From the NCBI RefSeq assembly GCF_000017945.1, contig NC_009776.1:120001-152000 (forward strand): 32,000 bases of DNA. Reading direction: 5' to 3'. How positions within the stretch are numbered: the stretch's first letter is position 1; each line of letters opens with the position of its first letter. Below are positions 1-32,000 of the stretch, piece after piece. Source of the stretch: Ignicoccus hospitalis KIN4/I (GTDB lineage: Archaea > Thermoproteota > Thermoprotei_A > Sulfolobales > Ignicoccaceae). Both the position numbers and the translations under genes were made by a program. The notes under the pieces are model-generated. The model made no database searches. It was not told the origin of the DNA and saw nothing but the letters and a program-made list of their open reading frames with translations.

Positions 1-410
1 GGGACGGGCTTGCCTTCACCGTAGGGCGGGGCGACGTAGTCCCTAACCCTCCCGCCGTAGGTTGCGAGCAAGTTCGCTATCTTGGCGGTGTCCAAGGCAG
101 AGCCCCCGCCAATGGCGATTACCGAGTCGGCCCCGCTCTCTGCTAAAGCCTTGGCGGCCTCCTCGACGCTCTCGGCGGAGGGCTCTGGCTCCACCCCGTC
201 CCAGTAGGGCACGTCCTTTCCTAGTATTTCCCTAAGCCTGTCGACTATACCCCTCTTTACCCACCCCTTGGTGGTTATTAGGAAGGGCTTCTCCACCCTG
301 AGCCTCTCAAGGTCTACCTTGAGCTCGTTTAGCGCCCCCGGCCCGAACTTGCTGCGGGGGGAGCGGAACTCCCAGACGTAGTCGCCGAAGGGGTTGTACA
401 CCGTCGTCAC
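1..410 (-). CDS. Iron-containing (group III) alcohol dehydrogenase family protein, N-terminal part; the gene runs off the left edge of the window
   Basis: My own translation of the minus strand from GTG (complement of 408-410) gives VTTVYNPFGDYVWEFRSPRSKFGPGALNELKVDLERLRVEKPFLITTKGWVKRGIVDRL...AESGADSVIAIGGGSALDTAKIANLLA. The GGGS-xx-D-x-AK glycine-rich motif and the layout before it are typical of Fe-ADH family enzymes. It is absent from the ORF track because it is open at the edge. Confidence 0.7.
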   Translation of the reverse strand, partial: MTTVYNPFGDYVWEFRSPRSKFGPGALNELKVDLERLRVEKPFLITTKGWVKRGIVDRLREILGKDVPYWDGVEPEPSAESVEEAAKALAESGADSVIAIGGGSALDTAKIANLLATYGGRVRDYVAPPYGEGKPV

Positions 411-430
411 CGCGCCCGGGAGCTCACGAC

Positions 431-450
431 AAGTATTTAGTTTTTAAGGC
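431..450. promoter_or_regulatory. AT-rich, TATA-like divergent promoter region between the Fe-ADH gene and the PP-loop gene
   Basis: AAGTATTTAGTTTTTAAGGC is the only AT-rich patch in a GC-rich spacer. TTTTTAAGG (441-449) lies about 30 nt upstream of ATG 480. Its complement, CTTAAAAAC, lies about 33 nt upstream of GTG 410 on the minus strand. This spacing fits archaeal TATA-to-start distances for short-leader or leaderless mRNAs. Confidence 0.45.
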
Positions 451-479
451 AGAGAGCGCACTTGAGGCGCCGAAGGCTA

Positions 480-1745
480 ATGATGCGTATAGTTGTGAGG
501 AGTAAGAAGGACGCGGACGCAGTAAGGGCGATGTTGAGCCAAGCCCTCCCCTCGTGGAACGCCGAGGTGGTCACGCTAAAGGGGGCTAGGAAGGAAAAGA
601 TATTGGATGTTATAAATGACGTCGTCGATCCGGACGCGTTCAACATAGTGCTGTTGGGAAGGGAGGATTCGGAAGTGATAAGGGAATTAACAGAGACCAC
701 GCCGCCTAACGTAATAGTACACCTCGTGCCCCGGGCCAGGGTTAGGAACGCGAGGCTCTCCCACCTTAGGTGGGAGCTGGAGAGGGCCAAGGCCCAGCCC
801 AGGGGCTGGGTGCGGTGGTCGGGCGAAGTGCCTTACTTGGAGAAGAAGTTCCCCGCGAGGGTCGAGCCGGGCGAGGAACCGTTCCTCGCCTGGGGCCTCT
901 GGTGGAAGACCTTGGGCCTCGGAGAACCATCCGAAAAATCGTTCTTAGTCTTTAAGAGGCAGAAGGGCTTCCACGAGGTCTATTCAGAAGGTAGAACTGT
1001 AGCCATGTTTGAAATGAATGATTTTGCGTACCCTAAGGTTACTAAGCTGGGAGAGGTTAAAGGCTTCGACATAATGAAGTCCGTCGAGATGAGCGAAGGC
1101 GTGTTGGAGGTTTGGGAAAAGGTCTCTTCCAAGGTATTAGAAGGCTGCGAGAGGGCGGTCGTCCCTTGGAGCGGCGGGAAGGACAGTACTGCAGCTCTGT
1201 TGATAGCGAAGAGGGCTTGCGACGAGGTCACTGCGGTCTACGTTGACACGGGCGTCGATATGTACTTAAATAGGAAGTACGTGGAACTCTGGTCCCAGAA
1301 GCTGAATGTAGACTTGATAATTAAAGAAGTTCCCGTGAAGAGTCAGATATTCCAAAGAGGGTTGCCCACCAAAGAGGACAGGTGGTGTACAGCCCTCAAG
1401 TTGAAGGGGTTAGAGGAGGCGATAAGGGAAGTGAAGCCCGACTACATAGTCGTGGGCGACCGGGACGCGGAGTCCCAAGCGCGCTCGGCCAGGTGGGAGG
1501 AGAGGGCTTGGGAGGGCGTGGGCACGGTTAAGGCCCCCTTAAAGCTCTGGAGCGCTATGATGGTCCAGCTTTACCTATTCAAGAATAAGGTCTTTCCCAA
1601 CCCGCTCTACGCCTCCGGCTTCTACCGGTTGGGCTGTTACGTATGCCCCTTCTTCCGGGCCTACGAGAGGGAGCTCGTGAGGAGGGTCCCTCCGGCCAAG
1701 CTGGGCACCGACGAGGAGTTGCTGAAGAAGTTCTTAGAAGGCTGA
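480..1745 (+). CDS. PP-loop ATP pyrophosphatase of the PAPS-reductase / DndC-like family with an uncharacterised ~215-aa N-terminal domain
   Basis: An SGGKDS PP-loop lies at 1170-1187 (VVPWSGGKDSTAALL), followed by VYVDTGVD. The C-terminal NPLYASGFYRLGCYVCP is as in the PAPS reductase family. The ORF opens at TTG 462, but ATG 480/483 fits the upstream TATA-like box better. Confidence 0.8.
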   Translation: MMRIVVRSKKDADAVRAMLSQALPSWNAEVVTLKGARKEKILDVINDVVDPDAFNIVLLGREDSEVIRELTETTPPNVIVHLVPRARVRNARLSHLRWELERAKAQPRGWVRWSGEVPYLEKKFPARVEPGEEPFLAWGLWWKTLGLGEPSEKSFLVFKRQKGFHEVYSEGRTVAMFEMNDFAYPKVTKLGEVKGFDIMKSVEMSEGVLEVWEKVSSKVLEGCERAVVPWSGGKDSTAALLIAKRACDEVTAVYVDTGVDMYLNRKYVELWSQKLNVDLIIKEVPVKSQIFQRGLPTKEDRWCTALKLKGLEEAIREVKPDYIVVGDRDAESQARSARWEERAWEGVGTVKAPLKLWSAMMVQLYLFKNKVFPNPLYASGFYRLGCYVCPFFRAYERELVRRVPPAKLGTDEELLKKFLEG

Positions 1746-1775
1746 GGGCTCGAACGTCAGCTTAGGTAAGGCGTT

Positions 1776-2573
1776 ATGATGTGCCGGTCAAAAGAGAACT
1801 TCTTTTTAGAATTTGAAAGGTTAATGGTCGAGAGCGCTAAGGACGAGGTAACTGCGGATTCTACAGTGGTAATGGGGATACTCGCCGAGGCCTCGAGGAA
1901 CTTGCTCGCCACCCCTTGCACCCCTAGGACTTCCGGCTTTTGGAGCAAGCTGACGGAGTTCGTCAAGAAGGCCAGAGAAACCAACGACTATTACCTCAAG
2001 AAGGTTTACGCGGAAAAGATCAGGGACGGCGTCCTAGCCTTGGTGAGCTCGGAAAAGGAGTGGAACGCCAAGGGGAACGCAGTGTTGCTGTTATCCGCAG
2101 TCATAAGCGTGCTCGCCAAGCCGTTAACTCCCATTAGCTACGTCCCTTGGGCTAGCTTACTCGTGTACCAGCTCTCGCCCGTCGCCGCCCTCCTCTTGCT
2201 CGCGTCCTCCGGTCTGGCGGCGTTGGCTTTGAAGCCTACCTTGGGATTGTTGTTCTTGATATCTGCTGTTGGGGGATACCTCGAGAGGAAGGTAGAACTA
2301 GACTTGAGCGTCCCGAAGGTCGCGAGGAGGGTCTCTCGAGAGGAGGTGGAGCGCTTGTTCGTCCAGTACTACGGCGAGAGGCTGGGACGCGAGCTCTTCC
2401 GCTTCGAGCTGTACCAGCTGATACTTTCTGGAAGGACCGTGGAGGAGGCCCTTTCCGAGCTCTGGGAGAGGCTCACCAACACACAAATATCCTCAAGGGG
2501 TTACGGAAGGTTAGGAGGAGAGCGTGTCAGCGCCGGGAGGAGGGAAGACCAAGGAGCTGAAAATAATAACTAG
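1776..2573 (+). CDS. Hypothetical membrane protein: ~100-aa N-terminal soluble domain, about 3 TM helices, ~95-aa C-terminal soluble domain containing RLGG
   Basis: The ATG ORF has hydrophobic segments AVLLLSAVISVLA, WASLLVYQLSPVAALLLLASSGLAALAL and TLGLLFLISAVGGYL. The C-terminal part ends ...SSRGYGRLGG-ERVSAGRREDQGAENNN. The gene starts 30 nt after the preceding gene on the same strand. Confidence 0.6.
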   Translation: MMCRSKENFFLEFERLMVESAKDEVTADSTVVMGILAEASRNLLATPCTPRTSGFWSKLTEFVKKARETNDYYLKKVYAEKIRDGVLALVSSEKEWNAKGNAVLLLSAVISVLAKPLTPISYVPWASLLVYQLSPVAALLLLASSGLAALALKPTLGLLFLISAVGGYLERKVELDLSVPKVARRVSREEVERLFVQYYGERLGRELFRFELYQLILSGRTVEEALSELWERLTNTQISSRGYGRLGGERVSAGRREDQGAENNN

Positions 2574-2613
2574 GCAAGTACTCACCGTAGATGACGTTAA
2601 GAAAAACAAGAAC

Positions 2614-2970
2614 ATGAAGATAATATTACACATAGTTAAACACTTGGGCGAAGTCTCGGAGAAGGGGCTAACGAGGCTCCTCTACGAGATGAAGGAGAAG
2701 GGCCTTGACTTGGGTTACCAGTTCGTAAAGATAGGAAAAGTCATAGGGAGCAAGGACCTTCACCAAGACATAATGGACTTGCTCTACGTAGGCCTCCTCG
2801 AGAGGAACCCGGCCAAGAACAAGCTGAGGCTCACCCGCGACGGCGAGGAGTTCTTGGAGAAGAACGGGCTTCCCGAAGAAGAGATCAAGCCTATACTGTC
2901 GCTGGTGGACCAGCTGAAGCCCGTGATAGAGCCAATAGAGGCCGAAGTTGAGATGAGGAGGAGGCCGTAA
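2614..2970 (+). CDS. Small winged-helix (wHTH)-like protein, function unknown
   Basis: MKIILHIVKHLGEVSEKGLTRLLYEMKEKGL...LLYVGLLERNPAKNKLRLTRDGEEFLEK matches the helix-turn-helix plus wing pattern of MarR/PadR-type wHTH domains. The ORF track opens at GTG 2524, overlapping the previous gene. ATG 2614 lies after that gene's stop and is preferred, but the start is uncertain. Confidence 0.5.
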   Translation: MKIILHIVKHLGEVSEKGLTRLLYEMKEKGLDLGYQFVKIGKVIGSKDLHQDIMDLLYVGLLERNPAKNKLRLTRDGEEFLEKNGLPEEEIKPILSLVDQLKPVIEPIEAEVEMRRRP

Positions 2971-2972
2971 GG

Positions 2973-3701
2973 TTGAGCGCCCAGCCCGGCGAAATCCACA
3001 TAACGATATTGATGAAGCCCGAGCTCTCCGAGTACCACGTCACTGCGAACTACGGCGACACCCCGGACGAGGTCAGGAACAAGCTGGCGGAGAAGTTGGG
3101 CATAAGCCCCTCGAGGATAAGGCTTTTCATAAAGAGGCCGGACGGGGCGGAGTACGAGATAACCCACTCCTCCGAGAGCGTGGGCCAAATAGTGAGCGTC
3201 CACGGGAACGTGTGGTACGCTTCGATAGAGGAGCCTTACGGCTCCTTGATAGATGCCATCGAGGCCTTCAGAGAACACTACTTGAGTTCGGGAGAGCTAC
3301 AAAAGAAGTACTCCCCATTGGCCAACGACCCGGGCTTGGGGATCTGGACGGAAAAGTCTTGCAAGAGGAAGGAGTATTGCAGCCCCTCCCGCCCCTACAG
3401 AGTCTTCGTTTTTCCCAGCGTAGGCTACCCCGTCACTCAACCCTTGATATTCGTCTCCCCTAAGGTCCTCCACAAGTGTTGTTTTTACAACTTGAAGTCG
3501 CAGTTCTTCGATATAAAGGCCAAGGAGCTTCCGGAGCTCGCGCCCGCCTTCGAGGAGGCCTCCAAGTTGGTAAACGTTAACATGTGTGTTATGCACATAG
3601 AATCTTGGGATTACTTAAGAAAGGTCGAGAGGAACCCCCTAGAGGTGCTGGACCGTGCCCTATGCACGGACGTTGGACTCTGCGACGGTACCGGTGCATA
3701 A
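2973..3701 (+). CDS. Fusion protein: N-terminal ubiquitin-like beta-grasp domain (aa ~7-87) plus C-terminal E2/UBC-like domain (aa ~88-242)
   Basis: The TTG start lies 2 nt after the upstream stop. In the N-terminal domain, GDTPDEVRNKLAEKLGISPSRIRLF parallels ubiquitin [26 protein letters not shown], flanked by strand-like IHITILM, EYHVTAN and NVWYASIEE. In the C-terminal domain, RVFVFPSVGYPVTQPLIFVSPKVLH (3399-3473) parallels the UBC core [27 protein letters not shown]. Candidate catalytic Cys residues are C169/C170 and C205 (NMCVMHIESW, compare ICLDILxxxW). Confidence 0.6.
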   Translation: MSAQPGEIHITILMKPELSEYHVTANYGDTPDEVRNKLAEKLGISPSRIRLFIKRPDGAEYEITHSSESVGQIVSVHGNVWYASIEEPYGSLIDAIEAFREHYLSSGELQKKYSPLANDPGLGIWTEKSCKRKEYCSPSRPYRVFVFPSVGYPVTQPLIFVSPKVLHKCCFYNLKSQFFDIKAKELPELAPAFEEASKLVNVNMCVMHIESWDYLRKVERNPLEVLDRALCTDVGLCDGTGA

Positions 3702-4473
3702 CGCCGTAATAGACCCGGCAGTCTTCGTGCCCTTGGCCGAGGTAGGCATTAAGAACAAGTGCTATGAGCTTACCGTCGACGCCTCCGAAGACGTGGTGTC
3801 GTTCAGCGGGAGCTTGGACGACACGACCATAACTATTAACAGCGTCAGATACATGAAGGCCGTGGAAAAGGGGCCGACGCACGTAAGGACGTACGACTTC
3901 TTGCCGGACGACGTGGTGGTTGCCCACTACCACTGCGGCATCCCTCCTGAGCCCTCCGCAATCGACGTAGAAACCATGAAACTCGCCTTGAGGGCTCAAC
4001 TAATGGCTACGCTGCCGGGGAGGCCGAGGGTCTTCGGCATAATCTCCCCTACGGTGGCGGGGTCCTCCTTCTGCTTGTCATTAAGCCTCTACGAGCCTGT
4101 GCCCAAGGCTACTATAGCTTTCAAGACGGAGCGCTTGAGGCTGGGCGACTTAGACTTCCTCGAGGGCATTAGGAAGGGCTTCGTCCGCTTGGAGGAGGGG
4201 GACTCCGAGTATTATTTAACCGACCTTTGTGAGGGGCTCGAGCGCGGCTGCTACCCTTTTCGCTACGGAAGCGTGCCGGAAATAGTATTGGAGGACTTCA
4301 TATTCATCCTTTCATATAGTATAAATACCAAGAAGAAGAAATTTCCTTACGCAAAGGTGTCGCCCTCTAAGGCGGTAGTATACGAGGTGGAAGTGGCTAA
4401 TTTTGACGCGAAGGACGCGGTCATACGGGGACTCGTTTGGCGGCTCCGAGGGGCTTCTACGAGAGGACGTTGA
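3655..4473 (+). CDS. JAMM/MPN+ (JAB) metalloprotease-like protein with ~140-aa uncharacterised C-terminal extension
   Basis: An exact JAMM zinc motif H-x-H-x7-S-x2-D is present: VVVAHYHCGIPPEPSAIDVETM, nt 3925-3966. An upstream Glu candidate is in NKCYELTVD. Possible starts are GTG 3655 (47-nt overlap with the upstream gene) or GTG 3694 (8-nt overlap). Confidence 0.75.
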   Translation: MPYARTLDSATVPVHNAVIDPAVFVPLAEVGIKNKCYELTVDASEDVVSFSGSLDDTTITINSVRYMKAVEKGPTHVRTYDFLPDDVVVAHYHCGIPPEPSAIDVETMKLALRAQLMATLPGRPRVFGIISPTVAGSSFCLSLSLYEPVPKATIAFKTERLRLGDLDFLEGIRKGFVRLEEGDSEYYLTDLCEGLERGCYPFRYGSVPEIVLEDFIFILSYSINTKKKKFPYAKVSPSKAVVYEVEVANFDAKDAVIRGLVWRLRGASTRGR

Positions 4474-5228
4474 GGTACTTGCGGGAGGTCGCCGACCCCG
4501 AGGCGCTGAAGGACAAGGTCGTCCTAGTGGGGGGCGTCGGCACCATAGGTTCCAGGCTCGTCAGGAACTTAGCTAGGTTCAACTTCAAAAAGATTATCAT
4601 TATCGACATAGACTACGTCGGCCCGGAGAACGTGGGTTACCAGTGCTATCACACGGAAGAGATAGGGGCGCCTAAGGTCGAAGCTCTTAGCAAGAGGTTC
4701 CGGAGGTACCACCCTTGGACGGAGGTTCAAGGAGTATACTTGGAGGTCTTCACTCCCTCCGGTTTGAGCTCCCTTAGCGAGCTGAAGAAGTTTGCGGAGC
4801 TAGTGAGGGAGAGCGACGTCGTGGTGACGGCTTTCGACACCTTGCCCCCTCGGGCTACCGCACTGTTGTTGGCAGTTAAGTACGGAAAGAAGTACGTTGA
4901 CGTAGGCCTCGGGAGCACCAGGGGGTACGTGAAGTTCTTGAAAGACGGTTACTGCCCGATATGCTCGAAGGTTTGGGAAGAGAAGGTTACTTACTACACC
5001 AACCCCAACTTGGCCGAGGTGGTGGCGGCGTTGGGGGCACAAGCGGCCTTGCGGGCGGCTTTAGGTATGGACTGGCCGAGCGAGGTACACGTCAACCTAG
5101 AAGAGCCCTTGAAAGCTTACATGGCCAGTGACGTCAAGAACGACGGGTGCCCGCTCTGTTCAGAAGAGGTAAGGGCGTTAGCCATAGAAGAGGTTCCTAA
5201 CTACCTAATAAAAAACGTGTATCAATGA
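4437..5228 (+). CDS. E1-like adenylyltransferase of the ThiF/MoeB/UbaA family (263 aa, minimal form)
   Basis: The Rossmann nucleotide loop is VVLVGGVGTIGS (4530-4553), followed by IIIIDIDYVGPENVGYQ, IGAPKVEAL and DVVVTAFDTLPPR (compare the D-x-x-D-N-x-x-x-R region of ThiF/MoeB). Two CxxC pairs are present: CPIC at 4953-4964 and CPLC at 5148-5159, like the Zn site of MoeB/ThiF. Possible starts are TTG 4437, or TTG 4470 in a TTGA overlap with the JAB stop. Confidence 0.8.
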   Translation: MAAPRGFYERTLRYLREVADPEALKDKVVLVGGVGTIGSRLVRNLARFNFKKIIIIDIDYVGPENVGYQCYHTEEIGAPKVEALSKRFRRYHPWTEVQGVYLEVFTPSGLSSLSELKKFAELVRESDVVVTAFDTLPPRATALLLAVKYGKKYVDVGLGSTRGYVKFLKDGYCPICSKVWEEKVTYYTNPNLAEVVAALGAQAALRAALGMDWPSEVHVNLEEPLKAYMASDVKNDGCPLCSEEVRALAIEEVPNYLIKNVYQ

Positions 5229-5233
5229 CTGCT

Positions 5234-6523
5234 TCACCTAGGAGTTAGGTTCGTGTAGAGCTTCAGCCCTTCGGCCGGGCTCCAGAAGCCCACGTCCTCG
5301 AATACGGGCTTGCCGTCCACCATCTTCACTGTCCAGATGCTGTAACTAGTGCTCAAGGGCTCTTGGTATATCGCGTTCATGCTCTTGTCGCCGCTGAAGC
5401 CCTTGTATATGTAGCTCATCTCTATTATGCCGTGCTCCACCAAGTTCGGGTTGTAGCTGGCTGCCCTGAGGGCGCCCAGCGTCACCAGCCACACTGCGTC
5501 GTACAGGGTGTCGCTGAACACGACCGGAGCCTTGCCGTAGACGCTCTCATAGTACTTGATGAAGTTGCCAGAGGTGTAGGGGGCGGTGCCGAGTACGTGC
5601 TTGGCAGCGAGTACCCTAGCGACCACCGGGTCCTCTATGAGCGCTGGGCCCTTTACGGCCTCAGTGAAGAACCACGGGTACCTCTGTAAGCCTAATTGCA
5701 AGGCTTGCCTTAGTATTACCTTTATCTCGTCGAAGGCGAGCCACACTATCGCTTGCGGCTTGTAGTTGTTTATGGTCCTAAGCTCGGCAAGGTAGCTCCT
5801 CGCGTTGGGGTCGTAAGGTATCAGGTAGGCCTTCCCTCCTTCGGCCTCAAAGGCCTGCTTGAAGGCCATGGCGAAGCCTTTGCCGTAGTCGTCGTTCCTG
5901 TAGAAGAACACTACCTTATTGTAGCCGAAGCTCTTAACGACCTTAGCTAGAGCCTTCGCTTGGAACAAGTCGCTGCTAACGCTGAAGAAGACGTAGCTGT
6001 AGCCCAGCTTCGCTATGTAGTCACGGTTGTTGAACCTCACTAGCGGGGAGGTGCTGGAGTGGCTCATCAGTATTACCTTGAGCTCGCCGTTGATGACGTC
6101 TTGGAGGGTACCGACGGCCGCGCTGGTGGCGGGGCCTACGACCAAACGGACGCCGTCGACGTTGACCAGCTTCCTAACCTTCTCTAAAGCCACTTGCGGG
6201 TTAGTCTGGGTGTCCTCCACTACCCACGTCACCTTGAACGGCAGCCCCAATTCCTTGAAACAGTAGTTCAAGTCCCTCGCGGCCAGCTCTACGGCGTAGC
6301 GCTCGTCGGCGAAGCTGGCGAGGGCACCGCTCATGGGTATTAGGGCACCTATCTTTATGGTGGTACCTCCTAAGCCTTCCTTCACCTTCTCTAAACCGCC
6401 GGCTCTCTCAACAGCTATCTTGAGGTAGTCGCACTTGGGCCCGCCGTAAGCTTCTTGAGGCGCGACAGCGAGGACTGCGGACGTCATTACGGCTAGTAAG
6501 AGCAGAGGAAGAAACTTCTTCAT
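5234..6523 (-). CDS. Extracellular solute-binding protein, type-1 periplasmic binding fold (Leu/Ile/Val-binding LivJ-like family), with N-terminal signal/anchor
   Basis: An N-terminal hydrophobic segment (MKKFLPLLLLAVMTSAVLAVA) is followed by IKIGALIPMSGALASF...EDTQTNPQVALEKVRKLVNVDGVRLVVGPATSAAV, the typical LivJ-family layout. The gene is convergent with the E1-like gene, with 5 nt between the stops. Confidence 0.8.
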   Translation of the reverse strand: MKKFLPLLLLAVMTSAVLAVAPQEAYGGPKCDYLKIAVERAGGLEKVKEGLGGTTIKIGALIPMSGALASFADERYAVELAARDLNYCFKELGLPFKVTWVVEDTQTNPQVALEKVRKLVNVDGVRLVVGPATSAAVGTLQDVINGELKVILMSHSSTSPLVRFNNRDYIAKLGYSYVFFSVSSDLFQAKALAKVVKSFGYNKVVFFYRNDDYGKGFAMAFKQAFEAEGGKAYLIPYDPNARSYLAELRTINNYKPQAIVWLAFDEIKVILRQALQLGLQRYPWFFTEAVKGPALIEDPVVARVLAAKHVLGTAPYTSGNFIKYYESVYGKAPVVFSDTLYDAVWLVTLGALRAASYNPNLVEHGIIEMSYIYKGFSGDKSMNAIYQEPLSTSYSIWTVKMVDGKPVFEDVGFWSPAEGLKLYTNLTPR

Positions 6524-6558
6524 GGCACAGTCTCCAAAGCCTTGGGAGTAAACCTCGG

Positions 6559-6574
6559 TTTAAAAATTTTAATT
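6559..6574 (-). promoter_or_regulatory. TATA-like box for the downstream binding-protein gene (5234-6523)
   Basis: The minus strand reads AAAATTAAAATTTTTAAA immediately after the stop of the upstream paralog. TTTTTAAA lies about 39 nt upstream of ATG 6523. Confidence 0.4.
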
Positions 6575-7870
6575 TTACTTGGGCCTGATCGGCGTAAAGA
6601 GTTCTATTCCTTTCTCGGGGTCCCAGAACCCTACTTTGACCACGGTCGGCTTGCCGTTCTCTATCTTGATAGTCCAGTAGTGGTATGAGGACCTCATAAC
6701 TTCTTGAGTCAGCGGGTTGAAGGTCTTGGGTCCGGTATAGCCCTTGAAGTACGCTCCGACCTCGATCAGCGCCTCCCTTATGGCGTCGGCGTCGTACTTC
6801 TTCGCCTTCAATACGCTGAGGGCAGACAGCCACAAGGTGTCATATATGTAGTCCGCGTACAACATTGGAGGTATGCCGAACCTCTTTTCGTACAGCTTTG
6901 CGAAGACGTCGCTGCCGCCGGGCCCGGTGCCCATGCCGTTCTTGAGGGCCACTACTTTGGCTAGGTACGGGTCGTTCAGGAGCACGCCCCTACAAGTCTC
7001 GCTGAACAACCACGGGTACCTCTGCAAACCTAGTTGCATCGCTTGCCTCAATATAACCTTCAGCTCGTCGAATGAGATGAAGAGTATCGCGTCGGGGTTG
7101 CTGTTGGCAACTACTCTCAGCTCCGCGTCGAAGGTCCTCGCGTTAGGGTCGTAGGGGACCAGTACGCATTCGCCGCCGTTTTGAGAGAAGTAATACTTGA
7201 AGGCGTTAGCCAGCCCAACGCCGTAGTCGTCTTGGCGGAACACGATAGTGACCTTCTTGTAGCCGAGCTTGGTGGCCAGTTCGGCTAACGCCTTCCCTTG
7301 GAAGTAGTCGTTGGTGATGGCCCAGAATATGTAGGACTTCCCGGTCTTGGAGATGTACTCCTTGTAGTTGGCGATCCTTAAGTTGGGCGCGGTGCTGGTA
7401 GCGGACATCACCACTACGTGTAGCTCCGAGTTGACCGGATACATCAACGACCCCATAGGTCTGCTCGTGATCCTGCCCGCAATTATTTGTACTCCTTGGA
7501 GAGCGAGCTTCCTAACGACTTCTACAGCGACTTGGGGGTCTGTGCGGGTGTCTTCCATTATGAACTTGAACCTCCACGGAAGGCCGAGCTTCTCCATACA
7601 GCCGTTGATGTCGTCGGAGGCCATCTTAATTGCATTGTAGTTAGAGACGGCGAACGAACCCAAGGCCCCGCTGAGCGGGGCGGGTGCGCCTATCGGTATC
7701 TCCTTCGGGAGGCGTATGTTGTCTACGCCGCCGGCCCATTCTATCACCTTCTTTATGCTCTCGCAGTTGGGCCCCAGTTGGTAGGGCTTGGTCAACAGGT
7801 CCATCTCTTCGGTCGAAGCTGCGATTACAAAGGCCGTCATTAATAGCGTTAACAGTAAACCCGTCCTCAC
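6575..7870 (-). CDS. Extracellular solute-binding protein, LivJ-like family; paralog of 5234-6523
   Basis: The GTG start is followed by a signal-like N-terminus, MRTGLLLTLLMTAFVIAAS. IPIGAPAPLSGALGSF...EDTRTDPQVAVEVVRKLALQGVQIIAG aligns along its whole length with the neighbouring gene product. Confidence 0.8.
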   Translation of the reverse strand: MRTGLLLTLLMTAFVIAASTEEMDLLTKPYQLGPNCESIKKVIEWAGGVDNIRLPKEIPIGAPAPLSGALGSFAVSNYNAIKMASDDINGCMEKLGLPWRFKFIMEDTRTDPQVAVEVVRKLALQGVQIIAGRITSRPMGSLMYPVNSELHVVVMSATSTAPNLRIANYKEYISKTGKSYIFWAITNDYFQGKALAELATKLGYKKVTIVFRQDDYGVGLANAFKYYFSQNGGECVLVPYDPNARTFDAELRVVANSNPDAILFISFDELKVILRQAMQLGLQRYPWLFSETCRGVLLNDPYLAKVVALKNGMGTGPGGSDVFAKLYEKRFGIPPMLYADYIYDTLWLSALSVLKAKKYDADAIREALIEVGAYFKGYTGPKTFNPLTQEVMRSSYHYWTIKIENGKPTVVKVGFWDPEKGIELFTPIRPK

Positions 7871-8021
7871 TGGTTACACCCTCACCCTTTCGCTGCACAG
7901 ACCGGGTTTTTGAGTATATGCACCCCTAACATACATAGCATTGTACATAACTGTATATGATCAATATATACGACTTCGCAAGCGCTTCGGAGCTGAGGTT
8001 GGCTGGGCGCTCGGCAGCTGG

Positions 8022-8030
8022 TTTATATAT
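8022..8030 (+). promoter_or_regulatory. Consensus-like archaeal TATA box TTTATATAT
   Basis: TTTATATA is a near-perfect archaeal TATA element, embedded in otherwise GC-rich sequence. It lies 8 nt upstream of a perfect 16-bp palindrome and about 130 nt upstream of ATG 8158. Confidence 0.4.
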
Positions 8031-8037
8031 GGCGAGC

Positions 8038-8053
8038 GGAGTAGTACTACTCC
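8038..8053. promoter_or_regulatory. Perfect 16-bp palindrome GGAGTAGTACTACTCC: candidate operator, or hairpin at a transcript 5' end
   Basis: The sequence equals its own reverse complement. Its position just downstream of the TATA-like box is where archaeal repressors commonly bind, overlapping the expected transcription start. Confidence 0.35.
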
Positions 8054-8157
8054 ATACCGGGTGCCTTAAGGTGGCGGTCGCTAGCCTCCCCGGGAGCGCG
8101 CAGACTTCCTCTACCGTTCGCTTCGCGCCCGCTCCCCCGAAAAAGAGCGTACTCATT

Positions 8158-8748
8158 ATGGGTACTTTCGAGCCTAAGTACAAGCTCATAAACTCCCTGT
8201 ATGTAGCCCTAACCAAGTTAGAGGAACTCGATATGGTGTCTTCAGCGGGGATGATAGACAACAACGTCTTCTCCGTACCCGGCGACGAAGCTCCATACGC
8301 TAAAATCATGTTTACTATAGGAAAGAAGACTAAGGAGTACTGGTTAGTAGGCGTCCCGTCCGAAATATCCACGAAAATATTGTCCAACCTTAAGGACAGT
8401 ATAAGAGCGTTTAGGGGGAGTCTCCCGAAGGAGACGATTTACGAAATAGTGGACGACCCAGAGGGCTTGGCCAAAATAATGGGGGGCGTTAAGAGAATAG
8501 TCTACGTCTTCGATCCCGAGACCCAAGCCTACGCCTCCATTGAACTGGCTAACATGCTCGCGGCTTTTGAGGGGAGGAAGGCAGAGAAGGTGGCGGTCGT
8601 TAACGTAGGAAAGGGTATGCCGGCCTTCGTTCCGAGCACCTTACAAGCCCTAGAAAGGCTCGGCTTCGTCAAGGACAGCCTCGTGCTGGAGACGCCCACC
8701 TTGAATAGCTTTGAGATGCTCAAGTTGGCCAAGTTCGTCTTTCTTTGA
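8158..8748 (+). CDS. Hypothetical protein (197 aa from ATG 8158; the ORF is open from ATG 7957)
   Basis: From MGTFEPKYKLINSLYVALTKLEELD... onward the composition is Lys/Glu/Val-rich like the other proteins here. The 67 codons upstream (7957-8157) are Ala/Ser/Gly/Leu-rich, and the opposite strand is also open across them. I therefore favour the internal start. I recognise no family. Confidence 0.5.
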   Translation: MGTFEPKYKLINSLYVALTKLEELDMVSSAGMIDNNVFSVPGDEAPYAKIMFTIGKKTKEYWLVGVPSEISTKILSNLKDSIRAFRGSLPKETIYEIVDDPEGLAKIMGGVKRIVYVFDPETQAYASIELANMLAAFEGRKAEKVAVVNVGKGMPAFVPSTLQALERLGFVKDSLVLETPTLNSFEMLKLAKFVFL

Positions 8749-9314
8749 TGGAGACCTCATTCAAAAAGCCCTCAGCCCCTTCCCTCGTGGGAGGGGTTTT
8801 GGTAGCGAAAGGCGAGGCGAAGGTATACTTGGACGGCAACGTGTTGTTGGCGGCCTCCACCCTAGAAGATAAGCTGCACGACGAAACGGTAGAGTTCTTA
8901 GACTTGGTGAAGAAGGCCGACTGGGAGCTAGTTATAGGCACCCCCATACTGCTCGAGCTGGAACAGTTGCTCTACTTGGGCGACATGGGCTGGTTCAGGC
9001 TCCGGCACGCGCTTTCGGCGCTCCCCAAGTACGAGATAAAGATAATCGAGGACGACCATAAGAAGGTGCTGGAGCTGGCGAACGAGTACTTGAACGAGAG
9101 GGTTCTGTCAGAGAAGTACTTCACCAACTTGTTAGTCATAGCGTCGGCTACGCTCGGCGACGTTGACTATTTGGTTTCGTGGGACTCTAGGAGGATGGCT
9201 AACAAGAGCGTGGTTACTGCCGTGAACAGGGTCAACTTGAACAAGAAGCTCAGGGAGATAGAGATAGTCACACCTAAAAGGCTATCCCAGATAATTAAGG
9301 AGGAGGTGTTGTGA
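8748..9314 (+). CDS. PIN-domain-like protein (possible VapC-type nuclease, divergent)
   Basis: KVYLDGNVLLAAS gives the first acidic residue in strand 1 and ILLELEQ a Glu. NLLVIASATLGDVDYLVSWDSR resembles the PIN pattern (D-xx-h-h-A-x-A ... h-h-T-x-D), with Asn in place of the usual third acidic residue. ATG 8748 overlaps the upstream TGA (TGATG). Confidence 0.5.
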   Translation: METSFKKPSAPSLVGGVLVAKGEAKVYLDGNVLLAASTLEDKLHDETVEFLDLVKKADWELVIGTPILLELEQLLYLGDMGWFRLRHALSALPKYEIKIIEDDHKKVLELANEYLNERVLSEKYFTNLLVIASATLGDVDYLVSWDSRRMANKSVVTAVNRVNLNKKLREIEIVTPKRLSQIIKEEVL

Positions 9315-9315
9315 C

Positions 9316-9516
9316 GTGGCCAAGGCAAGGGAGGAGGAGTCCCTTAGCTTCTTGCTAGACGAGAAGCTCAAGGAGTTCGTCACTAAGAACGTGCTGAAAG
9401 CTAAAATCGAAGAGTACGAGGAAGCTGTCGCCATAGCGAAGGAGGTCGTACTGCCCTTGGCAAAGGCGGTGGAGAGGAGCAAGAAGGTAGTCAGGATGCT
9501 GCTGCTTGGAGGCTGA
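9316..9516 (+). CDS. Small hypothetical protein (66 aa, predicted helical) ending in Gly-Gly
   Basis: GTG 9316 lies 1 nt after the PIN-like stop. The product MAKAREEESLSFLLDEKLKEFVTKNVLKAKIEEYEEAVAIAKEVVLPLAKAVERSKKVVRMLLLGG terminates in LLLGG followed by the stop. Coding status is uncertain. Confidence 0.35.
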   Translation: MAKAREEESLSFLLDEKLKEFVTKNVLKAKIEEYEEAVAIAKEVVLPLAKAVERSKKVVRMLLLGG

Positions 9517-9520
9517 TACT

Positions 9521-9964
9521 ATGTTCAAAAAGATACTCATGGCTCATGACTCCAGCTTGTGCGGTTGGAAGGCGTTCGAAGTGGCGCTCGACTTGGCCAA
9601 GAAGTACGGGGCGAAGCTCTACGTGGTCCACGCGGTGGACACCACGGCGATACCCGACATACCTCACAAGGACGTCCTCGTGAAGCCGCTGCTAGAAAGG
9701 GCGGAGAAACTGAAGGGTGAGGTGGAGGAGAAGCTCAAGGAAGCCGGCGTCGAAGGCGAGTTCATAGTAGTTCACGACAACCCGGTCAACGCAATAGTTA
9801 AGAAGGCGGAGGATTTGGACGTCGACCTAGTGGTCATGGGCGCTAGGGGTGCCGGACCGGTGGGCGGTTACCTCTTGGGCAGCGTGTCCACTAGAGTGCT
9901 CTTAACGTGTAACAGGAGCGTCTTGGTCGTTAAGGGAAAGGCGCCCGCGGCCAGCAAGCTCTGA
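9521..9964 (+). CDS. Universal stress protein (UspA family)
   Basis: MFKKILMAHDSS...AKLYVVHAVD...DLVVMGARGAGPVGGYLLGSVSTRVLLTCNRSVLVV carries the USP ATP-binding motif G-x2-G-x9-G-S. ATG 9521 is preferred over TTG 9506. Confidence 0.8.
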   Translation: MFKKILMAHDSSLCGWKAFEVALDLAKKYGAKLYVVHAVDTTAIPDIPHKDVLVKPLLERAEKLKGEVEEKLKEAGVEGEFIVVHDNPVNAIVKKAEDLDVDLVVMGARGAGPVGGYLLGSVSTRVLLTCNRSVLVVKGKAPAASKL

Positions 9965-9972
9965 GGAGTCGC

Positions 9973-11661
9973 TCAACCGAGCAACAACCTCTTGGAGGTA
10001 GCGTTCCTCAACACAATTTCTGCCACCTTTTCGTTGCTTACCACGAAATTGTATTTTCGTACGTCAAAAATTTCCATGGACCCTGTCCTAGCCCTCACCT
10101 TAACCGTAAGGGGGCCCGCGGGGAGCAACCCCTTCAGACGCTCTATCACTTGTTCGAGCTTTCCCCTCAAGCCCAGCTCTTCTATGGCCAGCGTCGCCCC
10201 CTCTAACGGTTCGAGCAGCTCCTTCAGCTCCTCCCCAACCGCTTCAGCTTCCTCTTGCAAGAACCACAGCTTGCCGTAGGGGGAGTAGACGTAAGCCGCT
10301 ATCCCCTCTTCGCCCATCTTCCTCAGAAGCCTCTTAACGCGAGAAAGGGGAAGCGAGGAGAGCTCGGCTATTAGGTCTTCCGGAAGCGCCCTCCCGCGAA
10401 GGACCTCGAGCACCCCGCCGACGCTCGAGACCTTTAACAGTTTCCTCAAGACCTCCGGATCCACGTTGGGGTCTACACCTACCTTCTTGGCTACTTCTAA
10501 TCCCTCTATTAACAAGTCAACGTCTATTGTATCCGGAGTTACTATGAACGTTAGGAACTTCACCTTTTTGTCGCCCTTAGGCCTAAGAAGCCTCCCTATC
10601 CTCTGTATGAGGCGCAGCGCGGAGGAAGTGTTGCTCCAAATGACGAGCAAGTCTATCTCTGGTAGATCTAACCCCTCCTCCCCAGCCGAAGTGGCGACGA
10701 TCACCTTAGCGCTTTTCAAATCTTCAAGCCTTCCCTTACTCTTGCTGGTGAGGGGGAGGGCCCCCAGCTCCTTCGCGACCGCTAGGGCTATGCTGACCCT
10801 ATCTACAAAGACTAGGGCCTTTTCGTACACGTGGTCGTCCAAGACCCTCGTGAGGGCCGGGAGCTTGTGTAACGGCGCCTCCTCATAGCACTTCTCTATT
10901 TGTTGCGAGTACTCCTTGAGGAGCCGCGCTAAGGCGCCCTCCCCCTTAGAGGACTCTCGGAGGGCCATCGGCCCGTCGCGAGCGAGGAACCTCAAGGCTA
11001 AGGATATCAGGAGTCGCGTCTTCTTGTCCGAGCTGGGCCAACGCGACTTGAGGGCCTCGTAGAGCTTCATGCAGCTCTCCGGCAAGGGGGCCTCGTAAAC
11101 CTCGCCTATGTACGGGGGCACGTACTTGCGCACTTCCTCGTCGCTCCACGGGATCTCGATTATCGGGCCTATGTACTTCTCTATAATGCTTCTCCTTTTC
11201 GGAGGTATAAAGGCGCTCAGACCCAAGCGCCACTCGGCCTTGACGGACTTGACAACCTTCACGTAAGGGTCCTTTCCGCTGGTGTGGTGGCATTCGTCGA
11301 CCACCAGTGCGTCGGAATTGGAGAGCTCCGCCAGCCACAGCTCCGCCTCCTCCGGGGTGGCGACGACCACCTCCGCCTTCACGGCCTCCAACTTTTGGGC
11401 TTTCGTCTTTTTCCCGTGTAAGGGCATAGCGTTCAAAGAGAACGCGTTTCTCAAAAGCAGCGAATTCTGTTCTACGAGTATCCTGGTGGGCTCTAGGACC
11501 AAGGCCTTGCGTATTTCGCCCCTCTCGAAGAGTTCCTTAAGCCAAGCTCCGGCCACAACGGTCTTCCCGGAACCGGTCGGCATAACGATTACACATCTTT
11601 TCATTCTCAGTGCTATGTCCAAAGCCCTCAACTGGTAGCTCCTCAGCTTCATAGTTTTCAA
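9973..11661 (-). CDS. Superfamily-2 helicase with DECH motif II (Hef/RIG-I-like branch) and a C-terminal winged-helix-like region
   Basis: Motif I is MPTGSGKT, motif II is VVDECHH, motif V is IVATSAGEEGLDLP and motif VI is QRIGRLLR. The C-terminal ~170 aa include LPEDLIAELSSLPLSRVKRLLRKMGEEGI. The ORF opens at TTG 11661, and ATG 11652 (MKLRSYQ) is an equally likely start. Confidence 0.75.
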   Translation of the reverse strand: MKTMKLRSYQLRALDIALRMKRCVIVMPTGSGKTVVAGAWLKELFERGEIRKALVLEPTRILVEQNSLLLRNAFSLNAMPLHGKKTKAQKLEAVKAEVVVATPEEAELWLAELSNSDALVVDECHHTSGKDPYVKVVKSVKAEWRLGLSAFIPPKRRSIIEKYIGPIIEIPWSDEEVRKYVPPYIGEVYEAPLPESCMKLYEALKSRWPSSDKKTRLLISLALRFLARDGPMALRESSKGEGALARLLKEYSQQIEKCYEEAPLHKLPALTRVLDDHVYEKALVFVDRVSIALAVAKELGALPLTSKSKGRLEDLKSAKVIVATSAGEEGLDLPEIDLLVIWSNTSSALRLIQRIGRLLRPKGDKKVKFLTFIVTPDTIDVDLLIEGLEVAKKVGVDPNVDPEVLRKLLKVSSVGGVLEVLRGRALPEDLIAELSSLPLSRVKRLLRKMGEEGIAAYVYSPYGKLWFLQEEAEAVGEELKELLEPLEGATLAIEELGLRGKLEQVIERLKGLLPAGPLTVKVRARTGSMEIFDVRKYNFVVSNEKVAEIVLRNATSKRLLLG

Positions 11662-11695
11662 TCCCCTCTAGTCGAGTTTAGGTGCGGTATCCACA

Positions 11696-11703
11696 CTTTT
11701 TAG
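11696..11703. promoter_or_regulatory. TATA-like box (CTTTTTAG / CTAAAAAG) in the divergent spacer between the helicase and the ABC transporter
   Basis: This is the only AT-rich element in spacer 11662-11733. It lies about 34 nt upstream of GTG 11734 and about 48 nt upstream of ATG 11652 on the other strand. Confidence 0.35.
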
Positions 11704-11733
11704 CGCCTTCCTCTCAACCGCGCGGGAGTCTCT

Positions 11734-12693
11734 GTGAGCTACGCTATAGAAGCTAGAGACCTACGGAAGAGGTACGGCGAGTTCGAGGCGGTGAGGGGAG
11801 TTTCCTTTACCGTCCGGTGGGGGGAGGTCTTCGGTTTCTTGGGTCCCAACGGCGCTGGGAAGACCACAACCATAATGATGTTAACAACGTTGGTTGAGCC
11901 TACGTCCGGCGAGGCCTACGTCGCCGGTTACCACGTTGTAAAGGAGAAGAACGAGGTGAGGAAGAACATCGGAATAGTCTTCCAAGACCCCACCTTAGAC
12001 TCTTACCTAACCGTGTATGAGAACATGTACGTCCACGGCAAGCTTTACGGGATCAAGGGGAACGTCCTTAAAGAGAGGATAAAGGAAGCCTTGACGTTTT
12101 TCGACTTGTGGGAGCACAGGAACAAGGTGGCGAGGTACCTCTCCGGGGGTATGAGGAGGAGGCTTGAACTCGCCCGGGCCATGTTACACGAGCCCAAAGT
12201 CTTGTTCTTAGACGAGCCCACGGTTGGCTTGGATCCGCAGTCGCGCAACAAGGTTTGGGAGTACATAAAGACGCTCAATAAAAAGTTGGGCGTCACAGTA
12301 TTCATGACCACGCACTACATGGACGAGGCCGACGAGATGTGCGACAGGATAGCGATAATAGACCACGGCAAGATAATAGCGGAGGGTAGCCCGGAAGAGC
12401 TCAAGAGCTCCGTCGGGGGCGCGCTAGTTATCGTAAAGACCAAGAAGGAGGCCCCTTGTCCGCAAGGCTTCGAGTGCGAGAAGAAGGGAGATAAATTGAT
12501 CATTTCGCTTAAAAACTTGGGCAAAGAACTAATTGACGTCATAGACTCGTTGAGGTCGTACGAAATAACGGAACTCGACGTGAGGAAACCCACTCTAAAC
12601 GAAGTGTTCTTGAAGCTCACTGGAAGAGAACTTAGAGATGAGGATTCAAATGATTATTTGAAACACATAATCACTAAGAGGATGTGGGGCTGA
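11734..12693 (+). CDS. ABC transporter ATP-binding protein (ABC-2 / DrrA-type exporter subfamily)
   Basis: Walker A is GPNGAGKTT, the signature is LSGGMRRRLELA, Walker B is VLFLDEPTVGLD and the H-loop is TTHYMDEA. It is followed directly by an ABC-2 permease. Confidence 0.9.
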   Translation: MSYAIEARDLRKRYGEFEAVRGVSFTVRWGEVFGFLGPNGAGKTTTIMMLTTLVEPTSGEAYVAGYHVVKEKNEVRKNIGIVFQDPTLDSYLTVYENMYVHGKLYGIKGNVLKERIKEALTFFDLWEHRNKVARYLSGGMRRRLELARAMLHEPKVLFLDEPTVGLDPQSRNKVWEYIKTLNKKLGVTVFMTTHYMDEADEMCDRIAIIDHGKIIAEGSPEELKSSVGGALVIVKTKKEAPCPQGFECEKKGDKLIISLKNLGKELIDVIDSLRSYEITELDVRKPTLNEVFLKLTGRELRDEDSNDYLKHIITKRMWG

Positions 12694-12697
12694 GAGT

Positions 12698-13465
12698 ATG
12701 GACGTGTTGTTAGCGATGGCATATAGGCAACTGAAAAAGTTCTTGAGAGCAAGGGCCAGAGTGCTGTCAATGCTAACCATGCCGCTGTTCTGGGTGCTCT
12801 TCTTCGGAGTGGGGTGGGCGTCCAGCATGAACTTCCCTGGGATCGAGCTGATCCTAGGTACCGACTACTTAAGCTTCATGTTGCCTGGAGTAATAGCTAT
12901 GACGGTGTTCACTTCCGGACTTATGTCCGGCGCGTCCGTCATATGGGACAGGCAGCTCGGCTTCCTCAAGGAGGTCCTAGTAGCCCCGACCTCCAAGCTG
13001 GAGGCAGTGCTAGGGAGGATCTTGGGTGACTCGTTGGTGGCCTCGCTCCAAGGTTCCGTAATGCTCCTAATAGGCTACTTGATAGCCACGAACATGTACC
13101 TCTCTGGCGCTCTCCCAGCAATCATAATAATGTTCATGACGGCTATGGGCTTCAGCGCGTTAGGAGTGACCATGGCTTCTTTGAGGCACGTAAAGTCCGT
13201 TGAAGGCTTCTTCGCTATGGTGAATTTGCTCATGATGCCGGCCATATTCGCTTCTGGCGCCTTCTTCCCACTAAACAACTTACCGGACTGGTTCTGGATC
13301 ATAAGCTACACGGACCCCTTGACTTACAGCGTAGACTTAATGCGGTACTTCTTGGTAGGCGTGAACAAGTTCGAGCCTCTGAAGGACCTCTGCGCCCTAC
13401 TGGTATTCGACGCGTCGGCGCTGCTGTTAGCGACTAAGCTGTTTGAGCGCTCGGACGTGGAGTGA
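12698..13465 (+). CDS. ABC-2 type transporter permease
   Basis: The gene starts 4 nt after the ATPase gene. The 255-aa product has about 6 hydrophobic segments and the usual ABC-2 architecture (LRARARVLSMLTMPLFWVLFF...). Confidence 0.8.
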   Translation: MDVLLAMAYRQLKKFLRARARVLSMLTMPLFWVLFFGVGWASSMNFPGIELILGTDYLSFMLPGVIAMTVFTSGLMSGASVIWDRQLGFLKEVLVAPTSKLEAVLGRILGDSLVASLQGSVMLLIGYLIATNMYLSGALPAIIIMFMTAMGFSALGVTMASLRHVKSVEGFFAMVNLLMMPAIFASGAFFPLNNLPDWFWIISYTDPLTYSVDLMRYFLVGVNKFEPLKDLCALLVFDASALLLATKLFERSDVE

Positions 13466-13483
13466 GGTTTTTGACTCCCACTT

Positions 13484-13795
13484 ATGGGCAGCGTGGGGTC
13501 TCGGAAGGTGGCTGAGGACGAGGGGATCGTCCTAGTAGTTAGGATAGGTGAGGGGGAAAACGCGAAAGAAATAGAGCTCACTGAGGAAGTACTAAGGAAG
13601 GTAAGGGTCTATCTGAGGACCGAGTACAGCTTGGAGAAGCTCGCCGAGGAGCTAGGCCTCGACGGTTGGGAGGAGGCATACGAGTTCGTGAAGAAGATGC
13701 CGGCCTGGCTGGTCTGGATACCCCCGACCTTGCTTAGGTACAAGATGAAGATGATTGAAGAAAAGCTGAAGAATAACGAACTCCAGTTAAAGTAG
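13484..13795 (+). CDS. Hypothetical protein (103 aa)
   Basis: The ATG ORF has composition typical of this genome (EIELTEEVLRKVRVYLRTEYSLEKLAEELGL...). I recognise no family. Confidence 0.5.
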   Translation: MGSVGSRKVAEDEGIVLVVRIGEGENAKEIELTEEVLRKVRVYLRTEYSLEKLAEELGLDGWEEAYEFVKKMPAWLVWIPPTLLRYKMKMIEEKLKNNELQLK

Positions 13796-13808
13796 CGGTG
13801 ACCGTGAG

Positions 13809-14159
13809 ATGAAAGTTTTTGTCGGAGGGGAGGAGAGGGAGGTCGACTGTGAGGGGCTTCCGGAGGCCCTCCCCCGTTCCGGCGAATTCGAGGTCAAGGG
13901 CGACCCCCTGGAGTTGGAGAAGTGTTGGCGACTTACCTTGTGGAGGTTGAGGGGGGAAAAGTACGTCCTCTCGTGGGACGTGGAGCCCGGCCACCTAAAG
14001 GGTTTGGTCATTTTGCGGGCCTCGAGGCCTCCCAAAGTAAGGAGAACTCCCTCAAGAGCTCGTGGGCGCCCTCGCGGTAAACGTTCGCGAGGCAGCGAGA
14101 AGAGGAGAGGCGACACTCGGAAGAGAAGCCGCGCTTCCCGTCAACGACGACGAGGGTAG
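13809..14159 (+). CDS. Hypothetical small protein with an Arg/Lys-rich C-terminal tail
   Basis: The ATG is preceded by GGTGA (13797-13801), a Shine-Dalgarno-like match, with a 7-nt spacer. The first ~75 aa look protein-like (MKVFVGGEEREVDCEGLPEALPRSGEFEVKGDPLELEKC...). The last ~40 aa are Arg-rich and lie antisense to the 3' end of 14008-14865. Confidence 0.4.
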   Translation: MKVFVGGEEREVDCEGLPEALPRSGEFEVKGDPLELEKCWRLTLWRLRGEKYVLSWDVEPGHLKGLVILRASRPPKVRRTPSRARGRPRGKRSRGSEKRRGDTRKRSRASRQRRRG

Positions 14160-14865
14160 AGGGGAGCGCGTCCACGGTCCTAACCTCCACGTTCCCCGCA
14201 TTTTTGTTCTTAGGCATGAAAGTTTTGATCAGCAGCTCGATGAATGAAGTAGCGCACGAGGCCTTCAAGACCCACGGGATAAAGGTGTAGGCGAAGTACT
14301 CTCGCCACCAATAGAGCTCGGCGAGGAGCAGAGCGTAGGAGGCGGGCAACGAGGAGCCTATGATTACTCCCAGCAGCGAGTACGGGGTGAGCGCGGCGTT
14401 CAGGTGGGAGGGGAGGAACAAGGACGCAGCTAACAGTGGCAACCTTATGACCGTGCCTTTCATTAGACCTTTGGTTATACACTTAGAGGTCCTCAGGCCC
14501 CAGAACTTCAAGACCTCGCAGCTCTCGTCCGCAGTTATGATCTTCACGCTCACGCCGCTTTCGCTCTTCCTCTTGAGGGCCCTCAGCACCTTATGCGGAA
14601 ACTTTTCCGAGGCTACGTAGATCTCCCTCTCGGCGACCTCTATGAGGGCGAGGGTCGCCTCTTCCAAGTTTATCTTCTCTAGCTGTCTTTCTATTCTATG
14701 TTGTGCTGGGGACCTTTCGCGCTCGAAATAAGGGAGCAACAGAGCCTCGCGTCTGGGGAAAAGGGGTCTCTGTCCTGGACCCCTCGGGAGCGGGGCCTTC
14801 TTCGGGGCCCTCGGGAGGTCGTTGGTAACCTTCACCGAGGGCAACATAAAGCCGAGGTCGGCCAA
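14008..14865 (-). CDS. Hypothetical membrane protein (soluble N-terminal domain, about 3 TM helices, soluble C-terminal domain)
   Basis: The 285-aa ORF starts at TTG 14865. Hydrophobic stretches are LPLLAASLFLPSHL, LLGVIIGSSLPASYALLLAELYWW and YTFIPWVL. The flanking segments EIYVASEKFPHKVLRALKRKSESGVSVKIITAD and LVVVDGKRGFSS faintly resemble PLD-like repeat scaffolds, but there is no HKD motif. The start is uncertain (see findings). Confidence 0.55.
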   Translation of the reverse strand: MADLGFMLPSVKVTNDLPRAPKKAPLPRGPGQRPLFPRREALLLPYFERERSPAQHRIERQLEKINLEEATLALIEVAEREIYVASEKFPHKVLRALKRKSESGVSVKIITADESCEVLKFWGLRTSKCITKGLMKGTVIRLPLLAASLFLPSHLNAALTPYSLLGVIIGSSLPASYALLLAELYWWREYFAYTFIPWVLKASCATSFIELLIKTFMPKNKNAGNVEVRTVDALPSTLVVVDGKRGFSSECRLSSSRCLANVYREGAHELLREFSLLWEASRPAK

Positions 14866-15274
14866 GTATTTGATTACGATCTTTCGCTTGTCTTCGGAGA
14901 ACTCCTCTGTGAGTATTACCTTCGCAGTTTCCTTATCGCCGGCCTTTAAAGCTAATATAGCATTCTCTAAGGCCCTTTTCTCTCTTTCGTTGAGGTCTTC
15001 TATACTGGTTATGCTGGACCCCTAGTCGGACGGGTGAGGCGTAAGTATTATGCTAGCGCCCTCTCTCGTTTGTACCCTCGCCGGCGGAGGGAGGGGCTCC
15101 GGGAGCTATGCCTTAAACTTTGTGGGACCTTGGGTGGGGTTGAAGTTTTGGAACGATATGTAAACTGAAGCTCGAGGTCCCTAAAGGGCCTCGCTTGAGG
15201 GACCCGCTAGAAATGAAGTTCCCGCACGAGAGGGTTTTGGAAGAAGGGCAAAAACCCTTTGAAGAGGAGCTGGC

Positions 15275-18200
15275 GTGGGGGACTTCGTGGAAGACTTCGT
15301 CCGCTACCTCAAAGAGATAGCGGCCAAGTGGAGGGAAGAGTGGGAAAGGGCGAGGCTACACGAAGCGGACGTGGACCCTAACAGGCCCAAGTTTTACGTA
15401 ACTGCCGCCTTCCCCTACCCGAACAGTCCTATGCACTTAGGCCACTCGAGAACCTACAGCGTCACGGACGCGTACGCGCGTTTCAAGAGGATGAGGGGAT
15501 TTAACGTACTGTTCCCAATGGGATTCCACTACACCGGTACACCCATAATAGCTATGAGCGAGAAGGTAAAACAAGGGCTCCAAGCTCTTAGGAGCTTAGG
15601 GGAAGTCAAGACCATTCTGGAAGAAATTTGGAAGATCAAGGTAGAGAGGAACTTGTCGATAGGAGAGGCAATCAAGGAATACTTGAGGGGGGCGGGCCGC
15701 GAGGACTTGATGGACAAAACAGACTCGATAGAATACTTGGTACTCTTCTATAAGGTCTTCGAAATACCGGTGGAGGACTTAGAGAAGCTGACTGAGCCGC
15801 TTTCCATGGCAAACTACTTCGCTTCCATTACTGAGGAAGGTATGAAAGAGCTCGGATATATGATAGACTGGAGGCGCAAGTTCACTACGGTCGACCCCGA
15901 CTTCCAGAAGTTCATTACGTGGCAGTTCTTGAAACTCTACGACTTAGGTTACGTAGAGAAGGGGACGCACCCGGTCGCGTGGGACCCGGTCTACGACACT
16001 CCGGTCTCCCAGCACGACACCAAGGGAGACGTGGAGCCGGAAATTGAGGAGTACGACGTGATTCTATTCAAGTTGAAAGACGAGGACTTGTACCTGCCGG
16101 CGGCCACTCTGAGGGCTGAGACCGTCTTCGGGGTTACCAACGTTTGGCTGAACCCCGAGGCGGAGTACGAAGTAGTCGAAGTGGACGGCAAGAGGTGGGT
16201 GCTGAGCAAGAAGGCAGCTTACAAGATAAAGTTCCAAAAGGACGAGGTCAAGTCCCTCGGCCCCATAGATCCTAAGAAACTGCTCAAGAAAATGGTAATC
16301 AACCCGGCGACGGAGGAGGAGGTCCCGGTCCTCCCGGCGAGGTTCGTCGACCCCAACGTGGCCACGGGAGTGGTGATGAGCGTTCCTGCACACGCCCCCT
16401 TCGATTACGTAGCGTTGAAGGAGTTAGAAGGGGATCCCGAGTATTCAGACATAGTCAAGTCGATAGAATTAGTTCAAGTGATTAGGGTCCCGGAGGAGGG
16501 CTTACTAGTCCCCCAGTTGGTAGAGAAGCTCGGTATTAGGGACACTAGCGACAAGAAGAAGTTAGAGGAGGCGACGAGGGAGGTATACTCGAAGGAGTAT
16601 AGGAAGGGAAGGATGTTGGAAAGCGTCTTGGAGAGGGTCAAGGGAGACGAGAGGCTTCGGGCGGCCCTAAAGGCCTTCTTGGGCAACGACCCGGTCCCGG
16701 ACGCCAGGGAGAAGACGGCTAAGTGGCTGAAGCTGTTCGGCGCCGGCGACGTCTTCTACGAGATCAAGAACGCCCCGGTCTACTCTAGGTTCGGCAACGA
16801 GGTGGTAGTGAAGGTACTCAAGGACCAGTGGTTCTTGAACTACGGCGACCCCCAGTGGAAGGAGTTGGCTCGGAAGGCCTTGGCTAGGATGAGGATAATT
16901 CCGGAGAACTTCTTGAAGGAGTTCGAAGACACCATAGACTGGTTGCAAAAGAGGGCTTGTGCGAGGACTAGGGGCCTGGGAACGCCCCTGCCGTGGGACA
17001 AGAGGTGGATCATAGAGAGCTTGAGCGATTCTACGATATACATGGCTTTCTATACTGTCGTCAACATACTTAGGGGCGCGTCGGTGGAGCCGGAGAAGCT
17101 CCAACCCGAGGTGTGGGACTACATAATGTTGGGTAAGGGCAATCCTAAGGAACTGGAGGAGAAGTACGGGATAAGTGCGGCCGTTCTGGAGGAGGCTAGG
17201 AGAAGCTTCGACTACTGGTACCCGGTGGACTCCCGTCACTCGGGGAAGGACTTGATAAGGAACCACCTCACGTTCTTCATATTCAACCATGCTGCGATAT
17301 TCCCAGAGGACAAGTGGCCCCGCCAGATAGTGGTCAACGGCTTCGTGAACTTGGAAGGCAAGAAGATGAGCAAGAGCTTGGGGAACATAATACCGATAAC
17401 GGTAGCCATAAGGAGCTTCGCTCCGGACATAATAAGGTTAGTGTTACTACACTCGGCCGAGTTGGGCAGCGACGCGGACTTCCGCACCGAGATGGTGTCC
17501 AGAGCGATTAGTAACCTCAGAGAGATTAAGTCGATAGTGGAAAAGGTTAAGGATTACAACGGCCCTCGCCCCGCCAACTTGACGATGCTGGACGCTTGGT
17601 ACTTAAGCTCATTCGTCAAGGACGTGGAAAACGTTACGAACATGATGGAAGATCTGAAGATTAGGGAAGTAACGAATGTATTATACTTCATACTGCTGAA
17701 TAGGACGAAGGAGTACCTCAACGCCCTGGAAGCGATGGGCAGGGGGCTGGACGAGGTCGCCAAGTGGGTCTTGAGGTATACGGTGGAGAGGTGGGTGAAG
17801 ATGATGACGCCCTTCACGCCGTTCTTCGCGGAGGAAATGTGGCACGAGTTGGGCTTTAACACCTTCGTGGTGACGGAGCCTTGGCCGGTAAAGGACGAAG
17901 AGCTGGTGAACCCGTTGGCAGAGGCCGCCAAGGAGTACGTAGAGAAGGTGATTGAGGACATCAAAGAAATAATTAAGGTTGCTAAAATTGAGAAACCCAA
18001 GAAGGTGAGGATAGAGGTAGCGTCGCCGGAGCAAGTGAAGATGTTGAAAATGGCAGTGGAGTTCGTAAATAGCGGAAAGAGCTTAAGGGAGTTTATGGCA
18101 GAGGCGACGAAGGTGTTCGGCAAGAAAGAGGCTAAGAGCTTGAGACAAGCGTTCGAGAGGGCAACTTCACTGAGCGAGAGCATGAGAAGCGTCATAGCCA

Positions 18201-18343
18201 GAGGCGAGTTCGACGAGAAGGCTGTCTTGGAGGAGTTCAAGAGGTTGATAGAAGAGGAAGTGGGGAGTGAGGTAGAGATAAGGCGCTACGAGGGCGGGAA
18301 GAAGCGCCCCGAGCCCCTGAGGCCAGCCATTTACGTGGAATAA
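15275..18343 (+). CDS. leuS: Leucyl-tRNA synthetase, archaeal type
   Basis: The HIGH-type motif is PMHLGHSRTY and the KMSKS motif is GKKMSKSLGN. The long editing (CP1) insertion and the overall 1022-aa architecture are typical of archaeal LeuRS. The start is GTG. Confidence 0.95.
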   Translation: MGDFVEDFVRYLKEIAAKWREEWERARLHEADVDPNRPKFYVTAAFPYPNSPMHLGHSRTYSVTDAYARFKRMRGFNVLFPMGFHYTGTPIIAMSEKVKQGLQALRSLGEVKTILEEIWKIKVERNLSIGEAIKEYLRGAGREDLMDKTDSIEYLVLFYKVFEIPVEDLEKLTEPLSMANYFASITEEGMKELGYMIDWRRKFTTVDPDFQKFITWQFLKLYDLGYVEKGTHPVAWDPVYDTPVSQHDTKGDVEPEIEEYDVILFKLKDEDLYLPAATLRAETVFGVTNVWLNPEAEYEVVEVDGKRWVLSKKAAYKIKFQKDEVKSLGPIDPKKLLKKMVINPATEEEVPVLPARFVDPNVATGVVMSVPAHAPFDYVALKELEGDPEYSDIVKSIELVQVIRVPEEGLLVPQLVEKLGIRDTSDKKKLEEATREVYSKEYRKGRMLESVLERVKGDERLRAALKAFLGNDPVPDAREKTAKWLKLFGAGDVFYEIKNAPVYSRFGNEVVVKVLKDQWFLNYGDPQWKELARKALARMRIIPENFLKEFEDTIDWLQKRACARTRGLGTPLPWDKRWIIESLSDSTIYMAFYTVVNILRGASVEPEKLQPEVWDYIMLGKGNPKELEEKYGISAAVLEEARRSFDYWYPVDSRHSGKDLIRNHLTFFIFNHAAIFPEDKWPRQIVVNGFVNLEGKKMSKSLGNIIPITVAIRSFAPDIIRLVLLHSAELGSDADFRTEMVSRAISNLREIKSIVEKVKDYNGPRPANLTMLDAWYLSSFVKDVENVTNMMEDLKIREVTNVLYFILLNRTKEYLNALEAMGRGLDEVAKWVLRYTVERWVKMMTPFTPFFAEEMWHELGFNTFVVTEPWPVKDEELVNPLAEAAKEYVEKVIEDIKEIIKVAKIEKPKKVRIEVASPEQVKMLKMAVEFVNSGKSLREFMAEATKVFGKKEAKSLRQAFERATSLSESMRSVIARGEFDEKAVLEEFKRLIEEEVGSEVEIRRYEGGKKRPEPLRPAIYVE

Positions 18344-18353
18344 ATTATAGCTC

Positions 18354-18380
18354 TTCGCCCCTGCCTACAGCCGGGGCGAA
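18354..18380 (+). repeat. Perfect 8-bp inverted repeat (TTCGCCCC-11 nt-GGGGCGAA) between leuS and rpoK
   Basis: The repeat begins 11 nt after the leuS stop (TAA 18341-18343) and ends 2 nt before the rpoK TTG (18383). It would form a GC-rich hairpin in a leuS-rpoK transcript. Confidence 0.5.
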
Positions 18381-18382
18381 CC

Positions 18383-18676
18383 TTGAGCGAGGAGTGTAAA
18401 ATAGAATTGGGCCCCCCTCACTTGACCAAGTTTGAAAGGGCCGTCATAGTAGGCGTCAGGGCCCTCCAGCTATCGATAGGCGCTCCGCCGTTGATAGACA
18501 TATCCAAGTTGCCTAAGAGGGATGCCCTTATAATAGCGAGGGAAGAGTTGAGGCGGGGCCTGCTCCCAATAACCGTGAAGAGGAGGACGCAGAGCGGCAA
18601 GGAGGTGTTAGTACCTCTTGACTGCTTACTTAAGAAAGAGAAAGAAGTCTTCGGAGAGGTACCGAAGCTCATGTGA
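18383..18676 (+). CDS. rpoK: DNA-directed RNA polymerase subunit K (Rpo6 / RPB6 / omega homolog)
   Basis: LTKFERAVIVGVRALQLSIGAPPLI...ALIIAREELRRGLLPITVKR is the conserved RpoK/RPB6 core. The start is TTG. Confidence 0.85.
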   Translation: MSEECKIELGPPHLTKFERAVIVGVRALQLSIGAPPLIDISKLPKRDALIIAREELRRGLLPITVKRRTQSGKEVLVPLDCLLKKEKEVFGEVPKLM

Positions 18677-18767
18677 GTACTTGGCCTCTGACGGTTACCT
18701 CTTAGTCACGCGGCGGGACGCTTGTGGGTGTGAGGGCTACGGCGAGTCCGCCGGCCCGTTCGTGGTT

Positions 18768-19523
18768 ATGAAGAGGCTTGAAACTAAGAACAGCGCGCAT
18801 GTTACCTTAATTTCCATAGCGTTCTTGGCCGCGCTGGCGGTCGCTTACTCCAAGGCGCTCTCGTCAATTAGCACAATAACCTTCGAGACGGCCTTTTTGG
18901 GCTACTTGGGTACGTTGCTGTTGTTAGCGGGCTTTCAGTCCACGCTCAGTTCGCTCATAGCTAGGCTGATGGGTGCGTCGTTGAACGTGACGTGGGTCGT
19001 TGTTCCCTCGCCCTTGCCCTCCCTGTTGCCCTTGTTCACGGCCGAGAGGGCGTTCTGCCGGAGGGGCGACTTCCAGCTCGCCGTGGCCCTCCCCCTCTTG
19101 GCTTCCATGCTCTTGGCGGCCATTCTGTCGCATACCTTGGCGTTCCACGCGTACCCGAAGGGCAAGCCGCAAGTGCTGGAGTCCGTCCCGTTGGCGCTCG
19201 CCGACGCGCCCTCGGGGCCGGTGCAACTGGCCGCACTCGCCTACGCCCTTTCGGCTCTCTTCCAGCTCACCGGCTACCCGTATTCCCCTTCTTGGCCCCT
19301 CTTGGGCCGTTCCAATGCGCTCTTCCCCCTCTCGGTAGGCGTCGCCTTGTCGGTCGACAGACCGGTCTTGGGAGAGCTCTTGGGCGGTTACGTCCTAATG
19401 GCTACCCTGTTCTCCGCCTTCGTTAGGGAGAGGGCCCAGTGGAAGGACCCGTTCTCTAGGACGAGTGTAGTGGCTCTTGCCTCAACCTTGATAACTTTAT
19501 TCCTTGTCGTTCCGGTGGGGTAA
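18768..19523 (+). CDS. Hypothetical polytopic membrane protein (Ala/Leu/Pro-rich)
   Basis: From ATG 18768 the product begins MKRLETKNSAHVTLISIAFLAALAVAY... and has about 7 hydrophobic segments. The ORF is open from 18618, but that part overlaps rpoK. The gene ends 5 nt before the signal peptidase gene. Confidence 0.55.
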   Translation: MKRLETKNSAHVTLISIAFLAALAVAYSKALSSISTITFETAFLGYLGTLLLLAGFQSTLSSLIARLMGASLNVTWVVVPSPLPSLLPLFTAERAFCRRGDFQLAVALPLLASMLLAAILSHTLAFHAYPKGKPQVLESVPLALADAPSGPVQLAALAYALSALFQLTGYPYSPSWPLLGRSNALFPLSVGVALSVDRPVLGELLGGYVLMATLFSAFVRERAQWKDPFSRTSVVALASTLITLFLVVPVG

Positions 19524-19528
19524 GTACG

Positions 19529-20017
19529 TTGAACAAGGCGAAGAAGGAAGCTATTGAATGGATAAAGGCTATAATAGAGGCTATTATAATACTTACAGTG
19601 CTTAAGTTCCTCCTCAAGACGAACGTCCCCTTGGCCGCCGTGGCCTCCGGCAGCATGTTGCCTACCTTGGAAAGGGGAGACCTAGTGATAGTTCGGGGGG
19701 TAGCTCCGGACGACGTGAGCGTCGGTGACATAATAGTGTACAAGTCTTGCCAAGGTCCGTTAATAATACACCGCGTCATTAAGGTAGTAAAAGTAGGTTC
19801 GCAATATTATTACGTTACGAAGGGCGATAACAACCCCGACAGCGACTACTTCTTGGGACAGTTCGTCGACTGTAGGACCGGGCGACCCCTTCCCGGCGTG
19901 CCCTACGAGAGGGTGGAGGGCGAGGTCCTCGAAACGTTCGGTTATACAATCAAAGTCCCTTACTTAGGCTACGTCGCGCTGTTCGCGTTCCCGTTCCTCT
20001 GGTGGGTGTCGCGCTGA
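19529..20017 (+). CDS. Signal peptidase I, archaeal/ER Sec11 type (S26B)
   Basis: An N-terminal TM is followed by the catalytic Ser box AVASGSMLPTLERGDLVIV, the His box IIHRV and the conserved TKGDNN. The start is TTG. Confidence 0.8.
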   Translation: MNKAKKEAIEWIKAIIEAIIILTVLKFLLKTNVPLAAVASGSMLPTLERGDLVIVRGVAPDDVSVGDIIVYKSCQGPLIIHRVIKVVKVGSQYYYVTKGDNNPDSDYFLGQFVDCRTGRPLPGVPYERVEGEVLETFGYTIKVPYLGYVALFAFPFLWWVSR

Positions 20018-20505
20018 AAGAGCGCCATTATCCTTCCGATCAGGCTCGCGTCCTTCGAGTCCTCTTGGCATTTGAGCATCTTCTCCGCGAGTTTGGTTAC
20101 CGTCTCCCTCTCGGGCTCAACGATCTGTTTGCACAGCTCTTCGCTCTTCCACTTGTTCCACAGCTTGGAGGCCCTCAGCACCTTTCTGTAGGTCTCACAG
20201 CTCTCGCAAGTGTCTTTGAGCTTGTCTAGGTTCTTATCTATCCACCTTTCTATATACTTAACGCTTTCGTTGAGCTTCTTCATAACCAAAACTACGTTCA
20301 TTAGAACTTCGTTAAGCGCCTCGAGCTTCCATTGGGCCTTCTTAACGTCCTCGCACATATCTATGCCGCTTTCCATGAACCTCATGTAATTTGTGAAAGT
20401 CTTTAAAATATCGCTATACATAATGACTTTGTTCAAATTGACGACGAGGCCGCTGAGCTCGTCCTCCGGTATGAGGTTCCTCGCCTCTTCTATCTCGCTG
20501 TGCAT
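19969..20505 (-). CDS. Hypothetical all-helical protein
   Basis: From ATG 20505 the product begins MHSEIEEARNLIPEDELSGLVVNLNKV.... The ORF also has an ATG at 20610, which would overlap pdxT by 29 nt and add a Pro/Arg-rich N-terminus that looks non-native. The 3' end overlaps the convergent signal peptidase gene by 49 nt. I recognise no family. Confidence 0.5.
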   Translation of the reverse strand: MHSEIEEARNLIPEDELSGLVVNLNKVIMYSDILKTFTNYMRFMESGIDMCEDVKKAQWKLEALNEVLMNVVLVMKKLNESVKYIERWIDKNLDKLKDTCESCETYRKVLRASKLWNKWKSEELCKQIVEPERETVTKLAEKMLKCQEDSKDASLIGRIMALFQRDTHQRNGNANSAT

Positions 20506-20581
20506 TTCGATTAGAGGTGTGGGCAGGCGCGGCACCGGCCCCACGTGTGGGTGCTCGAGGCTGACCTTATATGGACGGGGC

Positions 20582-21184
20582 TCACGAGGCCTCAGATAAC
20601 AACATCTCATGAATCCTGGTGTCGCTCGTTAGTTCGGGATGGAAGGACGTGGCTATTATGTTGCCTTGCTTTACCATCACTGCGTTCCCCTTGAACTCGC
20701 CCAACACCTCCACGGCGGGGCTTAGGGGGACCATCACGGGGGCCCTTATGAACACTCCCCTGAACGTCCCTATTCCCTTTATGTTCAAGTTGGCCTCGAA
20801 GCTCTCCCTCTGCCTCCCAAAGAAGTTCCTAACTACCTTAAAGTCCGCGACCCCCAACAAGGGCTCGTAGCGCTTGCCGCTCTGCTTGTCTTCTATCTCC
20901 CTCGCCAACAGTGCGGCGCCGGCGCACGTCCCGAGCGCCGGCAAGCCCTCGAGGAGGGCCTCCTTGAGGCGCTTGTCCAAGCCAGTCCTCTTACCTAACT
21001 TGTACATGGCGGTGCTTTCCCCTCCGGGCAGCACTATCGCCCTCAAGGAGTTCAAGTGCTCCGGCTTCCTAACTTCCACCACTTCCACTTCTTTGCCCAA
21101 CCTCTTGGCGGCTTCCCTTATCATGTAGATGTGTTCGACCACGCCGCCTTGAAGCGCCAAGACGCCGACCTTCAACTCACTCAC
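20582..21184 (-). CDS. pdxT: Pyridoxal 5'-phosphate synthase, glutaminase subunit
   Basis: [13 protein letters not shown]..., [14 protein letters not shown] (catalytic Cys) and [10 protein letters not shown] are the PdxT/SNO family motifs. The gene overlaps pdxS by 8 nt. Confidence 0.9.
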
Positions 21185-22223
21185 CCCTAACCTGCAACAG
21201 CTCTTCGGGCTTGAGCTGTTTTACGTCAATGCCCATCATACTCTTCCTCTCGCTTATCATGGACTGCGCTTCGAGTACGGCCTCGGGATCCATCCAAAGG
21301 GACGTCGCGAGGACTATCGCTTCAGCCCTCTGGCGGGGGTCCTCGCTCTTGAAGATCCCGGAGCCTACGAACACTCCGTCGGCGCCCAGCCACATCATGA
21401 GTGCGGCGTCCGCTGGGGTGGCGATGCCCCCGGCGGCGAAGTTGACCACCGGTAGCCTCCTAAGCCTAGCGACGAGCTCCACGAGCTCGTAACTCACGCC
21501 CATCTCTCTGGCCTTTAGGACCCTATCCTCCTCGCTCATGGAGACTATTTCCCTAATCTCTCCCATAACAGTCTTCATGTGCTTTACTGCCTCCACCACG
21601 TTGCCGGTCCCCGCCTCTCCCTTAGTCCTTATCATTGACGCGCCCTCGCTGATCCTCCTGAGCGCCTCTCCCAAGTTCCTAGCGCCGTTGACGAAGGGTA
21701 CTTTAAACAGCCACTTATTTATGTGGTGTTTCTCGTCCGCCGGCGTCAGTACTTCGCTCTCGTCTATCATGTCTACGCCCAGCGCTTCCAGTACCTTCGC
21801 CTCCATGAAGTGCCCTATCCTAACCTTGGCCATAACTGGGAGGGAGATAGAATCCATAACTTCTCTGATTACGTTTACGTCCGCCATCCTGGCGACGCCG
21901 CCGCTCTTCCTTATGTCGTAGGGAAGCTTGTCCAGCACCATTACCGCGACGGCCCCCGCGTCCTCCGCTATTTCGGCTTGCTCTATGTTGGTAACGTCCA
22001 TGATAACGCCGCCCTTCTGATACACCGGGAAGCCGAGCTTCGCGCGGACGGTCCCTTTGGCTACCTCTCGTTCCACTTCACGGGGGTCGGGCAAGTAAGT
22101 CCACAAGCCTTCCTCCTTCAGCTTGTCGGCAGTCTCCGCGAGCTTGTAGAAGAAGTTGGCTATAGCGTCAAAACCAACTTCTACTAATCCGTCCCTGTGC
22201 CTCAAACCTTCGACCCGAGGCAC
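21177..22223 (-). CDS. pdxS: Pyridoxal 5'-phosphate synthase, lyase subunit
   Basis: [45 protein letters not shown]...[17 protein letters not shown]...[33 protein letters not shown] is the highly conserved PdxS/SNZ core. The GTG start at 22223 gives a ~50-aa N-terminal extension, and an internal GTG at 22076 is an alternative. Confidence 0.9.
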
Positions 22224-22240
22224 TACCTTCCTGTGAGGCG

Positions 22241-22248
22241 TATATAAG
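22241..22248. promoter_or_regulatory. TATA-like box TATATAAG in the pdxS / Sm-like divergent spacer
   Basis: It lies about 20 nt upstream of the pdxS GTG (22223) on the minus strand. The spacing is slightly short for a leaderless start. Confidence 0.3.
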
Positions 22249-22267
22249 TCTCGAGCGCATGGAACCG

Positions 22268-22275
22268 CTTTAAGC
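22268..22275 (+). promoter_or_regulatory. TATA-like box CTTTAAGC upstream of the Sm-like gene
   Basis: It is centred about 38 nt upstream of ATG 22310. Confidence 0.3.
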
Positions 22276-22309
22276 TAACGAGCTCTGATGGGAAGGCGGG
22301 AAAGAAGCG

Positions 22310-22585
22310 ATGGCGCGCGGCCAAGAGAAAGGTAAGCTGAACCTCGAGAACCCGTTGAAGTACTTGAGGGCGGCAGTGGACAACGTGGTACTAGTGAGGC
22401 TGAAGGACGGCAACGAATACGTGGGCAAGCTCGTCTTCACTGATAACACAATGAACTTGATACTCGACGACTGCACCGAGCTTTCCCCAGAGACCGGAGA
22501 GCCCGTAGCCAAGTACGGCCGGATCATGATCAGAGGGAGTTACGTACTCTTCATAAGTCTGGACTATCACAAGGTCATGAAATAG
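22310..22585 (+). CDS. Sm-like (LSm / SmAP) RNA-binding protein
   Basis: The Sm1 motif is [29 protein letters not shown] and the Sm2 motif is [14 protein letters not shown]. Confidence 0.85.
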
Positions 22586-22595
22586 GTGACCGGAA

Positions 22596-23801
22596 ATGAA
22601 GAACGTAACCGTAACCAAGCTCCCCCTTCCACCACAGGACGAGTTAGACGTGGAGATAGTTGAGAGGAAGGGGACCGGACACCCGGACTACATAGCCGAC
22701 GCGGTCTCCGAGGAGGCCAGCAGACAACTCTCTCTGTACTACCTCAAGGAGTTCGGCCACGTCTTCCACCACAACTTGGACAAGACCTTGCTGGTGGGCG
22801 GTCAAGCCTCCCCTAGGTTCGGAGGGGGCGACGTGCTCCAGCCCATCTACATCATAATCTCCGGCAGGGCGGTGACGGAGGTGAGGACTGACGACGGCGT
22901 GGTGGACGTGCCCTTGGGTACGGTGTTACTAAAGGCCGCCAAGGACTGGTTGAAGAAAAACTTACCGCACTTGGACGTCGAACACCACGTGGTGGTGGAC
23001 TACAAGGTAGGTAAGGGCTCTGCGGACTTAGTGGGCGTGTTCGAGTTGGGCAAGACCGTGCCTCTCGCCAACGACACTTCGGTGGGAGTAGGCTTCGCCC
23101 CGTTCAGTACGTTAGAGAAATTGGTTTACACCGTCGAACGCAAGCTGAATTCCGCCGAAACCAAGGCAAAAATCAAGGCACTGGGCGAGGACATAAAGGT
23201 AATGGGCCTCCGCATGAAGAACAAGATAAAGTTAACCGTCGCGGCGGCCATAGTCTCGGAGTACGTCAGGGACGCGGGGGAGTACGCGGCGGTTAAGGAG
23301 GAAGTGAAGGAAATAGTGGAGGCAGTGGCTCACGAGGTGGCGCCAAACCACGAGGTGGAGGTCTTCATCAACACTGCCGACAACCCCGAGAAAGGAATAT
23401 TCTACTTGACCGTCACCGGGACCAGCGCCGAGCACGGGGACGACGGAGCTACGGGGAGGGGCAACAGGGTGAACGGGCTGATAACTCCTATGAGGCCCAT
23501 GAGCTTGGAGGCGGCGGCTGGGAAGAACCCCGTCAACCACGTAGGCAAGCTGTACAACGTCTTGGCCAACATAGCTGCACAGAAAGTAGTGGAAGAAGTT
23601 CCCGAAACGAAGGAGGTCTACTTAGAAATACTCAGCCAGATAGGAAGGCCCATCACCGACCCACTCATAGCGGCGGTCAGAGTCAAGGGAGAGTTGACGC
23701 CCACAATCGAGAAGAGGGTGAAGGAAATAATAGAGGCGGAGCTCGACAGACTACCCATGATAACCAAGGAGATATTAGAAGGTAAGATAAGCGTCTTCTA
23801 G
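22596..23801 (+). CDS. mat: S-adenosylmethionine synthetase, archaeal type
   Basis: [19 protein letters not shown]..., the 401-aa length and the [20 protein letters not shown] motif are typical of archaeal MAT. Confidence 0.9.
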
Positions 23802-24076
23802 CCTCCCTTCCCAGCGGGCTTGCCCCAATACGTAGTCGTAAACAGTAGTATTATCATTGCTAAGGCCAGCAAGGCGGCTATTAGGAGCGCGAACCAGCCC
23901 AGCTTGCCGCCGCCTATAGCTATGGGGAACGGGCCGATGAAGATTATCGCCCCACCTCCCCACTCCACCTCGCCGCCCCTCAAGACTATCATCATTAGTA
24001 ACCCGATAAAAATCAAAAACACGCCTAAGATTATGAGCCCGAAGCCCAATGCGCTCGGATTAAGAGCCTCTTCCAA
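23798..24076 (-). CDS. Small integral membrane protein (2-3 TM); resembles the conserved small archaeal membrane protein families (DUF131-like, tentative)
   Basis: FGLIILGVFLIFIGLLMMIV...GGAIIFIGPFPIAIGGGKLGWFALLIAALLALAMIILLF. The gene overlaps the mat stop by 4 nt (convergent). Confidence 0.55.
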   Translation of the reverse strand: MEEALNPSALGFGLIILGVFLIFIGLLMMIVLRGGEVEWGGGAIIFIGPFPIAIGGGKLGWFALLIAALLALAMIILLFTTTYWGKPAGKGG

Positions 24077-24099
24077 CGCTCGACCCGAGGGGTTCTTGC

Positions 24100-24684
24100 G
24101 TGAAGCACTACTTCAAGGGAGGGGCCGGCGGGCGGCCGGAAGTGGTCGGGGCTTGGATAAGGGGAGCCCCCCTGAAGTTCATAGTTCCGAGGGGGTTGTT
24201 CTCGAGCTCTAAGGTGGACCTAGGTACGGCGCTCTTGGCGGAATTTATGGAAATTCCTAAGGAGGGCAAGGTATTGGACGTAGGCTGCGGTTACGGAGTG
24301 TTAGGCATATTGATGGCGAAACTGAACCCCAACTTAGAAGTTTACATGGTTGACGTGAACCCTGTGGCGGTCGACGCCGCTAAGAGGAACGCCGAGCTGA
24401 ACGGGGTGAGGGTAACCGTTTTACAAGGGAACTTGTACGAGCCCACAGACTTGTTGGGTATAAAGGACTTCTCAACAATTGTCAGCAACCCTCCGTTGGC
24501 GGCCGGGAAGGAGGTGGTGAAGGAAATAATAGAAGGCGCGCCCGCGAGGCTGAAGAGCGGGGGCTCGCTTCAGCTAGTGATGGCCCAAGGCGGTGACTGG
24601 GCGAAGGGCGTAATGGAGGAATACTTCAAGGAGGTGGAGGTTAAGAGGAAGAAGGGTTACGCGCTCCTTCGCGGGTACGTCTAA
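24100..24684 (+). CDS. Class I SAM-dependent methyltransferase, 'methyltransferase small domain' type (RsmC/RlmG-like, NPP motif)
   Basis: Motif I is VLDVGCGYGVLGI and motif IV is IVSNPPLAAG, with a small N-terminal substrate domain. The start is GTG. Confidence 0.75.
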   Translation: MKHYFKGGAGGRPEVVGAWIRGAPLKFIVPRGLFSSSKVDLGTALLAEFMEIPKEGKVLDVGCGYGVLGILMAKLNPNLEVYMVDVNPVAVDAAKRNAELNGVRVTVLQGNLYEPTDLLGIKDFSTIVSNPPLAAGKEVVKEIIEGAPARLKSGGSLQLVMAQGGDWAKGVMEEYFKEVEVKRKKGYALLRGYV

Positions 24685-24872
24685 GGGCTTACCACTTGGG
24701 CTTGCACGGACCTCAGTACGGCCAGCCTCTGCTGCTCCATAGTCCACCAGACGTTTATAAACCACGCCATTACCAGTATTGTCATAAAGAATGTGAGGAA
24801 CAAGAGCATGTTAAGCGGCGTTAAGTACTCCGATATGATATCGGCGAGTAGGCCCCTTCGCCACTTCTTCAC
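24681..24872 (-). CDS. Possible small single-TM protein (63 aa)
   Basis: The GTG ORF has one clear TM (LNMLLFLTFFMTILVMAWFINVWW). It sits in an otherwise unassigned 200-nt gap. No homology is recognised. Confidence 0.3.
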   Translation of the reverse strand: MKKWRRGLLADIISEYLTPLNMLLFLTFFMTILVMAWFINVWWTMEQQRLAVLRSVQAQVVSP

Positions 24873-24892
24873 TACCCTTTCCCGAGGGCCCT

Positions 24893-25549
24893 ATGATTAC
24901 TTTAATTTTTACACTTTATCGCCCTGGGAAACAGCTTTTGGAGACGCTCGTCTTCAAGGGAGTGTGGAAGGTCTACAGTAATAAGGTAGTACTAAAGGAT
25001 TTCAACTTAATCGTCTTCGAAGGGGAGGTTGTGAGGCTAGAGGGTCCCAACGGCTCCGGCAAGACGACGGTCTTGAAGTTGGCCTCCGGAATAGAGCGCC
25101 CCACGCGCGGCGAGGTCTACGTGGCGGGCTCGAGGCCTTGGTCCCCCTCCGGCAAGAGGGCGTTCGGCGTAGTGATGCACGGGAACATGACCTATCCCGA
25201 GCTCACCGTACGAGAGAACATAGAGTTCTTCGTGAAGCTTTATAAAGCCGACAAGGATTACGCTTTCGAGTTAGCCAATAAGATAGGCCTCGACGACAAG
25301 TTAGATCAGAGGGCCTCGGAGCTGAGCTTCGGGTGGAGGAAGAGGCTAGAGATGGTTAGGGCCTTGTTACACAAGCCGAAGCTCCTCTTGTTGGACGAAC
25401 CGTTCGTCGGCCTTGACAAAAGGGGGTTAGAGGATATAATGACAATACTCAAGTCGGTCAATGAAGAAGGCGTAAGCATAGTCTATACTGCGCCGACGGG
25501 CGTGCCCTACTCGGTCAGGCCCGACGAGAGGGTAGTCTCCTTAGCGTAA
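24893..25549 (+). CDS. ABC transporter ATP-binding protein (CcmA-like, degenerate signature), no adjacent permease
   Basis: Walker A is GPNGSGKTT, the signature variant is LSFGWRKRLEM and Walker B is LLLLDEPFVGLD. The start is uncertain (ATG 24893 or a downstream TTG). Confidence 0.75.
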   Translation: MITLIFTLYRPGKQLLETLVFKGVWKVYSNKVVLKDFNLIVFEGEVVRLEGPNGSGKTTVLKLASGIERPTRGEVYVAGSRPWSPSGKRAFGVVMHGNMTYPELTVRENIEFFVKLYKADKDYAFELANKIGLDDKLDQRASELSFGWRKRLEMVRALLHKPKLLLLDEPFVGLDKRGLEDIMTILKSVNEEGVSIVYTAPTGVPYSVRPDERVVSLA

Positions 25550-25560
25550 GCTTGTACAAG

Positions 25561-25569
25561 TTTACAAAA
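25561..25569 (+). promoter_or_regulatory. TATA-like box TTTACAAAA upstream of moeA, abutting a 10-bp palindrome
   Basis: It is centred about 22 nt upstream of ATG 25586, compatible with a leaderless transcript. CTTGTACAAG (25551-25560) lies immediately upstream. Confidence 0.35.
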
Positions 25570-25585
25570 GCCGGATACGCGTAAA

Positions 25586-27376
25586 ATGAGGCCAACGGGC
25601 TGTAGTTTACGGGGGCGAAGCTTGAAGAAGGAGAGGAAGGTGTTCAAAGAGCTCTTGCCTCCGGACGAGGCTATGAGGAGGTTAGAGGAAAGGGTCCCCC
25701 CTACCCCTCCGGAGGCGGAAGAGGTACCTATAGAAGAGGCCTTGGGCTTCTACCTCGCGGAAGACGTGAAGTCCCCAATAAACTTACCTCCCTACCCCCG
25801 CTCGGCTGCCGACGGGTACGCGGTTAGGGCCCGCTCCACTTGGGGCGCTTCAGAGGACGAGCCCGTGGAGCTGAGGGTTGTGGGAGAGGTGAGGGTCGGC
25901 GAGGCGCCGGGCTTTGAGCTGAAGGAGGGCGAGGCGGCCGAGGTCGACACGGGCTCGGCCCTCCCCCCGGGCGCCGACGCGGTAGTCATGATAGAGTACG
26001 TGAAGGAGGTCGGGGACAAGATATTGGTTTACAAGTCCGTAGTCCCCGGCGAGAACGTCCTCTGGCCCGCCACCGACGTCTACTCCGGGCAGCCCCTCTG
26101 GAAGAGGGGCACCAGGGTGGACTCCAGAGTAATAGCCTCCTTGGCCTCCGTGGGCATAAGGAAGGTGAGGGTCTGGAGGCCTAAGGTTTATCTAATATCC
26201 ACGGGCTCCGAGCTCGTGGAGCCCGGTAAGCCCTTAGAGACTGGTAAAATATACGACGTCAACACTTACTCCTTGCAAGCGCGCTTACGGGAAGAGGGCT
26301 TTGTCCCAATAGTCCACGGCGTGGTGCCGGACGACAAGGAGGAGATAAAGAAGGCCATCTTAGAGGGCGTCGAGAAGGCCGACGTAGTGGTTACTACGGG
26401 CTCCACCTCCGCCGGCCCTGCGGACTTCGTGTACCGCGCGGTAGGCGAGGTAGGGGAGGTGCTAGTCCACGGCTTGGCCTTCAAGCCCGGCAAGCCCGTC
26501 ATGCTGGGCGTAGTGAAGGGCAAACCGGTCTTCGGCCTGGCCGGCCACCCCGACTCCGCATACTTCAACTTGGAACGCTTGGTAATACCATATTTGAGGA
26601 AAATGGTTAAGGCCGACGAGAGGTCCCAGAGCTCTACGAAAGCCGTAGCGGCGACCAGCTTCGTGGGGGCTAAGGGGAGGAGGACCCACGTCCCCGTGAG
26701 CTTGTTGACGGACGGCTCGAGGTGGTTCGCCTTCCCGGCGTCCCACTCGGACCACGCGATGGTCAGCTACTCCAAGGCGGACGGCTACATAGTGATACCG
26801 GAGACTAGGAGGGCCCCGGTGGAGCCCGGCGAGGAGGTGGAGGTTTGGCTGTTCAAGGACCCTAGCTACAAGGGAGCTATAGTAGGCGATACCGACGTAG
26901 CCGTGGACGCCGTCGTTGAGAGGCTTGACTATCCCCCGAAAATGTTACCCTTGGGTAGCTACAGCGGCGCCTACGCCTCTAAGATGTCGTTGCGTTCCGT
27001 CTGGATTTCGCCGGAGGCGGTCGGGAAAGAGGTAGAGGTGGAAGTGGTGGCCGTGGGGAGGGGAGAGCGCGTCGGAGTGCCCCACAAGTCGTCCTTCTTG
27101 TATCCCTTCTTCTCCAAGTTCTTGGAGGTGGAGGGTATAAGTAGGGAGGAGCTCCAGAAGAGGTTCGTGAGGGTTACCATGCCGACCCCTCAAGCCTTGG
27201 CGTCCGCCGTGGCCAGCGGGGAGGTGGACGCGGCGATAACCACTAGGAACGCGGCAGAAGCATTGGGCTTGGACTGGAGGCCCTTGAGTAAGGCTAAGCT
27301 ATACATAGGCTGGACGGAAGACCACGCCGAGCTGGGGAGGGAGGTGCTCAATGAGTTCCTACGCCGCGGAGGTTAG
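25586..27376 (+). CDS. moeA: Molybdopterin molybdenum/tungsten transferase MoeA fused to a C-terminal periplasmic-binding-protein-like (molybdate-binding-type) domain
   Basis: PPYPRSAADGYAV..., VDTGSALPPGADAVVMIE, LISTGSELVEPG and VVTTGSTSAGPADF are MoeA hallmarks. An extra ~165-aa C-terminal domain (GAIVGDTDVAVD...AAITTRNAAEALGLDW) matches the archaeal MoeA plus PBP-like fusion architecture. Confidence 0.85.
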   Translation: MRPTGCSLRGRSLKKERKVFKELLPPDEAMRRLEERVPPTPPEAEEVPIEEALGFYLAEDVKSPINLPPYPRSAADGYAVRARSTWGASEDEPVELRVVGEVRVGEAPGFELKEGEAAEVDTGSALPPGADAVVMIEYVKEVGDKILVYKSVVPGENVLWPATDVYSGQPLWKRGTRVDSRVIASLASVGIRKVRVWRPKVYLISTGSELVEPGKPLETGKIYDVNTYSLQARLREEGFVPIVHGVVPDDKEEIKKAILEGVEKADVVVTTGSTSAGPADFVYRAVGEVGEVLVHGLAFKPGKPVMLGVVKGKPVFGLAGHPDSAYFNLERLVIPYLRKMVKADERSQSSTKAVAATSFVGAKGRRTHVPVSLLTDGSRWFAFPASHSDHAMVSYSKADGYIVIPETRRAPVEPGEEVEVWLFKDPSYKGAIVGDTDVAVDAVVERLDYPPKMLPLGSYSGAYASKMSLRSVWISPEAVGKEVEVEVVAVGRGERVGVPHKSSFLYPFFSKFLEVEGISREELQKRFVRVTMPTPQALASAVASGEVDAAITTRNAAEALGLDWRPLSKAKLYIGWTEDHAELGREVLNEFLRRGG

Positions 27377-28076
27377 GGACGTGTGGAAGGTCTACGCGGC
27401 CGGAGGCTCCTCCTACCCGGCGTTGAGAGGAGTTACCTTGAAGATACCCAAGGGGAGCTTCGTGGTCGTCTTGGGTCCCTCGGGCTCCGGCAAGAGCACG
27501 CTCTTACACTTACTGGGGGCGCTGGACACCCCGACGAAGGGGGAAGTGATAATAGCTGGAAAGAACGTGAAGGAACTCGACGAAGAGGGCAGAGCGAGGC
27601 TCAGGAGGGAGTACGTGGGCTTCGTCTTTCAGAAGTTCTACCTGATAAATAGGTTGAGCGCCGTGGAGAACGTGGAGCTGCCCATGCTGGCCAAAGGCCT
27701 CCCGAAGGCGGAGAGGCGACGAAGGGCCTTAGCCTTACTTAAGAAGGTCGGTTTGGGCGAGAAGGCGTTCAGAAGGCCCACGGAGCTCTCCGGAGGGGAA
27801 CAGCAGAGGGTAGCCATAGCGAGGGCCCTTGCCAACGACCCGGACATAATACTTGCTGACGAGCCCACGGGTAACCTAGATACGGCCAACGCGACGAGGA
27901 TAATGAAGTTATTGGAGGCCCTCAACGTGGAGATGGGAAAAACCGTGGTTGTGGTGACTCACAACCCGGAACACACGAGGTACGCGAACTACGTAGTGAG
28001 GATAAGGGACGGAAAAGTGGAGAGCGTTGAGGAGGGCGGGAGGCCCGCCGGAGACCCCTCGTTACTCCTCGCTTGA
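27351..28076 (+). CDS. ABC transporter ATP-binding protein (MacB/LolD-like subfamily), no adjacent permease
   Basis: Walker A is GPSGSGKSTLL, the Q-loop region is FVFQKFYLI, the signature is LSGGEQQRVAIARAL and Walker B is ILADEPTGNLD. The gene overlaps the moeA 3' end by 26 nt. Confidence 0.85.
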   Translation: MSSYAAEVRDVWKVYAAGGSSYPALRGVTLKIPKGSFVVVLGPSGSGKSTLLHLLGALDTPTKGEVIIAGKNVKELDEEGRARLRREYVGFVFQKFYLINRLSAVENVELPMLAKGLPKAERRRRALALLKKVGLGEKAFRRPTELSGGEQQRVAIARALANDPDIILADEPTGNLDTANATRIMKLLEALNVEMGKTVVVVTHNPEHTRYANYVVRIRDGKVESVEEGGRPAGDPSLLLA

Positions 28077-28604
28077 GGAGATGCTGATAAAGAGCTTGTC
28101 ATCTTCCTTCTTAATATCCACTTTGGAGTCTTTGCGCGTCTTCACGTAGAACGTGTGGAACCGGGAACCCAAGACGTTAACGAAGTCCGGTTTCTCGGCT
28201 TCCAAGTTTACCTCCTTAACGTAGAACTTCGTGGGCTTCTTGTCACTACCTATGAGCTCCACTACCACGTACCCCCTGCTTAGGGACGCCCTGATGCCGA
28301 GTTCGCCCTCCGCGGAGCCGCCGTGCTCGTCCACCTTTACTACCTTCCCTTCCAAGGTATCCCAAGTGGGGATGTACCTGTCCGAGGAGACGCCTATTAC
28401 GATGTAGTTCCCGTAAGTGCTGAACTTGGGGTGTTGGTCATAGCTAGCCTCCAACTTGATCCCGTCTTCGTTTAAGACGAGCTTGGCGTTGGAAGGGGAC
28501 ACCAGGACCACGTGTTCGGTACTGAAGCTCCTCCCATCTACTATACATTGGTTATTCTCAAACCTTATGCGGGTTTTTTCTTTAACGTTGGCCGGAACGA
28601 GCAT
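28062..28604 (-). CDS. Hypothetical protein (180 aa, predicted mostly beta)
   Basis: The ATG ORF has native-looking composition. I recognise no motifs. It overlaps the convergent ABC gene by 15 nt. Confidence 0.5.
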   Translation of the reverse strand: MLVPANVKEKTRIRFENNQCIVDGRSFSTEHVVLVSPSNAKLVLNEDGIKLEASYDQHPKFSTYGNYIVIGVSSDRYIPTWDTLEGKVVKVDEHGGSAEGELGIRASLSRGYVVVELIGSDKKPTKFYVKEVNLEAEKPDFVNVLGSRFHTFYVKTRKDSKVDIKKEDDKLFISISSSEE

Positions 28605-28666
28605 GATATCCCACCTAGGAGCCTATTTAGGGCCAAAAAAGTTGGACGCTTCGAGGGATATAAGGT

Positions 28667-30052
28667 TTGGCCGGCGAGAGGGTCCTCTTGGTCGGCGGCG
28701 GCGGGAGGGAACACGCTATCGGAGAGCGCTTGGTGAGCCACGGGGCCGTGCTGGGCGTCGCGGCCTCCAATTTGAACCCCGGACTGTTGTCCCTTACGAA
28801 GGACTCCGGAGGCGAGTTCTTTAAAGCGAATCCGACCAGCCCTCAAGAGGTACTCGAGGTTGCTAAGAAGTTCAAGGCGGAGCTCGTGGTGATAGGACCC
28901 GAAGAGCCGCAGTTCAGGGGGGTCACGGACGCCCTAAGGGCGGCGGGCTTCACGGTCTTCGGGGCTTCCTCGAAGGCGTCAGAAATAGAGAAGAGTAAGG
29001 TCTTCGCAAGGAGTATAATGAAGAAGTACAACATCCCGGGCAACTTGGACTTCTGGTTCTTCGAGAGCTGGGAGGAGGCAATAGAATTCTTAGAAAGAGC
29101 CGGGAACGTGGCGATAAAGCCGGCCAGGCAAGCCGGGGGCAAAGGAGTTAAGGTAATCTCCGATGTGCAAGCGTACCTGAGCGAGGAGAAGAAGAAAGTG
29201 AAGGAGGAACACGCCAAAAGGATACTGACCGAGGTTATGGCGAAGTATACAGACATCAAAGAGAAGTTGTTAATAGAGGAGAAGGTGGACGGCGTGGAGT
29301 ATACTGTCCAAGCGTTTACCGACGGCGAGCGCGTAGTGCCGTTGCCGGCAGTACAAGACAACCCCCACCTATTCGTCTACGACGTGGGGCCCGAGACGGG
29401 CGGCATGGGAAGCGTTCAAGGCCCCGGTAAGCTACTGCCGTTCATAACCGAGGAGGAGTACAAAGTAGCCGTTGAGATCCTCGAGAGGGTGGTAGAGGCA
29501 ATAGCTAAGGAGACTGGTGAGAAATACGTAGGCGCGATCTCCGCACAGATGATGTTAACCACAAAGGGCCCGGTCCTAATAGAGTTCTACTCGAGGCTGG
29601 GAGACCCAGAGGCTGTCAACGTAATGAACGTCGTCGAGGGAAACGTGTTGGAAGCGATGTTCGAAGCGGCCCAAGGGAACTTGAAGACAGAGCTCGGGGT
29701 TAGGGAGGCGGCGAGTGCGGTCAAGTGTATAGCGCCCATGGGTTACCCCGAGCGGAGGGATCTCACCAAGGGTAGGGAAGTGCTCGTCCCGGAGTGTGAG
29801 GGGGCGAAGGTGTACTACGCCTCCGTGGACGTCAAGGACGGTAAGCTGGTTAGTGGCGGGTCGAGGGCCGTGGAGGTGTACGCGGAGGGTAAGAGCATAA
29901 GCGAGGCGGCGGAAAAGGCCAACGCGTGCGCGTCCAAGGTGAAGTTCGTGAACTGGAAGAGCGTGTGGAGGCCCGATATAGGCGGTGAGTGGTACATAAG
30001 GAGGAGGAGCGAGGTGGCCGAACTAATGAGGTCGGTCTGGGGCTTGAGGTAG
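28667..30052 (+). CDS. purD: Phosphoribosylamine-glycine ligase (GAR synthetase)
   Basis: The N-terminal RVLLVGGGGREHAIGERL and the ATP-grasp core (IKPARQAGGKGVKV, EEKVDGVEYTVQAF, ...IEFYSRLGDPEA) are PurD hallmarks. The TTG start is uncertain by a few codons. Confidence 0.9.
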   Translation: MAGERVLLVGGGGREHAIGERLVSHGAVLGVAASNLNPGLLSLTKDSGGEFFKANPTSPQEVLEVAKKFKAELVVIGPEEPQFRGVTDALRAAGFTVFGASSKASEIEKSKVFARSIMKKYNIPGNLDFWFFESWEEAIEFLERAGNVAIKPARQAGGKGVKVISDVQAYLSEEKKKVKEEHAKRILTEVMAKYTDIKEKLLIEEKVDGVEYTVQAFTDGERVVPLPAVQDNPHLFVYDVGPETGGMGSVQGPGKLLPFITEEEYKVAVEILERVVEAIAKETGEKYVGAISAQMMLTTKGPVLIEFYSRLGDPEAVNVMNVVEGNVLEAMFEAAQGNLKTELGVREAASAVKCIAPMGYPERRDLTKGREVLVPECEGAKVYYASVDVKDGKLVSGGSRAVEVYAEGKSISEAAEKANACASKVKFVNWKSVWRPDIGGEWYIRRRSEVAELMRSVWGLR

Positions 30053-30108
30053 AGGTTTCGAAAGGAAATTAATTTTGAGAAAGTTTGGCCTTAAGCGGAG
30101 CAAGGACA

Positions 30109-30804
30109 ATGGTGGAGACGTCTGTAGAGCTGAGCAAAGTGGCGTTTTACGTAATTACGTTGCTACTAGCATTGGCCTTCATACAGTACTCTTTGATCAA
30201 TTACAACACTGGAGAACTGTGGTACCCCTTCGTCGCAGGTCCTCTCATGGGGATCTCTTTCCTCCTCTTAGTAGCTATAACGGCCTTCGGAGGAGACTAC
30301 CAACTCGCCGCGTTACTGAACATACTGTTTATAGTGTTGACACTGACCGCCTACGCCGTAACCTTCGAAACGTCCTCAATAATCGATTACGAGTACGTAG
30401 CGTTCATGCTATCCTTGAACTTGCTGTTGGTAGTATACATGGACAGGAAAGAGGGCAGCGTGGACCTTGCCCCTATGTTCTTGCGCCTCTCGCTCCTCGT
30501 GACTTACGTGCCCTTCCTACTATTCGTGCTTTTGGCGTTCAAGTACGGTTACTATTATAGCTACCTAGCTATGATAATGGCATTGATATTATCGCTAAGC
30601 AATTTCTTGCTCCTAATTCCAACCTTTACCCAGAGCCTCTTACAAACGCTCGTGTTGGAGTCGTTCGTGATGTTCGTGTTCCTAATTTACGTCCTCGCGT
30701 CAAGTCCAATAGGGCCCGACGTGTGCGAGTGGATAATTCGGGCCACACTCCTTTCCAGCTATTTAACCCTATTATGGACCGCCTTTAGGAGCAGATGGGA
30801 ATGA
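30109..30804 (+). CDS. Hypothetical polytopic membrane protein (about 7 TM)
   Basis: MVETSVELSKVAFYVITLLLALAFIQY... has repeated hydrophobic segments. The ORF is open from TTG 30085. ATG 30109 fits the AT-rich box AAATTAATTTT (30066-30076). The overlapping ORF 30075-30560 in another frame is Arg-rich and is rejected. Confidence 0.6.
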   Translation: MVETSVELSKVAFYVITLLLALAFIQYSLINYNTGELWYPFVAGPLMGISFLLLVAITAFGGDYQLAALLNILFIVLTLTAYAVTFETSSIIDYEYVAFMLSLNLLLVVYMDRKEGSVDLAPMFLRLSLLVTYVPFLLFVLLAFKYGYYYSYLAMIMALILSLSNFLLLIPTFTQSLLQTLVLESFVMFVFLIYVLASSPIGPDVCEWIIRATLLSSYLTLLWTAFRSRWE

Positions 30805-31592
30805 TAACGCTAAGCTGGGGCTCTCTGGCGGCCTTGATTAGGAGGGCGGACGTAGTCGTAGAGACCGTAGACGCCCGGGTGCCGCTCAACACTCGGAGCA
30901 GGAGGCTCGAGCGCCTAGTAGAAACCATGGGTAAGCCCGTAATTATAGCCCTGAACAAGGCCGACTTGGTCCCCCGCGAAGTGGCCGAAGAGTGGACGAG
31001 GATCTTTAGGGGGGAGGGTTACGAGGCGGTTTACCTAGCCGCCAGGGAGCACAAGGGAACCCGCGTGCTTAGGAAGAAGATAAACAGAGCGACGGATGTG
31101 AGGCCCGTCGTAGTGGCGGTGGTGGGCTACCCCAAGACCGGGAAGAGTACGGTGATAAACGCCTTAAGGGGGAGGGCCGGCGCGAGCACCTCTCCCGTAC
31201 CCGGCAGCCCAGGCTTCACCAAGAGGCCCGGCCTCTACAGGGGGCCCGGTCAGATATACTTCCTCGACACGCCCGGCGTAATACCGCCCGACGGGAACCC
31301 CCTCGAGAAGACCTTGAGGGGCGCGCCGCCCGAGAAGCTCAAGGACCCGGTTGGCGTCGCCGCGGAGCTCTACAAGTTCATCAAGAAGTACAACCCCGAA
31401 GCCTTCGAAGAGGCTTACGGCTTCGACACCGGAGAGCCCTACTCTTTCTTGGAGGAGCTGGCGAGGAGGAGGGGTTGGTTCTACAAGAGCGATCACGAGC
31501 CGCTGGTGGAGGAAGCGGCCAAAGCCCTTCTCTACGATTACCACAAGGGCAAAATACCGTTCTACGTGCCGCCCGGTGAGTATTGGAGATGA
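30795..31592 (+). CDS. Circularly permuted GTPase (YlqF/RbgA/Nug-type ribosome-biogenesis GTPase family)
   Basis: G4 (ALNKADLV) precedes G1 (GYPKTGKST) and G3 (LDTPGV), the permuted order diagnostic of this family. Possible starts are ATG 30795, or ATG 30801 in an ATGA overlap with the upstream stop. Confidence 0.8.
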   Translation: MGMITLSWGSLAALIRRADVVVETVDARVPLNTRSRRLERLVETMGKPVIIALNKADLVPREVAEEWTRIFRGEGYEAVYLAAREHKGTRVLRKKINRATDVRPVVVAVVGYPKTGKSTVINALRGRAGASTSPVPGSPGFTKRPGLYRGPGQIYFLDTPGVIPPDGNPLEKTLRGAPPEKLKDPVGVAAELYKFIKKYNPEAFEEAYGFDTGEPYSFLEELARRRGWFYKSDHEPLVEEAAKALLYDYHKGKIPFYVPPGEYWR

Positions 31593-31678
31593 GGAGGGCT
31601 GGTATTGGTGAGCGCGGCGATGAACGCGGATGCCAGGGCCGAGTCCCCCGCTTGCTCGTACTCTATCCTCAGAGGAAG

Positions 31679-32000
31679 ATGCCTCGTTCGGTCCTCATCT
31701 TAGGAGCTTATTTGACCAAGCTAGGCGCGATAACTTCCTTGAAGTCCTACGAGGAGCTCAGTTGCCGCGACTTGGAACGCTTCGACCTGGTCGTCGCTAG
31801 GGGTTTGCCGTACTACTACGACTCCGTGAGGATGCTCTCCTTGATAGAGTGCTTAAGAACAGCGAGGAAGGTGATAAACGACCCGCAAGCCACGCTCGTA
31901 GCGCGCAACAAGTACGTTTCTATGAAAGTGCTCGAATCAAACGGCGTACCGGTACCGAAGACCTTTCTAGTGAGGACTAGGTTCGAATTGCTAGAAAAGG
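31679..32000 (+). CDS. ATP-grasp enzyme of the RimK/LysX family, N-terminal part (runs off the right edge of the window)
   Basis: My own translation from ATG 31679 gives MPRSVLILGAYLTK...VINDPQATLVARNKYVSMKVLESNGVPVPKTFLV. The NK-x-x-x-x-x-L...G-VP-VP-T pattern is typical of the RimK/LysX pre-ATP-grasp to ATP-grasp transition. Confidence 0.6.
   Translation, partial: MPRSVLILGAYLTKLGAITSLKSYEELSCRDLERFDLVVARGLPYYYDSVRMLSLIECLRTARKVINDPQATLVARNKYVSMKVLESNGVPVPKTFLVRTRFELLEK

Follow-up and report, generated by a model that had tools for sequence, protein, structure and literature searches.

A probable two-module gene cluster in Ignicoccus hospitalis: a putative ubiquitin-like conjugation cassette beside a PP-loop/membrane gene pair

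Introduction

The archaeon Ignicoccus hospitalis KIN4/I carries six tightly packed open reading frames (ORFs), Igni_0133 to Igni_0138, which raise the question of whether a PP-loop enzyme, a membrane protein and a small protein belong to the ubiquitin-like (Ubl) machinery encoded beside them. Bacterial Ubl/E2/JAB/E1 operons (Bil, Bub and type II CBASS) have actual or proposed roles in immunity against phages, and a small transcriptional regulator often accompanies them (PMC11601596). Operons that join Ubl, JAB and E1 genes to one for a PAPS reductase have been described for sulfur assimilation, one of them from a crenarchaeon (Iyer 2006, Table 1 row 4e).

A first-pass annotation treated the six genes as one functional unit, serving either a sulfur relay or a conjugation-based defense. 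In the present analysis, which covers a window of 32,000 nucleotides (the whole stretch of DNA analyzed, to which all positions refer), the locus probably comprises two adjacent modules, namely a Ubl conjugation cassette (2524-5228) and a separate PP-loop/membrane gene pair (480-2573). A search of the literature found no published description of the Ignicoccus cassette system, and none of the locus tags Igni_0133 to Igni_0138 was present in the proteomics supplement searched.

Organization of the locus

Table 1. Features of the Igni_0133 to Igni_0138 locus and its flanks.
Feature	Position	Strand	Remarks
Fe-ADH gene (left flank)			divergent; shares intergenic region with Igni_0133
TATA-like box TTTTTAAGG	441-449	+	candidate element upstream of Igni_0133; sequence reading and motif scan
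Igni_0133, PP-loop ORF	462/480-1745	+	421 aa
Igni_0134, membrane-protein ORF	1776-2573	+	265 aa
AAATAT, candidate internal promoter	2485-2490	+	about 35 nt upstream of Igni_0135 start, within Igni_0134 ORF; motif scan
Igni_0135, small-protein ORF	2524-2970	+	148 aa; GTG start, corrected from ATG 2614
Igni_0136, Ubl-E2 ORF	2973-3701	+	Ubl domain 2973-3242; E2-like domain 3243-3701
Igni_0137, JAB ORF	3655-4473	+	272 aa
Igni_0138, E1-like ORF	4437-5228	+	263 aa
Peripla_BP_6 gene (right flank)	5234-6523	-	convergent

All six plus-strand ORFs proposed at first pass are real, and the coordinates agree for the spacers of 30 nt (1745 to 1776) and 2 nt (2970 to 2973), for the two overlaps that follow (47 nt at 3655-3701 between Igni_0136 and Igni_0137; 37 nt at 4437-4473 between Igni_0137 and Igni_0138) and for the divergent and convergent neighbors. 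The starts of the Ubl-E2, JAB and E1 genes are backed by N-termini conserved among homologs. The third gene had been placed from 2614, after a spacer of about 40 nt. However, the first 30 residues of Igni_0135, which are Lys-rich (MSxPxGKxKELKIxxRxVxTxDDxKKxK), and a GGGGxGAG Shine-Dalgarno-like element are conserved in 7/7 lineages, so that the start is assigned to GTG 2524, giving a protein of 148 aa and a 50-nt overlap with the Igni_0134 ORF.

Six co-directional genes by themselves are weak evidence (chance about 1 in 32); true support comes from an arrangement conserved in related genomes, which is complete for the last four genes only. A motif scan and direct reading both recovered the TATA-like box reported earlier, and TTTTTAAGG is the sole strong element of this type on the plus strand upstream of the cluster. 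AAATAT may act as an internal promoter, and a similar motif, ACAAATA, precedes the Igni_0135 ortholog of I. islandicus, where that gene heads the unit. A scan found no oligo-T run at any junction in the cluster. On the basis of the one strong TATA-like box, the 50-nt overlap, the lack of oligo-T at the junction and a six-gene order kept in 5/7 clade lineages, a single transcript over all six genes is possible in I. hospitalis, and therefore some functional coupling of the cassette with the PP-loop pair.

Components of the cassette

The Ubl and E2-like domains recognized at first pass in Igni_0136 are both borne out. Residues 1-90 form a ubiquitin-fold (beta-grasp) domain ending in ...EEPYG90 (AF2 pLDDT 87), with Foldseek matches to Ufm1, NEDD8, ubiquitin variants and Caldiarchaeum ubiquitin (E ~1e-4 to 1e-5; target-normalised TM 0.65-0.82) and with no ThiS, MoaD or Urm1 among the best 50. 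The family profile matches polyubiquitin proteins (3e-11), Gly90 is invariant, distant homologs included, and residues 1-90 are the predicted modifier. Residues 91-242 form a divergent E2/UBC-fold domain (model pLDDT 90) whose best 50 Foldseek PDB matches are all E2 or UEV proteins (best E 0.045, probability 0.85, TM 0.3-0.46). This domain has an FPSxGYPxTxP flap motif and the sequence H167-K-C169-C170 (codons 3471-3482), of which C169 is invariant among distant homologs; in an hhalign comparison with four canonical E2s (P=0.07), YPxxxP aligns with YPxxPP, H167 with the HPN His and the CC pair with the catalytic I-C. The domain has no Pfam match and the canonical HPN-x8-Cys spacing is absent. 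Statistically, these values (Foldseek E >= 0.045, TM < 0.5 and the hhalign P above) lend the E2 assignment no more than moderate support.

The JAB call for Igni_0137 holds, as the protein contains an exact JAMM motif (E45, codon 3787-3789; H91-x-H93-x7-S101-x2-D104, 3925-3966) which, together with G52, is invariant in 16 homologs. No Pfam model matched it above threshold. Comparison with Pfam-positive Prok-JAB proteins by hhalign gave P=0.005, and a distant homolog (locus L093) matches the Igni_0137 family HMM at 2.9e-9 with the His, Ser and Asp residues kept; Igni_0137 is a predicted JAMM/MPN+ metalloprotease.

Igni_0138 has the E1-like adenylation domain anticipated earlier (PF00899, 3.9e-23), and its best solved-structure matches are ATG7 (1.6e-14), then UBA3, SAE2, Cap2 and MoeB. 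It carries a GxGxxG loop (~4530-4553) and two Zn-type CxxC pairs, C173/C176 (4953-4964) and C238/C241 (5148-5159). In the crossover, Y186 (4992-4994) and P190 are invariant, distant operons included, and the stretch separating C176 from P190 is free of Cys in every sequence of the Ignicoccus clade. The top NCBIfam matches are ThiF models, all below cutoff, and the PADLOC Cap2 E1-E2 models are matched in part (~1e-13).

The small protein Igni_0135 shows the highest conservation of the four cassette proteins (59-83% identity over 148 aa in 7 lineages; alignment and tblastn), and its ortholog heads the unit in I. islandicus and in L006. Family hints are weak (PADLOC WH_III-A, E=0.003; DUF2250, 0.087; also PADLOC PDC-M19A), and the winged helix assigned to it at first pass is plausible.

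Among known systems, the bacterial Type I Bub (6E.1) operon comes closest. There, BubCD cuts the BubAB Ubl-E2 fusion behind a conserved Gly, and the E1 has no catalytic Cys and works through a crossover Tyr (PMC11601596). The Ignicoccus cassette likewise pairs a Ubl-E2 fusion with a JAB peptidase and with an E1 that lacks the catalytic Cys, but it encodes JAB and E1 separately, has no BubE and keeps a Cys in the E2.

The PP-loop/membrane gene pair

Igni_0133, correctly described at first pass as containing a PP-loop ATPase domain (PF01507, 1.1e-26), belongs to the family NF006351/PRK08576 (NF006351, 536 bits, cutoff 290, full length covered). It is a PAPS-reductase-family PP-loop protein with a conserved N-terminal domain of ~200 aa; its PP-loop motif, SGGKDS, is invariant, as are C303, C386 and C389, and among solved structures PAPS reductases and CysD are nearest. 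Assignment to the TtuA/Ncs6 type was rejected (TtuA model, 18.7 bits vs cutoff 450; PF01171, 14.8 vs 27), as was a bona fide CysH (32.6 bits vs 154), and the protein falls in the PAPS-reductase/CysD branch. The family is spread across Thermoproteota, with 171 tblastn-confirmed relatives in GTDB species genomes. The gene has no conserved neighborhood of its own, the downstream gene varying between loci, and cassette homologs cluster with it within +-8 kb in 0/76 loci outside the Ignicoccus clade, where the sole tblastn match is an opposite-strand ThiF-family gene (L058). Igni_0133 behaves as an independent gene, a neighbor of the Ubl cassette and not a member.

Igni_0134 has three central hydrophobic segments (residues 102-162), in keeping with its description as a membrane protein, and no Pfam, NCBIfam or PADLOC match. 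Its homologs (21-45% identity) are confined to the Ignicoccus clade and always lie immediately downstream of the PP-loop gene, even in I. islandicus, where the Ubl genes sit elsewhere.

Conservation and separability of the modules

The four-gene cassette (small protein, Ubl-E2, JAB, E1) is present and contiguous in 7/7 Ignicoccus-clade lineages examined (L001, L008/L014, L013, L005, L009, L004, L006) and is confined to Ignicoccus and close relatives; only two further metagenome contigs were found, both Ignicoccus-like. The order Ubl-E2, JAB, E1 recurs in the distant operons L093 and L096. The six-gene order, kept in five of the seven lineages, is broken in I. islandicus by an inversion breakpoint exactly between the membrane and small-protein genes, and in the deeper relative GCA_054016895.1 the cassette stands alone, the PP-loop gene being on another contig with no membrane-gene homolog beside it. 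The idea of a six-gene functional unit is not upheld, as the PP-loop gene stands apart in 76/76 non-clade loci and the membrane gene tracks it. Adjacency says little at this depth because the convergent Peripla_BP_6 genes, necessarily a separate transcription unit, adjoin the cassette at least as often (6/7 lineages).

The cassette occupies a syntenic position amid housekeeping genes in every Ignicoccus-clade genome examined, and the identities of all four proteins drop in step with that of the PP-loop protein across lineages. No relatives were found on viral contigs. A PIN toxin-antitoxin-like pair follows the cassette in L006. Inheritance of the cassette looks vertical.

Alternative explanations

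In a sulfur relay modeled on TtuB/TtuC/TtuA, Urm1/Uba4/Ncs6 or CysO/MoeZ/Mec+, all six genes would serve a single pathway: the Ubl, processed by the JAMM protease, would be adenylated and thiocarboxylated by the E1 and deliver sulfur to the PP-loop enzyme, the Cys-rich "E2" acting as persulfide carrier. The adjacency of PP-loop and Ubl/JAB/E1 genes in 5/7 lineages, their close spacing, the single clear TATA box ahead of them, the three invariant cysteines of the PP-loop protein, the sub-cutoff ThiF matches and the precedent of Iyer 2006 (row 4e) agree with it, and an E1 without crossover Cys is possible also for sulfur-carrier E1s attacked by external persulfides. Nevertheless, the PP-loop family is found apart from the cassette outside the clade and separated from it in I. 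islandicus and GCA_054016895.1, is neither of TtuA/Ncs6 type nor a bona fide CysH, and is no better kept beside the cassette than Peripla_BP_6; the Ubl is structurally akin to ubiquitin, NEDD8 and Ufm1 and not to ThiS or MoaD, and rhodanese or cysteine desulfurase is absent from the cluster. The relay is unlikely. An anti-virus or stress defense of Bil- or CBASS-like type, in which viral proteins are tagged, the membrane protein is the effector and the small protein a sensor or repressor, is quite unlikely despite the immune roles of the bacterial systems, the Cap2, WH_III-A and PDC-M19A matches and the PIN pair of L006. The conjugation module of this earlier proposal stands in kind for four genes; the antiviral role and membrane effector are unsupported because the cassette looks vertically inherited and keeps its syntenic place in every clade genome examined, unlike a patchy island; viral contigs yielded no relatives, no complete PADLOC system was matched, and the membrane gene keeps with the PP-loop gene.

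It is very doubtful that the cassette is a non-conjugating relic, with the UBC-like domain an inactive RWD/UEV-type scaffold, the fusion never cleaved, and the E1 and JAB genes serving another small-molecule or peptide modification. The weak E2 similarity, the non-canonical HPN-Cys spacing, the E1 without catalytic Cys and the long-standing prediction that E2-like proteins of 6E operons are inactive (Iyer 2006) would fit, but Gly90, Cys169, the catalytic residues of the JAMM protein and Arg, Asp and Lys residues of the E1 stay invariant across 40-80% sequence divergence, and the 6E/Bub proteins presumed inactive have proved active (PMC11601596).

A model for the two modules

From the folds, the motifs and the gene order with its conservation, we infer the cleavage, chemistry, targets and transcript structure as follows. 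The first module, Igni_0135 to Igni_0138, would be a self-contained ubiquitin-like conjugation cassette without E3, specific to the Ignicoccus clade. The JAMM protease Igni_0137 would cut the Igni_0136 pre-protein after Gly90, yielding a free 90-residue modifier and a separate E2 domain; Igni_0138 would adenylate Gly90, and the modifier would pass to Cys169/170 of the E2 either directly or by way of an oxyester on the crossover Tyr186, as in the E1 of Bub. The E2 would then attach it to target lysines, from which Igni_0137 could remove it again, with the small, Lys-rich and highly conserved Igni_0135 as a putative regulator, adaptor or substrate. The second module (480-2573) pairs a PAPS-reductase-family PP-loop enzyme of pan-Thermoproteota distribution with a membrane protein specific to the clade, encoded downstream of it. 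Common descent would account for its place next to the first module, and in I. hospitalis the two may share a transcript, but the second would lie outside the Ubl machinery.

The JAB gene of I. pacificus contains a frameshift; if this is real, the cassette would be dispensable in that species.

Gene Layout and Transcript Signals

The six plus-strand ORFs that the first-pass annotation had joined into one unit were confirmed by a mechanical ORF list (see the table below), as were the TATA-like box, found as TTTTTAAGG at 441–449, the divergent Fe-ADH gene on the left and the convergent Peripla_BP_6 gene on the right. The spacing described for the cluster holds for the 30-nt and 2-nt spacers and for the two overlaps (47 and 37 nt) but not for the ~40-nt spacer before the third gene, whose start at ATG 2614 is replaced by GTG 2524; the extra 30 residues are conserved in all seven related lineages. 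From this start, the first 50 nt of the gene are shared with the membrane ORF. A Shine-Dalgarno-like element (GGGGxGAG), kept in the same seven lineages, is located 4–8 nt 5' of it.

Coordinates of the I. hospitalis cluster and its flanks (locus tags by exact-sequence look-up), of operons with distant Ubl-E2 homologs on metagenomic contigs, and of a short ThiF-family gene in two Ignicoccus lineages.
Sequence	Locus tag	Position	Strand	Description
I. hospitalis window	Igni_0133	480-1745	+	PP-loop protein
I. hospitalis window	Igni_0134	1776-2573	+	membrane protein
I. hospitalis window	Igni_0135	2524-2970	+	small protein
I. hospitalis window	Igni_0136	2973-3701	+	Ubl/E2
I. hospitalis window	Igni_0137	3655-4473	+	JAB
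I. hospitalis window	Igni_0138	4437-5228	+	E1
I. hospitalis window		5234-7870	-	two tandem paralogous Peripla_BP_6/ANF_receptor substrate-binding proteins
I. hospitalis window		7957-9314	+	overlapping ORF pair
L093		3271-8838		Ubl-E2, long JAB, E1, short Prok-JAB; then HerA-like DUF87 ATPase gene
L096		281-3414		Ubl-E2, long JAB, E1, short Prok-JAB
L092		413-1771		Ubl-E2, then Prok-JAB gene; contig ends there
L004 (I. islandicus)		13482-14045		short ThiF-family gene
L009 (related MAG)		13751-14317		short ThiF-family gene

A motif scan of the plus strand (400–5400) detected a single strong TATA-like box, at 441, and no oligo-T runs at gene junctions, and for these reasons the location of Igni_0133–Igni_0138 on one transcript is plausible in I. 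hospitalis. The T5 runs of this region (1803, 3409, and 3482) are all within coding sequence; the one at 1803–1807, which is 28 nt into the membrane ORF and 58 nt past the PP-loop stop codon, is a possible partial terminator, of archaeal type, for a PP-loop transcript. An AAATAT element occurs within the membrane ORF at 2485, ~35 nt 5' of the Igni_0135 start. Since it resembles the motif 5' of the ortholog that comes first in the I. islandicus unit, AAATAT and GGGGxGAG (2485–2523) possibly represent an internal promoter and ribosome-binding site for Igni_0135.

The two substrate-binding proteins encoded convergently to the E1 gene comprise 429 and 431 aa. Downstream of their genes, the overlapping ORFs encode 263 aa and 189 aa, the latter with a weak PIN_3 match (E=0.0027), and may be a toxin-antitoxin-like pair.

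Distribution and Conservation of the Gene Cluster

Homologs of Igni_0136 and Igni_0137 recovered by a word-indexed search (13 and 19 clusters, respectively) all belong to Ignicoccus or Ignicoccus-like MAGs, and when 1.8 billion representatives were searched exhaustively by profile, only four further, distant proteins of the same architecture were added. Within the clade, the order small protein, Ubl-E2, JAB, E1 (hereafter, the cassette) is intact in the seven lineages examined, and the PP-loop and membrane genes lie directly 5' of it in five. In I. islandicus this pair is intact at ~8 kb from the cassette, and comparison with the related MAG L009 reveals a single inversion with its breakpoint exactly between the membrane and small-protein genes. 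The most divergent relative (GCA_054016895.1, 40–58% identity) contains the four-gene unit alone; its PP-loop gene is on another contig and is followed by an unrelated 313-aa protein.

An alignment scan of GTDB species genomes with the PP-loop protein yielded 171 relatives, from which 80 loci were kept, 76 of them outside the Ignicoccus clade in MAGs labelled Desulfurococcales, Pyrodictiaceae, Acidilobaceae, Thermofilaceae, Bathyarchaeota, Methanomethylicota, and others. None of these 76 loci has a membrane, small-protein, Ubl-E2 or JAB gene within ±8 kb of the PP-loop gene, and the only E1-like match nearby is one opposite-strand ThiF-family gene, in locus L058. Each neighbour family is limited to 11 or fewer of the 76, and the gene 3' of the PP-loop gene varies; as a hidden homolog of Igni_0134 this gene was rejected (HMM E of at least 0.2), the product being stomatin-like in several loci.

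Most of the observations that speak against a single six-gene system were thus made. The neighbourhood check upheld the order of the four-gene cassette and not that of all six genes, the PP-loop gene being apart from the cassette in two clade lineages and never accompanied by the Ubl genes outside the clade, where its family is widespread and of housekeeping type; the co-occurrence of PP-loop, Ubl and E1 genes across genomes that a TtuA/Ncs6-type sulfur relay would lead one to expect consequently fails. Tight co-directional packing in a compact archaeal genome can hint at a larger "system" than comparative genomics backs. The Peripla_BP_6 gene, which adjoins the E1 gene convergently in six of the seven lineages, is a useful control: its adjacency reflects inherited synteny, which at this depth accounts for adjacency in large part.

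Across lineages, the four cassette proteins lose identity in step with the PP-loop protein, and for this reason vertical inheritance of the cassette fits the sequence comparisons. No relatives were found on viral contigs, and a metagenome search returned two short Ignicoccus-like contigs only. The distant operons of L092, L093, and L096, all low-GC (35–42%) metagenomic contigs, point to a wider, undescribed operon family. Near the L096 operon, the opposite strand encodes a HEAT-repeat protein of 245 aa that ends in a ubiquitin domain (PF00240).

The Ubl-E2 Fusion, JAB and E1 Proteins

The domain calls of the first-pass annotation (PP-loop, membrane, wHTH, Ubl/E2, JAB, and E1) proved right or plausible; three of the four cassette proteins are annotated as "hypothetical" and the E2-like and JAB domains escape recognition by Pfam. 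Full-length Igni_0136 has no Pfam match. Its AlphaFold2 model, built with 11 homologs (pLDDT 87), places a beta-grasp domain at the N-terminus, for which Foldseek retrieves Ufm1, NEDD8, ubiquitin variants and the Caldiarchaeum ubiquitin (6fno_D); polyubiquitins are also matched by the family profile. Because the ubiquitin-fold domain dominated the Foldseek results of the full-length model, residues 88–242 were modelled alone (pLDDT 90), giving a helix, a four-strand meander and more helices. The best 50 PDB matches of this model are all E2/UEV proteins, weakly (best E 0.045, TM ≤0.46). The sequence FPSVGYPVTQPLIFVSPKVLHKCC parallels the canonical FPxxYPxxPPxxxFxxxxxHPN...C, and hhalign against four canonical E2s reproduced this register, with the two adjacent cysteines falling on the catalytic Cys (P=0.07); the His-Cys spacing (H167-K-C169-C170) is non-canonical relative to HPN-type E2s. 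The fold and the order of the motifs agree with the E2/UBC superfamily, to which residues 91–242 are tentatively assigned with moderate confidence.

The models and Foldseek matches locate the Ubl N-terminal to the UBC-fold domain with Gly90 at the junction, where it ends the beta-grasp tail within an aromatic-Gly motif. Residues invariant in the Ignicoccus family and the four distant homologs are Gly90, the flap prolines, Cys169 and Asn203. Four other cysteines, C130, C136, C231, and C237 (window 3360–3380 and 3663–3683), are invariant in the Ignicoccus clade and not in the distant homologs, and might bind zinc or, as disulfides, stabilise the domain in this hyperthermophile.

Igni_0137 displays E45...G52 followed by the exact H91-x-H93-x7-S101-x2-D104, that is, the catalytic Glu and zinc site that characterize JAMM/MPN+ proteins, with E45, H91, H93, S101, and D104 invariant in 16 sequences. 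It missed the Pfam gathering score (best E 0.26, Prok-JAB); hhalign against Pfam-positive Prok-JAB proteins gave P=0.005, and a profile search of solved structures produced one chance match only (E=1.7). In the I. pacificus sequence (CP006868.1, L005:9021–9027) a single frameshift at the conserved PGRPRVFG codons, where a CCC run replaces the expected CCCC, divides the JAB ortholog into ORFs of 115 aa and 140 aa. The frameshift either stems from a sequencing error or marks a genuine pseudogene, and in the latter case Ubl-E2 processing would be lost in that species.

Igni_0138 (263 aa) contains a single ThiF domain at residues 17–211 (PF00899, 82 bits against a cutoff of 28, 4e-23), and its best solved-structure matches are ATG7 (1.6e-14), UBA3, SAE2, TcdA, Cap2, and MoeB. 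Its invariant residues (G33/G35/G38, D57/D59, D134, R139, C173/C176, and C238/C241) include the GxGxxG ATP loop, the Arg/Asp catalytic residues and the Zn-binding CxxC pairs of E1-like enzymes. The crossover region C176–P190 has no Cys; Tyr186 is invariant, also in the distant L093 and L096 E1s. A proposed alignment of this Tyr with a Cys of the L096 E1 was contradicted by MAFFT, which gives L096 a Tyr and, downstream of it, a Cys. Tyr186 was also compared with the position of the catalytic Cys of UBA5, a comparison not used as evidence. In I. islandicus and the related MAG, a second, short ThiF-family gene (187–188 aa) lies between rpoB and a DUF505 gene and encodes a separate E1-like protein, possibly the housekeeping sulfur-carrier E1.

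The PP-Loop, Membrane and Small Proteins

Igni_0133 contains a PAPS_reduct domain (PF01507, 1e-26) and belongs to NF006351/PRK08576 (536.2 bits against the NCBI curated cutoff of 290, residues 1–419 of 421), an archaeal PAPS-reductase family without assigned function. Among solved structures it is nearest to PAPS reductases and CysD and not to TtuA or Ncs6, and it scores below the cutoffs of the latter type (PF01171, 14.8 bits against 27; NF049949 for TtuA, 18.7 against 450), which speaks against the role of TtuA/Ncs6-like relay partner suggested for it. The same applies to the proposed link with DndC-type defence: as a DndC/SspD/BrxP protein Igni_0133 matches by its PAPS-reductase core alone (BrxP, residues 117–324 of 779; DndC, 4e-4), and no DndABDE, SspABC or BREX-core partner genes are present at the cluster. 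The N-terminal ~200 residues of the NF006351 PP-loop family (window 480–1080) are strongly conserved, with V6, R7, D11, W26, G35, R37, G60, R89, N90, and E99 invariant, and have no Pfam domain or solved-structure match; they constitute an uncharacterised domain of a widespread archaeal enzyme.

Scans with Pfam, NCBIfam and PADLOC gave nothing significant for Igni_0134, Igni_0135 or the Ubl-E2 and JAB proteins. Igni_0134 has three central hydrophobic segments. For Igni_0135 there are weak winged-helix hints (PADLOC WH_III-A, 0.003; DUF2250, 0.087 in one member), and its profile search of solved structures retrieved estrogen-receptor noise only. This protein is the most conserved of the four encoded by the cassette and carries five invariant lysines in its N-terminal 30 residues, which makes it a candidate regulator, adaptor or substrate of the cassette.

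Relation to Known Ubiquitin-Like Systems

The nearest counterpart is the bacterial Type I Bub (6E.1/DUF6527) operon, which encodes BubAB, BubCD (a JAB-E1 fusion) and BubE (PMC11601596; Iyer et al., 2006, row 6e). In that operon the BubAB fusion of Ubl and E2 is cut by the JAB domain of BubCD directly after a conserved Gly, and the E1, which has no Cys in its crossover loop, instead forms an oxyester through an invariant Tyr (PMC11601596). The cassette, set against the Bub proteins by description and with a JAB whose likeness to canonical Prok-JAB is marginal, shares a Ubl fused, at a conserved Gly, to the N-terminus of a divergent UBC-fold domain, the order Ubl-E2, JAB, E1, the lack of an E3, and a single-domain E1 of MoeB/ThiF size without crossover-loop Cys, in which a catalytic role is predicted for the invariant crossover Tyr. 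It departs from three defining traits of that operon: JAB and E1 are separate and in different frames, overlapping by 37 nt, in all seven lineages; no DUF6527/PF20137 (BubE) match was found in the six proteins or flanking ORFs; and the E2 has an invariant Cys169, where Bub employs a catalytic Ser together with His and Asp. The cassette also has only one beta-grasp domain and is headed by the conserved Igni_0135. In addition, the host is archaeal and the genes appear vertically inherited within the chromosomal core.

The Bil system (BilA Ubl, BilB E2, BilC JAB, and BilD E1) offers the same four activities, no E3 and a Cys-using E2. Its E1, however, is a large IAD-AAD-CYS protein, and because Igni_0138 is a single domain, without catalytic Cys, the cassette is not regarded as Bil-like; its Ubl and E2 are moreover fused, with no sign of defence context. 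The SAMP/UbaA/HvJAMM1, Sulfolobus Urm1 and Thermus TtuB/TtuC/TtuA systems, which are archaeal or thermophilic and in some cases tied to PP-loop tRNA thiolases, likewise combine a beta-grasp modifier, a MoeB/ThiF-type E1 and a JAMM protease. They have no E2, their ThiS/MoaD/Urm1-type Ubls have a free or nearly free C-terminal GG, and their PP-loop partner is of TtuA/Ncs6 type, unlike the PAPS-reductase-type neighbour in Ignicoccus; the cassette is set apart from them because of its putative E2 fold and a modifier that is ubiquitin-like and not ThiS/MoaD-like.

To our knowledge, E1/E2 cascades have otherwise been described in archaea only for the eukaryote-like systems of Caldiarchaeum and the Asgard group. 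The operon of Caldiarchaeum subterraneum and Asgard members (Ub, E1, E2, RING E3, and Rpn11) also provides a ubiquitin-fold modifier, E1, E2 and JAMM protein in an archaeon. The cassette does not belong to this type because it has neither a RING E3 nor a large E1; its minimal E1 lacks the Cys domain, its Ubl and E2 are fused, and the E2 is too divergent for the Pfam UQ_con or Prok-E2 models. We place the cassette in the Ubl-E2/JAB/E1 class, as a new variant from archaea. No description of it was found in the openly accessible literature on Ignicoccus and Desulfurococcales, and the six locus tags are absent from the text of the proteomics supplements of Giannone (2011).

Proposed Pathway and Alternative Readings

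From the gene order of the distant operons, the Gly junction and the Cys-less E1 with Tyr186, all of which match Type I Bub, we infer a pathway of five steps. The JAMM protease Igni_0137 would cut Igni_0136 after Gly90, the E1 Igni_0138 would adenylate the freed modifier, and this would pass, possibly via Tyr186, to Cys169/170 of the released E2, which would attach it to lysines; the same JAMM protease would also undo the conjugation. A more inclusive reading takes the cassette as a minimal, E3-less ubiquitin-type cascade, native to a cultivable hyperthermophilic crenarchaeon, with hand-over from an E1 Tyr oxyester to an E2 Cys thioester, with Igni_0135 as its dedicated target, a small DNA-binding protein, and with coupling to the PP-loop/membrane pair in the Ignicoccus clade. 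Taken jointly, these propositions are quite unlikely to hold.

Two alternatives concern what the cassette is for. If the Ubl and E1 served the PP-loop enzyme in a sulfur relay, the adjacency of the PP-loop gene to the Ubl genes in the clade would be explained; this reading keeps some probability because that adjacency is retained and operons combining Ubl, JAB, E1 and PAPS reductase are known. The PAPS-reductase affinity of Igni_0133 and the lack of Ubl genes beside its relatives outside the clade have been described in the preceding sections, and the relay is considered improbable. The reading of the cassette as a defence module has been weakened, given that its pattern is vertical, syntenic and that of a core genome.

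Significance

As the cassette is compact (about 2.7 kb for four genes) and thermostable, it should lend itself to biochemical and structural work, including the study of Ubl-E2 pre-protein processing, a possible hand-over from E1 Tyr oxyester to E2 Cys and target choice without an E3. Should the joint cascade reading be true, the modifier could have a dual role like Urm1, as sulfur carrier and protein modifier, and the system would stand between the Bub systems of bacteria and eukaryotic ubiquitination as an archaeal intermediate. Ignicoccus hospitalis, which hosts Nanoarchaeum, possesses an unusual endomembrane system. If the assignment of the cassette is correct, the core genome of this cultured hyperthermophile would encode E2-containing Ubl conjugation of the bacterial Bub type and not of the eukaryotic one.

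Follow-up and report, generated by a model that had tools for sequence, protein, structure and literature searches.

Three consecutive genes of Ignicoccus hospitalis KIN4/I raise the question of whether an archaeon can encode, in little more than two kilobases, all the enzymatic parts needed to attach a ubiquitin-like protein to targets and to remove it again. They lie in the 32,000-nt window analysed here (positions 120,001 to 152,000 of contig NC_009776.1). The original prediction, read from the DNA letters alone, assigned to the first gene (ORF1) a ubiquitin-like N-terminus and a UBC-like C-terminus, to the second (ORF2) an exact JAMM motif and to the third (ORF3) a minimal E1 of the ThiF/MoeB type with two CxxC pairs; it held that the three form one functional cassette, whose fusion of Ubl and E2, with no E3, would be an architecture distinct from those known. 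We found the three open reading frames where they had been placed, all on the + strand (Table 1), with overlaps of 47 nt (ORF1/ORF2) and 37 nt (ORF2/ORF3) that would couple their translation. The trio is co-conserved in four divergent lineages, which supports the view of a single cassette. We consider it likely that this cassette of Ubl-E2-like fusion, JAMM protease and minimal E1 is a self-contained archaeal system of ubiquitin-like conjugation, and that it is probably built like the bacterial Type I Bub system, except that JAB and E1 are separate genes. It is a previously undescribed archaeal counterpart of the "Bub" protein-tagging system, with relatives in Asgard archaea.

Table 1. Features of the cassette and of the genes upstream of it, with positions in the window
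Feature	Position	Strand	Basis
PAPS-reductase/PP-loop protein	462-1745	+	NCBIfam PRK08576
265-aa protein with hydrophobic stretches	1776-2573	+	hydrophobicity scan
148-aa winged-helix-like protein	2524..2970	+	directly upstream; stop 2 nt before ORF1 start
ORF1, whole	2973-3701	+	
ORF1 Ubl, residues 1-90	2973..3242	+	predicted ubiquitin-type beta-grasp; AF2, Foldseek, family profile
ORF1 Gly90	3240-3242	+	
ORF1 E2/UBC-like domain, residues 91-242 and stop	3243..3701	+	hhalign, profiles, secondary-structure order
ORF1 PSxxYPxxxP block	3414-3443	+	
ORF1 Cys169	3477-3479	+	invariant
ORF1 His208	3594-3596	+	invariant
ORF2, whole	3655-4473	+	
ORF2 JAMM/MPN+ catalytic lobe, residues 1-150	3655..4104	+	invariant motif, Foldseek
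ORF2 Glu45	3787-3789	+	invariant
ORF2 JAMM motif, aa 91-104	3925-3966	+	exact
ORF2 second lobe, residues 151-272 and stop	4105..4473	+	Foldseek, homology to relatives
ORF3 minimal ThiF-type E1 adenylation domain	4437..5228	+	Pfam ThiF, alignment with MoeB
ORF3 GVGTIG	4533-4550	+	
ORF3 C173/C176	4953-4964	+	CxxC
ORF3 Tyr186-Tyr187	4992-4997	+	crossover loop
ORF3 C238/C241	5148-5159	+	CxxC

The Ubl-E2-like fusion protein

Residues 1-90 of ORF1 are predicted to form a true ubiquitin-type beta-grasp, in agreement with the original prediction. In the AlphaFold (AF2) model of the protein (mean pLDDT 87) this region has the secondary structure order beta-beta-alpha-beta-beta-alpha-beta, and Foldseek searches with the model retrieved UFM1, the Ubl of TBCE, SUMO and Caldiarchaeum ubiquitin (target-normalised TM 0.65-0.75). 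The Pfam ubiquitin model matched the single ORF1 sequence with E=0.16 only; in an exhaustive search, the profile of the ORF1 family found genuine polyubiquitins (P0053, E 7e-6; P0049, E 1.7e-9). The tail of the Ubl is an invariant EEPYG, the last residue of which, Gly90, is unchanged in all lineages and lies five residues past the last beta-grasp strand, in a linker where the confidence of the model is lowest (pLDDT about 75). Because Gly90 is both invariant and placed in this low-confidence linker, it looks like a processing site at which the Ubl C-terminus is made, and we predict that it is the point of cleavage as well as the C-terminus that becomes activated.

The remainder of the protein (residues 91-242) is E2/UBC-like with moderate support from motif register, weak profile matches and secondary-structure order; its resemblance to the UBC core is weak, though specific. 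The predicted motif (FPSVGYPVTQPLIFVSPKVLH) is indeed found in this region, with P148, S149, P153, P157 and P163 invariant; the UBC fold as such was not confirmed by Foldseek, in which Ubl matches filled both lists. An hhalign comparison with canonical E2s gave P=0.0017 over 32 columns (beta3-YPxxPP-beta4-His) versus 0.12 for the control, at an hhalign probability of 15%. The PDB profile matches of the domain are solely to E2/UEV proteins (E 0.3), and its relatives match UQ_con (E 0.0056-0.12) and UEV (E 0.017-0.049), both below the cut-offs (15 bits versus 27 for UQ_con). All sequence support for the E2 fold lies under family thresholds. In the AF2 model, helix alpha1 is followed by four beta strands and then by helices, an order in which the YP motif fits the beta3/beta4 flap.

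Across the relatives from Ignicoccus, Asgard archaea and two further loci (L006 and L008), C169 is the only Cys of the E2-like domain to be invariant, and H208 the only His; another histidine, His167, is also found in the domain, and no invariant Ser occurs at the active site of the aligned relatives. The Ignicoccus proteins possess seven Cys, six of which are confined to the Ignicoccus clade. Three cysteines had been singled out for mutagenesis (C169, C170 and C205), and only the first of them is conserved beyond that clade. This pattern suggests that the E2-like active site has been rearranged and now consists of a Cys/His pair. When the register is kept free of gaps, the invariant Cys coincides with the Asn of the HPN motif rather than lying about 8-10 residues after that motif, where the catalytic Cys would be expected, and the invariant His takes the canonical E2 catalytic-Cys position; a permissive local hhalign alignment instead sets the 'CC' pair on the E2 catalytic Cys. 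As the two alignments disagree, the exact mapping of the active site is uncertain.

The protease, the E1 and the proposed cycle

ORF2 is a JAMM protease extended by a second lobe. It carries the JAMM motif exactly as predicted (HYHCGIPPEPSAID, H91-x-H93-x7-S101-x2-D104), and its five catalytic residues (E45, H91, H93, S101 and D104) do not vary, either across 19 family members or across the JAB modules at L006, at L008 and in Asgard archaea. No Pfam JAB model matches ORF2 itself; at L006 and in the Asgard fusion protein the homologous module is annotated as Prok-JAB. Over the catalytic lobe, Foldseek identified Rpn11, CSN5, BRCC36 and the Caldiarchaeum Rpn11 homolog (about 155 residues, rmsd 3-4.6 A), and over the full length of the protein the N-terminal domains of STIL (7e-10) and Atg7 (6e-8 to 2e-6), at TM about 0.5. 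The model thus suggests that the JAMM lobe and the second lobe together make up a two-lobed module like that of the Atg7 and STIL N-terminal domains. The second lobe shows homology with the middle region of the fused JAB-E1 protein of Asgard archaea and also with the JAB protein of L008; by analogy with the fused Asgard version, it probably serves as a docking surface for the E1, the E2-like domain or both. The JAMM gene is frameshifted in I. pacificus, which counts against the proposed system.

ORF3 fits the expected minimal ThiF-type E1, with Pfam ThiF E 3.9e-23 (82 bits versus a cut-off of 28), GVGTIG, D57, K80 and D134 in place and, as judged from these residues, an intact adenylation site. 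By analogy with MoeB, its two CxxC pairs are predicted to hold structural zinc. It is apparently not a housekeeping ThiF, MoeB or UbaA equivalog, for it stays below every NCBIfam equivalog cut-off (ThiF 63.6 bits versus 159, MoeB 34.1 versus 376.6, UbaA 31 versus 450, and Atg7 31.1 versus 571); its relatives in the PDB are found at 1e-6 to 4e-8, and in a word-indexed search all homologs at E<=1e-5 belong to the Ignicoccus clade. Apart from C70 and the four zinc ligands the protein contains no Cys, and alignment with MoeB and with distant relatives confirmed that it has none in the crossover loop. In this loop ('VTYYTNPN'), with its invariant Tyr186-Tyr187, it is Tyr187 that stands at the position of MoeB C187; all aligned E1s of the Ignicoccus clade and L008 have this Tyr, and Asgard-type relatives keep the Cys. 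The Arg of the E1 'RQ' motif (MoeB R73) is a Tyr in the Ignicoccus clade, a substitution that could weaken adenylation.

We propose the following cycle. ORF1 would be made as a Ubl-E2-like pro-protein, which the zinc-dependent JAMM protease ORF2 would cleave after Gly90 (between Gly and Ser of EEPYGS), thereby separating the E2-like domain from a Ubl of 90 residues whose C-terminal Gly is then free. ORF3, probably a homodimer in which the two CxxC pairs hold structural zinc, would adenylate Gly90 with ATP. The lack of a crossover-loop Cys in ORF3 would leave two routes for the acyl group, one via Tyr187 of the E1 (as an oxyester, in the manner of the Bub E1) and the other straight to Cys169 in the E2-like domain; His208 would be the catalytic partner of this Cys. 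The Ubl would be handed to target lysines without an E3, and the JAMM protease may also take it off its targets.

Genomic context, relatives and other readings

The order Ubl-E2-like, JAB, E1 recurs in three distant lineages, and the closest relatives beyond the Ignicoccus clade include those of Asgard archaea (Wukongarchaeota and Hodarchaeota), where JAB and E1 are fused into a 601-aa protein. These relatives were missed in the first reading of the locus, as were the rearranged Cys/His site and the lack of a crossover-loop Cys in the E1. Upstream of the cassette, the best conserved gene of the block encodes the 148-aa winged-helix-like protein (72-82% identical in the loci L001, L002 and L004). 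It is conserved within the Ignicoccus clade only, belongs to no Pfam, NCBIfam or PHROG family and has only weak winged-helix matches in PADLOC; its membership is inferred, and it is possibly a regulator or partner of the system. The PAPS-reductase/PP-loop and 265-aa genes are kept in L001, L002 and L004 but missing at L006, at L008 and from the Asgard loci, and are probably outside the core system.

This distribution bears on a sulfur-carrier function, in which the Ubl, adenylated by the ThiF-like E1 and turned into a thiocarboxylate, would supply sulfur to the PP-loop/PAPS-reductase-like enzyme encoded upstream, as in tRNA thiolation by TtuA/TtuB/TtuC or Urm1/Uba4/Ncs6. Persulfide would be relayed by the Cys of the C-terminal domain, and the JAMM protease would do no more than expose the C-terminal Gly. 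We regard such a function as quite unlikely. A PP-loop ATPase of the PAPS-reductase family does head the Ignicoccus gene block, on the same strand and in synteny with L001, L002 and L004, but it is missing from all loci outside Ignicoccus that retain the trio, and neither a rhodanese nor a cysteine desulfurase is found nearby. The E1 without a catalytic crossover-loop Cys would suit such a function, and the best curated matches of ORF3 are ThiF and MoeB models, although it scores far under these and the UbaA cut-offs. The Ubl profile finds polyubiquitins and not ThiS, MoaD or Urm1; sulfur carriers typically end in GG, whereas this Ubl ends in a single Gly. The conserved E2-like domain, too, has no role in known sulfur relays.

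It is likewise improbable that the same chemistry serves antiviral defence, with virus proteins tagged in the manner of Bil or Bub from within a mobile defence island. The closest characterised architectures (Bil, Bub and CBASS Cap2/Cap3) are defence-associated, a DUF87/HerA-like ATPase and a second JAB accompany the cassette at L008, and PADLOC models of E1-E2 proteins (Cap2) match ORF3 with values of up to 6e-13, as BrxP and SspD match the upstream PAPS-reductase-like protein. The ORF3 matches, however, span only the generic adenylation fold, and neither PADLOC nor PHROG gives a match for ORF1 or ORF2. The surroundings also speak against an island: the cassette is syntenic across Ignicoccus-clade genomes amid housekeeping genes, with no GC anomaly, the assigned genes around it include neither an integrase nor a tRNA nor any other marker of mobile elements, and its Asgard version sits among the genes for S27e, eIF2-alpha, STT3/OST3, RadA and histone.

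That the C-terminal domain of ORF1 is a Cys-His peptidase/acyltransferase or a metal-binding regulator instead of an E2, with a Ubl that stays attached and is never conjugated, is very improbable: the unconfirmed fold, the Cys-His pair typical of cysteine hydrolases, the His at the canonical catalytic position (in the ungapped register) and the seven Cys of the Ignicoccus proteins, which could bind metal, would agree with it, but distant relatives lack six of these Cys, only UBC/UEV recur as family matches across members at any threshold, Gly90 at the junction and the ever-adjacent active JAMM and E1 are hard to explain without processing and activation, and BubAB, of the same architecture, has a C-terminal part solved as a divergent UBC fold (PMC11601596).

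Comparison with known systems

As a system of ubiquitin-like conjugation, the cassette is not unique in its architecture, and the claim of a distinct one was overstated: Type I Bub (formerly 6E.1 / DUF6527) has the same Ubl-E2 fusion, together with a JAB-E1 fusion, in an operon of BubAB, BubCD and BubE (Ye, Gong, Chambers, Corbett 2024, PMC11601596). In the Citrobacter system, the JAB domain of BubCD cuts BubAB directly behind a conserved Gly, and the E1, which lacks a catalytic Cys, relies on a Tyr in its crossover loop (PMC11601596). The E2 of Type I Bub acts by oxyester chemistry through a catalytic Ser plus His and Asp. The Ignicoccus cassette shares with Bub the N-terminal Ubl fused to an E2-like domain (of moderately supported fold) across a conserved junction Gly, the JAB/JAMM module ahead of a minimal E1 of the homodimer type (fused in Bub and in Asgard archaea, adjacent genes here), an invariant Tyr in place of the crossover-loop Cys (in the Ignicoccus clade and L008), an E2-like site composed of a nucleophile and an invariant His, and the lack of an E3. 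What is new with respect to Bub is the archaeal host, the split of JAB and E1 into separate genes where Bub has the BubCD fusion, the Cys/His site, in which the nucleophile would be Cys, not Ser, with no Ser/His/Asp set, the housekeeping-type context, neither mobile nor defence-related, and the lack of BubE (DUF6527/PF20137), found neither among the operon proteins (Pfam) nor among the annotated neighbours in L006-L014. In addition, the JAB has a second lobe and the Ubl is a single beta-grasp. Bub was compared by its published description; when the profile of the ORF1 family was searched exhaustively, only 15 matches came up, none of them identified as Bub-type.

Like the cassette as we read it, Bil (BilABCD) and the eukaryote-like ubiquitin operons of Caldiarchaeum and Asgard archaea bring together a ubiquitin-type beta-grasp protein, an E2, an E1 and a JAMM/Rpn11-like protease for pre-processing of the Ubl C-terminus. 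Those operons, however, have a free Ubl gene, a canonical E2 with a catalytic Cys and an E1 with a catalytic-Cys domain, and in Caldiarchaeum and Asgard archaea also a RING E3, whereas the Ignicoccus Ubl comes as a fusion with the E2-like domain, beside a minimal ThiF-type E1 that has no Cys domain, and the E2-like active site appears rearranged. SAMP/UbaA/HvJAMM1 and Urm1-type systems likewise combine an archaeal beta-grasp modifier, a ThiF-like E1 and a JAMM protease; they have no E2, and their ThiS/MoaD-type modifiers end in GG and double as sulfur carriers. The low score of ORF3 against the UbaA model further sets it apart from them.

Another likeness is to Atg7, whose N-terminal domain has been described as two MPN-like lobes (PMC5928214). 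Whole ORF2 matches this E2-binding domain over about 290 columns, and the Asgard fusion, a two-lobed module before an E1 that keeps the crossover-loop Cys, has the domain order and size of Atg7. In contrast to Atg7, ORF2 has a catalytically intact JAMM protease as its N-terminal lobe; the structural match has an rmsd of 7-8 A, and in sequence the E1 halves show no specific affinity to Atg7 (3e-9, versus about 1e-12 for UBA7, UBA1 and MoeB). The likeness is that of ORF2 and the Asgard fusion to Atg7, not of the E2-like domain to the partner E2s Atg3 and Atg10. It is unlikely that the Ignicoccus/Asgard family is the prokaryotic stock of this non-canonical autophagy E1, the Atg7 N-terminal domain being a degenerate JAMM plus second lobe. 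If so, the ancestral JAMM-E1 arrangement would survive in the 601-aa protein of Wukongarchaeota and Hodarchaeota, and the adjacent Ubl-E2-like gene would correspond to the pairs Atg8/12 and Atg3/10. A more modest novelty may lie in a mixed catalytic relay, in which a crossover-loop Tyr of the E1 would hand over to a Cys/His dyad relocated within a remodelled E2 fold.

Gene organization and the conserved core of the cassette

The three plus-strand genes of the cassette lie at exactly the coordinates that had been predicted from the sequence (see the table), and the products of ORF1 (a Ubl and E2-like fusion) and ORF2 (a JAMM protease) are 100% identical to I. hospitalis proteins encoded on a 1,297,538-bp contig. 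Dual-coding overlaps of 47 nt and 37 nt join ORF1 to ORF2 and ORF2 to ORF3 (a minimal E1), respectively, and the GC content is unremarkable. In the family alignments the ORF1 tail ('ALCTDVGLCDG') and the ORF2 head ('ARTLDSATV'), which share the first overlap, are both conserved, and so are the ORF2 tail and the ORF3 head, which share the second. Neither ORF1 nor ORF2 belongs to any family in Pfam, NCBIfam, PADLOC or PHROG, which makes them at present invisible to annotation; single-sequence phmmer searches against PDB sequences gave no significant match for either.

Coordinates of the cassette, its neighbours and features of related loci
Sequence	Feature	Positions	Strand	Length
Window	PAPS-reductase/PP-loop protein	462-1745	+	
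Window	Winged-helix-like protein	2524-2970	+	148 aa
Window	ORF1	2973-3701	+	242 aa
Window	ORF1/ORF2 overlap	3655-3701		47 nt
Window	ORF2	3655-4473	+	272 aa
Window	ORF2/ORF3 overlap	4437-4473		37 nt
Window	ORF3	4437-5228	+	263 aa
Window	ENVGYQ of ORF3 (aa 64-69)	4626-4643		
Window	Solute-binding protein	5234-6523	-	
Window	Solute-binding protein	6575-7870	-	
L004 (I. pacificus)	JAMM gene	8689-9509		
L004 (I. pacificus)	Frameshift (near)	9054-9060		
L006	Small JAB	2968-3414		
L006	CxxC zinc-finger repeat protein	3855-5996	-	713 aa
L006	HEAT-repeat protein	6061-6798	-	245 aa
L008	Small JAB	5562-5993		
L008	Cys-rich protein	5990-6433		147 aa
L008	DUF87/HerA-like ATPase	6619-8838		

A block of six genes, encoding the PAPS-reductase-like protein, proteins of 265 and 148 aa, and ORF1, ORF2 and ORF3, retains its gene order in I. 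pacificus and two Desulfurococcales/Thermoproteota MAGs. Our exhaustive profile search detected no more than four distant proteins built like ORF1, and the same trio of genes is present in all three of the distant contexts that were obtained. The gene order is Ubl-E2-like, 328-aa Prok-JAB, ThiF and small JAB in loci L006 and L007, and Ubl-E2-like, 259-aa JAB, ThiF and small JAB in L008, while in six Asgard loci (L009-L014) one gene, for a 601-aa JAB-ThiF fusion, comes after the Ubl-E2-like gene. The Asgard cluster contains proteins from Wukongarchaeota and Hodarchaeota; a metagenome scan with an Asgard-only alignment (A7) added three close relatives and nothing else. The PAPS-reductase-like, 265-aa and 148-aa upstream genes are missing from every non-Ignicoccus locus examined, and were therefore rejected as parts of the core system. 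Because the trio recurs and the upstream genes are absent elsewhere, the conserved core consists of the Ubl-E2-like protein, JAB and E1; the three genes are thus co-conserved within the Ignicoccus clade and in three distant contexts.

The stop codon of the 148-aa winged-helix-like gene, which has no family, lies 2 nt ahead of the ORF1 start. Its product is the best conserved of the Ignicoccus block (72-82% identity versus 62-73% for ORF1) and may act as a regulator or serve as a substrate. The PAPS-reductase-like gene heads the same-strand block in the Ignicoccus clade only; its product matches NCBIfam PRK08576 ('hypothetical protein', 4.9e-161), PADLOC BrxP (1e-16) and SspD (6e-9) and a phage PAPS-reductase PHROG (2e-30), and its N-terminal ~200 aa are without assignment. 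Convergent to the cassette are two tandem genes for paralogous, 44% identical solute-binding proteins of the Peripla_BP_6/ANF-receptor type, syntenic in I. pacificus and the L001 MAG. The small stand-alone JAB after the E1 is a second JAB common to L006 and L008; L006 also encodes a HEAT-repeat protein that ends with a ubiquitin domain and a protein full of CxxC zinc-finger repeats, and L008 a Cys-rich protein and a DUF87/HerA-like ATPase. Some 280 nt before the Ubl-E2-like gene, all Asgard loci that include the upstream region carry a 119-aa Auto_anti-p27 (PF06677) zinc-ribbon-type gene, a linkage that is not yet informative among such close relatives. Other Asgard neighbours encode S27e, eIF2-alpha, STT3/OST3, RadA and histones.

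The Ubl and E2-like halves of ORF1

With ORF1 alone, Pfam ubiquitin is matched at E=0.16 only. In an AlphaFold model built from a 13-member family alignment (A1), residues 7-85 form a beta-beta-alpha-beta-beta-alpha-beta unit, which Foldseek matched to UFM1, the TBCE Ubl domain, SUMO and Caldiarchaeum ubiquitin (probability 1.0, target-normalised TM 0.65-0.75). An exhaustive HMM search with A1 of 1.84 billion representatives retrieved polyubiquitin-type proteins via the Ubl segment (P0049, 1.7e-9; P0053, 6.8e-6; Pfam-confirmed) and no ThiS or MoaD proteins. Given these fold and polyubiquitin matches, the N-terminal domain is of ubiquitin type in both predicted fold and sequence, and the ubiquitin-like N-terminus first proposed, weak on the single sequence, becomes strong with the family profile and Foldseek. 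An invariant block, EEPYG, is found five residues past the last Ubl strand, and Gly90 is one of only ten ORF1 positions that are still invariant with the most distant relatives added. Within the model, confidence is lowest in the ten-residue block around Gly90 (pLDDT ~75), and the pTM of 0.64 against a mean pLDDT of 87 suggests two domains with a flexible linker between them.

Residues 91-242 are modelled as two alpha helices, four beta strands, two helices, a short strand and two helices, an order that fits the UBC core (alpha1, four-stranded meander, C-terminal helices). Two relatives, P0051 and P0060, match Pfam UQ_con (E 0.0056-0.12) and UEV (0.017-0.049) over 'ILPSxxYPxxPP...H-x-C'. A profile of the E2-like domain alone (A4) matched only two of 177,635 PDB sequences at E<=10, both of them E2/UEV, in the same register and at E 0.3, and hhalign against seven canonical E2s gave P=0.0017 over beta3-YPxxPP-beta4-His, compared to P=0.12 for an unrelated control. 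For the full ORF1 model, the best 50 Foldseek matches in PDB and in BFVD are all to the Ubl. Mostly on context, we regard an E2 fold for this region as highly probable. The secondary-structure order, the motif register and the E2/UEV profile matches agree with the E2-like C-terminus originally proposed, but all scores, though consistent with it, stay below family thresholds.

All seven ORF1 cysteines are invariant in the Ignicoccus clade; only Cys169, together with His208, is kept in the Asgard, L006-type and L008-type relatives. A functional core made of the seven (a metal or Fe-S domain) was rejected, as six of them are missing from the distant relatives; those six probably bind zinc or form disulfides that add thermostability. 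With YP as the anchor, an ungapped comparison that sets 'DHPCVREDGTVHI' (P0060) over 'YHPNINSNGSICL' (UbcH5b) places the invariant Cys on the Asn of HPN and the invariant His on the canonical catalytic Cys, while a permissive local hhalign instead puts the 'CC' pair on the catalytic Cys. Since the HPN Asn and catalytic Cys positions are neighbours in E2 structures, the ungapped register, as opposed to the hhalign mapping, points to a likely Cys/His dyad in a remodelled E2 active site. Between the two residues, Ignicoccus ORF1 proteins have a two-helix insertion of ~30 residues that is missing in the Asgard proteins.

The JAMM protease and the E1

The JAMM motif originally recognized in ORF2, H91-Y-H93-CGIPPEP-S101-AI-D104, and the upstream Glu45 are unchanged across 19 family members, and the five catalytic residues remain invariant when the JAB modules of L006, L008 and the Asgard loci are aligned. 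Foldseek aligned ~155 residues of the ORF2 model (pLDDT 89, pTM 0.87) with Rpn11, CSN5, BRCC36 and the Caldiarchaeum Rpn11 homolog at an rmsd of 3-4.6 A. The best full-length matches were the STIL N-terminal domain (7e-10) and the N-terminal E2-binding domain of Atg7 (6e-8 to 2e-6; ~290 columns, TM ~0.5, rmsd 7-8 A). Because both of these consist of two MPN-like lobes, according to the STIL structure paper (PMC5928214), ORF2 is predicted to comprise an active JAMM lobe and a second lobe. The latter has homologous counterparts in the middle region of the Asgard fusion (BLASTP E 0.007, matching positions) and in the JAB protein of L008 (hhalign P 5e-4, 180 columns).

The JAMM gene of I. pacificus contains a frameshift, with residues 3-124 in frame 1 and 123-272 in frame 3, and appears as ORFs of 128 and 140 aa. 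The gene could be a pseudogene or be recoded, or its sequence could contain an error; a genuine frameshift would leave I. pacificus unable to process its Ubl-E2 pro-protein with this JAMM.

ORF3 agrees with the minimal ThiF-type E1 first proposed: it matches Pfam ThiF at 3.9e-23 and falls far below all curated equivalog cut-offs (ThiF 63.6 vs 159, MoeB 34 vs 377, UbaA 31 vs 450, Atg7 31 vs 571). Its homologs at E<=1e-5 in a word-indexed search come exclusively from the Ignicoccus clade. An alignment with distant relatives and E. coli MoeB shows conservation of the GxGxxG motif, of D57, K80 and D134 (MoeB D130) and of the two zinc CxxC pairs; ORF3 has a single further Cys, C70. Where MoeB carries C187 in its crossover loop, an invariant Tyr is found in the Ignicoccus clade and L008 ('YYTNPN', 'TYIANPN'), and the Asgard and L006-type proteins keep Cys ('SKCTVAS', 'GGCTVAS'). 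The Arg of the nucleotide-binding motif 'N-x-x-R-Q' (MoeB R73) is likewise Tyr in the Ignicoccus clade and L008 (ENVGYQ in ORF3) and kept in Asgard and L006-type E1s.

In the Asgard fusion, a two-lobed module of MPN type precedes an E1 that keeps its crossover-loop Cys. This is the architecture of Atg7, whose N-terminal domain ORF2 matches on fold, and the fusion provides a specific, testable candidate for how that architecture arose. The E1 half of the fusion matches UBA7, UBA1 and MoeB at ~1e-12 against 3e-9 for Atg7, and for ORF3 the Atg7 and MoeB scores are about equal. An Atg7-specific E1 was rejected by sequence, with UBA7, UBA1, UBA6 and MoeB all ahead of Atg7 for the Asgard fusion. As the E1 halves are not specifically Atg7-like, we hold a descent of Atg7 from an Asgard-type JAB-E1 fusion to be improbable.

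Proposed pathway and relation to known Ubl systems

By analogy, ORF1 would be cut by the JAMM protease after Gly90, which the E1 would then adenylate; the acyl group would pass to Cys169 of the E2-like domain, via Tyr187 or directly, with assistance from His208, and the Ubl would be transferred to lysines of targets, a modification that the JAMM protease might reverse. A sulfur-carrier role, which the adjacent PP-loop enzyme would favour, is less well supported: the Ubl fold is ubiquitin-type and ends in a single Gly, the PP-loop gene is not co-conserved, and an E2-like domain is present. The readings of the cassette as a defence system and of the ORF1 C-terminal domain as a Cys-His enzyme other than an E2 are likewise less favoured.

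To our knowledge, the only archaeal Ubl systems known to include an E2 have been those encoded by eukaryote-like operons in Caldiarchaeum and Asgard archaea, and crenarchaeal ones were thought to be E2-free; our literature searches turned up no previous account of a Ubl-E2 fusion from Ignicoccus or another archaeon. The conjugation pathway proposed here would represent a second, Bub-like design in archaea (Ubl-E2 pro-protein, predicted processing JAMM and minimal E1 without a catalytic Cys), shared by a cultivable hyperthermophile and Asgard lineages and found in housekeeping-type contexts and not in defence islands. It would widen the known range of the Bub-type architecture from bacteria to archaea, and makes thermostable proteins available for dissecting how a Ubl passes from a minimal E1 without a catalytic Cys to the rearranged Cys/His site of an E2-like domain.

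The cassette does not belong to Bil or the Caldiarchaeum-type operons, in which the Ubl gene stands free, the E2s are canonical and the E1s carry a catalytic-Cys domain, nor to SAMP/UbaA systems, which have no E2. In the Bub operon of Citrobacter, BubAB (Ubl-E2) is cut by the JAB domain immediately past a conserved Gly, the E1 lacks the crossover-loop Cys and uses an invariant Tyr, and the E2 has a Ser with His and Asp (PMC11601596). The Ignicoccus cassette agrees with Bub in domain order and junction Gly; like Bub, it lacks an E3 and has Tyr instead of Cys in the crossover loop. Unlike Bub, it has JAB and E1 as split genes, no BubE/DUF6527, a two-lobed JAB module, Cys/His in place of Ser/His/Asp in the active site and a housekeeping-type genomic context, and profile and family searches detected no sequence homology to Bub. 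The original interpretation as a Ubl-E2-like/JAMM/E1 cassette was therefore largely right, but the architecture, which it took to be distinct, has a precedent in Bub. By analogy, we propose to place the cassette with the Bub-type Ubl-E2/JAB/E1 conjugation systems, as a new variant from archaea in which two proteins, ORF1 and ORF2, are without an annotated family.
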